Assembly (NCBI GenBank): GCA_902779265.1
Contig: CACZAY010000003.1
Coordinates: 1 to 44,848 of the forward strand
Length of the DNA stretch: 44,848 bases
Direction of reading: 5' to 3'
Origin: an uncultured Bacteroidales bacterium
GTDB lineage: Bacteria > Bacteroidota > Bacteroidia > Bacteroidales > UBA3663
This document shows, piece after piece, positions 1 to 44,848 of this stretch. The translations under genes were made by a program, and so were the position numbers. The first letter of the stretch is position 1, and each line of letters starts with the position of its first letter. The notes beneath the pieces are model-generated. The model ran no database searches and had not been told where the DNA came from. It saw only the letters and a program-made list of their open reading frames with translations.

Positions 1-111
1 CAGCGCGACGGCAAAGACCATCGCCACGTCGAACAGGTTGGACACAACCGACATCGGGTCGTCCTCTTCGGCCAATCCGCCGAATGGAGTGTTGTTACGT
101 CGTTTCAGCAT
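1..111 (-). CDS. Small membrane protein, N-terminal fragment (DUF2149/ExbD-like partner of MotA/ExbB); continues past the window edge
   Basis: A minus-strand ATG at 111-109 reads MLKRRNNTPFGGLAEEDDPMSVVSNLFDVAMVFAVAL and ends in a hydrophobic segment. The start overlaps the stop of the upstream MotA-like ORF (ATGCTGA), which suggests an operon. Confidence 0.4.
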   Translation of the reverse strand, partial: MLKRRNNTPFGGLAEEDDPMSVVSNLFDVAMVFAVAL

Positions 112-482
112 AGCAGGTCGGCAAGGAATTGAAGGTTGACACGGTCGTGCTGATACCAACGCGACTTGACCTGGCCGGTGATGAAGCCGATGGCAGCCGA
201 AAACAGTCCGACCACCGTCGTAGCGAAGGCCACCTGCATGTTGTAGGCCATCGAAGCAATGTCGCCCGAGGCCAGTCCGACCAGCGCCGGGCCCATCGGG
301 ATGAGCGTGCCCATCAGGCCGAGCATCGGTCCCATCTTGGCCAATGTCTTACTCGACGCGAGGTCATCGGCCGCAGCAATCTCGAAGTCGGACAGCAGTT
401 TCTGCAGGTGCGCCTCGCTGTCGCGGTGGGCGAGCATCTGACGCATGTAGTCTATGGCCAATGTCCAGTCTGTCTGGAACAT
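105..482 (-). CDS. MotA/TolQ/ExbB proton-channel family protein (short form)
   Basis: The 125-aa ORF contains the MGPMLGLMGTLIPMGPALVGLASGD...AFATTVVGL signature typical of the ExbB/TolQ C-terminal channel helices. Confidence 0.75.
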   Translation of the reverse strand: MFQTDWTLAIDYMRQMLAHRDSEAHLQKLLSDFEIAAADDLASSKTLAKMGPMLGLMGTLIPMGPALVGLASGDIASMAYNMQVAFATTVVGLFSAAIGFITGQVKSRWYQHDRVNLQFLADLLC

Positions 483-515
483 TGGCCATAAATATTATGG
501 ATAAGAAGCTGGAAA

Positions 516-1187
516 TCAGAACTTGTATTTCAGTCCGGCGAGCGCCATGCCCTGTTCGCCGATGCCCACTTCGACATAGGCGCGCACCTGCTGGCTACCC
601 GCCTCGATGCCGAGCAGGGTGGTCTGGAAGTTCGGGATGACGGTCGTGTCGGTGAAGTCAGTGCCGCCGTCCACATCGTCCTCCTGATGCTCGAACATGA
701 AACTGACTCCCAGGCCAGCTTTCGAGTAAAGGCCGAAATAGCGGCAGCGCAGCCAGTCAATCTTCGCCATCGGGATGAGGCTCAGGTTGCGTCTTGTGGC
801 CTCTCCGCTCTTCTCCATGCGGTGTGAGTCGTTCACGTTGTCGTGCCAGTTGACGTACATGTCGCGCGATGAACCGTTGAAGGCGGCCAATCCGCCCCAG
901 CCGACCACCTTGTTCACGTGCCAATAATACTCGGCCGAGATGGTGGGAAAGGCCTTCTCGTTGCCGTAGGTGTAATAGGCCGTGTTCGTGCCCAACGTCA
1001 CCAGCGTAGTGAGCGTGGCCGACACTGCAATTGAAGTGGCATCGGCCAATGAACTTACGATCTCGGTGAAAGCACCCGCGCCGACCGAAATGCCCACCTC
1101 ATGCTTCGTGTTGTAATACTGCGACTGCGCGCTGGCATTGGCCGTCATCATCATTGTGGCCAATGCGATTGACAAGATTTTTTTCAT
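516..1187 (-). CDS. Outer-membrane beta-barrel protein (OmpW/porin-like)
   Basis: Signal peptide MKKILSIALATMMMTANASAQ, alternating aromatic/Gly beta-strand pattern, and a C-terminal ...GLKYKF ending in Phe. Confidence 0.7.
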   Translation of the reverse strand: MKKILSIALATMMMTANASAQSQYYNTKHEVGISVGAGAFTEIVSSLADATSIAVSATLTTLVTLGTNTAYYTYGNEKAFPTISAEYYWHVNKVVGWGGLAAFNGSSRDMYVNWHDNVNDSHRMEKSGEATRRNLSLIPMAKIDWLRCRYFGLYSKAGLGVSFMFEHQEDDVDGGTDFTDTTVIPNFQTTLLGIEAGSQQVRAYVEVGIGEQGMALAGLKYKF

Positions 1188-1206
1188 TTGTTACAGTTTT
1201 GTATTT

Positions 1207-3525
1207 TCATCGTCCGCTCTCCTCGATCATCTCGCGGAGCTTCCGGTTGAAGTCGTTGGCCGATGCCAGCTGCTCGATGTTCAGGTGCATACGGTAGCGC
1301 CAGTAGTGACGCGGATTGGCCGGGATGTTGATGCGTTCGGCGTCGGCATCGGGGTGGCGCAGCGTGCCGTCCAATGCGAGCCAGTCTTGTAGCGGCAGGA
1401 TGCACAGCAGCGACGGACATTCGAGATGTTGGCCGATGATTTTCCCGCACACCTCCGGCGTGGCTTCGAGCGGCGCATCGCCCGTCATGCCCAGTTCGTC
1501 GGTCCAGTAGGCCTGCGTCTGCTCGCGGTCCATCGCCCACCATTGGCGCAGCGTCTCGGTGTCGTGGCTGCCCGTCGTGCAGACGCTCAGTTCCGGATAG
1601 TCCGCCACGTGGCCGAAACGCGATTCGAGGCTCTTCGGCATACGCTGGATTTCGAGCGTCAGGATGTCGAGCTGCTTCATCACCCACGGCACACATTCCG
1701 GCACCATGCCCAGATCCTCGCCGCACACGATCATCTGCGTGGCGTTGACCAGCTGCGGCAGCTTGCGCATAGCCTGCTCGTACCAGTACTGGTTGTGGCG
1801 GTGGTAGAAGAAATCTTCGTGCAGGCGGCAGAAAGCATCCTTCTCCCACTGCTGCAGGCGCGTGAAGAGGTAGTCGTTCATGGCCATGATGCGCGGATGG
1901 TACAGCTCCGGATTCCTGTGGTCGGGCAGGAAAAGCACGTTGCTGATGAGGGCATACAGGCCGTCGCGCATCGCCAGATTCCGCTCCTTGCGCTTCCCGC
2001 TGTAGAACAGTTCCACCTTGCGCTGCGTGTCAAACTGCGGCTTCATCGCCCAGATGTCGTCGTGCTGCCAGTCGAGGAACGTCTCCTTGACGAACTGCAC
2101 GGGGTCCTTCCCCTCGTAGGCCGGCGATTCGCCCTCTTTTTCTTGGCCGATGAACCTGCGCAGCGGACCGAACGTGCGTTCCAGCAGGTCATTGTTGATG
2201 AACGGCCGCGTCATGAACTCCTTCTGGAACGGCAGGCCGTAGCTCTCGATCTCCTCCACCGACATCGGAATGGCTGGCGAGAACTGCCCCAACAGTCCGT
2301 GGACGGCATCGGCCGGAATCTCCCAGATGCGGAAGAAGCCCAGGATGTGGTCGATGCGGTAGGCCGAAAAATAGGCCGACATACGCCGGAAACGGTTCTT
2401 CCACCAGCGCAGCCCGTCGCACAGCATCCGCTCCCAGTTGTAGGTCGGGAAGCCCCAGTTCTGGCCGTTCACCGAGAAGGCATCGGGCGGCGCACCCGTC
2501 TGTCCCTTCATGTTGAAGCACTCCGGCTCCGTCCACGTCTCGACCGACGCACGGTTCACGCCGATCGGAATGTCACCCTTCAGGATGACCTCCTTCTGCC
2601 GCGCGTAGAGGCTCACCGCGAGCAGCTGGCAGTGCAGGACGTACTGCACGTAACAGTAGAACTGCACCAGTGGCCGCACCTCGGGCCGATTGGCATATTG
2701 GCCGATGGCATTCGCGTCGTAGGTCGAGAATTGCGGCCAACGCCGGCTGTCCGACGTCCCGAACTTGTCGCGCAGGACCGAAAACACCGCATACGGCATC
2801 AGCCAGTCGCTGTTGTTGCGCGCAAACACCTCATATCCCGCGCTGGCCAGCATCTCGGCCCCCACCTGCTCAAAGATGTCGTGCAGGTAGGCCCGCTTGG
2901 CATCGTTCACCGCCACGTAGTCGATTTTGTCCAATGCGTTCAGTTCGCGCCGTTTCTGTTCGTAGGCCGATGCCTTTTCCTGGTCGGCCAATGGCGGCAG
3001 CTGCCTGATGTCCACATACTGCGGGTGGTAGGCATAGACCGAAATCGCGTTGTACGGATACGAATCCGTCCACGTGTAGTTGCTCGTCGTGTCGTTGATG
3101 GGCAGGATCTGCACCGCCTTCATCCCGACCGATGCCGCCCAGTCGATCATCGCACGCAAGTCGCCCAGGTCGCCCACGCCGAAGCTGCCCTCGCTGCGCA
3201 GCGAGAAGACCGGCACGGCCACGCCGGCCACCCGCTCGGCATCGTTCCAGTGGTCGCGCATCGTGTCGTCGTTGCGCACGGTGCAGGTCCGAATCACATG
3301 GGGCAGGGCTGCCAGTTCGCGGCGGGTGCATCGGCCATCCACCCAGATACTGTAGCGGTACAGCAGCGGCACGCAGCCCGTGGGCAGTTCCACCTCGGCC
3401 GAGCCGTGCCACATGACGCCATCGGCCGTATTCAGGAAGACCGGGACCGTGTCGTTGCTGCCCAAGTTGACGGCCACCGATTCGCCCCAACGTGTGCGAT
3501 ATTCAATCTCGAAGTTCAGTTTCAT
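1207..3525 (-). CDS. malQ: 4-alpha-glucanotransferase (GH77 amylomaltase) with an N-terminal CBM20-like starch-binding domain
   Basis: The ORF 1207..3609 was trimmed to the internal start MKLNFEIEYRTRWGESV (CBM20-like). GH77 motifs are present: RIDHILGFFRIW, CGEDLGMVP, GSHDT. Confidence 0.9.
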   Translation of the reverse strand: MKLNFEIEYRTRWGESVAVNLGSNDTVPVFLNTADGVMWHGSAEVELPTGCVPLLYRYSIWVDGRCTRRELAALPHVIRTCTVRNDDTMRDHWNDAERVAGVAVPVFSLRSEGSFGVGDLGDLRAMIDWAASVGMKAVQILPINDTTSNYTWTDSYPYNAISVYAYHPQYVDIRQLPPLADQEKASAYEQKRRELNALDKIDYVAVNDAKRAYLHDIFEQVGAEMLASAGYEVFARNNSDWLMPYAVFSVLRDKFGTSDSRRWPQFSTYDANAIGQYANRPEVRPLVQFYCYVQYVLHCQLLAVSLYARQKEVILKGDIPIGVNRASVETWTEPECFNMKGQTGAPPDAFSVNGQNWGFPTYNWERMLCDGLRWWKNRFRRMSAYFSAYRIDHILGFFRIWEIPADAVHGLLGQFSPAIPMSVEEIESYGLPFQKEFMTRPFINNDLLERTFGPLRRFIGQEKEGESPAYEGKDPVQFVKETFLDWQHDDIWAMKPQFDTQRKVELFYSGKRKERNLAMRDGLYALISNVLFLPDHRNPELYHPRIMAMNDYLFTRLQQWEKDAFCRLHEDFFYHRHNQYWYEQAMRKLPQLVNATQMIVCGEDLGMVPECVPWVMKQLDILTLEIQRMPKSLESRFGHVADYPELSVCTTGSHDTETLRQWWAMDREQTQAYWTDELGMTGDAPLEATPEVCGKIIGQHLECPSLLCILPLQDWLALDGTLRHPDADAERINIPANPRHYWRYRMHLNIEQLASANDFNRKLREMIEESGR

Positions 3526-3646
3526 TTCTATGGTTGTAAAAAGTGGTAAAACAGGAGTAAAAGTCGGGATGAAACATTGGCCACTGTAATCTGTAATTCG
3601 TCGTTGCAATCATAGTGAACAAGTCATCAGTGCGCTTTTTTGCGGG

Positions 3647-3654
3647 CAAAAGTA
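3647..3654 (-). promoter_or_regulatory. Bacteroidota -7 box (TAnnTTTG) upstream of malQ
   Basis: The reverse complement reads TACTTTTG, about 120 nt upstream of the malQ ATG. Confidence 0.35.
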
Positions 3655-3813
3655 GGGCATTTTGCCGAATATTCCAAAAAAATGTGGGGAAAGTTTGGCG
3701 GGAATCCTCACATTTGGGGATATGGGTTGTCTTGGCCAATGCCTTTCATCCTGATTTTGTAGCGTCATTTCCACATAATCCTGAATTTTTTTGGCGCAGT
3801 GGCAAAATAATGC

Positions 3814-3821
3814 TATCTTTG
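3814..3821 (+). promoter_or_regulatory. Bacteroidota -7 box with no nearby ORF (orphan promoter)
   Basis: TATCTTTG preceded by TTTG about 20 nt upstream. The next credible start (LRR gene) is 450 nt downstream. Confidence 0.4.
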
Positions 3822-4536
3822 CGGCGCAATTCTCTTGGCAGAGACTCACTTGGGTTTCTCCGGGAGGGTTGACTCCCGATGATCATGCCCGCTCGGGGCA
3901 CCGTCGTCGCGGGGTTTTTATGGAAGACGTTTGCTTACGTTTGTTCTTGGTGATCCAAAAAACTTCCACAATTTGAATTAGCATCAAGAAACAAAGCAGT
4001 GGTAGATGATCTATGGGATAAGTATGCCCAGCTACAGTCATGTAGTGGCCAATGCCGGCCGCCGCAAGACGCGTGGCTATTCATACTTATGACGTGGGTT
4101 TCTGCAGCACTGCTCGTTTCTGAGCTAATGGGCTGTGGAAGGCCTTTGGATCGCGGGACGGGCAAAGTGACAGCCGCCTGCGTCTTTCTTTTTAAAACGA
4201 CACTAATGCTGAATCTGGGGAGGGCTATAGGAAATGTATTTAAGGAGATTCACTTTTTTATTCATTTTATTATGAAATCTAATTTACATACCATTTTGCT
4301 CACGGCATTATTGATGCTGTTCGGGCAATCGCTTTTCGCCCACGATTTTGAAGTGGACGGCATTTATTACAAATATTTGTCTCAAGAGGACAAGACGGTA
4401 AGCGTATCTTATCGAGGAAGTTCGTCTGATGAATATTCCAACGAATACTCTGGCGATGTCGTGATTCCATCTTCTGTCACCTATAATGGAACTACCTACA
4501 GCGTGACGTACATCGGCGGCCAAGCGTTCTGTGACT

Positions 4537-5735
4537 GCACGAGTCTGACGAACATCAAGATTCCAAGCAGTGTGACAAGCATCGGCTACGGTGCGTTCTG
4601 TGGCTGCACGGGGCTGACGAGCATCGAGATTCCAAGCAGTGTGACGAGCATCGGCAACTTGGTGTTCTGGGGCTGTACAGGATTGACGAGCATCGAGATT
4701 CCAAACGGCGTGACGAGCATCGGCGAGTGGGTGTTCTCTTATTGCACGGGACTGACGAGCATCGAGATTCCAAGCAGTGTGACGAGCATTTTAAACAATG
4801 CGTTCGAGGGTTGTGAGAAACTGGAATACAACGAATATGACAATGCTCTCTACCTGGGCAATACGGATAATCCCTATGTTGCATTAATCAAGCCGAAATC
4901 AAAGGAGATTGCAACTTGTGATATCCATGAAAATTGTAAAGTCATACTGTACAATGCGTTCTCCGGCTGTTCGTCGCTTGAATCTATTGCCTTGCCTTTT
5001 GTGGGAGACAAGCCCCACACGGCAACCGACACCTACCAATATCCATTTGGATATATTTTTGGAACGGATAGTTATGCGGGAGGAACGGCGACAAAACAAT
5101 ATTACTATGGCAGCAGCACAAGTAGCACGACATTTGCCACCTATTACATTCCGTCATCGCTGAATTCGGTGAAAATCACGGGAAGTAGTTATATTCCGTA
5201 TGGTGCGTTCCGTGGCTGCACAGGTCTGACGAGCATCACGATTCCAAGCAGCGTGACGAGCATCGGCGGGTATGCGTTCTATGGCTGCACGGGTCTGACG
5301 AGCATCGAGATTCCGAGCAGTGTGACGAGCATCGGCGACATGGCGTTCAATAAATGCCTTGGTCTGACGAGCATCGAGCTTCCAAGCAGCGTGACGAGCA
5401 TCGGCTACGGTGCGTTCTCTAATTGCACAGGTCTGACGAGCATCGAGATTCCAAGCAGCGTGACCAGCATCGGCAAATATGCGTTCTATAGTTGCTCGGG
5501 ACTGACGAGCATCGAGATTCCAAGCAGCGTGACCAGCATCGGCGACTATGCGTTCCAAGGCTGCTCAGGTCTGACGAGCGTTGTGATTCCAAGCAGCGTG
5601 ACGAGCATCGGCGACTATGCGTTCCAAGGCTGCAGGCTGCTCAGGTCTGACGAGCGTTGTGATTCCAAGCAGCGTGACGAGCATCGGCGACTATGCGTTC
5701 CAAGGCTGCACTGGCCTGACGAGCATCATCTGTTT
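4537..5735 (+). repeat. Array of about 69-bp (23-codon) LRR units with high nucleotide identity
   Basis: The string ctgacgagcatcgagattccaagcag(c/t)gtgac(g/c)agcatcggc recurs many times in phase. Confidence 0.85.
5559..5710 (+). repeat. Perfect 76-bp tandem duplication (5559-5634 and 5635-5710) inside the LRR gene
   Basis: The unit ggctgctcaggtctgacgagcgttgtgattccaagcagcgtgacgagcatcggcgactatgcgttccaaggctgca occurs twice back to back. Since 76 is not a multiple of 3, the duplication shifts the frame. Confidence 0.85.
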
Positions 5736-6397
5736 AGCATATTATTCACCAACGTGCACTTCTTCTACTTTTGAATATGTTGACAAGAAGGCTTGTTCGC
5801 TCTATGTGCCTGATGAAGCCCTCTCTTACTATAAGAGAGCAGATGGTTGGAAGGATTTTTTTAACATTCAGGGCATTTCGACAGGCATCGGGCAAATTGA
5901 ATCAGATGTCCCATCGGACAAGACCTATATCGACCTGACGGGCAGGAAGGTTGTCACACCGCGACGTGGACAGCTGTATCTGCATGACGGCAAGAAAGCC
6001 ATTGTGCAATAAACATCGGCCAAATCTCATCAGAAGCGAATTTCTCCACGTGGGGAATTCGTTTCTGCTATTCCGCCGTCGCAGCGACTGGGACGAGTAC
6101 GAACAGCGGTAAAACCACGAATCCATTATAGAAACGATTTCCCGAAGGGAAGAGCCAACTTTGGAAATGATCAAGAGCCCCAAAATTGCATAATTCACTT
6201 TCCAAAAAGCTAAAATTTCACGAAAAATCACTTTTTGAAAAGTGAATCAGCGCATCCCGCTGTGGATGTTCGGACTGCAATATTAACCGGAAAGATGTAA
6301 CATCACGAAACGGCGTCTGTCAAGTCCATTTCGCCGAATTATCCGACATTTTGTTCGGAAAGTTCGCCATTCGTTTGCATATTTGGAAAATATGCGC

Positions 6398-6405
6398 TAT
6401 CTTCG
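6398..6405 (+). promoter_or_regulatory. Imperfect -7 box (TATCTTCG) upstream of purD
   Basis: Lies 66 nt upstream of the purD ATG and has one mismatch to TAnnTTTG. Confidence 0.3.
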
Positions 6406-6470
6406 CGGTTGATTTTCAGCAAAATCGCCCTTCTGAGGGGCTAAAACAAACAAAATTCAACAAAAAAATC

Positions 6471-7811
6471 ATGAAGGTTCTGCTGCTGGGAAGTGGTGGC
6501 CGCGAGTGCGCCATCGCCTGGAAATTGGCCCAAAGTGCCAAGTGTGACAAACTCTACATCGCGCCCGGAAATGCCGGCACATCGGCCTATGGCGAAAACG
6601 TCGCCATCAAGGTCAACGAATTTGACAGGATTGCCGACTTCTGCGCCGCGCAGCACATCGACATGATTGTCGTCGGCCCCGAAGACCCGCTCGTCAACGG
6701 CATCGTCGATTTTATGGCCAATGTGCCAGGCGCGCCGAAGGTCATCGGCCCAACAAAAGCCGCCGCACAGCTCGAAGGCTCGAAGGATTTCGCCAAGGGA
6801 TTCATGTCGCGCCACGGCATCCCGACGGCCCGCTACCGCAGTTTTACGGCCAATGAATATGACGAGGCATGCCAGTTCCTCGCAACACTCCAGGCTCCAT
6901 ACGTGCTGAAGGCCGACGGTCTGGCCGCAGGCAAAGGCGTGCTCATCCTGCCCACATTGGACGAGGCCAAGCAGGAGCTGAAGGAGATGCTGAACGGAAT
7001 GTTCGGCGCAGCATCGGCCACGGTGGTCATTGAGGAGTTCATGTCGGGCATCGAATGCTCCGTGTTCGTCTTGACCGACGGCGAGGGCCACTACAAGATC
7101 CTGCCCGTAGCCAAGGACTACAAGCGCATCGGCGAGGGCGACACCGGACTCAACACCGGCGGAATGGGCAACTGCTCCCCTGTGCCGTTTGCCGACGCCG
7201 AATTCATGCAGAAGGTCGAAGAGCGCATCGTCAAGCCGACCATCGAGGGCTTGAAGGCCGATGGCTTGAAGTACAAGGGCTTCATCTTCCTGGGCCTTAT
7301 CCGCATGGACCGCGACATCCAATGCTACCACGCCGGCGACCCGATGGTCATCGAATATAACGTGCGCATGGGTGACCCCGAGACCGAAGTGGTCATGCCG
7401 CGCATCAAGAGCGACCTGCTCGACCTGCTTGAGGGTGTGGCCGATGGCACATTGGACACGAAGGAGCTCGTCGAAGACCCACGCACAGCCGTGACCGTCG
7501 TGCTCGTGTCGGGCGGCTATCCAGGCTCGTACGAGAAGGGCAAGGTGATGACCGGACTTGACAACGAACTGTTCACGCAGGCTCCAGTCGCTCCGGCCGA
7601 CAACGCACGCAAGAGCATCCTCTTCCACGCCGGAACGGCGCTCAACGCCGAGGGTCAGACCGTCACTGCCGGTGGCCGCGTCATCTGCGTCACATCGTAT
7701 GGCAACGACCGCAACGAGGCATTGGCCCAGTCGATGCGCGGTGCCGAAATCATCAAGTTCGACGGCAAATACTACCGCAGGGACATCGGCCAAGATTTGA
7801 ACCGCTTTTGA
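6471..7811 (+). CDS. purD: Phosphoribosylamine--glycine ligase
   Basis: The ORF 6351..7811 was trimmed to [22 protein letters not shown]-grasp PurD motifs are present: [32 protein letters not shown]. Confidence 0.93.
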
Positions 7812-7986
7812 TTTGAACACCGAATGAAACGAATTAAACAAATTAATTTTTGTCTTCATTCGTGAAATTCGGTGATACATTTCCCCCTGCTACGCGATTT
7901 TATCAATTTTTCTAATCGCTGCGAGGACCCGAGGGAGGGAGATGGCCATACGGACAAAAGTAATTCGTAATTTGTAATCAAAAAAT

Positions 7987-8014
7987 CCCCTCCCCTCGGG
8001 GAGGAAGGGAGGGG
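7987..8014. repeat. GC-rich hairpin CCCCTCCC(n12)GGGAGGGG
   Basis: An 8-bp perfect stem sits just upstream of the 8032 gene. A related CCCTCCC/GGGAGGG hairpin is at 11747-11774, and cccgagggaggg occurs at about 7929-7940. Confidence 0.5.
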
Positions 8015-8031
8015 GTCTTTCTTATTTTTCT

Positions 8032-8961
8032 ATGATTTGGCTTCTGCTCAGTCTCATCGTCATGGTCGTCCAAGGCATCTTGGACATGGCCGATTGGTGG
8101 GTGCTGGGCAGCAATTTTGTGTTGGCCGCAGCGATTGTCGGCGTGGTCGCCTGGACGCTCAACGCGCACGGTCTCTTCAACTTCGCCCATACGGATGTCA
8201 TCCCGCGCGTCATTGCATTGCTTGCGGGAGTGATGAACCTGTCGGCTATCTGTTTGGCCGATGACTTGCCGTTGGGGCGCATCGACCTGCTCGTCGTGGG
8301 CTTCGCGGTCGTATTGCTGCTGGGCGTTACCTGCTGGCAGTCAAGCAGTCTGCCCGTCCACGCCCTGTCGCTGGGCCTGGTCGTCAGCCTGCTCACGCCG
8401 CTCTATTTGCCGTCGCTGTTCTGGTTGGGCATCGTGCTGCTCGTTCTGTTGCATTGCGCCTGTCTGTCGCTTCACAATGCGGCCTGTGTCGTGACGGGCC
8501 TGCTCACCGGCGTCTGGGTCATCTATTGCCTGATGGCGTGGTGGGCCGATGGGGCATTGGCCGACAACTTCCTCCTCTCGTTCCTCTTCGGCTGGGACGA
8601 CGAGCTGCATTACAGCTGGCCGGTGATTATGGCCGATGGGCTTACGCCGTGGCTCTTCCTGGTCCTGGTCGTCGTGCTGACGCTCGGTTCGGCGGTCGTG
8701 GGGCTCTTCTTGGGCAGCTACAACAGCCTGCGTATGCGTTCGAACGTCATGCTGCACACGAACTTGGGCATTCTCCTGCTCGTCATTTTCCAGATTTTTC
8801 TGGCGATGTCCGATGAATTTTCGCGGCAGGCACGCCGTCTGACCACCGTCATTGCCGTCGTCGTGCTGCTGCTCGGCGTGGGCGAACCGCTCCTGCTGAT
8901 GGCCATCGACTTTCTGCGCGGCGTGACTTGGCCGTGGGAGAGCTGGGAGTGGCCGTGGTAA
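8032..8961 (+). CDS. Multi-pass integral membrane protein, unknown function
   Basis: The 309-aa ORF is almost entirely hydrophobic helices, with no recognisable catalytic motif. Host-like GC content. Confidence 0.6.
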   Translation: MIWLLLSLIVMVVQGILDMADWWVLGSNFVLAAAIVGVVAWTLNAHGLFNFAHTDVIPRVIALLAGVMNLSAICLADDLPLGRIDLLVVGFAVVLLLGVTCWQSSSLPVHALSLGLVVSLLTPLYLPSLFWLGIVLLVLLHCACLSLHNAACVVTGLLTGVWVIYCLMAWWADGALADNFLLSFLFGWDDELHYSWPVIMADGLTPWLFLVLVVVLTLGSAVVGLFLGSYNSLRMRSNVMLHTNLGILLLVIFQIFLAMSDEFSRQARRLTTVIAVVVLLLGVGEPLLLMAIDFLRGVTWPWESWEWPW

Positions 8962-9049
8962 GGAAATCGGCACAAATCAAGGGATTTTTTATGCAAAATT
9001 TGGTCGTCTGCAAAATAATATATATTTTTGCGGCCAATGAAACTTAAAC

Positions 9050-9082
9050 CATTTTTGCCAATGAATTGATCAACAGACAAAA
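9050..9082 (+). repeat. R2a: 33-nt relic resembling a truncated AAA-ATPase 5' end (catttttgccaATGaattgatcaacagacaaaa)
   Basis: Identical to 10881-10913 except for one base. It reads MN then stop, but the tail encodes LINRQK, comparable to LIDRQK in the intact ATPase at 9375. Confidence 0.6.
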
Positions 9083-9186
9083 TAACCCTCCACACAAATA
9101 AGCGAACATATTTTCAGCTCGACGAGATATCGTCGGGCTATTTTTAGACTTTCCATTTTCAAAAGATACAATATTTTCCAGCAATA

Positions 9187-9223
9187 TTCGTGATAAGTGT
9201 GTCTAGACACAAAAATATCAAAT
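9187..9223 (+). repeat. R1a: leader module with the 12-bp perfect palindrome GTGTCTAGACAC followed by AAAAATATCAAAT
   Basis: The same 25-mer recurs at 9347-9371, and with one change at 10648-10672. Confidence 0.7.
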
Positions 9224-9324
9224 GGATTAGATGGGAAAACTCAAAAATATGCTGCGAAACCACCATTTATGGAGTTAAATGGCAAAAATAACAAGTAGAA
9301 TTTGGATTGTTAAGAAGAAAATAT

Positions 9325-9332
9325 TACTTTTG
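9325..9332 (+). promoter_or_regulatory. -7 box (TACTTTTG) of the AAA ATPase gene
   Basis: Lies 43 nt upstream of the ATG at 9375. The context gaagaaaatattTACTTTTGCACTCGTGAAAACC is duplicated at 10818-10850. Confidence 0.5.
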
Positions 9333-9334
9333 CA

Positions 9335-9373
9335 CTCGTGAAAACCGTGTCTAGACACAAAAATATCAAATAG
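9335..9373 (+). repeat. R1b: leader module (CTCGTGAAAACC + GTGTCTAGACAC + AAAAATATCAAATAG) abutting the ATPase start codon
   Basis: Direct copy of R1a and R1c. The palindrome is at 9347-9358. Confidence 0.7.
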
Positions 9374-9374
9374 A

Positions 9375-10628
9375 ATGAATATTGAACGTCCGATTTATCT
9401 AAAAAAACTGATTGATCGCCAAAAGAACGGAATGATAAAAATCATTACCGGAATGCGACGTTGCGGCAAGTCGTATTTGCTGTTCAACTTATTTTCGGAT
9501 ACTCTTCAATTACAAGGTGTAGATGAAAAGCATATCCTAAAAATCGATTTGGAGGACATCTACAATGAGCATCTTCGAGAACCGATAGAAATGTTGAAGC
9601 ACATTGAAAACCACATTTTTGACGAAAAGGATTATTACATCCTGATAGACGAAGTTCAACTGCTCGATCGTTTTGAGGAGGTATTGAACACATTGCTCAA
9701 ACGACCACAGATAGATGTCTATGTGACAGGAAGCAATGCCAGATTTTTGTCGAAAGATGTAATAACCACTTTTCGTGGTCGAGGTGACGAAGTGCGTGTT
9801 CACCCGTTCTGTTTTTCAGAGTACCTTTCAGCTCAATCGGACACCATGTATATGGAACGGCATCTGTCCGACTTCATGCGATTGGGTGGTCTGCCACAGT
9901 TGTTGTCAATGCAAAATGAGCAGCAAAAACGTGACTACCTACAGCATCTTTTTGAAAACACCTATATCCTTGACATTAAAGAACGTTATAAAATAAAAAA
10001 CGACAATGATCTGGAAGAATTGGTTGATGTCGTAGCAAGTGGCATCGGTAGTCTAACTAATCCACATAAGATCGCCAACACATTCAAGACAGTCAAACAA
10101 AGCAGCATTGCACAAGATACTATAAAAAATTATTTGGAGTATATGCAAGATGCTTTTTTGATTGAAAAAGCAGTGCGATATGACATAAAGGGACGGAAGT
10201 ACATCGACACTCCAACAAAATACTATTTTGACGATTTGGGATTGCGAAATGCACGATTGAACTTCCGTCAGACAGAGCAGACTCACCTTATGGAAAACTT
10301 GATTTATAATGAGTTGCGATTTAGGGGATATTCAATTGATGTCGGCCAATTGAACGTGTTTGGTAAAAATTCCGACGGCAAAAGCGAGCGGCAGCAACTT
10401 GAGGTCGATTTCGTGTGCAACAAGGGCTATGATCGAATCTATATTCAGTCTGCCTATGCATTGGCCAATGATGAAAAACGCGAACAGGAATTCAAGTCGC
10501 TGAAGCATATCAATGATAATTTCCAGAAGGTCGTCATCGTAGGCGGTCTGCAACCCACTTATCGCAACGACGATGGCATCCTTATCTTGAATCTGTTCGA
10601 TTTCTTGCTGGACAAGGTGACACTTTGA
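9375..10628 (+). CDS. COG1373-type AAA ATPase (AAA_14 + DUF4143 architecture)
   Basis: Walker A GMRRCGKS and Walker B YILIDEVQ are present. The C-terminal EVDFVC...IYIQS motif resembles a PD-(D/E)xK-like motif. AT-rich. Confidence 0.85.
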   Translation: MNIERPIYLKKLIDRQKNGMIKIITGMRRCGKSYLLFNLFSDTLQLQGVDEKHILKIDLEDIYNEHLREPIEMLKHIENHIFDEKDYYILIDEVQLLDRFEEVLNTLLKRPQIDVYVTGSNARFLSKDVITTFRGRGDEVRVHPFCFSEYLSAQSDTMYMERHLSDFMRLGGLPQLLSMQNEQQKRDYLQHLFENTYILDIKERYKIKNDNDLEELVDVVASGIGSLTNPHKIANTFKTVKQSSIAQDTIKNYLEYMQDAFLIEKAVRYDIKGRKYIDTPTKYYFDDLGLRNARLNFRQTEQTHLMENLIYNELRFRGYSIDVGQLNVFGKNSDGKSERQQLEVDFVCNKGYDRIYIQSAYALANDEKREQEFKSLKHINDNFQKVVIVGGLQPTYRNDDGILILNLFDFLLDKVTL

Positions 10629-10635
10629 TGTCCAA

Positions 10636-10674
10636 CTTGTCAAAACTGTGTCTGGACACAAAAATATCAAATAG
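10636..10674 (+). repeat. R1c: leader module copy immediately downstream of the ATPase stop (palindrome variant GTGTCTGGACAC)
   Basis: cttgtcaaaactGTGTCTGGACACaaaaatatcaaatag, compared with R1b. Confidence 0.7.
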
Positions 10675-10687
10675 GCACCACCTCTCA

Positions 10688-10720
10688 CTCGTGAAAACTG
10701 CGTATATACGCAAAAATATC
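10688..10720 (+). repeat. R3a: leader module with a different 12-bp perfect palindrome, GCGTATATACGC
   Basis: ctcgtgaaaactGCGTATATACGCaaaaatatc has the same flanks as R1 but a swapped core. Confidence 0.7.
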
Positions 10721-10828
10721 GAGTGGATATTGTGCGCAGGAACCAAATAATAGGGCGATTATAGTCTCTATCAATGCACATGAAAGAAAAAAATTTACGC
10801 AAAATTTGGTTTGTTTGGAAGAAAACTT

Positions 10829-10836
10829 TACTTTTG
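10829..10836 (+). promoter_or_regulatory. Orphan copy of the ATPase promoter (-7 box TACTTTTG)
   Basis: It has the same context as 9325-9332 but is followed only by R3b and the R2b relic. No intact ATPase ORF follows. Confidence 0.35.
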
Positions 10837-10838
10837 CA

Positions 10839-10870
10839 CTCGTGAAAACCGCGTATATACGCAAAAATAT
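10839..10870 (+). repeat. R3b: second copy of the GCGTATATACGC leader module
   Basis: ctcgtgaaaaccGCGTATATACGCaaaaatat, with the palindrome at 10851-10862. Confidence 0.7.
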
Positions 10871-10880
10871 TAACACAAAA

Positions 10881-10913
10881 CATTTTTGCCAATGAATTAA
10901 TCAACAGACAAAA
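10881..10913 (+). repeat. R2b: second copy of the truncated ATPase 5'-end relic
   Basis: catttttgccaatgaattaatcaacagacaaaa has one mismatch to R2a. Confidence 0.6.
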
Positions 10914-11169
10914 GACATATAGATAAGAAGCGTTAGCTTTGTATTCTTGCATCTCTGAGAATTGGGGAATTTGAAGAAATGTCGCAAAGAGTAAAAAGTT
11001 GATGCTCACGTCGTTGACGTGGGCTTTTACTCGTTGATTGCGGCAAAAGGTCATCCCCAATACCTCAGAGAGCGTAGACGAAGTTAAAAGGTCCACGCTT
11101 TTTTTCTGTCTAAACCATGAGAGATATTTGGATGGACTAACAGCAATTAACATAATATCAACGTTTAAC

Positions 11170-11688
11170 ATGAAAAGATTCTTTTCTATAATATCACTAA
11201 TGTTGTTGTCAACATGCGTTATACTTTCACAATCAAGCACTGCCAATGATGATTTTATGAAAGATGTCACCAACATGAATTATCATATTGACTATTCAAA
11301 AATGAAAGTAAAAAAAACGAATATACAAGGATATATTGAAATGACATGCAATATGTCTTTTCAACAATTCAAAAAATCGACTAATTCCATTCTGATAGAA
11401 TCTGTAAATTCTGTATTGGAAAAAAAAGGTCTCAAATTGGTAGATGCTAAAAATCCATCTGAAATTGATGTTATGATGAGTTTCCTTGATGCAGATCCAG
11501 ACGGAGAACACGAAATAGAGATAAAGATAATTCATAAAAAGTCTAAAAGCGTTATCTCAACTTTTAAGGTGAGTTCTAACGGAGATGACGATGGAGACAC
11601 ATTCCCGGAAATGTTCATGCCTAGCTTGCAAAAAAATGGGAAAAAAATTGGTCGACAAATCAGTCGCCTAAAAAACACAGCAAAATAA
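11170..11688 (+). CDS. Small secreted hypothetical protein
   Basis: The ORF 11038..11688 was trimmed to MKRFFSIISLMLLSTCVILSQS (signal peptide). AT-rich, no known motif, and followed by a terminator. Confidence 0.5.
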   Translation: MKRFFSIISLMLLSTCVILSQSSTANDDFMKDVTNMNYHIDYSKMKVKKTNIQGYIEMTCNMSFQQFKKSTNSILIESVNSVLEKKGLKLVDAKNPSEIDVMMSFLDADPDGEHEIEIKIIHKKSKSVISTFKVSSNGDDDGDTFPEMFMPSLQKNGKKIGRQISRLKNTAK

Positions 11689-11695
11689 AAGGAAA

Positions 11696-11728
11696 CAGCC
11701 TGCGAGATTATTCCCGCAGGCTGTTTTT
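11696..11728 (+). terminator. Rho-independent terminator
   Basis: cagcctgcg / cgcaggctg forms a 9-bp stem with a 10-nt loop, followed by TTTTT. Confidence 0.7.
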
Positions 11729-11746
11729 GTCAACTTTAGCAAACTT

Positions 11747-11774
11747 CCCAACTCCCTCCCTCGGGAGGGTTGGG
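11747..11774. repeat. GC-rich hairpin CCCAA-CT-CCCTCCC-TC-GGGAGGG-TTGGG
   Basis: Same family as 7987-8014. It sits between the AT-rich islet and the stop codon of the GH78-like gene. Confidence 0.5.
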
Positions 11775-11804
11775 GAGGGGTCGGTTCGGGTCGCAAGTGG
11801 TCTC

Positions 11805-13568
11805 CTACAGCTTCCACCTCTTCTCGCCCGTCACGAGTTTCTTGACGTGCCTGTGGGTGCGGCCGCCATCCTGCGGCAGATAGACATCGGCTTTGACGCC
11901 GGCGGGCAGGGAGACAGACATCTGACCATCGGCAATGCGCACCGTAATCGGCCCCTTGGGCGACGGCACACGGCATTCGGCCTCGGTCAGACTGCCCGGA
12001 CGCGGACGGATTTCGACCACATCGAACGCAGGAGCCACCGGCCGCACGCCCATCAGTCGGAACGGAATGATGTTGGCCGGAGCCGCGCCCCACGCATGAT
12101 TCCAGTCCTGGTTGGGCTTCCAAGTGTTGCCCCATGCCTCCATCGTGATGGTCGAACCCTCGCGCATCATGTTCACCCAACTGCGGTCGCTCTGGCTCGT
12201 CATCAGGGCCAATGCCGCATCCGGCTCACCGCAATCGTAGAGCGCATCGAGCAGGAACTGAGCGCCATAGACGCTGCACGCCATGCCGCGCGAGATGATG
12301 TGCCGTGCCACCGATGCCTTATATTCGTCGGGTACGAGGCCGAACACCGTGGCAAAGACGTTGGCATGGAGCGAAGCGTGGTCGGTGCCGATGCCATCCA
12401 CGTAGATGCCGCGCACCGAGTCGAGGAAGGCGCGGTTGAAGTTGTCGCGCAGCTGCCCGGCATAGTAGGCGAAACGAGCTGCATCGGCATTGCGGCCAAT
12501 GGCTTTCATCATCTCGCCGAGTCGCGCGACGGCCGCGTAGTGATAGGCATTGACCACGGTGTTGAAGTCGGTATAGACGTAGCCGTCATCTTCGCCGCCC
12601 TGACCCTGCGCCAGTCCGAGGATGCCCGAATGTGGCCAATCGACGATGTCGCTCACGGGGTCGCGCCGACGGATGGAGTTGAGCACCTCGCGCGACTGTC
12701 CGCGTTTGGACGAGATGAGCCCCGTCAAACTGTCGCGCAGGGCCATCAGCGTGTGCGCCTGAAGCTCGTCGCGGTAGCGTTCGATGAGTTCGGTGTTGCC
12801 CGAATAGAGGTAGTCGTACCAGGCGACGAGGTCCATCTGCAGGATCCACTCGGTTGGCCAAGTGGGGTGTTCGATGAGGTATTCGAAGGTGCGGCGGGCG
12901 ACGTCGTAGCGGCAGTCGGTCGCGTAGTGGCACAGCTGGTTGATGAGCGCATCGGCCTCGTATGGGATGCGTTCGCGGTCGCCATCCACGTAGTAGCCCG
13001 TGAACGACGTCGCCTTGATGCTGTACTTGCACAGGTCCCAGACGGCGTTGAGCACCGAGTCGCTCGAATGGAAGTAGGCGGCATCGTCATCGAACGGCAC
13101 ATTGACCGCAATGCGCACCACATCGGCCGAAGTCAGCCCCTTCGCGCCCTCGACCTCGCAATAGCGGAACGGCATCACCTCGCCCACCTCGTCGGGCATA
13201 CGCACGGCAGTGCCGCTCGTGTTGCGGCGGTCCTTTGGGATGGCTGGCCGATAGGTGTGGGTGCCCTGCTGGAGCGGCACAGTGACGATGCGGTAGCGCC
13301 GTGAGCCACCCGGATTGCGGTCCACGCGGCCGTCTGCGGCACATTCGCCGAGGTGGAGGCGCAGGGTGTCGTTGGCCGATGAGGCATTGGCCGTAATCTC
13401 AATCTGTCCGAAGGCTGCGCGGCCGAAGTCGAGCATGGCATTGCCATCGGCCAAGACCGAAAAACTGACGGCCTGCTGGCGCGTCTGCTGGAGTTCGGGC
13501 GATGGCTGCGCCCAGGCGGTGAGGGCGATGGCCGATGCACATAGCTGAAGGAGAAGTGTCTTTTTCAT
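11805..13568 (-). CDS. Secreted six-hairpin glycoside hydrolase, GH78 alpha-L-rhamnosidase-like
   Basis: Signal peptide MKKTLLLQLCASAIALTAWAQ. The pattern YYVDGDRERIPYEADALINQ...TEWILQMDLVAWYDYLYSGN resembles the bacterial rhamnosidase catalytic region. Confidence 0.55.
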   Translation of the reverse strand: MKKTLLLQLCASAIALTAWAQPSPELQQTRQQAVSFSVLADGNAMLDFGRAAFGQIEITANASSANDTLRLHLGECAADGRVDRNPGGSRRYRIVTVPLQQGTHTYRPAIPKDRRNTSGTAVRMPDEVGEVMPFRYCEVEGAKGLTSADVVRIAVNVPFDDDAAYFHSSDSVLNAVWDLCKYSIKATSFTGYYVDGDRERIPYEADALINQLCHYATDCRYDVARRTFEYLIEHPTWPTEWILQMDLVAWYDYLYSGNTELIERYRDELQAHTLMALRDSLTGLISSKRGQSREVLNSIRRRDPVSDIVDWPHSGILGLAQGQGGEDDGYVYTDFNTVVNAYHYAAVARLGEMMKAIGRNADAARFAYYAGQLRDNFNRAFLDSVRGIYVDGIGTDHASLHANVFATVFGLVPDEYKASVARHIISRGMACSVYGAQFLLDALYDCGEPDAALALMTSQSDRSWVNMMREGSTITMEAWGNTWKPNQDWNHAWGAAPANIIPFRLMGVRPVAPAFDVVEIRPRPGSLTEAECRVPSPKGPITVRIADGQMSVSLPAGVKADVYLPQDGGRTHRHVKKLVTGEKRWKL

Positions 13569-13572
13569 AGTG

Positions 13573-13710
13573 CTATATTGTTTTGATTATGAATTCGTCC
13601 ATCTTGAGCGGGCCGTCCGCCCAAGCACGTTTGCTGTCCTTGTAATCCTGTGCCGCAAGGACATTGGCCAAAAGCCCGATGCCCAGTGCGAGAAAAAGTC
13701 GTTTTTTCAT
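13573..13710 (-). CDS. 45-aa ORF with a signal peptide (small secreted peptide or N-terminal relic)
   Basis: MKKRLFLALGIGLLANVLAAQDYKDSKRAWADGPLKMDEFIIKTI. Its stop lies 4 nt before the GH78-like ATG, and a -7 box sits 54 nt upstream. It is below the ORF-track size cut-off. Confidence 0.3.
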   Translation of the reverse strand: MKKRLFLALGIGLLANVLAAQDYKDSKRAWADGPLKMDEFIIKTI

Positions 13711-13763
13711 CTGAATAAATGTCGTTTTTCATTGTGCGGTTTGTTGCCAATCGCAATCGGCCG

Positions 13764-13771
13764 CAAAGATA
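13764..13771 (-). promoter_or_regulatory. -7 box (TATCTTTG) for the small ORF / GH78-like operon
   Basis: Reverse complement of caaagata, 54 nt upstream of the ATG at 13710. Confidence 0.45.
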
Positions 13772-13847
13772 CGATTTTTTTCCGAGATGGCCATTCTATT
13801 CGTGCGGAAAAATTTAGGGAGGGGAGTGGCCAATGCCCATAAATCAG

Positions 13848-13882
13848 ACCACCGCACGCGGCGAAGTGTCGTGTGCGGTGGC
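13848..13882. terminator. Hairpin downstream of the C10 peptidase gene
   Basis: accaccgcacgcg / cgtgtgcggtggc form a 12-13-bp stem with one mismatch. T-rich on the plus side. Confidence 0.45.
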
Positions 13883-13894
13883 GTTTATGACGGT

Positions 13895-15388
13895 TTATTT
13901 CTGCTTTTTTGAATAGTCCATGATGGACATCTGGTGGTTGAAGTGCCCCCGATGGTCATCGGCAAGCCAGATGCCGCTTCCCACGCCGAGGTCATGATAG
14001 AACATCTCCAGCGACGTGCCGGTCTCGAAGTGGAATTTCTGGTAGGCGGTGACGACCCAATAGTGCATTTCCTTGTCCCAATTGATGATTTTTATCGAGC
14101 CGCCGTCTGTGCCATAGACAAGTGGAAGCCGGTTGTCTTTTAGCATGTCCAACAGTCGGTCCGTATCGTAGCCATACCAGTCAGCCCCATAGAAATATTT
14201 TTGGAAAAAGTGCTGCAGGAGGTTGCGTTTTGTGATGCTTGTGCCATAGAGCCAATGTTGGGCGTGGCAATCGTCCCCGATTTTCTTCATGAAGCGACCC
14301 AATTGTCTGGCCTGATCGTCTGTCCATCCGTAGTTCATGTTGACCCATCGGAATTCTGGCCAATCTTCATCGCCGGTTTTGAACTTCTTGGCGGCCACAC
14401 CCTGTTGAACGGCCACTTTACAGGCTGCTACGGCACCGCATCCCACATAGGCGTGATTTTTTCGCGGGCCGAAGATGATGTGTTCCCGTTTGGTGTGTCC
14501 CTGACAATAGTTGAAAGGTTCTGTCTGGCCGAATCCGAAGTCGCGTACGGGGTGTCTATTGGGCAGCGTCACGATAAAGGCGTCAATGTCTGCGACCTGA
14601 TAATTGTTGGCCAACCCACCGGCCAGCGCATTCAGCGAGTCGATGACGGCATCGTTGCCCGGATTCTGCCTCATTTCCCGATAGGTCGTATTGGCGAGGA
14701 ATTTTGTCCAGTGGTAGGTAAATGCCACTTGTTCGTAGTGGGTGCGGACTTGAGTCTGTGTCTGTTCCGGTTCGTCGATGATTGTGTCTGTGGCCAATGC
14801 CGTTTCGTAAACCGAGTCCTCATCAGCAATCGTAATGACCTTGCCATCGGCGTATTGGACATAACAATCTCCCGTCAGCGTGTCTGTGTGGATTGTGAAA
14901 GTCTTGGCCGATTCCTCCGTGTCGCTGCCGCAGATTTCTTCGTCCGATAGGGTTGTGCTTCCCGTCTCGGAATAGGCCAGAATAGGCATCACGCTGGTGA
15001 CGAGCTGATCGGAAGAGGTGATGACATAACCGCCATCCTTCAGGTTGACGACGCGGAGCAGGGGAATGTCCACGGAATCGATGCGTGATGTCTGTACCTC
15101 CTCGTTATAGATGGCCTCGAAATCGACCTCTTTGCGCAGGGCGGAGCTTCGAGTGTCCTTTTCTGACTCGTACATAGCATCCAGGAAGTTCTGTACAATC
15201 TGTCCGGATACGGCTCGCGGGATATATGCCTTGTTGCCCTGCATGATGATGCTGTCGTCGATGGCCTGCCATTCGGCGTTGCTGCGCGGTTCGGTCGGCT
15301 CGACAGGCTTCCAGCCTCGGCCGTCGATACAGGATGTACACAGAATTGTCAAAATGCTCAAAGAAGATAGTAGTGACGAATTGTTCAT
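13895..15388 (-). CDS. C10-family (streptopain-like) cysteine peptidase lipoprotein
   Basis: A lipobox-like LTILCTSC is present. QTEPFNYCQG and YVGCGAVAACKVA match the C10 W.Q..PYN..CP and GCVATAMAQ catalytic-Cys context. The N-terminal region resembles Spi inhibitor-like prodomains. Confidence 0.55.
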   Translation of the reverse strand: MNNSSLLSSLSILTILCTSCIDGRGWKPVEPTEPRSNAEWQAIDDSIIMQGNKAYIPRAVSGQIVQNFLDAMYESEKDTRSSALRKEVDFEAIYNEEVQTSRIDSVDIPLLRVVNLKDGGYVITSSDQLVTSVMPILAYSETGSTTLSDEEICGSDTEESAKTFTIHTDTLTGDCYVQYADGKVITIADEDSVYETALATDTIIDEPEQTQTQVRTHYEQVAFTYHWTKFLANTTYREMRQNPGNDAVIDSLNALAGGLANNYQVADIDAFIVTLPNRHPVRDFGFGQTEPFNYCQGHTKREHIIFGPRKNHAYVGCGAVAACKVAVQQGVAAKKFKTGDEDWPEFRWVNMNYGWTDDQARQLGRFMKKIGDDCHAQHWLYGTSITKRNLLQHFFQKYFYGADWYGYDTDRLLDMLKDNRLPLVYGTDGGSIKIINWDKEMHYWVVTAYQKFHFETGTSLEMFYHDLGVGSGIWLADDHRGHFNHQMSIMDYSKKQK

Positions 15389-15424
15389 AAATCAGATAGA
15401 ATGGAATAACTTGTAATTTTGGTG

Positions 15425-15432
15425 CAAAGATA
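15425..15432 (-). promoter_or_regulatory. -7 box (TATCTTTG) of the peptidase gene
   Basis: Lies 37 nt upstream of the ATG at 15388. Confidence 0.5.
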
Positions 15433-15636
15433 TATTTTTCTCGTAAGTAAAATCTGAAATTTGTAATATTTATAACGATTATTGTCGAAATTGTTATAAA
15501 AAAAGTAAAGTGCAATTTGCAGAAATAGTATTGGCCAACGAATCTCTTCTTAACTTCATTCCGAGACCCATTTTGAGCCTCAAACGCCATTGGCCATAAA
15601 AATAACCCAAAACTTGCATTTCTGCCAAAAACTCGC

Positions 15637-15644
15637 TACCTTTG
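15637..15644 (+). promoter_or_regulatory. -7 box (TACCTTTG) of the PEP-binding protein gene
   Basis: Lies 29 nt upstream of the ATG at 15673. Confidence 0.5.
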
Positions 15645-15672
15645 TGGTCTTGAAACTTAAACCGACAGAAAA

Positions 15673-18600
15673 ATGCAGCTACAACTTCGTGACACACAGT
15701 TTGTCGATCTGATGCAGAGGCGCGTCTGCAACGTGCTTATCGTGGCCAATCCGTATGACGCCTTCATGCTGGAAGACGACGGCCGCATCGACGAGAAAAT
15801 CTTTCAGGAATATGCCGAACTGGGACTGCGCTTCCCGCCACGCTTCCTGCAAGCCGATTCGCAGGCAGCGGCCGACCATGTCATGGAGGTCAGCAACATC
15901 GACCTCATCATCTGTATGCCGGCCAAGGCATCGACGCCCGACGATGACGTGTTCGACATCGCCTCGTCGCTCAAGCGCGATCACCCGACGGTGCCCATTG
16001 TGGTGCTGACGCCCTTCAGCCATGGTATCACGGCGCGGATGCAGGATGTCGATCTGAGCATCTTCGAGTTCGTCTTTTGCTGGCTGGGCAACAACGACCT
16101 GCTCATCACCATCATCAAGCTGGTCGAGGACCGCATGAACCTGGAGCATGACGTGCAGAGCGGCGTGCAGATGATTCTCGTGGTCGAGGACAACATCCGT
16201 TTCTACTCGTCCATCCTGCCCAACCTCTACAAGTTCGTGCTGCAACAGAGCCAGAACTTCGCGACCGAGGCCCTAAACGCCCATCTCGAGACGCTGCGTA
16301 TGCGCGGTCGCCCGAAAATCGTATTGGCCAGAAACTACGAAGAGGCGTGGGGCCTGTATGAGACTTTTTCGGCCAATGTCCTTGGTGTCATCTCCGACTG
16401 CCGCTTCCCGCTCACCGCGCCCAAGGGCGCCAATCCGACCGAGGAGGAGAAGGAGGCCGATGCCGGTTTCCGCCTGTTCGAGGCCATCCGCCGCGAAGAC
16501 CCGTACGTGCCACTCGTCATGGAGTCGGCCGAGTCGGAGAACGAGCAAAGGTCATTGGCCAAGGGCTACCACTTCATTGACAAGAACTCGAAGAAGATGG
16601 ACGTGGACCTGCGCGATACGGTGAGGAAGTATTTCGGCTTCGGCGACTTCATCCTGCGCGACCCCGTGACGGGCGAGGAGCAGGCGCGCATCCGCAACCT
16701 GAAGGAGCTGCAGGACAACATCTTTACCCTGCCGCGCGAGGCTCTGCTCGAACATCTGTCGAAAAACAATGTGTCGCGCTGGCTCGGTTCGCGCGCCTTG
16801 TTCCCCATCGCCGAGTTCCTGAAGCGCATCACGTGGACCTCGTTGCAGGACGTCGATGCCCATCGTCAGATTATCTTCGACGCCATCGTCTCGTACCGCA
16901 AGATGAAGAATCAGGGCGTCGTCGCCGTCTTCCAGCGCGAGCGGTTTGACAAATACAGCAACTTTGCGCGCATCGGCGAGGGTTCGTTGGGCGGCAAGGG
17001 ACGCGGCTTGGCCTTCATCGACCGAATGCTGACGCGCCACGAGGACATGCAGATGCCAGGCGTCACGACCTGCATCCCGAAGACCGTCGTGCTCTGTACC
17101 GACATCTTCGACGAGTTTATGGATGCCAACGAACTGTACCATGTTGCCCTGAGCGACCTGCCCGACGAGGAGATTCACCGCACTTTCCTGCGCGGCCACC
17201 TGCCCAGCCGGTTGGTGGGCGACCTGGAGGCCTTCATGGAGGTCGTGCGCGGACCGCTCGCCATCCGTTCGTCGTCGCTGCTCGAAGACTCTCACTATCA
17301 GCCGTTTGCCGGCATCTACAGCACCTACATGATTCCCTTCGTCGATGACAAGTACCGCCGGATGGAGTTGTTGGCCAATGCCGTAAAGTCGGTCTATGCC
17401 TCGGTCTTCTACCGCAGTTCGAAGGACTACATGACGGCGACGTCCAACGTCATCGACCAGGAGAAGATGGCCGTCATCCTGCAGGAGGTCGTCGGCCAAC
17501 AGCACGGCTCGCTATTCTATCCCGTCATCAGCGGCGTGGCGCGCAGCGTCAACTACTATCCCATCGGCGACGAACAGGCCGACGAGGGCACCGTCTCATT
17601 GGCCTTCGGTCTGGGCAAATACATCGTCGATGGCGGCGTCAGCCTGCGCGTCTGTCCGGCGCATCCCAACCAGGTGCTCCAGATGAGCGAGATGGAAATC
17701 GCGCTACGCGACACGCAGACGGCATTCCTTGCGCTCGACCTCGACTACGCGACCCAGGGCTCAGAGTGCGACACCAGCTACGAGTTCAAGGTCGATGACG
17801 GATTCAACCTGCGCCGTCTGCCCGTGCGTCAGGCCGAGGCCGATGGCACGTTGCCGTGGGTCTGCTCGACTTTCGATCCCAACGACCAGGTCATCTACGA
17901 CGGCTTTTATGAGGGACGTAACCGCAAGATCATTTCGATGGCCGGCGTGCTCCACAACGGGCTTTTCCCGTTGCCCGAACTGATGCAGAAGGCGTTGAAA
18001 TATGGTCAGGAGGAGATGCGCCGTCCCGTCGAAATCGAATTTGCCGTCAACCTGCACAAGGGGCCGAACGGCGAGAACATGGGCGAGTTCAACCTGCTGC
18101 AGATCCGTCCGATGGTTGACAACCGCATGTCCATCGGCATCGATCTGTGCGACATTCCCGACAGCGACTGCCTGCTCCGTTCGCACTCGGCCATTGGCCA
18201 TGGTGTGTTCGACGATGTGGCCGATGTCGTTTACGTCAAGACCGACGGCTTCAGCGCGAGCCAGAATCCGGCCATTGCCGACGAGATTGAGCACATCAAC
18301 CGTTCGCTTTTGGCCGATGGACGCCGCTGCGTGCTGATTGGTCCCGGCCGATGGGGTTCGAGCGACCCGTGGCTGGGCATCCCCGTCAAGTGGCCGAACA
18401 TTTCGAGTGCGCGCGTCATCGTCGAGGCCGGGCTGGACAATTTCCAGGTCGATCCGAGCCAGGGCACCCACTTCTTCCAGAACCTCACGTCGCTCGGCGT
18501 CTGCTACATGACCATCAATGCCTTCAAGGCCGATGGCTGCCTCGACCAGAGCGTGCTCGACGCGATGCCCGCCGTCCAGGAGACCGACCACGTGCGCCAT

Positions 18601-18690
18601 GTCCGTTTCGCAGCGCCATTGGCCATCCTCGTCGATGGAATCCACCGCGAGGGCGTGGTGATGCCGGAAATGCCGCCGATGAAGAAGTAG
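15673..18690 (+). CDS. PEP/pyruvate-binding (PPDK_N / PEP synthase-like) domain protein with N-terminal receiver-like domains
   Basis: The 1005-aa ORF has receiver-like segments VLIVANPYDAFMLEDD and MILVVEDNIRFYS. The ATP-grasp PPDK_N signature GEGSLGGKGRGLAFIDRML and AIRSSSLLEDS are also present. Confidence 0.7.
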   Translation: MQLQLRDTQFVDLMQRRVCNVLIVANPYDAFMLEDDGRIDEKIFQEYAELGLRFPPRFLQADSQAAADHVMEVSNIDLIICMPAKASTPDDDVFDIASSLKRDHPTVPIVVLTPFSHGITARMQDVDLSIFEFVFCWLGNNDLLITIIKLVEDRMNLEHDVQSGVQMILVVEDNIRFYSSILPNLYKFVLQQSQNFATEALNAHLETLRMRGRPKIVLARNYEEAWGLYETFSANVLGVISDCRFPLTAPKGANPTEEEKEADAGFRLFEAIRREDPYVPLVMESAESENEQRSLAKGYHFIDKNSKKMDVDLRDTVRKYFGFGDFILRDPVTGEEQARIRNLKELQDNIFTLPREALLEHLSKNNVSRWLGSRALFPIAEFLKRITWTSLQDVDAHRQIIFDAIVSYRKMKNQGVVAVFQRERFDKYSNFARIGEGSLGGKGRGLAFIDRMLTRHEDMQMPGVTTCIPKTVVLCTDIFDEFMDANELYHVALSDLPDEEIHRTFLRGHLPSRLVGDLEAFMEVVRGPLAIRSSSLLEDSHYQPFAGIYSTYMIPFVDDKYRRMELLANAVKSVYASVFYRSSKDYMTATSNVIDQEKMAVILQEVVGQQHGSLFYPVISGVARSVNYYPIGDEQADEGTVSLAFGLGKYIVDGGVSLRVCPAHPNQVLQMSEMEIALRDTQTAFLALDLDYATQGSECDTSYEFKVDDGFNLRRLPVRQAEADGTLPWVCSTFDPNDQVIYDGFYEGRNRKIISMAGVLHNGLFPLPELMQKALKYGQEEMRRPVEIEFAVNLHKGPNGENMGEFNLLQIRPMVDNRMSIGIDLCDIPDSDCLLRSHSAIGHGVFDDVADVVYVKTDGFSASQNPAIADEIEHINRSLLADGRRCVLIGPGRWGSSDPWLGIPVKWPNISSARVIVEAGLDNFQVDPSQGTHFFQNLTSLGVCYMTINAFKADGCLDQSVLDAMPAVQETDHVRHVRFAAPLAILVDGIHREGVVMPEMPPMKK

Positions 18691-18728
18691 GGAAGCCGCA
18701 ATGTGAAAATTCGTCAGAAAATATTTTT

Positions 18729-18760
18729 TTCGGGCCAATGGGACTCTCCATCGGCCCGAA
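18729..18760. terminator. Hairpin between convergent genes (probably a bidirectional terminator)
   Basis: ttcgggccaatgg / ccatcggcccgaa form a 13-bp stem with one mismatch, flanked by T-runs on both strands. Confidence 0.6.
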
Positions 18761-18770
18761 AATCGTTTTT

Positions 18771-19514
18771 TCAGTCAACTATATAAGATATTGTAATGAG
18801 TTTTTTTGTCTCTTTGGGAATGAATACAGTATAATGACTCCATAAATCAGATGAAAAACTGATGCATATTCCATCAAGAAACATAGTAATATCGTGAATA
18901 TGCGGATCATCTATTGCTCGCCAACCATTCAAGTCGCTGTGGTAAAAACTGATGCTTTTCTCGATTTCGGATTGGCGTTCTTTTTTGTCATAATCATAAT
19001 CCAGCATGATTAATAATTTCTTTTCGGTCTTCATGTCCAGATAGGAGTCAAGCAGTTTATCTACAGCCCCAAACTCATATAGAACCTTCTTATCTGTTGT
19101 CAAATGCGGTACATATAAATATTCTGCATCGGGTTGTTTGGCCATTTCCCAAGACTTATGTCCATATTCATATCCCTCGCTTGCGTTGGGCGGGACTCCC
19201 AGTTTCTTGTTGCACACCTTCACCCTAATGGAAGCCGGAATGACCACATACGGTTTCTTGACTCGAAGATATTTGTCGAAAATCATTTGGATAACCATGT
19301 CGCACGTTGCATTGCGGCTCACTTGGCTATATCGTTCTGAGGCCTCACTCCAGACCTTATAAAAGTCTGGAAGTTTGTCAATGGAAAGTTCGTTAAACCG
19401 ACCTTTGATTGTCGCATTGGCCCGTTCGATGGATTGTTCGATTCGGGCATCATTATTTTGGGCCGATGCGATTGCCGCCCAGCTCAGGAGAAAAATAAGG
19501 AGAGTCTTGTGCAT
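18771..19514 (-). CDS. Secreted hypothetical protein (AT-rich, accessory)
   Basis: The ORF 18771..19640 was trimmed to MHKTLLIFLLSWAAIASAQ (signal peptide). No recognisable motif. GC content is well below the flanks. Confidence 0.5.
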   Translation of the reverse strand: MHKTLLIFLLSWAAIASAQNNDARIEQSIERANATIKGRFNELSIDKLPDFYKVWSEASERYSQVSRNATCDMVIQMIFDKYLRVKKPYVVIPASIRVKVCNKKLGVPPNASEGYEYGHKSWEMAKQPDAEYLYVPHLTTDKKVLYEFGAVDKLLDSYLDMKTEKKLLIMLDYDYDKKERQSEIEKSISFYHSDLNGWRAIDDPHIHDITMFLDGICISFSSDLWSHYTVFIPKETKKLITISYIVD

Positions 19515-19670
19515 ATCAGAAAAAGGATTAAGATGTTTTCCGCCGCAAAGATGGAGAAATTTCCCGATTCCGCCAAGAAAAAATGTCGATTTTTGCAACA
19601 GAATCGGGACATTGGCCAAGATGTCCCAACATTGTCCCACATTTTTTTTGGCCGACGAAAACTTTCCCCT

Positions 19671-19678
19671 TATCTTTG
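19671..19678 (+). promoter_or_regulatory. -7 box (TATCTTTG) of the 19699 gene
   Basis: Lies 20 nt upstream of the ATG at 19699. Confidence 0.5.
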
Positions 19679-19698
19679 CGGCGATAAATTTAATCCCG

Positions 19699-21603
19699 AT
19701 GAAAGCAATCCACGCAATCTACATCCTGTTTTGGCCGATGCTCCTCGCCGCCTGTTCGCAGCGCGACCTCGACCACGTGTGCGGCAACATGTCGGCCAAT
19801 GCCCAGCTCGTCGAACTGCAGAACTACTACTCGCCGTATCTTGACTCGACGTTCCAGCGGAGCCTTTCAATGGTCAACGCCATTGACACGGCCACCCTTT
19901 CCCGGCGAGACCGCTACGAGTGGCTCGAACTGAAGTGTAATATCTCGGAATCCAACCAGCAGCCATGCACCTGGATTGAAGAGATTCAGGCTTGGGCCGA
20001 TGATGCAGACCTGCGCGGCTCCGACCGTGACATCCTGGCGGCGCATCTGGCCTTGTTCTATGGATACAAATATTGGGACCGGGAGCACTACAGCCGATAC
20101 AGGAAAATTGTTCCTGCCGAAGAGTATGATTCCATCCGCAATCTGCGGCTACAGGAACTTCTCTTTTGTATTCACTATAAGGAAGATGACACCATCAGCG
20201 TGCCACGGGGTGACTACCTGCTGTTGAAGTCCCGTGCGTATTACCTGTTGGCCAGAGAATATCATCGGACCTACTCGACGGACTATTATGCGATGGCCGA
20301 ATGTTCCAGCCGGGCGGCACGGCTGTTGAAGCCCTTCATCGATGCCAATTTTTTCAAGCTTGGCACAAGTAAGGTCCGATATATCTACAAGCAGCTGTTG
20401 CGTGAAGCCGCCACGTTATACCGTAATTGCGGCGAGTATAAGAAAGCCGACCGCTGTATGTTCCTGCATCTGGAATTGGCCTCCGAAGAAAACAATGAAT
20501 ACGATATCTGCCGCAGCAAGGCACTGTTGGCCAGCATTGACCTTGCCCGCGTGATTACCCAAGTGATTCACTCCGGTGAAAAAGAGAAAAGTGAGGGACG
20601 CAGAAAGTGGCTCAAGCGGAATCGTGACGATGCGCTTTTCATCTTGAATGATGCCATTGCGAAGTGCCGCAAGGAGAGCCGTCAGGTGCCGTCCGACATC
20701 TACCATTACAAGGCATTGGCCTTTATCATGAATGACGAGGTCGATTCCGCCTATCATTACAACCTGAAGGCGGGAGTCCTTACTACCGAACTTGCCCAGG
20801 CTGGATCGCTCTATATTTCATCGCGCTACAAGTCGTTGCATAGAGACCAGGCGGGTGCATTTGAGGATATGCGTCGTGGTTTTATGCTGTTGGCCAATGT
20901 TTATGACAAGGTCGCCTGTCGTCAGCAGGCCGTTCCGGATTTTGTGATTCGCGACAGGATTCAGCGCATTCTGGATAGTCAGGAACTTGACCACAGGTAT
21001 AGGCTGGTGCGTCTCAGTCTGGGCTTCGCCGCACTGTTGGCCGTAATCATCTGGCTCCTGACCCGCAAGCAGCGCAAGCTGACCCGCCTGCACCGCGACA
21101 TCGAGGCCCTGAACCGGCAGCTGGACCAGCTGCGCGTCGAGCGGCTCAGGTCGGCGGGCGACGAGGAGGGGAGTGAGGTTGTGGCCGATGCGCCATTGGC
21201 CGAAACCCAGACGATGGAGAGCGTCTTCGTGCGCAAGCTGCTGATGAAGCGTGCGGCCTTCATGGAGAGCGCGCAACACCGCATCGTGGTCAAATATGCG
21301 CTGAGGCAGCAGTCGGGTATCAATCCCGAGTCGAACACAATGCCGGCCGATGTGCGTCGCGCGCTGATGGATGCCGTCCTGGGCGACTTCTCGCTGGAGT
21401 GCCAGCAGCTGCGCGAACTGTATCCTGCACTGACGGCGGCCGAGACCATCTACTGCATCCTCAACCTGCTGGACTTCGGCGGGAAGGTGGGCGCCTACTG
21501 CATGGAGGTGAGCCACGAAGCCTATCGGCGGCGGAAGAGCCGCATCAAGTCGAAGGTGTCGCCTGCACTTTTTGACTGCATCTTCGCATCGGACGAAAAC
21601 TAA
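19699..21603 (+). CDS. Membrane-anchored regulator: lipoprotein-like N-terminus, helical-repeat region, one TM helix, coiled coil, C-terminal LuxR-like HTH
   Basis: The ORF 19375..21603 was trimmed to MKAIHAIYILFWPMLLAAC. A TM segment LSLGFAALLAVIIWLL is present. The C-terminus LTAAETIYCILNLLDFGGKVGAYCMEVSHEAYRRRKSRIKSKV resembles a LuxR/GerE-type HTH. Confidence 0.5.
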   Translation: MKAIHAIYILFWPMLLAACSQRDLDHVCGNMSANAQLVELQNYYSPYLDSTFQRSLSMVNAIDTATLSRRDRYEWLELKCNISESNQQPCTWIEEIQAWADDADLRGSDRDILAAHLALFYGYKYWDREHYSRYRKIVPAEEYDSIRNLRLQELLFCIHYKEDDTISVPRGDYLLLKSRAYYLLAREYHRTYSTDYYAMAECSSRAARLLKPFIDANFFKLGTSKVRYIYKQLLREAATLYRNCGEYKKADRCMFLHLELASEENNEYDICRSKALLASIDLARVITQVIHSGEKEKSEGRRKWLKRNRDDALFILNDAIAKCRKESRQVPSDIYHYKALAFIMNDEVDSAYHYNLKAGVLTTELAQAGSLYISSRYKSLHRDQAGAFEDMRRGFMLLANVYDKVACRQQAVPDFVIRDRIQRILDSQELDHRYRLVRLSLGFAALLAVIIWLLTRKQRKLTRLHRDIEALNRQLDQLRVERLRSAGDEEGSEVVADAPLAETQTMESVFVRKLLMKRAAFMESAQHRIVVKYALRQQSGINPESNTMPADVRRALMDAVLGDFSLECQQLRELYPALTAAETIYCILNLLDFGGKVGAYCMEVSHEAYRRRKSRIKSKVSPALFDCIFASDEN

Positions 21604-21625
21604 CCCCTTAAAAACAATTATATAG

Positions 21626-23494
21626 ATGAAAAACCTCAAGCAAATCACTCTCGCCGCCGCCCTCATCCTGGGGTGTGCGACATTGGCCAATGCCAAAAAC
21701 GAGAAAAACGGTGATGTTGTCTGGGCCGATGTGACCCACGGCTACACCACGACCGACGAGTTCACCTTCCGCCGCGTCACATTGACCGACACGGCCACCA
21801 TCGTGGCGTTCGACTTCGACTACCCAGCCGGCCGGAAATTCAAGTTCCCGAAAAGCACCCATCTGGTGACCGACGGCGGCCAACAGCTCAAGCTGCTGCG
21901 CATGGAGGGTGCGGATCTTGGCCAATGGCTCACGACCGACGGCACGACGCAGCACTACGTGATGCACTTCGAGCCTGCGCCGAAATCGACCCGCTGGCTG
22001 CACTACGTCGAGACAGGAAAGCCGGGCGACTGGAACATCGGCTATATCCGCGACAAGAGCCGGAAGATGGCTGCCGACCTGCCTGCCGAGTGGCGGAAGG
22101 TGAAATACGACCGCCGTGCGCCGTTGCCCGCTGTCCGCTACGCGCCCGATTCGGCCTTCATCCGCGTGCATGTCGTCAACTACAGCCCGTCTATCGGAAT
22201 TCAGATTTATCATAGCGATGATGCGTTCAAGAAGTCCGTCCGCGAAGGAATGACCATCGTCACCCCAGACGAAAAGGGAGAGGCTCTGATCCGTGTCAAG
22301 ATTCCGTTCGCGACGGTAATCCGGCTCTATTTCGGCCGATATGGCGGAAGCCGCGAAGTGCTGTTGCAGCCTGGCGAAATGGCCGAACTTCTGGTTGATA
22401 TGTCCGGCGAAAAGTCGCAGATACTGCACTGCAAGGGCGCATCGGCCACACTGAACTATGAGTCCTCCCAGCCCGAATGTGCGGAACTCGTCAAGGTATT
22501 TGCGGCCAATGAAAACTTGGAGCGTCTTGGCCAATGCCCATCGGCCGAAACCCGTCTGGCCTGTGCCGACTCGCTGCTTGCGGCAGGGACATCGGCCATC
22601 AACCGCAGTCCGTGGAGCGAGGCCACCAAAGCCTACCAGCGCATGAGGCTGGAATACGGCTACAGCGAGACATTGCGCGACTTCGCATCGACCATGGGGC
22701 AACTCTACAGGCTTCAGCATCCGGAAGTGCCGATGAACCAGACGCGTTGGGACAGCCTGAAGACGGTCTATCGCGACTGCCTCCCCCCCGATGTGGCCGA
22801 ACGGCATCTGGCCGGCAAGCCGCTGGAGCTGAACTGGTCGCCATCGGCCGCCATCTTGGGCAGGAGATTCTTTTCATTGGCCGCAAAAGACACGAAAGAC
22901 GCGAACGGTGTCACCAACCAGCTGAACTACGAGCTGCGCCGCGCCTACCAGTGTATGCAGGAGGTCAACTACGCCGATTCCGTCCTGGCCACCATCCACG
23001 ACAGCGGCATCCGGCAGCTGTTGGACAAGCTGCACGCCGAGGAGGACAGCCTATTGGCCGAAATCAAGAGCCGGAAGAACGTCTTCTTCCACGAGCTGGA
23101 CAGTGTCGCGCCCGACCGGATTCTGGCCGAGATCATTGGCCGATACAAGGGTCACGTCGTCCTGGTCGATGTCTGGGAGTCGTGGTGCGGCCCGTGCCGT
23201 CGCGGCCACGAGCAGATGGTTCCGGTGAAAAAGGAATTGGCCGACCGCAACATCCGCTACGTCTATCTCTCCAGCCCGTCGTCTGACCCCGCCATGTGGA
23301 ACAAGCTGATTGCCGACATCGAGGGCGACCACTACTTCCTGACCGATGAGCAGATGAGGGCTGTGGCCAATGAACTCCAATCGGCCGCCGTCCCGACCTA
23401 CGCCATCTACGACGCCGAGGGCAACCGTATCTACAAGCAGCGCGGCGTGGATACAAAGTCACTGAAGGCCCAGCTGCTGAAGGCGACGGAGTGA
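21626..23494 (+). CDS. TlpA-like thiol:disulfide oxidoreductase with a large N-terminal domain
   Basis: Signal/lipobox LILGCATLANA is present. The C-terminal thioredoxin fold has VDVWESWCGPCRRGHEQM (WCGPC active site). Confidence 0.75.
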   Translation: MKNLKQITLAAALILGCATLANAKNEKNGDVVWADVTHGYTTTDEFTFRRVTLTDTATIVAFDFDYPAGRKFKFPKSTHLVTDGGQQLKLLRMEGADLGQWLTTDGTTQHYVMHFEPAPKSTRWLHYVETGKPGDWNIGYIRDKSRKMAADLPAEWRKVKYDRRAPLPAVRYAPDSAFIRVHVVNYSPSIGIQIYHSDDAFKKSVREGMTIVTPDEKGEALIRVKIPFATVIRLYFGRYGGSREVLLQPGEMAELLVDMSGEKSQILHCKGASATLNYESSQPECAELVKVFAANENLERLGQCPSAETRLACADSLLAAGTSAINRSPWSEATKAYQRMRLEYGYSETLRDFASTMGQLYRLQHPEVPMNQTRWDSLKTVYRDCLPPDVAERHLAGKPLELNWSPSAAILGRRFFSLAAKDTKDANGVTNQLNYELRRAYQCMQEVNYADSVLATIHDSGIRQLLDKLHAEEDSLLAEIKSRKNVFFHELDSVAPDRILAEIIGRYKGHVVLVDVWESWCGPCRRGHEQMVPVKKELADRNIRYVYLSSPSSDPAMWNKLIADIEGDHYFLTDEQMRAVANELQSAAVPTYAIYDAEGNRIYKQRGVDTKSLKAQLLKATE

Positions 23495-23621
23495 GGCATC
23501 GGCCGATGTCCCGGCTCCATTTTGACCAATGCAAATGCTAATTCCGGCGGCAAATGGGGTGAAAATGAGGGGCATCGGCCATAAAAACCGAAAAAATCTT
23601 GTTCATAACTCAAAAAATGAC

Positions 23622-23629
23622 TATCTTCG
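23622..23629 (+). promoter_or_regulatory. Imperfect -7 box (TATCTTCG) upstream of rplS
   Basis: Lies about 100 nt upstream of the ATG. The leader contains a cgcagc...gctgcg hairpin. Confidence 0.3.
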
Positions 23630-23729
23630 CACCCGCTTTTCGCAGCCTATGGCATGGAACGCTACTTGTGGATGCTGCGGGAAGACAAAATTTTTAAGTT
23701 AAACAAACTAAAAACATTAAACAGTCGTT

Positions 23730-24095
23730 ATGGCAGATTTGATGAAAATCGCTGAAGAGGCTTTCGCCACCGGCAAAGAGCTCCCAGCATTCAACAGCGG
23801 CGATACGATCACTGTTTCCTACAAGATCAAGGAGGGTAACAAGGAGCGTATCCAGCAGTACCGAGGCGTAGTCATCCGTATTTCGGGTCATGGTACAAAG
23901 AAGCGTTTCACCGTTCGCAAGATTTCTGACGGCATCGGTGTCGAGCGCATTTTCCCAATGGAGTCTCCATTCATTGAGAACGTAGTCGTAAACAAGGAGG
24001 GCCGCGTACGTCGCGCACGTCTCTACTACCTCCGCAACTTGACCGGCAAGGCTGCCCGCATCCGCGAGAAGCGTGTCGTTGCAAAGGCTGAGTAA
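23730..24095 (+). CDS. rplS: 50S ribosomal protein L19
   Basis: [26 protein letters not shown]...[18 protein letters not shown] is canonical L19 sequence. Confidence 0.95.
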
Positions 24096-24098
24096 TTT

Positions 24099-25337
24099 GT
24101 GACTACGAAAAGCAACAAGCAAAATTTGGCAGCACTTCCCTTCTGGCGACGTGCTGCCAAAGTCTTATTCCGGGCATTCTGGCGTTCCATCAGAGTGGCC
24201 GCGACCGCCCTTGCGCTGGCCGTGTCGCTGCTGCTGGTGGCATCGGCCTACAGCGACATGATCAGTCCGCTGGTGTGGATTGTCGCGCCGTTCCTGGGAC
24301 TGTTCTTCCCGGTCTTCCTGCTTGTCGCTCTGTCGTGTCTCGCCGGACTATTGGCCATAAAACGCTGGCGCTCGTCGCTCGTCATTGTGGCCTCCCTGCT
24401 CATCTGCAGCGGACGGATCTGGAGATATTGTCCAATGCACCTGTCTGCCCCCGAGCCCGTCACCAACGTCCTCGTCGAGGATGGTGTCGAGGGACGCACG
24501 CCGGTCGATACTTTCCGCGTGCTGACGTTCAACACCTGCGCCACGGGCAAGGCCAAACTGTGGAAGAAGGACGAGCCTATCCCCGTCATGGAACTGGCGC
24601 GGGAGAGTGGGGCCGATGTCGTCTGCTTCCAGGAATACCAGTTCTCGCGGAAGGGCGGCTACGAGGAACCGCAGCTGCGCGCCACACTCCAGAAGGAATA
24701 TCCCTATTATCACATTGTCTATAATTCGGACCAGAAAAAACCGGTGATGGGCGTTGCCATCTTCTCGAAATGGCCATTGGTCAAGCAGGAGAAGATTGAC
24801 AAGCGCGAGAAGAAATATTGCTGGGCCGGATATTATGAATTGAACGTGCGCGGCCGGCGTGTGGCGCTCGTCAACTGCCACCTCCAGTCGAACTCCATCT
24901 CGGACAAGAACCGCAAGCTCTATCAGGAGCAGGTGGAGCATTTCCAGGCTGACAGCCTGCGCCGCATGGAGGAGGGGCTGCGTCAGCTGGGCCCGTCGTT
25001 CCGCACGCGCACGGAGCAGGTCTCCATCATCAACCGCTATCTGGCCGAGCGGCGCAAGCAGTGGAGCGAGCCGCTGCCGATGCTCATCTGCGGCGACATG
25101 AACGACACGCCGACCTCGTTCACCTACCGCGCCCTGCGTGGCGATATGGCCGACACGTGGCAGGATGCCGGTTTCGGTCCGGGCATCACCTTCCGCAGTG
25201 CGCCGTTCTGGTTCCGCATCGACCACATCTTCCACTCGTCACATTTCCGCACGCTCGACGTCGAGGTGATGCGCGACCAGAAGATGTCCGACCATTATCC
25301 CGTCATGGCGACGTTCCAGCTGTTGCCGCGCGAGTGA
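24099..25337 (+). CDS. Membrane-anchored endonuclease/exonuclease/phosphatase (EEP) family protein
   Basis: N-terminal TM helices are followed by VLTFN...VVCFQE...NCHLQS...GDMNDTP...DHIF.S...SDHYPV (EEP motifs). An apparent GTG start lies 4 nt after the rplS stop. Confidence 0.75.
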   Translation: MTTKSNKQNLAALPFWRRAAKVLFRAFWRSIRVAATALALAVSLLLVASAYSDMISPLVWIVAPFLGLFFPVFLLVALSCLAGLLAIKRWRSSLVIVASLLICSGRIWRYCPMHLSAPEPVTNVLVEDGVEGRTPVDTFRVLTFNTCATGKAKLWKKDEPIPVMELARESGADVVCFQEYQFSRKGGYEEPQLRATLQKEYPYYHIVYNSDQKKPVMGVAIFSKWPLVKQEKIDKREKKYCWAGYYELNVRGRRVALVNCHLQSNSISDKNRKLYQEQVEHFQADSLRRMEEGLRQLGPSFRTRTEQVSIINRYLAERRKQWSEPLPMLICGDMNDTPTSFTYRALRGDMADTWQDAGFGPGITFRSAPFWFRIDHIFHSSHFRTLDVEVMRDQKMSDHYPVMATFQLLPRE

Positions 25338-25418
25338 AGGAGACCCCATCCCAACTTGAAGGAATCACCATTGGCCAACATCTAGTAACCTCACAACCTA
25401 ATAACCTCACAACCTGAA

Positions 25419-26060
25419 ATGCTTTCTTTCGTCACCTACATCGTCCTTGTGGCCTTCGTGTGCCTGCTGTGCAACCTGTATGGTTGGCGGCCGGAGGGTG
25501 TGATGCGCCGACAGCTGGACAGCATGGCCGACACGCGCAACGAACGTTCGTTTGTGTCCAATGAGCAGGGATGGGAGTTGAGCCGTTTCCTGCTCGTCTT
25601 GGAATGGTGCATCTTTTTCGGGCTGATTCTGTTCACGCGGGCCGATGAGGAGTATCTGGACGACCTGCTGCATCCCGACCTTGAGGTGTGGTTGCAGTTG
25701 GCCATCTGTATTGCGGTGCCGGCTGTGTGGTTTTATGTCCAATGGGGTCTGTACCGCTGGTGGGCATTCCTGTTCCACGAGGACGGAAGGGCCATGATTC
25801 TGACGCGCGTCTATAAGGCCGTCTATATGTTGTCCGCGCCATTGGCATTGGCCACATTCCTGAGTGAAATCGTCGGGCTCCTGTCGCCGCAGGACAGCTG
25901 GATTTTGCTTTTGGTGATTTTCATTATTGCGCAAATCGTCTTTATTTTCAACGGCATCAAGATTTTTTGGAGCGGAATTGGTACGTTGTGTTTTATTTTT
26001 TTGTATCTTTGCGCGTTCAAAATAGCCCCTATTCTGCTTCTGATAGCAAAATTGGGCTGA
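25419..26060 (+). CDS. DUF4271-like multi-pass membrane protein
   Basis: The 213-aa protein is hydrophobic. Its position directly upstream of a hemD-like gene is the usual Bacteroidales arrangement. Confidence 0.6.
   Translation: MLSFVTYIVLVAFVCLLCNLYGWRPEGVMRRQLDSMADTRNERSFVSNEQGWELSRFLLVLEWCIFFGLILFTRADEEYLDDLLHPDLEVWLQLAICIAVPAVWFYVQWGLYRWWAFLFHEDGRAMILTRVYKAVYMLSAPLALATFLSEIVGLLSPQDSWILLLVIFIIAQIVFIFNGIKIFWSGIGTLCFIFLYLCAFKIAPILLLIAKLG
26004..26011 (+). promoter_or_regulatory. Internal -7 box (TATCTTTG) upstream of hemD, inside the preceding gene
   Basis: Lies 83 nt upstream of the ATG at 26094. Confidence 0.4.
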
Positions 26061-26093
26061 TTTTTTGTCTAAAAAAACGAAAAAGATCTTTTG

Positions 26094-26831
26094 ATGAAAG
26101 TTAAAACTATCCTTGTTTCACAGCCCACTCCGCCCGAGAAGTCACCCTATTACGATTTGGAACGCAAATTCGGTGTAAAGCTGACGTTCAAGCCATTCAT
26201 CCGCATCGAGTCGCTCAGCACTCAGGAGTTCCGTGCGCAGAAGATTTTTGTGCCCGATTTCTCGGCCATCGTGCTCACGTCGCGTACATCGGTAGACCAT
26301 TTCTTCAACCTGTGCAAGGAGCTGCGCGCACCCATCAGCGAAGAGCTTCAATACTTCTGTCTGAGCGAGACCATCGCGCTCTATCTTCAGAAATACATCA
26401 CGTTCCGCAAGCGCAAGATCCACTTCTCGAAGGTGGCGCAGTGGGACGACCTGGCATTGGTCATGAAAAAGCATAACACGGAGCGTTTCCTGATGCCTGT
26501 GGCCGATGTTCATAAGGAGGATCTCTCCATCTTTGCCAAGGCCAAGGTGAACGTCACCACGGCAGTCTTCTACCGCACGGTGAGCGCCGAGTTCACGCCC
26601 GAGGAAATCAAGCAGTACGACATGCTCTGCTTCTTCACGCCGGCCGGCATCCAGTCGCTTTTCACCAACTATCCGGGCTATGAACAGGGAGACCAGCAGT
26701 TGGCCATCTTCGGCCCGTCGGCCATTGCTGCGGCCGAGGCTCGCGGCCTGCGTGTCGATCTGGCGGCTCCGACCGAGGAGTGCCCGTCGATGCCGGCTGC
26801 CCTCAATTCCTTCCTGCTGAAAAACCTTTGA
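26094..26831 (+). CDS. hemD: Uroporphyrinogen-III synthase-like protein
   Basis: MKVKTILVSQP...FKPFIRIE...AIVLTSRTSVDHFF...FTPAGIQSLF match HemD family patterns. The ORF track begins one codon earlier at a TTG. Confidence 0.8.
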   Translation: MKVKTILVSQPTPPEKSPYYDLERKFGVKLTFKPFIRIESLSTQEFRAQKIFVPDFSAIVLTSRTSVDHFFNLCKELRAPISEELQYFCLSETIALYLQKYITFRKRKIHFSKVAQWDDLALVMKKHNTERFLMPVADVHKEDLSIFAKAKVNVTTAVFYRTVSAEFTPEEIKQYDMLCFFTPAGIQSLFTNYPGYEQGDQQLAIFGPSAIAAAEARGLRVDLAAPTEECPSMPAALNSFLLKNL

Positions 26832-26961
26832 GGGGTTATTTTGTTGGGTTATAAGGTTGTAAGGTCGCTTTGCTGGTAAGGTCATGAGGAATCCTCCTTA
26901 AAACCTCATAACCTCAAAACCTTAAAACCTAATAATCTAATAACCTCAAAACCTGAAGATT

Positions 26962-27357
26962 ATGAAACAATTCACGCTGCCCAAGACCGAGCGCCTCTAC
27001 CTGCGCAGCGCCATTAGCGAGCTGTTTGCTAAGGGCAGCAGTTTCATGGTTTTCCCATACAGAATCATCTACCGCGTGCTGCCCGAGGATGACCCTCAGA
27101 CGGCGCGCGTCGCCATTATGACCATCGCGCCCAAGAAGCGTTTCAAGCACGCTGTGGACCGCAACCACGTCAAGCGGCTCTCGCGCGAGGCATATCGTCT
27201 GAACAAGTTGTCGATTGTCGGCCAATGCGAATCGGCGCACAAGAAATTGGCCTTTGCGATGCTCTATTGCGACAACAAGTTCCTGACGTTCGACGAAACC
27301 CGGCAGCGGATGCAGAAGATCCTGCGGACGCTCAGCCAAAAAGTGTCGGCCGAATGA
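26962..27357 (+). CDS. rnpA: Ribonuclease P protein component
   Basis: [20 protein letters not shown]...[22 protein letters not shown]. The gene is followed by an overlapping yidD. Confidence 0.85.
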
Positions 27358-27563
27358 AGACAATCATGATTTGGCTGATCCGCTGGTATCAGACGTGCAT
27401 TTCGCCGCTCACGCCGCCCTCGTGCCGCTACACGCCGACGTGTTCGCAGTACGCATTGGAGGCAATACAGAAATACGGCCCCATCAAGGGCTTGTGGTTG
27501 GCCATAAAGCGCATCAGCCGCTGTCATCCGTGGGGCGGAAGCGGCTACGACCCGGTGCCGTAA
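27354..27563 (+). CDS. yidD: Membrane protein insertion efficiency factor YidD
   Basis: The internal start [18 protein letters not shown]...[18 protein letters not shown]...[17 protein letters not shown] was chosen. ATGA overlaps the rnpA stop. Confidence 0.9.
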
Positions 27564-27762
27564 GAATTTTTTAAGGGTTGTAAAAGGGTAGTAAAAAGGG
27601 AGTTAAAGGGTAGTAAAAGGGACATTTGCTCCGGCTACCGACCTTTAATTGCGTATTTCTTCGCTCAAAAAAAGTATTTGTCCCTTTTACTCCGTTTTTA
27701 CTACTTTTTTGAGCATTTCCCTGCCTTCTCTTTAATCAATCCACTTTCCACATCCTTCACAC

Positions 27763-29418
27763 ATGGTATCAATAGATGGACTTACCGTCGAATTTGGCGG
27801 AACCACCCTTTTCAAGGATATTTCCTTCGTCATCAACGAGAAAGACCGCATCGCCCTGATGGGCAAGAACGGTGCTGGCAAATCGACGCTGTTGAAAATC
27901 ATCGCCGGCGTACGCACCCCAACGCGCGGAGCGGTCAATGTGCCCAAGGACTGCACCGTGTGCTACCTGCCGCAGCATCTGATGACCGAAGACGGCCGTA
28001 CGGTGTTCGAGGAGGCCAGCCAGGCATTCGCCCATCTCAAGCAGATGGAGGTCGAAATCGAGGAGCTGAACAACCAGTTGGCTACGCGGACGGACTACGA
28101 AAGCCAGGAGTATATGGACCTCATCGAGAAGGTTACATCGATGTCCGAGAAGTTCTACGCCATCGACATGACCCACTTCGAGGAGGATGTCGAGAAGGCC
28201 CTGCTCGGCCTCGGCTTCAAGCGCAGTGATTTCGGCCGACAGACCTCGGAGTTCTCCGGCGGCTGGCGTATGCGCATCGAATTGGCCAAGCTCCTGTTGC
28301 AGAATCCCGACGTGCTCCTGCTCGACGAGCCGACCAACCACCTCGACATCGAGTCCATCGGCTGGCTGGAGGATTTCATCATGAACAGTCCGATGGCCGT
28401 CGTGCTCATCAGCCACGACCGCAAGTTCGTCGATACCATCACTACGCGGACCATCGAGGTTACGTTGGGCCGAATCTACGACTATAAGGCCAAGTACAGC
28501 CACTATCTCGAACTGCGCAAGGAGCGTCGCGCACAGCAGCAGAAGCAGTACGAAGACCAGCAGAAGCAGATTGCCGAGGCCAAGGAGTTCATCGAGCGTT
28601 TCAAGGGTACCTACAGCAAGACATTCCAGGTGCAGAGCAAGGTGAAGTGGCTGGAGAAACTCGAGCTGGTCGAGGTCGATGAGGAAGACACATCGGCCCT
28701 GCGCCTGAAATTCCCGCCGGCACCACGCAGTGGCAACTATCCCATCATCGCTGAGGGCTGCGGCGCGGGCTACACCAATCCGCTACGCGAGGAGGACTGC
28801 ATCTTCCACAACGCCACCTTCATGGTCGAGCGTGGCCAGAAGATAGCCTTCGTCGGCCGTAATGGTGAAGGTAAATCGACGATGGTCAAGGCCATCATGG
28901 GCGAGATCCAGCACACGGGGCAGCTCACCGTCGGCCATAATGTGCAGATCGGATATTTCGCGCAGAACAGCGCTTCGCTGCTCGACGAGGAGGCCACCGT
29001 CTATCAGACCATCGACGACATTGCCGTCGGCGAAATCCGCAAGAAGATTTCCGACCTGCTCGGCGCGTTCATGTTCGGCGGCGAAGATACGTTGAAGAAG
29101 GTCAAGGTGCTTTCGGGCGGCGAACGTGTGCGTCTCTGCATGGTCAAGCTGCTTCTGGAGCCCTACAACCTGCTCATCCTCGACGAGCCGACCAACCACC
29201 TCGACATGAAGACGAAGGACATCCTCAAACAGGCGCTCAAGGCCTACGACGGCACGCTGATTGTCGTCTCGCACGACCGCGATTTCCTCGACGGTCTGGT
29301 CGAAAAGGTCTTCGAGTTCTCCGATGGCCGCGTGCGCGAGCACCTCTGCGGCGTCTATGAGTTCCTCGAAAAGAAGAAGATGGAGAACCTCCAGGAACTG
29401 GAGCGTAGCAAGAAATAA
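27763..29418 (+). CDS. ABC-F family ATPase (two ABC domains, no TM domain)
   Basis: Two Walker A sites (GKNGAGKST, GRNGEGKST), two signature motifs (FSGGWRMR, LSGGERVR) and a charged linker with QQQKQYEDQQKQI. Confidence 0.9.
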   Translation: MVSIDGLTVEFGGTTLFKDISFVINEKDRIALMGKNGAGKSTLLKIIAGVRTPTRGAVNVPKDCTVCYLPQHLMTEDGRTVFEEASQAFAHLKQMEVEIEELNNQLATRTDYESQEYMDLIEKVTSMSEKFYAIDMTHFEEDVEKALLGLGFKRSDFGRQTSEFSGGWRMRIELAKLLLQNPDVLLLDEPTNHLDIESIGWLEDFIMNSPMAVVLISHDRKFVDTITTRTIEVTLGRIYDYKAKYSHYLELRKERRAQQQKQYEDQQKQIAEAKEFIERFKGTYSKTFQVQSKVKWLEKLELVEVDEEDTSALRLKFPPAPRSGNYPIIAEGCGAGYTNPLREEDCIFHNATFMVERGQKIAFVGRNGEGKSTMVKAIMGEIQHTGQLTVGHNVQIGYFAQNSASLLDEEATVYQTIDDIAVGEIRKKISDLLGAFMFGGEDTLKKVKVLSGGERVRLCMVKLLLEPYNLLILDEPTNHLDMKTKDILKQALKAYDGTLIVVSHDRDFLDGLVEKVFEFSDGRVREHLCGVYEFLEKKKMENLQELERSKK

Positions 29419-29440
29419 GCGCCCTATTTCCGTCCGTAAA

Positions 29441-29490
29441 CAATGCCCTGTATGGAGTGTTTTGCACTCCATACAGGGCATTGCTTTTTA
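29441..29490 (+). terminator. Strong rho-independent terminator of the ABC-F gene
   Basis: A perfect 19-bp stem, caatgccctgtatggagtg / cactccatacagggcattg, with a 5-nt loop, followed by cTTTTTaTT. Confidence 0.8.
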
Positions 29491-29632
29491 TTCTATATTT
29501 GGATTATCAGTATGTCAAAGATCTTTTGTGGCGCAAAGATAAGGCATATTTCGCGCCACACCAATCTTTTGACACCTATAGTTTTGACTATACTTTGCTA
29601 AAGAGACATGAAAGTCAATGAGTAATACTATA

Positions 29633-32600
29633 TTAGTTGTATTGCTTCGATACGTTGAAAATTGAAATTGGTTCATAATCATCCTTCTGTTTATTTATAT
29701 GATTCTCTATATAGGAATCTGACCATAAAGGATGAGTCAGGATGAACTTCTTTCCGAATTTTATACCAGCTATCGTGCCATTTACAACTTGTGGAGCAAA
29801 ACCTTTGTTATCTAACATCTTGAAGATTGTGACAAATATATAGCGATGCCAATAGCTGACAGAGAAATCTATCACAGCTTTCGGATCGTGAGCCAACCTT
29901 GCCATATCAAGACCTAAACGCCAATCTAACAAATGATGTTCTTTCTGGTTAGAATAGTCTCTGATACAATCGTAGCATGAAGAGGTGCACCCCTCTTCGT
30001 GTTCCTTCGAAGTCAGTTGTTCATAGACTTCACCTCCTTCAATGAGGGGGCTTATAATAGCTTGGTATGGCACTTTAGGATATTTCCTGCCACTCAAATA
30101 GTTGCAATAACCAGCGCCATTCTCTAAGCTCTCTACGAAAAAGGCTTCAGCTTTCTGACCACCAGGTGCAATGTAAAAACCGACATTAAGTTCTGAAGAG
30201 TCAATATCCAAATAGGATGCTACAGCCTTACGCACCAGATAACCCCATGACAAGAATGCTGCTTTCACAGCGAAATTAAGTTCCCCATTAACAATTGGGC
30301 TCAAACAGAGATCTTCTCTTACCTGTTGTATAGAAATAGTCAATACACCAGTAGTTTTAGATGAAACCAAAGCATATTTTTCTTCATTGCTTACAAACAC
30401 TGATTTCTGTCTCTCTATTGAGAAACTGTCCTTGCAAACATAGTCTCCAACCCCAACTTTTCCTAGCTTATATAAATTGCCACTGTTATCATTAATCAGG
30501 TTAACTCTACCTTGCGAAGGAATCGTGTTGTTACGGATAGTCATATTGTCAACAGATGGAGCCTCATGCAATTTATCCTCACAATCCAACTTTATGTCAC
30601 TATTTGTAGAAAACCACTCAAAGCTGCCATTAAAGTCTTCTGGTTTGGCCTCATAATCGACACGAAAGCCCAATGGAGAACACACTTTGATGTTATCCAT
30701 CTGATTACCGCAGATAGGGCATTTCTCTTTTTTATCATCTATTGTGGAGTAACCACAGCGGCATTTGTTCAACAATTGTTTATAGCTATTCAGAGAGTTA
30801 GCCTTTGCATGAGGTATGGGGCCGTTACTATACTCGTAGTCAGCCATACCAACAGCACGATACACTTTCTTATCCTTAACTATTTCATGTCCAGGTGCAA
30901 AAGAATTGATAGCCATATCCATATCCCTGGTCACGACGTCCTCTGCAGGTAGTTTCTTGGGGTAACTCAGATATAAATTTCTGCTTCTTGTCGGGAATCC
31001 GAACATCGGCAGTAGTCCTGCATTGGCCAGTCTTTCGCTTAAATAATCTTGAGTATATTCGTTACTTCGGGCAATCTCAGATATCCTATCTACCAATTTC
31101 TCATAAACATCATTCAAAATCGTATGATAATTCTCATCCGAAATTTCCGTACCCTTGGTGACAACATCGATTATTCTTTCCACGTCGGCCTTATGGCTAC
31201 GTATCCATGCTTCGACAATAGCTTTGTTTTTACTATCCCAAGCATCTACCTTGCCAAAGTTTCCGTGTACACTGTCATTTTCCTGTGTATTGGATTTTAA
31301 AGCCCTATACAGAATCTCTTTGTTGACAATGCGCTCTACAATCTCGATAGTTCTTACCTCCAAATATGGGTCTTTGGGAGTATCTGAAACCATTCTATTG
31401 TACTCCTGGAAATTGGTCTGGTCGTGGCTTGACGCACTTGCGACAGTAAGAGCCAAAGACAATGCTTTCCCTCTACGACCGGCACGACCTACACGCTGTT
31501 GGTAGTTGAATCGTTGTGGAGGCACATTGCCCATCATCACAGCTGACAGGGAACCAATATCCACACCAGCTTCCATCGTTGTGGTGACACTCAGCAAGTC
31601 AATCCCTTCGACATACTTGTTTTCGTTCTCCAGAAAGATGTCTTGAAAGAGCCTTTGTCTTCGTATTGAATCTTCCCTTGATGTTTGACCGGTCATCTCT
31701 TCACAATGTAATCTGTAATTCTTGTTCTGAGAATGCAGTAGTGACAAATAATAATCATCGGGATTATTTATGTTTTCTTGTGTAAGAGTCTTCGCCTCAC
31801 CCAAACTGTGCAAACAGTTGATACAAATACCGTTGGCATGTTGCATGTGAATAGTCTTGCACCTCGGACATTCCCAATAGAGAGAACCAGCCTTGGCCTC
31901 TACAAAAGAGAGACCCTCTCCGGTCAACAGAATCTCCTCTTTAAGGATTATTCCATTCTTTCTTAAATAGCGCAGTATATCGTCCTTCTTTTCAGAAACG
32001 AATGACCTATCCCCTTTACCATAGATACGCTTTATCAAAGTACCTACAATTTGGGGAAGACTCATTCCTGGATATTTATTAGAGTAACCAGCAATCCTTT
32101 TCTTCTCGCCCAAGATTCGGATAACTGAACAAACCAATTCTTTCATTTCGCCGTCTAAATCATTGTTTGTCGGTCTAAGATATCCTAACCTCAGCTGTTC
32201 GAAAGATCCGCTCTTATTGCCGAAAATACTCATTATCTGTTCCCGCTTATTGCCTATGCGAAGATTTTTTAGATAGTTTTCCCTTGAATCATTCAAGTTA
32301 TCTTTTTCCTCCTTTTTTTCAAAGTCGAACAGTTCATGCCATATGACTTCGTTTTCTGCAGCATAAGAAGGTCTTGGTCCTGCGGGATTTATGCCTAAAG
32401 ACAACATAGTCTGGAACACTTTGTTTTCAATTTTGTCAATTTCCAAATCAGAAGAATTGAGAAAGGTATTCAATTCCTTGATTTCAGACCTTGTTGCAAT
32501 TTCGTCTTTTTCGTCGCGTATGATGTTATAATATTTTTTAAAAATCTTATCTTCTTTTAATTTTGTAACACTCTTTTTTATCCTTTCGTCACGGAGTCCA

Positions 32601-34813
32601 TTTTCTCTGTATTCTTTCAAGATATCTTTATAATCGTTTTTCTCATTGAGAGCATTCAATATCGCCCATCTAAGCATATCACGATAATGGTCGAGTTCTA
32701 TGCCAGCGGAGAGTTTGGCAGCTGCTTGTCTGCTGTCCGAGAACAGCACTAACTTGGTTTTATCCTCGTTTGCACTCTTCATGCTTCGTATCAATGCATC
32801 GGCCAGAATCTGATTCACTTTCTGCAAACCAGTGCTATGACGTCTGATAGGAGTCAAACTATTACCATCATATATTTTGTATCTCACATCACATTGAGGA
32901 CATCTTGCAGGGAACTTAGGTTCTCCTTCTCTTTGGATGTAAAGCCAATATTCACCATCTATAGAACCGACTATTTCTCCAGATGAAGAATCGTAGTTCA
33001 CAGTTTGCCAGCCCTCTTTATGCAGTGTTGTATAGTCCTCCTCGACATTGCTATTAATATGTCTTTTCCAAAGTACGCCATACGGAATGAAACCATTGGT
33101 CAGTGGTTTTTCTATGCTAAGATACTTATCAGTTTTATCACTGATGACATAACCGCCCAAGAACACATCTCCGCAGTTCTCGCAAACAAGCATATCGAGC
33201 ACACGCTTGCCACAATTGCAGATAGTTCGGGGTCGTTTGTAGAGTTTGCCTATATAACGGTCTTCAAATCTGTATTGTGCATCGACACAGTCACATTTGG
33301 AGTCTGAACAAGCCCATAATCCACTGATACTGCGGAAGAAATAGTGTGCCCTGATTGGAGATACTGCTCCACCATTTATCGTACTCTGGCAGATGATTTT
33401 TATCATCGCTTCAACCACCTCTTTTCTGTCAGCACAGGGGACTTCATTCAGTGCATTGGCTATCTTTTCTACGTCTTTAGGAATGATACCTTTAGGAGAA
33501 CTCATCGCGTATTTCAGCCAGGAGAGCAATTCGTATTTCTCAGTTATATCGTTGAAATCACGACAATGCAGAGCATCCAGCAAAGCTTTATCTGCCTGCT
33601 CGTCAGCAGTATGGGCATATTGCACCAATGCCTCAACAGGTAAAGACGCAGAGGGTTTGTTTGGTTGAGGCTGAGCGGGATTGGAAAGAATGATAAAACG
33701 TTGTTCAAAATCTGCCTTACTTAAACCGAAAAACTCAGACAGGAACTCCTTAGATTGCTCATTTTCTTCGAGAGAAGCACTCGTTGCCAAAAACTGCACC
33801 TGAGGTGAATCTGGAGCGAGCCCTAATCTATCCAATAAGATTCTAAGCAAGTAGGCCACTTCTGTACCAGATGTGCCTCTATAGGTATGCAACTCATCGA
33901 TTACCAGATGAAAGACATTATTCAGGTCTGTTTGTAACCACTTTCGAGTTTGCTCAAATATCTCCGCTTCCGTTTCTCGCATCAGCATGATATTCAGCAT
34001 ACTATAGTTGGTTATCATTATATCTGGAGCATTGTCTTGCATAGAGAATCTGTCCCACATTTCGGCTGAATCAGGCTCCATGCACGGAATGTGATACAAT
34101 AATTCTTCCTGGTCTCCATTTTTTACGGCTTTCCAATCTTCTTCCAGCTGTTTCTTTTCTGCATTCCATCTGTCCTTGCTCCTCTCTTTTGTTCCACTTA
34201 CAGGAGTCATACCTGTATAACGACCAAAATAGAATCTGTTTCCATTTCTATTTTTATCTAACCAATCCAATGCCCCAGTTCCATCGTCACGTCTGCTGTT
34301 CAGGGCTTTGCGAAGACGTATCATCTGGTCTTCGGCTAAGGCATTAAGAGGGTACAATATCATGGCTCTCATGGCCCTTGGCCGCGAGTTGCGCCAACTT
34401 TGAGACTCTTTGATAAGGTCAGCAATGACAGGCAATAGGAAACACTCCGTTTTACCAGAACCCGTTCCTGTCGTAACGACTATACTCTTTCTGTTTTTGT
34501 GTGCCTCTAGGAGAGCCGCATACTGGTGATCATACAGTTTGCGCTCATGACCAGACGGAGAGAACATACCAGAATGAACAAAATCATTCAAGTCCATAGA
34601 AACCCCTTCTTTTAGACAAAAGTCTCTAAGGCTTGCTTGCTCATGGTACTTAGGTACAAGTTCTATGATAGGAGGTTGACAGATAGTACCAGCTTCCTTT
34701 ATCAGTTCGGCGCGTTCCTGACTATATTCTTTTTGAAACAAAGGTAAGCCACTGCTTATATATTTCAAATAAGCAGTTTGTATTTCATTGAAAATATTGA
34801 TTGGATTATTCAT
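29633..34813 (-). CDS. Large SF2 (DExH) helicase fused to a DUF1998/MZB-type zinc-binding C-terminus; DruE-like
   Basis: Helicase motifs are GTGSGKT (aa 116-122), ILYPLNALAEDQ, ITNYSMLNIML, DELHTYRG (aa 306-313), TSAS, LFSDSRQAAAK and QRVGRAGRRG (aa 1106-1115). C-terminal motifs are LPMFGFPTRSR and GCTSSCYDCIRDYSNQKEHHLLD. Four further CxxC clusters are present. Confidence 0.85.
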   Translation of the reverse strand: MNNPINIFNEIQTAYLKYISSGLPLFQKEYSQERAELIKEAGTICQPPIIELVPKYHEQASLRDFCLKEGVSMDLNDFVHSGMFSPSGHERKLYDHQYAALLEAHKNRKSIVVTTGTGSGKTECFLLPVIADLIKESQSWRNSRPRAMRAMILYPLNALAEDQMIRLRKALNSRRDDGTGALDWLDKNRNGNRFYFGRYTGMTPVSGTKERSKDRWNAEKKQLEEDWKAVKNGDQEELLYHIPCMEPDSAEMWDRFSMQDNAPDIMITNYSMLNIMLMRETEAEIFEQTRKWLQTDLNNVFHLVIDELHTYRGTSGTEVAYLLRILLDRLGLAPDSPQVQFLATSASLEENEQSKEFLSEFFGLSKADFEQRFIILSNPAQPQPNKPSASLPVEALVQYAHTADEQADKALLDALHCRDFNDITEKYELLSWLKYAMSSPKGIIPKDVEKIANALNEVPCADRKEVVEAMIKIICQSTINGGAVSPIRAHYFFRSISGLWACSDSKCDCVDAQYRFEDRYIGKLYKRPRTICNCGKRVLDMLVCENCGDVFLGGYVISDKTDKYLSIEKPLTNGFIPYGVLWKRHINSNVEEDYTTLHKEGWQTVNYDSSSGEIVGSIDGEYWLYIQREGEPKFPARCPQCDVRYKIYDGNSLTPIRRHSTGLQKVNQILADALIRSMKSANEDKTKLVLFSDSRQAAAKLSAGIELDHYRDMLRWAILNALNEKNDYKDILKEYRENGLRDERIKKSVTKLKEDKIFKKYYNIIRDEKDEIATRSEIKELNTFLNSSDLEIDKIENKVFQTMLSLGINPAGPRPSYAAENEVIWHELFDFEKKEEKDNLNDSRENYLKNLRIGNKREQIMSIFGNKSGSFEQLRLGYLRPTNNDLDGEMKELVCSVIRILGEKKRIAGYSNKYPGMSLPQIVGTLIKRIYGKGDRSFVSEKKDDILRYLRKNGIILKEEILLTGEGLSFVEAKAGSLYWECPRCKTIHMQHANGICINCLHSLGEAKTLTQENINNPDDYYLSLLHSQNKNYRLHCEEMTGQTSREDSIRRQRLFQDIFLENENKYVEGIDLLSVTTTMEAGVDIGSLSAVMMGNVPPQRFNYQQRVGRAGRRGKALSLALTVASASSHDQTNFQEYNRMVSDTPKDPYLEVRTIEIVERIVNKEILYRALKSNTQENDSVHGNFGKVDAWDSKNKAIVEAWIRSHKADVERIIDVVTKGTEISDENYHTILNDVYEKLVDRISEIARSNEYTQDYLSERLANAGLLPMFGFPTRSRNLYLSYPKKLPAEDVVTRDMDMAINSFAPGHEIVKDKKVYRAVGMADYEYSNGPIPHAKANSLNSYKQLLNKCRCGYSTIDDKKEKCPICGNQMDNIKVCSPLGFRVDYEAKPEDFNGSFEWFSTNSDIKLDCEDKLHEAPSVDNMTIRNNTIPSQGRVNLINDNSGNLYKLGKVGVGDYVCKDSFSIERQKSVFVSNEEKYALVSSKTTGVLTISIQQVREDLCLSPIVNGELNFAVKAAFLSWGYLVRKAVASYLDIDSSELNVGFYIAPGGQKAEAFFVESLENGAGYCNYLSGRKYPKVPYQAIISPLIEGGEVYEQLTSKEHEEGCTSSCYDCIRDYSNQKEHHLLDWRLGLDMARLAHDPKAVIDFSVSYWHRYIFVTIFKMLDNKGFAPQVVNGTIAGIKFGKKFILTHPLWSDSYIENHINKQKDDYEPISIFNVSKQYN

Positions 34814-35621
34814 AGTTGATAGAGTTACAGAGTATTCGGTTTAGCTCCTTAACCGTCGATTTAGAGACATTATTGAACCATAGTTTGCCATCACTGCAGA
34901 TAGGCATCTGACGAGATGCCATAGTTTCAAGTTGTAACACTCTATACAGCAAAAATGGCATCGCAAATAACGGCATAACTAACAGTTTCTTGGCTCGTAC
35001 GTAAGAGCCTGTCCACTCCTGGTTGATAACTCGGCTATAACTATATGCGATGGCAAATGCATCGGGATTATACGTTTTATCAGGAATACTTTTTACGACA
35101 TATTTGTCTGGAATGACAAAATACCTCTTCATGCCGTCTATTCTCTTGGCTAATCCCTTTTCCCAGTTGCTATAATACTCCAAGTCGTTATTATCGATAA
35201 AGGATTCATCTCTAAATCCATACACTACATCCTGGATTGTTGGAAAGTGTTTCAAGATGCCTGTAGGATTAACTTTTGTCACCTTATAGTTATGAGGGTT
35301 GATAAGATTTTCTGTAAGAAATATACCCGCACTGACCTCATCGGTAAGGTAGTTTTCTGGCTTGGGATTGACATAATAAAAGTGTGTCCCATAGTCAAGT
35401 ATGAGCGATTCTGTCAAAGCATAATATCCCTTCCCTACATGATCTATCACACCACTATAGACTAGGGGCCAAAACAACGCCCACATTGGTTCTTTTCGAT
35501 TAATACCCAATCGTTGAGCCAATTCATCACAAGTCGTCTGTATTACATCCAGACTTCGTTGTTCTGAATGGCTCATCCATGTTCTAATTAGGCGTTGGGC
35601 TTCAAATAGAGAATCATTCAT
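34806..35621 (-). CDS. Hypothetical protein (271 aa), third gene of the operon; possible N-terminal winged helix
   Basis: Overlaps its neighbours by 8 nt at both ends. CDELAQRLGINRKE...SGVIDHVGKGYYALTE is wHTH-like. No other motif was found. Confidence 0.6.
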   Translation of the reverse strand: MNDSLFEAQRLIRTWMSHSEQRSLDVIQTTCDELAQRLGINRKEPMWALFWPLVYSGVIDHVGKGYYALTESLILDYGTHFYYVNPKPENYLTDEVSAGIFLTENLINPHNYKVTKVNPTGILKHFPTIQDVVYGFRDESFIDNNDLEYYSNWEKGLAKRIDGMKRYFVIPDKYVVKSIPDKTYNPDAFAIAYSYSRVINQEWTGSYVRAKKLLVMPLFAMPFLLYRVLQLETMASRQMPICSDGKLWFNNVSKSTVKELNRILCNSINYE

Positions 35622-37455
35622 CTTGCAAATAATCTTCGTAGTAGTTCTTTACATCATCAACCGTTTGCTCATTTAGCTGACTTGGTGAGAGATAACCTGC
35701 AGATTCATTAAGTGTTGGCAATCCAATCTTTGCCTGCTTGGTTGATATCCAATCAGGATTAACACATCCTATATACTGCAAGCAATTTGCATTTAATGGC
35801 ATCACATCATCCTTAGTTATGGTACACAGAATGCGCAAGTTATTTGGTAAAGCCTTGCCAGTCCCTGCAATTTTAGTGGTCAACCCACTCTGTATATCTA
35901 TCAGTGGCATCATATAATTAGGCAGGTAGGTCAGATTGATGTTTTGCAATACAAGATAATACATCTTTTCAGAGTCTTTTTCCGCCTGTTCGACAATATA
36001 AGCCAATCCATTCGTCCAAAGGTCGTCAAAAGACCGCCAACTTGCACTGACATACTCGACCAAATAACGACAGCACAAAGTAGATTGTATAATTATTTGA
36101 GCCATCTTTGCATCTGGCACCAGAAGCATTCGATAGTTGCACAATAGACTTCCAATAATGTCACAGGCATCCTCATCTTCTATTCCATTCAGGCAAAGGG
36201 TATCATCTAAAATTTTGATGAATTTTCGGTAGCTAGAACATTTAGTCTGGACTAACGATACCTCTTCCAAAGAGAAGACTGACCCGACCTGAGAGGTTTT
36301 ATAAGCAGGAAGACCCGTATGTAATACCTCTCGAACCACAGTATAATCCTCGACTATCGACTCTTTGTGCTTCTCTAATAGCTGAATACTGTTTTCCAGG
36401 GTTTTAACCTTGTCAGATTCTTGCCGAAGTAAAGATTCCAACCCCTCCAATTCAGATTGCTTCTCTTGAAGTTGCTTATCTATTATGCCTTTCTCTTTTT
36501 CATAGTTTCCCTTTTTCAGTGCTAAGTCTTGGTTAAATTGGTTATCTATAGCTTGTATTTCTTCTGCTTTCGAGCGCTTATAATCTGCCATAAAAGCATC
36601 TTGATGCTTAGCTAATGACATCTCTATAGACTCTTTCAACCAAAGGCTTTGACTTAATTCCTTTACCGTCTCATAAGGCAAAGTGAAGACATTAGTCATT
36701 GTCAATAACCGATGGATACGATTCTCTATGACATCTTCGGTCAATTGTTTTGTTACTTTAAACCTACTGCGAATCATGGATTCTACTTCACCGAAGTTTT
36801 TATTCTCAACGAGGTTACTCCATTCCTCTTTCAGGACTTTATTGAGAAACCAATCCAATAGTTGTTCATCGTTCGTAATGTCAAAACTACCAGTTTTGAC
36901 GTCATCATTAGGAACTTTGACAACAAAGAGTTTGTCTTCTACAGTGATTGTCTCTACAACATTCCTATTCCAATATGGCACAAAACGATTATTCTTCTTT
37001 GGGTCAATAAGCCAAATATATGGACCTGAAGAAACATAGCATTTTTCGTCTATATCAACAAGTCCATACTTCTCTAATAACGAATAGTTGTATTGTCCAT
37101 TATTAGAAAACGTTTCATCTATAGAAATGGCTCGCTTAAAAAATGGAGCTACGTTTCCTGCTTTGTTCCATACATAGGCACAATAGTCATTTCTATCCGT
37201 ATTTTTATTAGGCAGTACCTTTACCATAAATAGGTACTTTTCATCATCCAGTTGAGGAAAGTTGTGTGCGAAGACCTCCCCTTGGGTATAAAAAATCTCT
37301 CTTGCTTGTCTTGGCGTTAATGGCAAAAACTGACCATTAGAAAGTATGCCAACTACTTTTAATCTTGCATGTGGAGAGCCCCAAATACGAGATACATAGC
37401 CTATTACATAGTCGTCATCATAATTAAACTCTGGTGTATAGTCATTGTTTATCAT
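35614..37455 (-). CDS. Hypothetical protein (613 aa), second gene of the operon; central coiled coil and a possible degenerate AAA+-like C-terminal domain
   Basis: ATGA overlaps the upstream gene. Heptad-rich, charged region at aa ~283-370. The C-terminal pattern is RMLLVPDAKMAQ ... YYLVLQNINL ... LRILCTIT. Confidence 0.6.
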   Translation of the reverse strand: MINNDYTPEFNYDDDYVIGYVSRIWGSPHARLKVVGILSNGQFLPLTPRQAREIFYTQGEVFAHNFPQLDDEKYLFMVKVLPNKNTDRNDYCAYVWNKAGNVAPFFKRAISIDETFSNNGQYNYSLLEKYGLVDIDEKCYVSSGPYIWLIDPKKNNRFVPYWNRNVVETITVEDKLFVVKVPNDDVKTGSFDITNDEQLLDWFLNKVLKEEWSNLVENKNFGEVESMIRSRFKVTKQLTEDVIENRIHRLLTMTNVFTLPYETVKELSQSLWLKESIEMSLAKHQDAFMADYKRSKAEEIQAIDNQFNQDLALKKGNYEKEKGIIDKQLQEKQSELEGLESLLRQESDKVKTLENSIQLLEKHKESIVEDYTVVREVLHTGLPAYKTSQVGSVFSLEEVSLVQTKCSSYRKFIKILDDTLCLNGIEDEDACDIIGSLLCNYRMLLVPDAKMAQIIIQSTLCCRYLVEYVSASWRSFDDLWTNGLAYIVEQAEKDSEKMYYLVLQNINLTYLPNYMMPLIDIQSGLTTKIAGTGKALPNNLRILCTITKDDVMPLNANCLQYIGCVNPDWISTKQAKIGLPTLNESAGYLSPSQLNEQTVDDVKNYYEDYLQDE

Positions 37456-40184
37456 AGCCTTGTTTGTTTTAATATTCGCAATGTGATATTATTCTCATTT
37501 TGTTGGGGTTGGCCTAATGTAAGCATTTTGCTCCATCTTGTCAAAGTAGGTTCCTCGCTGACAATAGGCTTTTGTGGAATGGAGGAGAAATCAAGTCCGA
37601 CAATGCCGTCTTGTGGTTCATTACATTCCCTTGGATCTTGACTTTCCCACTTGCTGGATTTATCAACATACCAACGGTTGCTATCTCTCATCCAGACCCT
37701 CGCCGTAGGAAGAGAATCGACAAGTTTTATTTTAATTTCCTTACAGCCACTAATTAATATAGAATGGAGGCCTGCCGACAATGTATCAAGTGATATGTCA
37801 ATACATTCTTTGTTGCCTTGGTCTTCTACTACTAGCACATTATCGTCCATATCTATAGCTGACTCGCCCTCTGTTTTTTCCGAATTTTTAAGGTTGCGAA
37901 CAGCAATACATGTTGCTAATACTTGGAATACTTTTGTCTGAGTCCAAGATTTGATTGATTGAATCTCAAAATCGCTGATTATTTGTCCCTCAGAATTCCG
38001 CATTGCATTCCCATCTTTGTCTTTACGAATATGACGAGAAAGGACGCCTACATCACCTTTCAAATCGATTAGTGATGTCTCATGTGCCCTATGTAAAAAA
38101 ACTGTAGTCGTTAAGTTTTCTACACCAATAGTTGATAATAGATTTTGGAATCGTTTTAGTTTTCCAGATAAATCCAATTCCTTGATAACATGGCTTAACG
38201 AAGTGTTATTATTTTCAGTTTTATTTATGACAGATGGCATAATGATACTACCTAAAATAGCAGATGCTTCGTTGTATATTCTACCATATCGCATACTTTC
38301 TATGGATACAGTTGAACAATTGTAAAGAATTTTGTTTTCTGCTTTTATTGCAGGATTTGCTTTTTTCTCTTTTCTTTGCTTGTCAACTGCTATGCAGGAG
38401 GCTAACACTTGAAACACTTTGTCTGGTGTCCAAGATTTAATAGGACTGGCTTTATAATCAAAAACAGGGTCACCTTTTCCATCTAGTATTGCATTACCAT
38501 GTACATCTTTTTGAGCCTGCCTTGTGATTAATATGATAAGTCCATCCTTATTTACAATAGAAGCCTCTTTAGCCCAATCCAAAACCAACTTTGCGGAAAA
38601 CTGTTCTATTCCCAAAGACGCTAATACATCTTGATATTCTTTATCTCGAGTCATCTCCTTGACAACTCTATTAAGACTGATTGTATCTTTCCTTTCTACG
38701 CAGTATGGCTTGAAATAACAATCAAAGATTCTTGATGCCTCATAATATATTTCACTATAGTTGATATTATGATTCAACTCATGCTTATTTCCTTCATCTT
38801 TATAATTTGTTTGACTATTAGTTTTTATGACATTAGAAGCATATTTAAAAATCTTGCCATCGATTATTACATGGACAGGACTCTTCAGTTGGAGAATAGG
38901 AGCACCTCCAACACCTTGTAGATATGTCATATATCCGACTCTTAAACCTCCAACTAACTGGAACAGTTTATCTTGTACAGAGTAGAACTCCTGAGTATGT
39001 TCTTCATACTGTATCTTATACAACCGCAACTCAGATGTACTCAAAATTAAGTCACCACAAATAGTTGGTATTTGATATGAAGGTAATTGACCGACAAACA
39101 AGATAAGGAGTCCAGGTTGCTCTTTATCATCAATATATCTTACTTCTTGCCAATAACCTTCTGGCGACTGTTGAAATACTAGAATGTTTGGTCTTTTAGC
39201 GTGATAGCTCTCAGATTTTAATTTCTTTAAAGTAAGAGACTGAATACTAATTCTTTCTTTTAAAGTTAAATTGTTTGTATATCTTATTTCTAGACAATAA
39301 TTACCTCTATCCTCCATTAAAAATAAAGAGAATTGCCCTTGGGGTAGTTTAGAATCCTTACCGGAAGTACTCTTGTATTCGCCATTCCATCTTAAATAGA
39401 AGCTAAATACTTGCTGAAAAATGTTGGCCGTATCACAGTTAGAAAGGACAGTTTGACCATGGCTGGTATTACACCATCTATTGATATCACTTTCCTTAAT
39501 AATCCTTCTAAAGTCCAACAAAGAAATAACTTCTTCTGGATAAATGTGTTTGTGGGCAAAGAATCCCGCAATGTACTTTAGGTCTTCTGTTGTAAAAATC
39601 CTTTCTGCATATTTCAATGGATATTGGACATACCGACCATATCCCGATTTTTGCACACATTGCACAGAACGATAGTCATAGTTTATATCTTCTTCGTATG
39701 CGTTACAATAATCATAAAAAGTTTTCCAAACGTAGTCTTGATAACGAATAAACCAACGTTCGATATCTTGTATTTCGCAGTTAAGTACTTGTGCTAATCT
39801 ATCTCTGTAGTTCTTTTCTGTTATTTCTTCATCTCTTTCACGCTTTGTCGCTGCATATATTTGAATGGCAACTACTGCCATTTCAAAACTCACTATAGAA
39901 TGACCTTGTTGCTCTAAAACTTGTTCGTAGCTTCCACTACTATAATTGCCATAGATGCAATATTGCCGAATCGCATTTTTCAATTGCGACTCGGTTATAG
40001 CCTGACTTTTACAATAATCATCAATAAACGATTGATCAATCACAGGCCAAGAGGTAGACCCAGTGATTGAATCCTCAAAGTGTTCTCCGAAATCTACAAC
40101 AATTTCTAACATACTTTCCATGGTTGTATATTCTCCAATAATAGCCTCAAATGTGAAATATGACCTTAAGTCATCATAAATCAT
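37452..40184 (-). CDS. Hypothetical protein (910 aa), first gene of the operon; contains an internal ~130-aa tandem module duplication
   Basis: A long AT-rich ORF with no recognisable catalytic motif. Modules at aa 476-601 and 633-762 both end in IKSWT..KVFQVLA.CIAV. Confidence 0.6.
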   Translation of the reverse strand: MIYDDLRSYFTFEAIIGEYTTMESMLEIVVDFGEHFEDSITGSTSWPVIDQSFIDDYCKSQAITESQLKNAIRQYCIYGNYSSGSYEQVLEQQGHSIVSFEMAVVAIQIYAATKRERDEEITEKNYRDRLAQVLNCEIQDIERWFIRYQDYVWKTFYDYCNAYEEDINYDYRSVQCVQKSGYGRYVQYPLKYAERIFTTEDLKYIAGFFAHKHIYPEEVISLLDFRRIIKESDINRWCNTSHGQTVLSNCDTANIFQQVFSFYLRWNGEYKSTSGKDSKLPQGQFSLFLMEDRGNYCLEIRYTNNLTLKERISIQSLTLKKLKSESYHAKRPNILVFQQSPEGYWQEVRYIDDKEQPGLLILFVGQLPSYQIPTICGDLILSTSELRLYKIQYEEHTQEFYSVQDKLFQLVGGLRVGYMTYLQGVGGAPILQLKSPVHVIIDGKIFKYASNVIKTNSQTNYKDEGNKHELNHNINYSEIYYEASRIFDCYFKPYCVERKDTISLNRVVKEMTRDKEYQDVLASLGIEQFSAKLVLDWAKEASIVNKDGLIILITRQAQKDVHGNAILDGKGDPVFDYKASPIKSWTPDKVFQVLASCIAVDKQRKEKKANPAIKAENKILYNCSTVSIESMRYGRIYNEASAILGSIIMPSVINKTENNNTSLSHVIKELDLSGKLKRFQNLLSTIGVENLTTTVFLHRAHETSLIDLKGDVGVLSRHIRKDKDGNAMRNSEGQIISDFEIQSIKSWTQTKVFQVLATCIAVRNLKNSEKTEGESAIDMDDNVLVVEDQGNKECIDISLDTLSAGLHSILISGCKEIKIKLVDSLPTARVWMRDSNRWYVDKSSKWESQDPRECNEPQDGIVGLDFSSIPQKPIVSEEPTLTRWSKMLTLGQPQQNENNITLRILKQTRL

Positions 40185-40225
40185 CCTTTGTGCACTAACA
40201 CGCAGGAAAGTTCATAAAATACCCT

Positions 40226-40233
40226 GGGGGGGG
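40226..40233. repeat. Homopolymeric G8 (C8 on the coding strand) tract in the 81-nt spacer upstream of the operon
   Basis: tGGGGGGGGt lies 42-49 nt upstream of the ATG at 40184, in an otherwise AT-rich context. Confidence 0.9.
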
Positions 40234-40265
40234 TAAAATCTTTCTTGAAGTTATGCACAACCCTT

Positions 40266-41537
40266 TTAGTCCGTCAACAGCCATTTCCAGATGGGAATGA
40301 CCTCAATGGATGCTTCGCCGATGGGGATGGTCTCTTCTTCATCCATGGTAATGATGAGCATTCGGTCCAGGTCGATGGCCTTGGAGAGCTTTTGCAGGGC
40401 TCCAACTTCACGTTCGCGGGTTTCGTAATCGAGTAAACTGTAGGATACCTGTATGGCCAGTTTCTCGTTGGGCACAAAGAAATCGACCTCGACAGACTTG
40501 TTGTAGTAATAGAGATTATCTTCGTCGAGGGCGCCATAACGCTTCTTCAACGCGATGGCGACCAGGTTTTCGAGCAATTTGCTCTTAGGGTCAATAAGGT
40601 AATTGTTCAGGAGGCCATTGTCGCAGAAATAGTGTTTACTGTTGACAATACGCTCGGAGAAGCTATCGACATAGTTGGTCAGACGGAAAACCAGGAATGC
40701 CTCGTTCATGTAACTGAGGTAGTCGGTCACCGTGTTGCGGCTCACCTTGTCACCCGTAGATTTAAGGATATTGGTCAGACGAGTCAAGGTAGTAGGTTGC
40801 ATAACGCTTTCGGCCAGTTTCTTGGTCAACAGGCGGATGATACCTCCAGAGCGGATCTCGTTGCGAGCAATGATGTCGCCCAATACGATTTTCTGGCAGA
40901 GCCAGTTGAGCCACTCCTGCTTATCCATGCGGTTAAAAGTCTCGGCAAAACCGCCATACTGGAAGTAGTCGGTAAACAGGGAGCGTACTTGTGAACGTTG
41001 GCTGGTCAATGCCCAATTAGCGTCCAATTCGATGCCTTTGTAGCGCAGATACTCGCCGAAGGAAAAGGGATAAATATTGCGCACGATGAAACGTCCACCA
41101 AGGGTGGTAGCAATCTCGCGACTGAGCATCTTGGCATTGCTGCCAGTCACCATGACCTGGTAGCCCGTATCGGCCAAGCGGCGCACGAATTTCTCCCATC
41201 CGTCGATAATCTGTATTTCGTCAAGATAGATGACAGGCTTGCGGTCGTGATAAAGCTCTTCATAACTTTGTATGATGCCATCCAGTTCGCTTAACTGGAA
41301 GATATCGAGGCGGTCATCCTCAAAATTGATATACAGAATATCTTCCTTGGCCGACAGCCCATCGGAGATGCGCTGCTGTATATGCTGGTAGAGGATGTAC
41401 GACTTACCTGCACGTCGGAGACCAACGAGCACATAATTGCCCACTGGTTCGAAGTGGACGTCACGCCTTATCAGAGGTAGTTGCGGGATTCGCTCCTGAT
41501 TTTTCAAGAGTATTGACTTGATGGTATCTTTATTCAT
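40266..41537 (-). CDS. COG1373-type AAA ATPase (AAA_14 + DUF4143 architecture), second copy in the window
   Basis: Walker A GLRRAGKS and Walker B VIYLDEIQ are present. The C-terminal VEVDFFVPNEKLAIQVSYS is PD-(D/E)xK-like. It has the same strand as the four-gene operon and lies directly upstream of it. GC content is intermediate. Confidence 0.85.
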   Translation of the reverse strand: MNKDTIKSILLKNQERIPQLPLIRRDVHFEPVGNYVLVGLRRAGKSYILYQHIQQRISDGLSAKEDILYINFEDDRLDIFQLSELDGIIQSYEELYHDRKPVIYLDEIQIIDGWEKFVRRLADTGYQVMVTGSNAKMLSREIATTLGGRFIVRNIYPFSFGEYLRYKGIELDANWALTSQRSQVRSLFTDYFQYGGFAETFNRMDKQEWLNWLCQKIVLGDIIARNEIRSGGIIRLLTKKLAESVMQPTTLTRLTNILKSTGDKVSRNTVTDYLSYMNEAFLVFRLTNYVDSFSERIVNSKHYFCDNGLLNNYLIDPKSKLLENLVAIALKKRYGALDEDNLYYYNKSVEVDFFVPNEKLAIQVSYSLLDYETREREVGALQKLSKAIDLDRMLIITMDEEETIPIGEASIEVIPIWKWLLTD

Positions 41538-41599
41538 GACCGTTTATTTTATTTCTCCATACAGGGCATCAAATAGGAAATATTGCTCTGTATGTAGTG

Positions 41600-41640
41600 C
41601 AAAAATAGTAAATATATGCTCTCTATACAGCGCAAAGATA
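41600..41640 (-). promoter_or_regulatory. Tandem duplicated promoter modules of the ATPase (-7 boxes TATCTTTG and TATTTTTG)
   Basis: The reverse complement reads TATCTTTGCGCTGTATAGAGAGCATAT ... TATTTTTGCACTACATACAGAGCAATAT. A third CTGTATGGAG motif copy lies at 41555-41569, before the ATG. Confidence 0.45.
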
Positions 41641-41799
41641 TTCTTTTCCGGCGAAATATCCAAATTTTCAGCCTCATAATCTTCATTTTTTTTCAACTTA
41701 AGATTGTTCCCTGCCGATAGGACATAATTATTGGCAGAAAGCTATTCCTCAAATCCATCATATTACCAGTCACTTTGTGGTGTTCATCAAAAGATTTTT

Positions 41800-41928
41800 T
41801 TAGTTGTATCGCTTCGAGATGTTGAAAATTGAGATAGGCTCATATTCATCTATCAGTTGCTTAAAGTGATTGTTAAAGTCCAATAAAAAATCGGATGCCA
41901 AGAGAGACTTGACACCCGGTTCGATGAA
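41800..41928 (-). pseudogene. Relic of the 3' end of a second, diverged DruE-like helicase gene
   Basis: The minus-strand translation ...SDFLLDFNNHFKQLIDEYEPISIFNISKRYN* compares with the intact helicase C-terminus ...SDSYIENHINKQKDDYEPISIFNVSKQYN*. The first 52 nt from the stop codon match 29633-29684 at 44 of 52 positions. An in-frame stop lies at 41929-41931. Confidence 0.75.
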
Positions 41929-41990
41929 TTAAAAAATAGAAATACACACGGTACAGACGAAAGGACAGGGGGATGGGGCAGGTAGCCGCT

Positions 41991-44495
41991 TTAGAGCGTC
42001 TTCAGCTTGATGCTGGCAGCCTTCAGCTTCGAGTCGGCCGTGGCGCGCACGGTGACCTTGCCGGCCTGACCGCGTTTGCTGCGCAGGACGACCTGAAGAG
42101 TGCCGTCGTAGAGGCGCTTGGTCGTGACGTCGGGCGTAAAGAGTTCGCTGGTGTAGTGGTCGCCGTTGTCGAGCGCATAGAGCGTGGCTGCACCATCGAC
42201 CGTGATCGAGACGAGCGACGAATCAGCCGCAACGGTGCGTCCCTTGCTATCGACGGCGCGCACGGTGAGGTATTGCAGGTCCAGGCCATCGGCCACGAAA
42301 TCGGGCAGGGTGAACGGCTTTCCGTCGGGACCCAACTGCTCGGCCTCAATGCGCAGGGCAACAGCCTTGCCGGCCGTCTGGATGGTGTGACGGGCCACCT
42401 CGCGGCCGTCGTTGTAGGCCACAGCGGTGAGTGTGCCGCCCTTGCCGTAGTCAATGTCTTCCCACAGGATCATGTTGCGCTGGGCGGCATCGGCCACATT
42501 GTTCTTTTTACGGCCAATGCTCTTGCCGTTGTAGATGAGCTCGACCTCGGCGGCATTGGTGAAGGTGTAGAGCGACTGGCGGCTGCCCTCGGCGAAGGTC
42601 CAGTTGTTCGAGAGCTGCTGCTTGCCGACCTTCACGTCGTTCCAATCGACGGTCTCGCCCTTGCCGTCGCGCACACCGATGTGTACGACAGGTTCATCGG
42701 CCGCAAAAGCACTCTTGATGAGGTAGGCCTGCGGGTAGGTCTCGAGCGTGTGGCGGAAGTAGCTGTAGTTCCAGCCCTTCTTCGGCCAACCGTTGCTCTC
42801 GCCCCAATATTCGATGGCACCCCAATAGGCAAGGCCGACGCTGCGCTCCTCGGGCATGTTCCAGAGGCAGTTGAGCAGCCATTCGGTCTGCGCCTCGCTC
42901 TGGAAGAGGATCATCCACGGGGCATGCTTCAGATAGTCGTTGTAGCAGTTGCTCTGGTAGTTGAACGACGATACCTCGCTGACCTGTGCCAGTTCGGGCG
43001 GAACGCGGTAGGTGTTGAAGTCGGGGGTGCCGCGCTGGGCTCCGGCGCGTGCGGGGAACATGGCGACGGTGGTGGGTCGCGTAGCATCGTAGCGCTTCAG
43101 CATCTGGTCGAAGATGCGGTAGGTCGTGACGCCCCAGTCGTTGGTGTCGTAGCCGCTCCAGTCGCTGCGCGTCTGCAATTCGTTGCCGAGGCTCCAGAGG
43201 ACGACGCTCGGGCAGTTGCGGTCGCGCTTCACCCACTCCTTGATGAGGCTTGGCCAAAGGGTCATGAACGGCTTGCGGCCGCCCCAGTAGTCGTTGTCGC
43301 TCCACTTGTCTATAAGTTCATCGACGATGAGCAGGCCCACGCGGTCGGCGATGCGGGTGAAAGATTCGCTGTAGGGGTTGTGCGAGCAGCGGATGCAGTT
43401 GTAGCCGAAGCTCTTCAGCTGGCGCATCTCACGCTCGATGGCCTTGTCGAACGAAGCCACACCGAGCGCACCGAGGTCGTGATGGTTGGCGATGCCCTTG
43501 AGCAGCACCTTGCGGCCGTTGAGCTTGAAACCGAAGTCCTTGCCGTATTCGATGCTGCGGATACCGAACTCGACACGTTGGCTGTCGGCCACCATGCCAT
43601 CGGCCATAAGCACGACTTCGGCGATGTAGAGCTGCGGCGCGTCAATGTCCCACAGGGCGGGAGTCTGGATTTTGGCCAATGGCATTTTCACCTCGACCAC
43701 GCTGGCCTTCGTGTGGTCGGGCATTCCGGCGGTGAGGTCGGCGGCCAATGCCCCATCGGGCGCAAACAGGCGGCACTGCAACGAGACATCGTCGTGCTTC
43801 TGCCATCCGGCCACCTCGACCTCGACCTGCACGTCAGCCTCGTTGGCCGACACCTGCGGCGTGTGGACATAGACACCGTGGCGGGCGATGTGGGTCGGAT
43901 TCTGCACCTTGAGATAGACGTCGCGGAAGAGGCCGCCGCCGGTGTACCAGCGCGAACCGTTCTTCTTGCCGGTGTTGGCATAGACGGCGACGACATTGGG
44001 CGCGTCGTAGCGCAGCTGGCGGGTCACATCGGCCTCAAAACCCACGTAGCCGTATTCGGACGAGGCGACCTTGTGGCCGTTCAGATAGACGTCGCCGTAG
44101 TACATGATGCCGCCGAAGTCGAGCAGCACCTGCTTGCCGCGCCAGAGGGGGTCGGCCTCGAACGTCTTGCGGTACCAGCCTTCGCTCATCTCCTTGAAGC
44201 CGCGTGCGCCGCCGGCAGCCTCGACCCACGGCTGTTCGAACTGGAAGTCGTGCGGCAGGTCGAGCGTGCGCCATTGGCCATCATCATAATCGGGCTTGAT
44301 TACGGCCGATGCATCGGCGGCCCCGAACTGGAAGCGCCAGCCGAAGTTGAAAAGCTGTTTCTGACTTGTGGCGAATGTGGCCAATGGATAGTTGCGGGCC
44401 ACCTTGCTGTCTTTCTTCTCGACATACTGCGCATTGACGCCGATGGCCGATGATGCCATCAGCAGAGCGGCGAGTGCGTAAAGTTTTCTTATCAT
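41991..44495 (-). CDS. Glycoside hydrolase family 2 (beta-galactosidase-like), secreted
   Basis: The ORF was trimmed to MIRKLYALAALLMASSAIGVNAQ. GH2 patterns are present: DDGQWRTLDLPHDF, GGIMYYGDVYLNGHKV, NCIRCSHNPY and VVLWSLGNE. Confidence 0.85.
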   Translation of the reverse strand: MIRKLYALAALLMASSAIGVNAQYVEKKDSKVARNYPLATFATSQKQLFNFGWRFQFGAADASAVIKPDYDDGQWRTLDLPHDFQFEQPWVEAAGGARGFKEMSEGWYRKTFEADPLWRGKQVLLDFGGIMYYGDVYLNGHKVASSEYGYVGFEADVTRQLRYDAPNVVAVYANTGKKNGSRWYTGGGLFRDVYLKVQNPTHIARHGVYVHTPQVSANEADVQVEVEVAGWQKHDDVSLQCRLFAPDGALAADLTAGMPDHTKASVVEVKMPLAKIQTPALWDIDAPQLYIAEVVLMADGMVADSQRVEFGIRSIEYGKDFGFKLNGRKVLLKGIANHHDLGALGVASFDKAIEREMRQLKSFGYNCIRCSHNPYSESFTRIADRVGLLIVDELIDKWSDNDYWGGRKPFMTLWPSLIKEWVKRDRNCPSVVLWSLGNELQTRSDWSGYDTNDWGVTTYRIFDQMLKRYDATRPTTVAMFPARAGAQRGTPDFNTYRVPPELAQVSEVSSFNYQSNCYNDYLKHAPWMILFQSEAQTEWLLNCLWNMPEERSVGLAYWGAIEYWGESNGWPKKGWNYSYFRHTLETYPQAYLIKSAFAADEPVVHIGVRDGKGETVDWNDVKVGKQQLSNNWTFAEGSRQSLYTFTNAAEVELIYNGKSIGRKKNNVADAAQRNMILWEDIDYGKGGTLTAVAYNDGREVARHTIQTAGKAVALRIEAEQLGPDGKPFTLPDFVADGLDLQYLTVRAVDSKGRTVAADSSLVSITVDGAATLYALDNGDHYTSELFTPDVTTKRLYDGTLQVVLRSKRGQAGKVTVRATADSKLKAASIKLKTL

Positions 44496-44533
44496 TGTGT
44501 TTATGGGTGAAAGGGTTAGTATGATATTGGCCG

Positions 44534-44541
44534 CAAAGATA
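44534..44541 (-). promoter_or_regulatory. -7 box (TATCTTTG) of the GH2 gene
   Basis: Lies 39 nt upstream of the ATG at 44495. Confidence 0.5.
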
Positions 44542-44625
44542 GTCAAAAAAATTGAAAAATCCTATCCGGCACGCGCGAAAAGGGGCTTTTTCGGCCGAAA
44601 TTTTGGCCAAGTCGAAAATAAGGCG

Positions 44626-44633
44626 TATCTTTG
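44626..44633 (+). promoter_or_regulatory. -7 box (TATCTTTG) upstream of der
   Basis: Lies about 145 nt upstream of the der ATG, implying a GC-rich leader. Confidence 0.4.
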
Positions 44634-44777
44634 CGGCCGATATTGCTCCATCGGATACCTAACCCATAGCCCCAGGGGCTGGCTCAACCACCGCGACGGT
44701 TGGCATTGGCCGGAAACCCCACGGGCAGAAAATAGGCTGGTGGGCAAGAACAAATAATAATTCATAAATAATAGAAA

Positions 44778-44848
44778 ATGGGAAATTTAGTAGCTATTGT
44801 GGGTCGTCCCAATGTGGGCAAATCGACCCTTTTCAACCGCCTTACGGA
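44778..44848 (+). CDS. der: Ribosome-associated GTPase Der/EngA, N-terminal fragment (runs off the window)
   Basis: MGNLVAIVGRPNVGKSTLFNRLT is the canonical Der G1 motif. Confidence 0.85.
   Translation, partial: MGNLVAIVGRPNVGKSTLFNRLT

Follow-up and report, generated by a model that had tools for sequence, protein, structure and literature searches.

A relic of a second Druantia-type DruE helicase gene beside a resident ATPase gene in an uncultured Bacteroidales bacterium

We analyzed a window of 44,848 nt (contig CACZAY010000003.1 of assembly GCA_902779265.1, positions 1 to 44,848) from an uncultured Bacteroidales bacterium. The locus is bordered on one side by a conserved host gene for an ABC-F ATPase (27763-29418, plus strand), recognized by Pfam and by its orthologues in the genus. 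On the other side lies the host gene for a GH2 glycoside hydrolase (41991-44546, minus strand), which has the Pfam GH2 domains in order, shares 97% nucleotide identity with the closest congener, G033, and is inverted with respect to ABC-F in comparison with five congeners. The low-GC stretch between them (29420-41990) contains a Druantia-like operon and an AAA_14/DUF4143 ATPase gene. The ATPase gene (40266-41537, minus strand) was assigned using Pfam and matched the PADLOC candidate PDC-S01 (E 4e-96); DUF4143 has been placed among the PD-(D/E)XK families (PMC3424549). The operon, an inserted cassette at about 29604-40234 on the minus strand, with junctions set by comparison with L173, comprises genes for 910-, 613-, and 271-aa proteins and for a 1726-aa DruE helicase. 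The helicase corresponds to PADLOC DruE2/DruE4 (E=0) and the 910-aa protein matched DruF weakly, while the 613- and 271-aa proteins were assigned to no family by Pfam and PADLOC.

The assembly is correct at this locus. Three other assemblies match the junction of GH2, relic, and ATPase sequences described below along 701 nt with 100% identity, and a single 54-kb scaffold covers ABC-F, the cassette, the ATPase gene, GH2, and der, up to ackA. Misassembly was therefore ruled out.

Between the ATPase and GH2 genes, the minus strand of 41800-41934 translates as F*FIEPGVKSLLASDFLLDFNNHFKQLIDEYEPISIFNISKRYN*. Within it, blastn, BLASTP, and hhalign identified positions 41800-41871 of the minus strand as the last 23 codons and the TAA stop (...NHFKQLIDEYEPISIFNISKRYN*) of a lost DruE-type helicase gene. 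The counterpart in blastn is the 3′ end of the intact resident DruE gene (29633-29704, minus strand), whose 1726-aa product has the C-terminus ...NHINKQKDDYEPISIFNVSKQYN*. The two segments aligned without gaps, with 57 of 72 nucleotides identical (79%), and the E-values of 7e-14 in the pairwise search and 3e-12 against the whole window rule out chance similarity. The original prediction had recognized a relic of a second helicase 3′ end here and had called for a formal alignment; this alignment is significant, and the predicted 44 identities in the 52 nt counted from the stop codon were also reproduced by blastn. At the protein level, the relic peptide matched residues 1704-1726 of DruE, the last 23, with an E-value of 1e-8 (BLASTP). 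When a 12-sequence profile of the DruE C-terminus was used as the hhalign target, relic residues 19-42 fell on the final 24 profile columns (279-302 of 302) with a probability of 89% and an E-value of 2.4e-6, in agreement with the other two methods. The DruE end of L066 and L186 was 84% identical to the relic over 58 nt. Thus, the similarity is significant and collinear with the true C-terminus, ending at TAA. Because it begins about 72 nt upstream and ends exactly at the stop codon, the segment is best read as a relic of coding sequence and not as a repeated site.

These alignments establish the homology of the relic and also its limits. No DruE similarity was detected in any frame beyond the 72 nt. 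The HPLWS motif, located about 30 residues before the C-terminus in all of the 120 DruE relatives among the matches listed, was missing from the relic frame and from every frame checked. The segment contains neither a helicase core nor an open frame with a start codon. Elsewhere in the 2.8-Mb genome, it was found only at the end of the resident DruE gene, and it was absent from all 38 congeners. The C-terminal 23-24 residues of the Druantia DruE helicase (PADLOC DruE2/DruE4; YprA-family helicases, PMC12458937) thus align end to end with the relic, which differs from DruE in that just 72 nt are left, without helicase domain, HPLWS, start codon, or function. Judged by its sequence, 41800-41871 is a genuine pseudogene fragment, a presumably non-functional fossil of a second DruE 3′ end, and no function is expected of it. 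It reflects the usual decay of a gene at a variable defence locus and is not a working element, and its importance is local. A short terminal fragment beside an intact paralogue or allele is comparable to the remnants that erosion of accessory-system genes leaves, for example of toxin-antitoxin genes (PMC13617665); the likeness is one of kind only.

The 3′ end of the GH2 gene limits the relic on its outer side. A predicted intrinsic terminator of GH2 occupies 41882-41918 of the minus strand, as detected by a terminator scan and RNA folding. It consists of an 11-bp stem (41892-41918) followed by a U-run (41882-41891), reads AUUUUUUAUU after the stem, and lies 73 nt past the GH2 stop. The hairpin folds at -17.2 kcal/mol (z -3.5), and a GC-containing hairpin with a U-run 3′ of a gene is the arrangement of a rho-independent terminator. 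DruE similarity was not found in 41882-41918 in any frame. The terminator falls within the open frame 41800-41928, which had been taken as a helicase relic over its full length, and is not helicase-derived; that reading holds for 41800-41871 and fails for the outer part. Because the outer open frame is the GH2 terminator hairpin, the fossil measures just 72 nt and abuts a host terminator. The relic adjoins this terminator because GH2 is inverted here. The 3′ untranslated spacer of GH2 occupies 41919-41990 (minus strand), and the similarity to G033 stops at 42004, 13 nt within GH2.

On the inner side, the relic stop is followed by a tail (41711-41799, minus strand) that is presumably the downstream end of the lost cassette, with an approximate inner boundary within 41711-41750. 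Blastn of this tail gave no match to L066, L186, or the resident DruE tail, and it matches no other DruE flank. A weak alignment with L173 starts again around 41745-41710. The intergenic stretches 3′ of the two helicase ends are dissimilar except for a hairpin-arm motif, CTGTATGGAG, and an 11-mer.

The CTGTATGGAG motif was examined around the ATPase gene. The ATPase leader (41538-41710, minus strand) is conserved together with the ATPase in the Druantia-free metagenome contigs L086 and L173. Its predicted promoter consists of a -33 element (TTTG, 41661-41664) and a -7 element (TATCTTTG, 41633-41640), the latter being the caaagata box that had been noticed earlier on the relic side. Three CTGTATGGAG-type arms are located in the leader at about 41617-41632, 41584-41604, and 41555-41569. 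The arms, 15-18 nt in length, lie downstream of the conserved Bacteroidetes-type -33/-7 promoter, and the same arm forms the terminator hairpin 3′ of the gene. In a comparison of the leader regions (window 41555-41640, L086:3090-3200, and L173:230-340), the middle arm looked inverted between this genome and L173. The arms could act as an operator or as an attenuator with alternative pairings, with a fold z-score of only -1.7.

The other copy of the motif lies at the left edge of the island. The segment 29431-29603 (minus strand) is 93% identical to L173:1723-1894 and is the original 3′ flank of the ATPase gene, including a -7-like box (29531-29541) and a hairpin (29441-29483). In the terminator scan and fold, the hairpin has two arms forming a perfect 20-bp stem (-39 kcal/mol), and it is a terminator shared with the convergent ABC-F gene. 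Within 29436-29545 of the minus strand, about 50 nt separate the -7-like box TATCTTTGCGC from the perfect hairpin that follows it, and the box is conserved at 93% downstream of the ATPase in L173. A small RNA, antisense to nothing annotated, could be encoded at 29436-29545 of the minus strand; Rfam gave a DUF2693 RNA match of 26.7 bits (E 0.002) in this region, far under the gathering score of 81.

The distribution of the motif was compared among related loci. The 15-mer CTCCATACAGGGCAT occurs genome-wide only at the two island edges, and a 21-mer form, searched with at most 2 mismatches, is likewise confined to them, which excludes an origin as a genome-wide REP-like element and shows that the two edges are genuinely linked. 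L086, whose ATPase is 87% identical in amino acids, lacks Druantia genes and has the order <-GH2, Big_2 ->, leader ->, ATPase ->, hairpin, <-ABC-F; its leader and the one in this genome share 79% identity over 131 nt, and its hairpin is located 8 nt past the ATPase stop. L173, a short metagenome contig of 1.9 kb with an ATPase 98% identical in amino acids and 93% in nucleotides, has GH2, 92 nt, the leader, the ATPase gene, about 97 nt, and then a stretch 93% identical to 29602-29431, including the TATCTTTGCGC box and the hairpin; neither Druantia genes nor the relic are present on it. The motif was not found around more distant ATPase homologues (82-83% and 46% identity), and it is therefore not a general feature of AAA_14 ATPases. 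Neither the motif nor the ATPase follows DruE in L066, L186, or L082-L085. These comparisons show that the motif is a property of the ATPase gene, carried both in its leader and in its terminator.

This assignment changes the earlier picture of the island. Recombination through a conserved segment joining the helicase 3′ end and the ATPase leader had been proposed, but the motif is the ATPase gene's own, being present on both sides of the gene in L086 and L173 and absent after DruE in L066 and L186. An ATPase ORF is likewise not missing from the left edge, as had been thought, because the motif copy there is part of the existing ATPase's 3′ flank, displaced 10.6 kb by insertion of the cassette relative to L173. 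We also dropped the candidate in which the left edge had once held a further ATPase leader, deleted via the 15-mer repeats, since there is no collinear similarity past the motif and the full flank follows the ATPase in L173. The ATPase is not a regular partner of the cassette: among 80 DruE loci of GTDB representatives, only 1-2 have an AAA_14 ATPase downstream of DruE. The sole clear case of DruE followed by AAA_14/DUF4143 in these 80 loci was L125:4867-6490 (Odoribacter sp. Z80), where an ATPase with 46% identity to the present one lies about 360 nt past DruE in the same orientation. No ATPase orthologue with more than 53% identity was found in the 38 congeners. The ATPase gene is a resident accessory gene and not a part of the Druantia cassette.

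The insertion junctions of the present cassette were shown by the alignment with L173. The cassette, about 10.6 kb, lies between the ATPase stop and the ATPase 3′ flank and replaces about 80 nt. It carries little flanking DNA: about 50 nt before the first ATG, beginning at a C8 run, and about 29 nt past the DruE stop. The C8 run (G8 on the plus strand; 40226-40234) is located exactly at the left insertion junction, and the sequence shared with L173, ...TCAAGAAAGATTTT, stops at 40235. Homology to the sister cassette L186, which sits between SprA and a Crp-like gene, is restricted to the genes (40149-39106 at 76% and 37697-29632 at 80%). The first cassette gene encodes 910 aa here versus 520-540 aa in L082-L085 and L186, and the extra 1.4 kb (37697-39106) has no counterpart in L186. 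Pfam analysis of the island proteins and inspection of the L173 alignment revealed no integrase, terminal repeats, or target duplication. Because the cassette is placed between the resident ATPase gene and its terminator, its expression probably relies on the predicted ATPase promoter.

We compared the relic with the resident DruE and with L066, the closest foreign allele, whose DruE shares 89% amino acid identity over the C-terminal 477 aa. Over the 72 sites, 51 are the same in all three sequences and 1 differs in all three. The relic agrees with L066 and not with the resident gene at 6 sites, with the resident gene and not with L066 at 6 sites, and the resident gene agrees with L066 and not with the relic at 8 sites. 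The star-like 6/6/8 pattern indicates a separate allele, because a recent duplicate would show almost no sites common to the relic and L066 against the resident gene. In the ATPase gene, 43 of 424 third positions (10%) differ between this genome and L173, so the time since the empty-site state appears too short for 6 changes on the resident branch in 72 nt. Differences between the relic and the resident gene are distributed 3/3/9 by codon position; this excess at third positions (9 of 15) agrees weakly with a divergence that took place when the two genes still had a coding role. From these 72 sites and one outgroup lineage, we conclude that the relic probably derives from a third allele of the same rare subclade, approximately 80% identical to the resident gene and L066, and not from the resident gene itself. 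Among the best 120 DruE matches listed, the relic-type C-terminal ending was found outside the cluster of this genome only in the P0003 cluster. An intact second cassette upstream of the ATPase was not found in 39 genomes of the genus or in the 80 DruE loci of GTDB representatives. An intact ancestor of the relic was detected neither in metagenome scans with a 22-mer of the tail and a degenerate DruE-end pattern nor in a related-locus search with a single protein.

The surroundings of the locus vary across relatives. GH2 is co-oriented with ABC-F in G033, G026, G020, G003, and G014, with a gap of 0.2-17.7 kb, and is inverted here and in L173, where its 3′ end faces the ATPase leader. The ABC-F/GH2 junction can thus not be taken as the ancestral insertion site. 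The ABC-F 3′ flank differed in 14 of the 14 congeners fetched, and the similarity to G033 breaks just inside ABC-F as well as inside GH2. In G033 (L039:6351-8537), an EcoRI-like adenine methylase and a GmrSD_N/HNH nuclease directly follow GH2; in G026 (L040:1607-4444), a TOTE-type AEP primase-helicase lies about 9 kb past GH2. A simple inversion of GH2 and the island relative to G033 did not fit, since congeners are not alike in their der, C49-like, and C33-like neighbours. The der gene is divergent and located upstream of GH2 (41991-44848 compared with L039, L040, L041, L042, and L044), and its neighbours vary among the congeners, suggesting that the whole area is prone to rearrangement.

The locus is a defence-island hotspot, as had been suggested, by its conserved flanks, by its variable and partly defence-related cargo, and by the close relatives L173 and L086 without cassette and relic, with the caveat that G003 and G014 have housekeeping genes as inserts and not islands. 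Defence hotspots of the E. coli pan-genome (PMC10121019) likewise combine conserved flanks, varied cargo with defence genes, and empty variants. In contrast to those hotspots (PMC10121019), the locus has no mobile-element signature or integrase, its flanks are rearranged, as seen in the inverted GH2, and some of the congener inserts are housekeeping genes.

Sequences of two distinct DruE alleles thus flank a single resident ATPase gene: one allele is intact and inserted downstream of it, and the other survives upstream as 72 nt. We consider it probable that the relic is the remainder of a lost cassette with a separate DruE allele beside the resident ATPase, and that the present cassette is a separate insertion. 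The locus is built around the AAA_14/DUF4143 ATPase gene, a resident with a promoter-bearing leader and a terminator hairpin of its own, both containing CTGTATGGAG-type elements. An earlier Druantia cassette would have ended just upstream of the ATPase leader and would have been deleted or replaced up to 72 nt from its stop, leaving a remnant that abuts the GH2 terminator. The four genes of the present cassette are a separate insertion, in which about 10.6 kb came to lie between the stop codon of the ATPase and its 3′ flank. The original proposal that a related cassette formerly ended beside this locus is borne out to this extent, with a different allele, whether that cassette stood in this lineage or in that of a donor. 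We infer the completeness of the lost cassette, its place (this lineage or the donor of the segment), and the order of events. Two visits of one rare cassette subclade would be a coincidence, and one rearrangement or import of a more intricate kind could account for the arrangement just as well.

Other origins of the relic were weighed against the same observations. If it were a second copy of the resident DruE end that has since decayed, resulting from tandem duplication of the ATPase and cassette or from messy integration and then deletion, one acquisition would suffice, which is more parsimonious than two; the copies are indeed direct repeats bracketing the ATPase-cassette unit, and at 15/72 they diverge by little more than the estimated maximum neutral expectation. 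We regard this duplication as unlikely, as the sites are star-like, with 6 common to the relic and the foreign L066 against the resident gene, third positions are in excess, the sequences past the two stop codons are unrelated, and the flank at the left edge belongs to the 3′ side of the ATPase and is not a second leader. A similarly small chance was given to hitch-hiking of the fragment as the truncated end of an imported segment (the GH2 3′ end or the ATPase module), in which case a cassette never stood at this site. The breaks in the similarity to the 97%-identical G033, one 13 nt into GH2 and one immediately within ABC-F, favour such an import, together with the rearranged state of the locus across the genus and the GH2-ATPase adjacency of L173 without the relic. 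However, the donor arrangement was not found, and a cassette ending upstream of the ATPase leader is still needed somewhere; the import differs from the preferred account, a lost cassette with a separate allele, only in the place of the deletion.

That the 72-nt repeat is functional, as an att-like excision site, a small ORF, or a regulatory RNA, is extremely unlikely. The direct repeats do bracket accessory genes and a short open frame is present, but at 79% identity the longest exact run is about 12 nt, leaving no identical core as in att direct repeats, and no integrase, transposase, or other recombinase domain was detected by Pfam in the five island proteins. Moreover, the similarity ends exactly at the stop codon, and Rfam returned only sub-threshold matches and no family at threshold. 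A second DruE tail was found neither downstream of 37 other loci nor in the 10-kb flanks of 5 loci, and the segment is absent from the 38 congeners.

As the probable remnant of a lost cassette, the relic is direct physical evidence of Druantia-type cassette turnover at one locus of an uncultured Bacteroidales bacterium that probably lives in the rumen or gut. Together with the empty-site contigs, it gives base-level junctions of a gene-only defence cassette that lacks an integrase and repeats of its own and brings hardly any flanking DNA. In the corrected island, the ATPase and its motifs form a resident framework and GH2 is inverted, which matters for annotating and testing this divergent Druantia system. 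A far more speculative idea, to which we attach very little probability, is that the ATPase gene, with palindromic CTGTATGGAG-type elements on both sides, serves as a docking platform that repeatedly captures promoter-less Druantia cassettes on one side or the other and drives their expression; if this were true, the two visits by one rare subclade would reflect targeted capture and not coincidence. Among the DruE loci collected, L102, L103, L105, and L117, 56-60% identical to the gene of this bacterium, occurred in bins labelled Escherichia coli, Oscillospiraceae, or Lachnospiraceae and are probably mis-binned.
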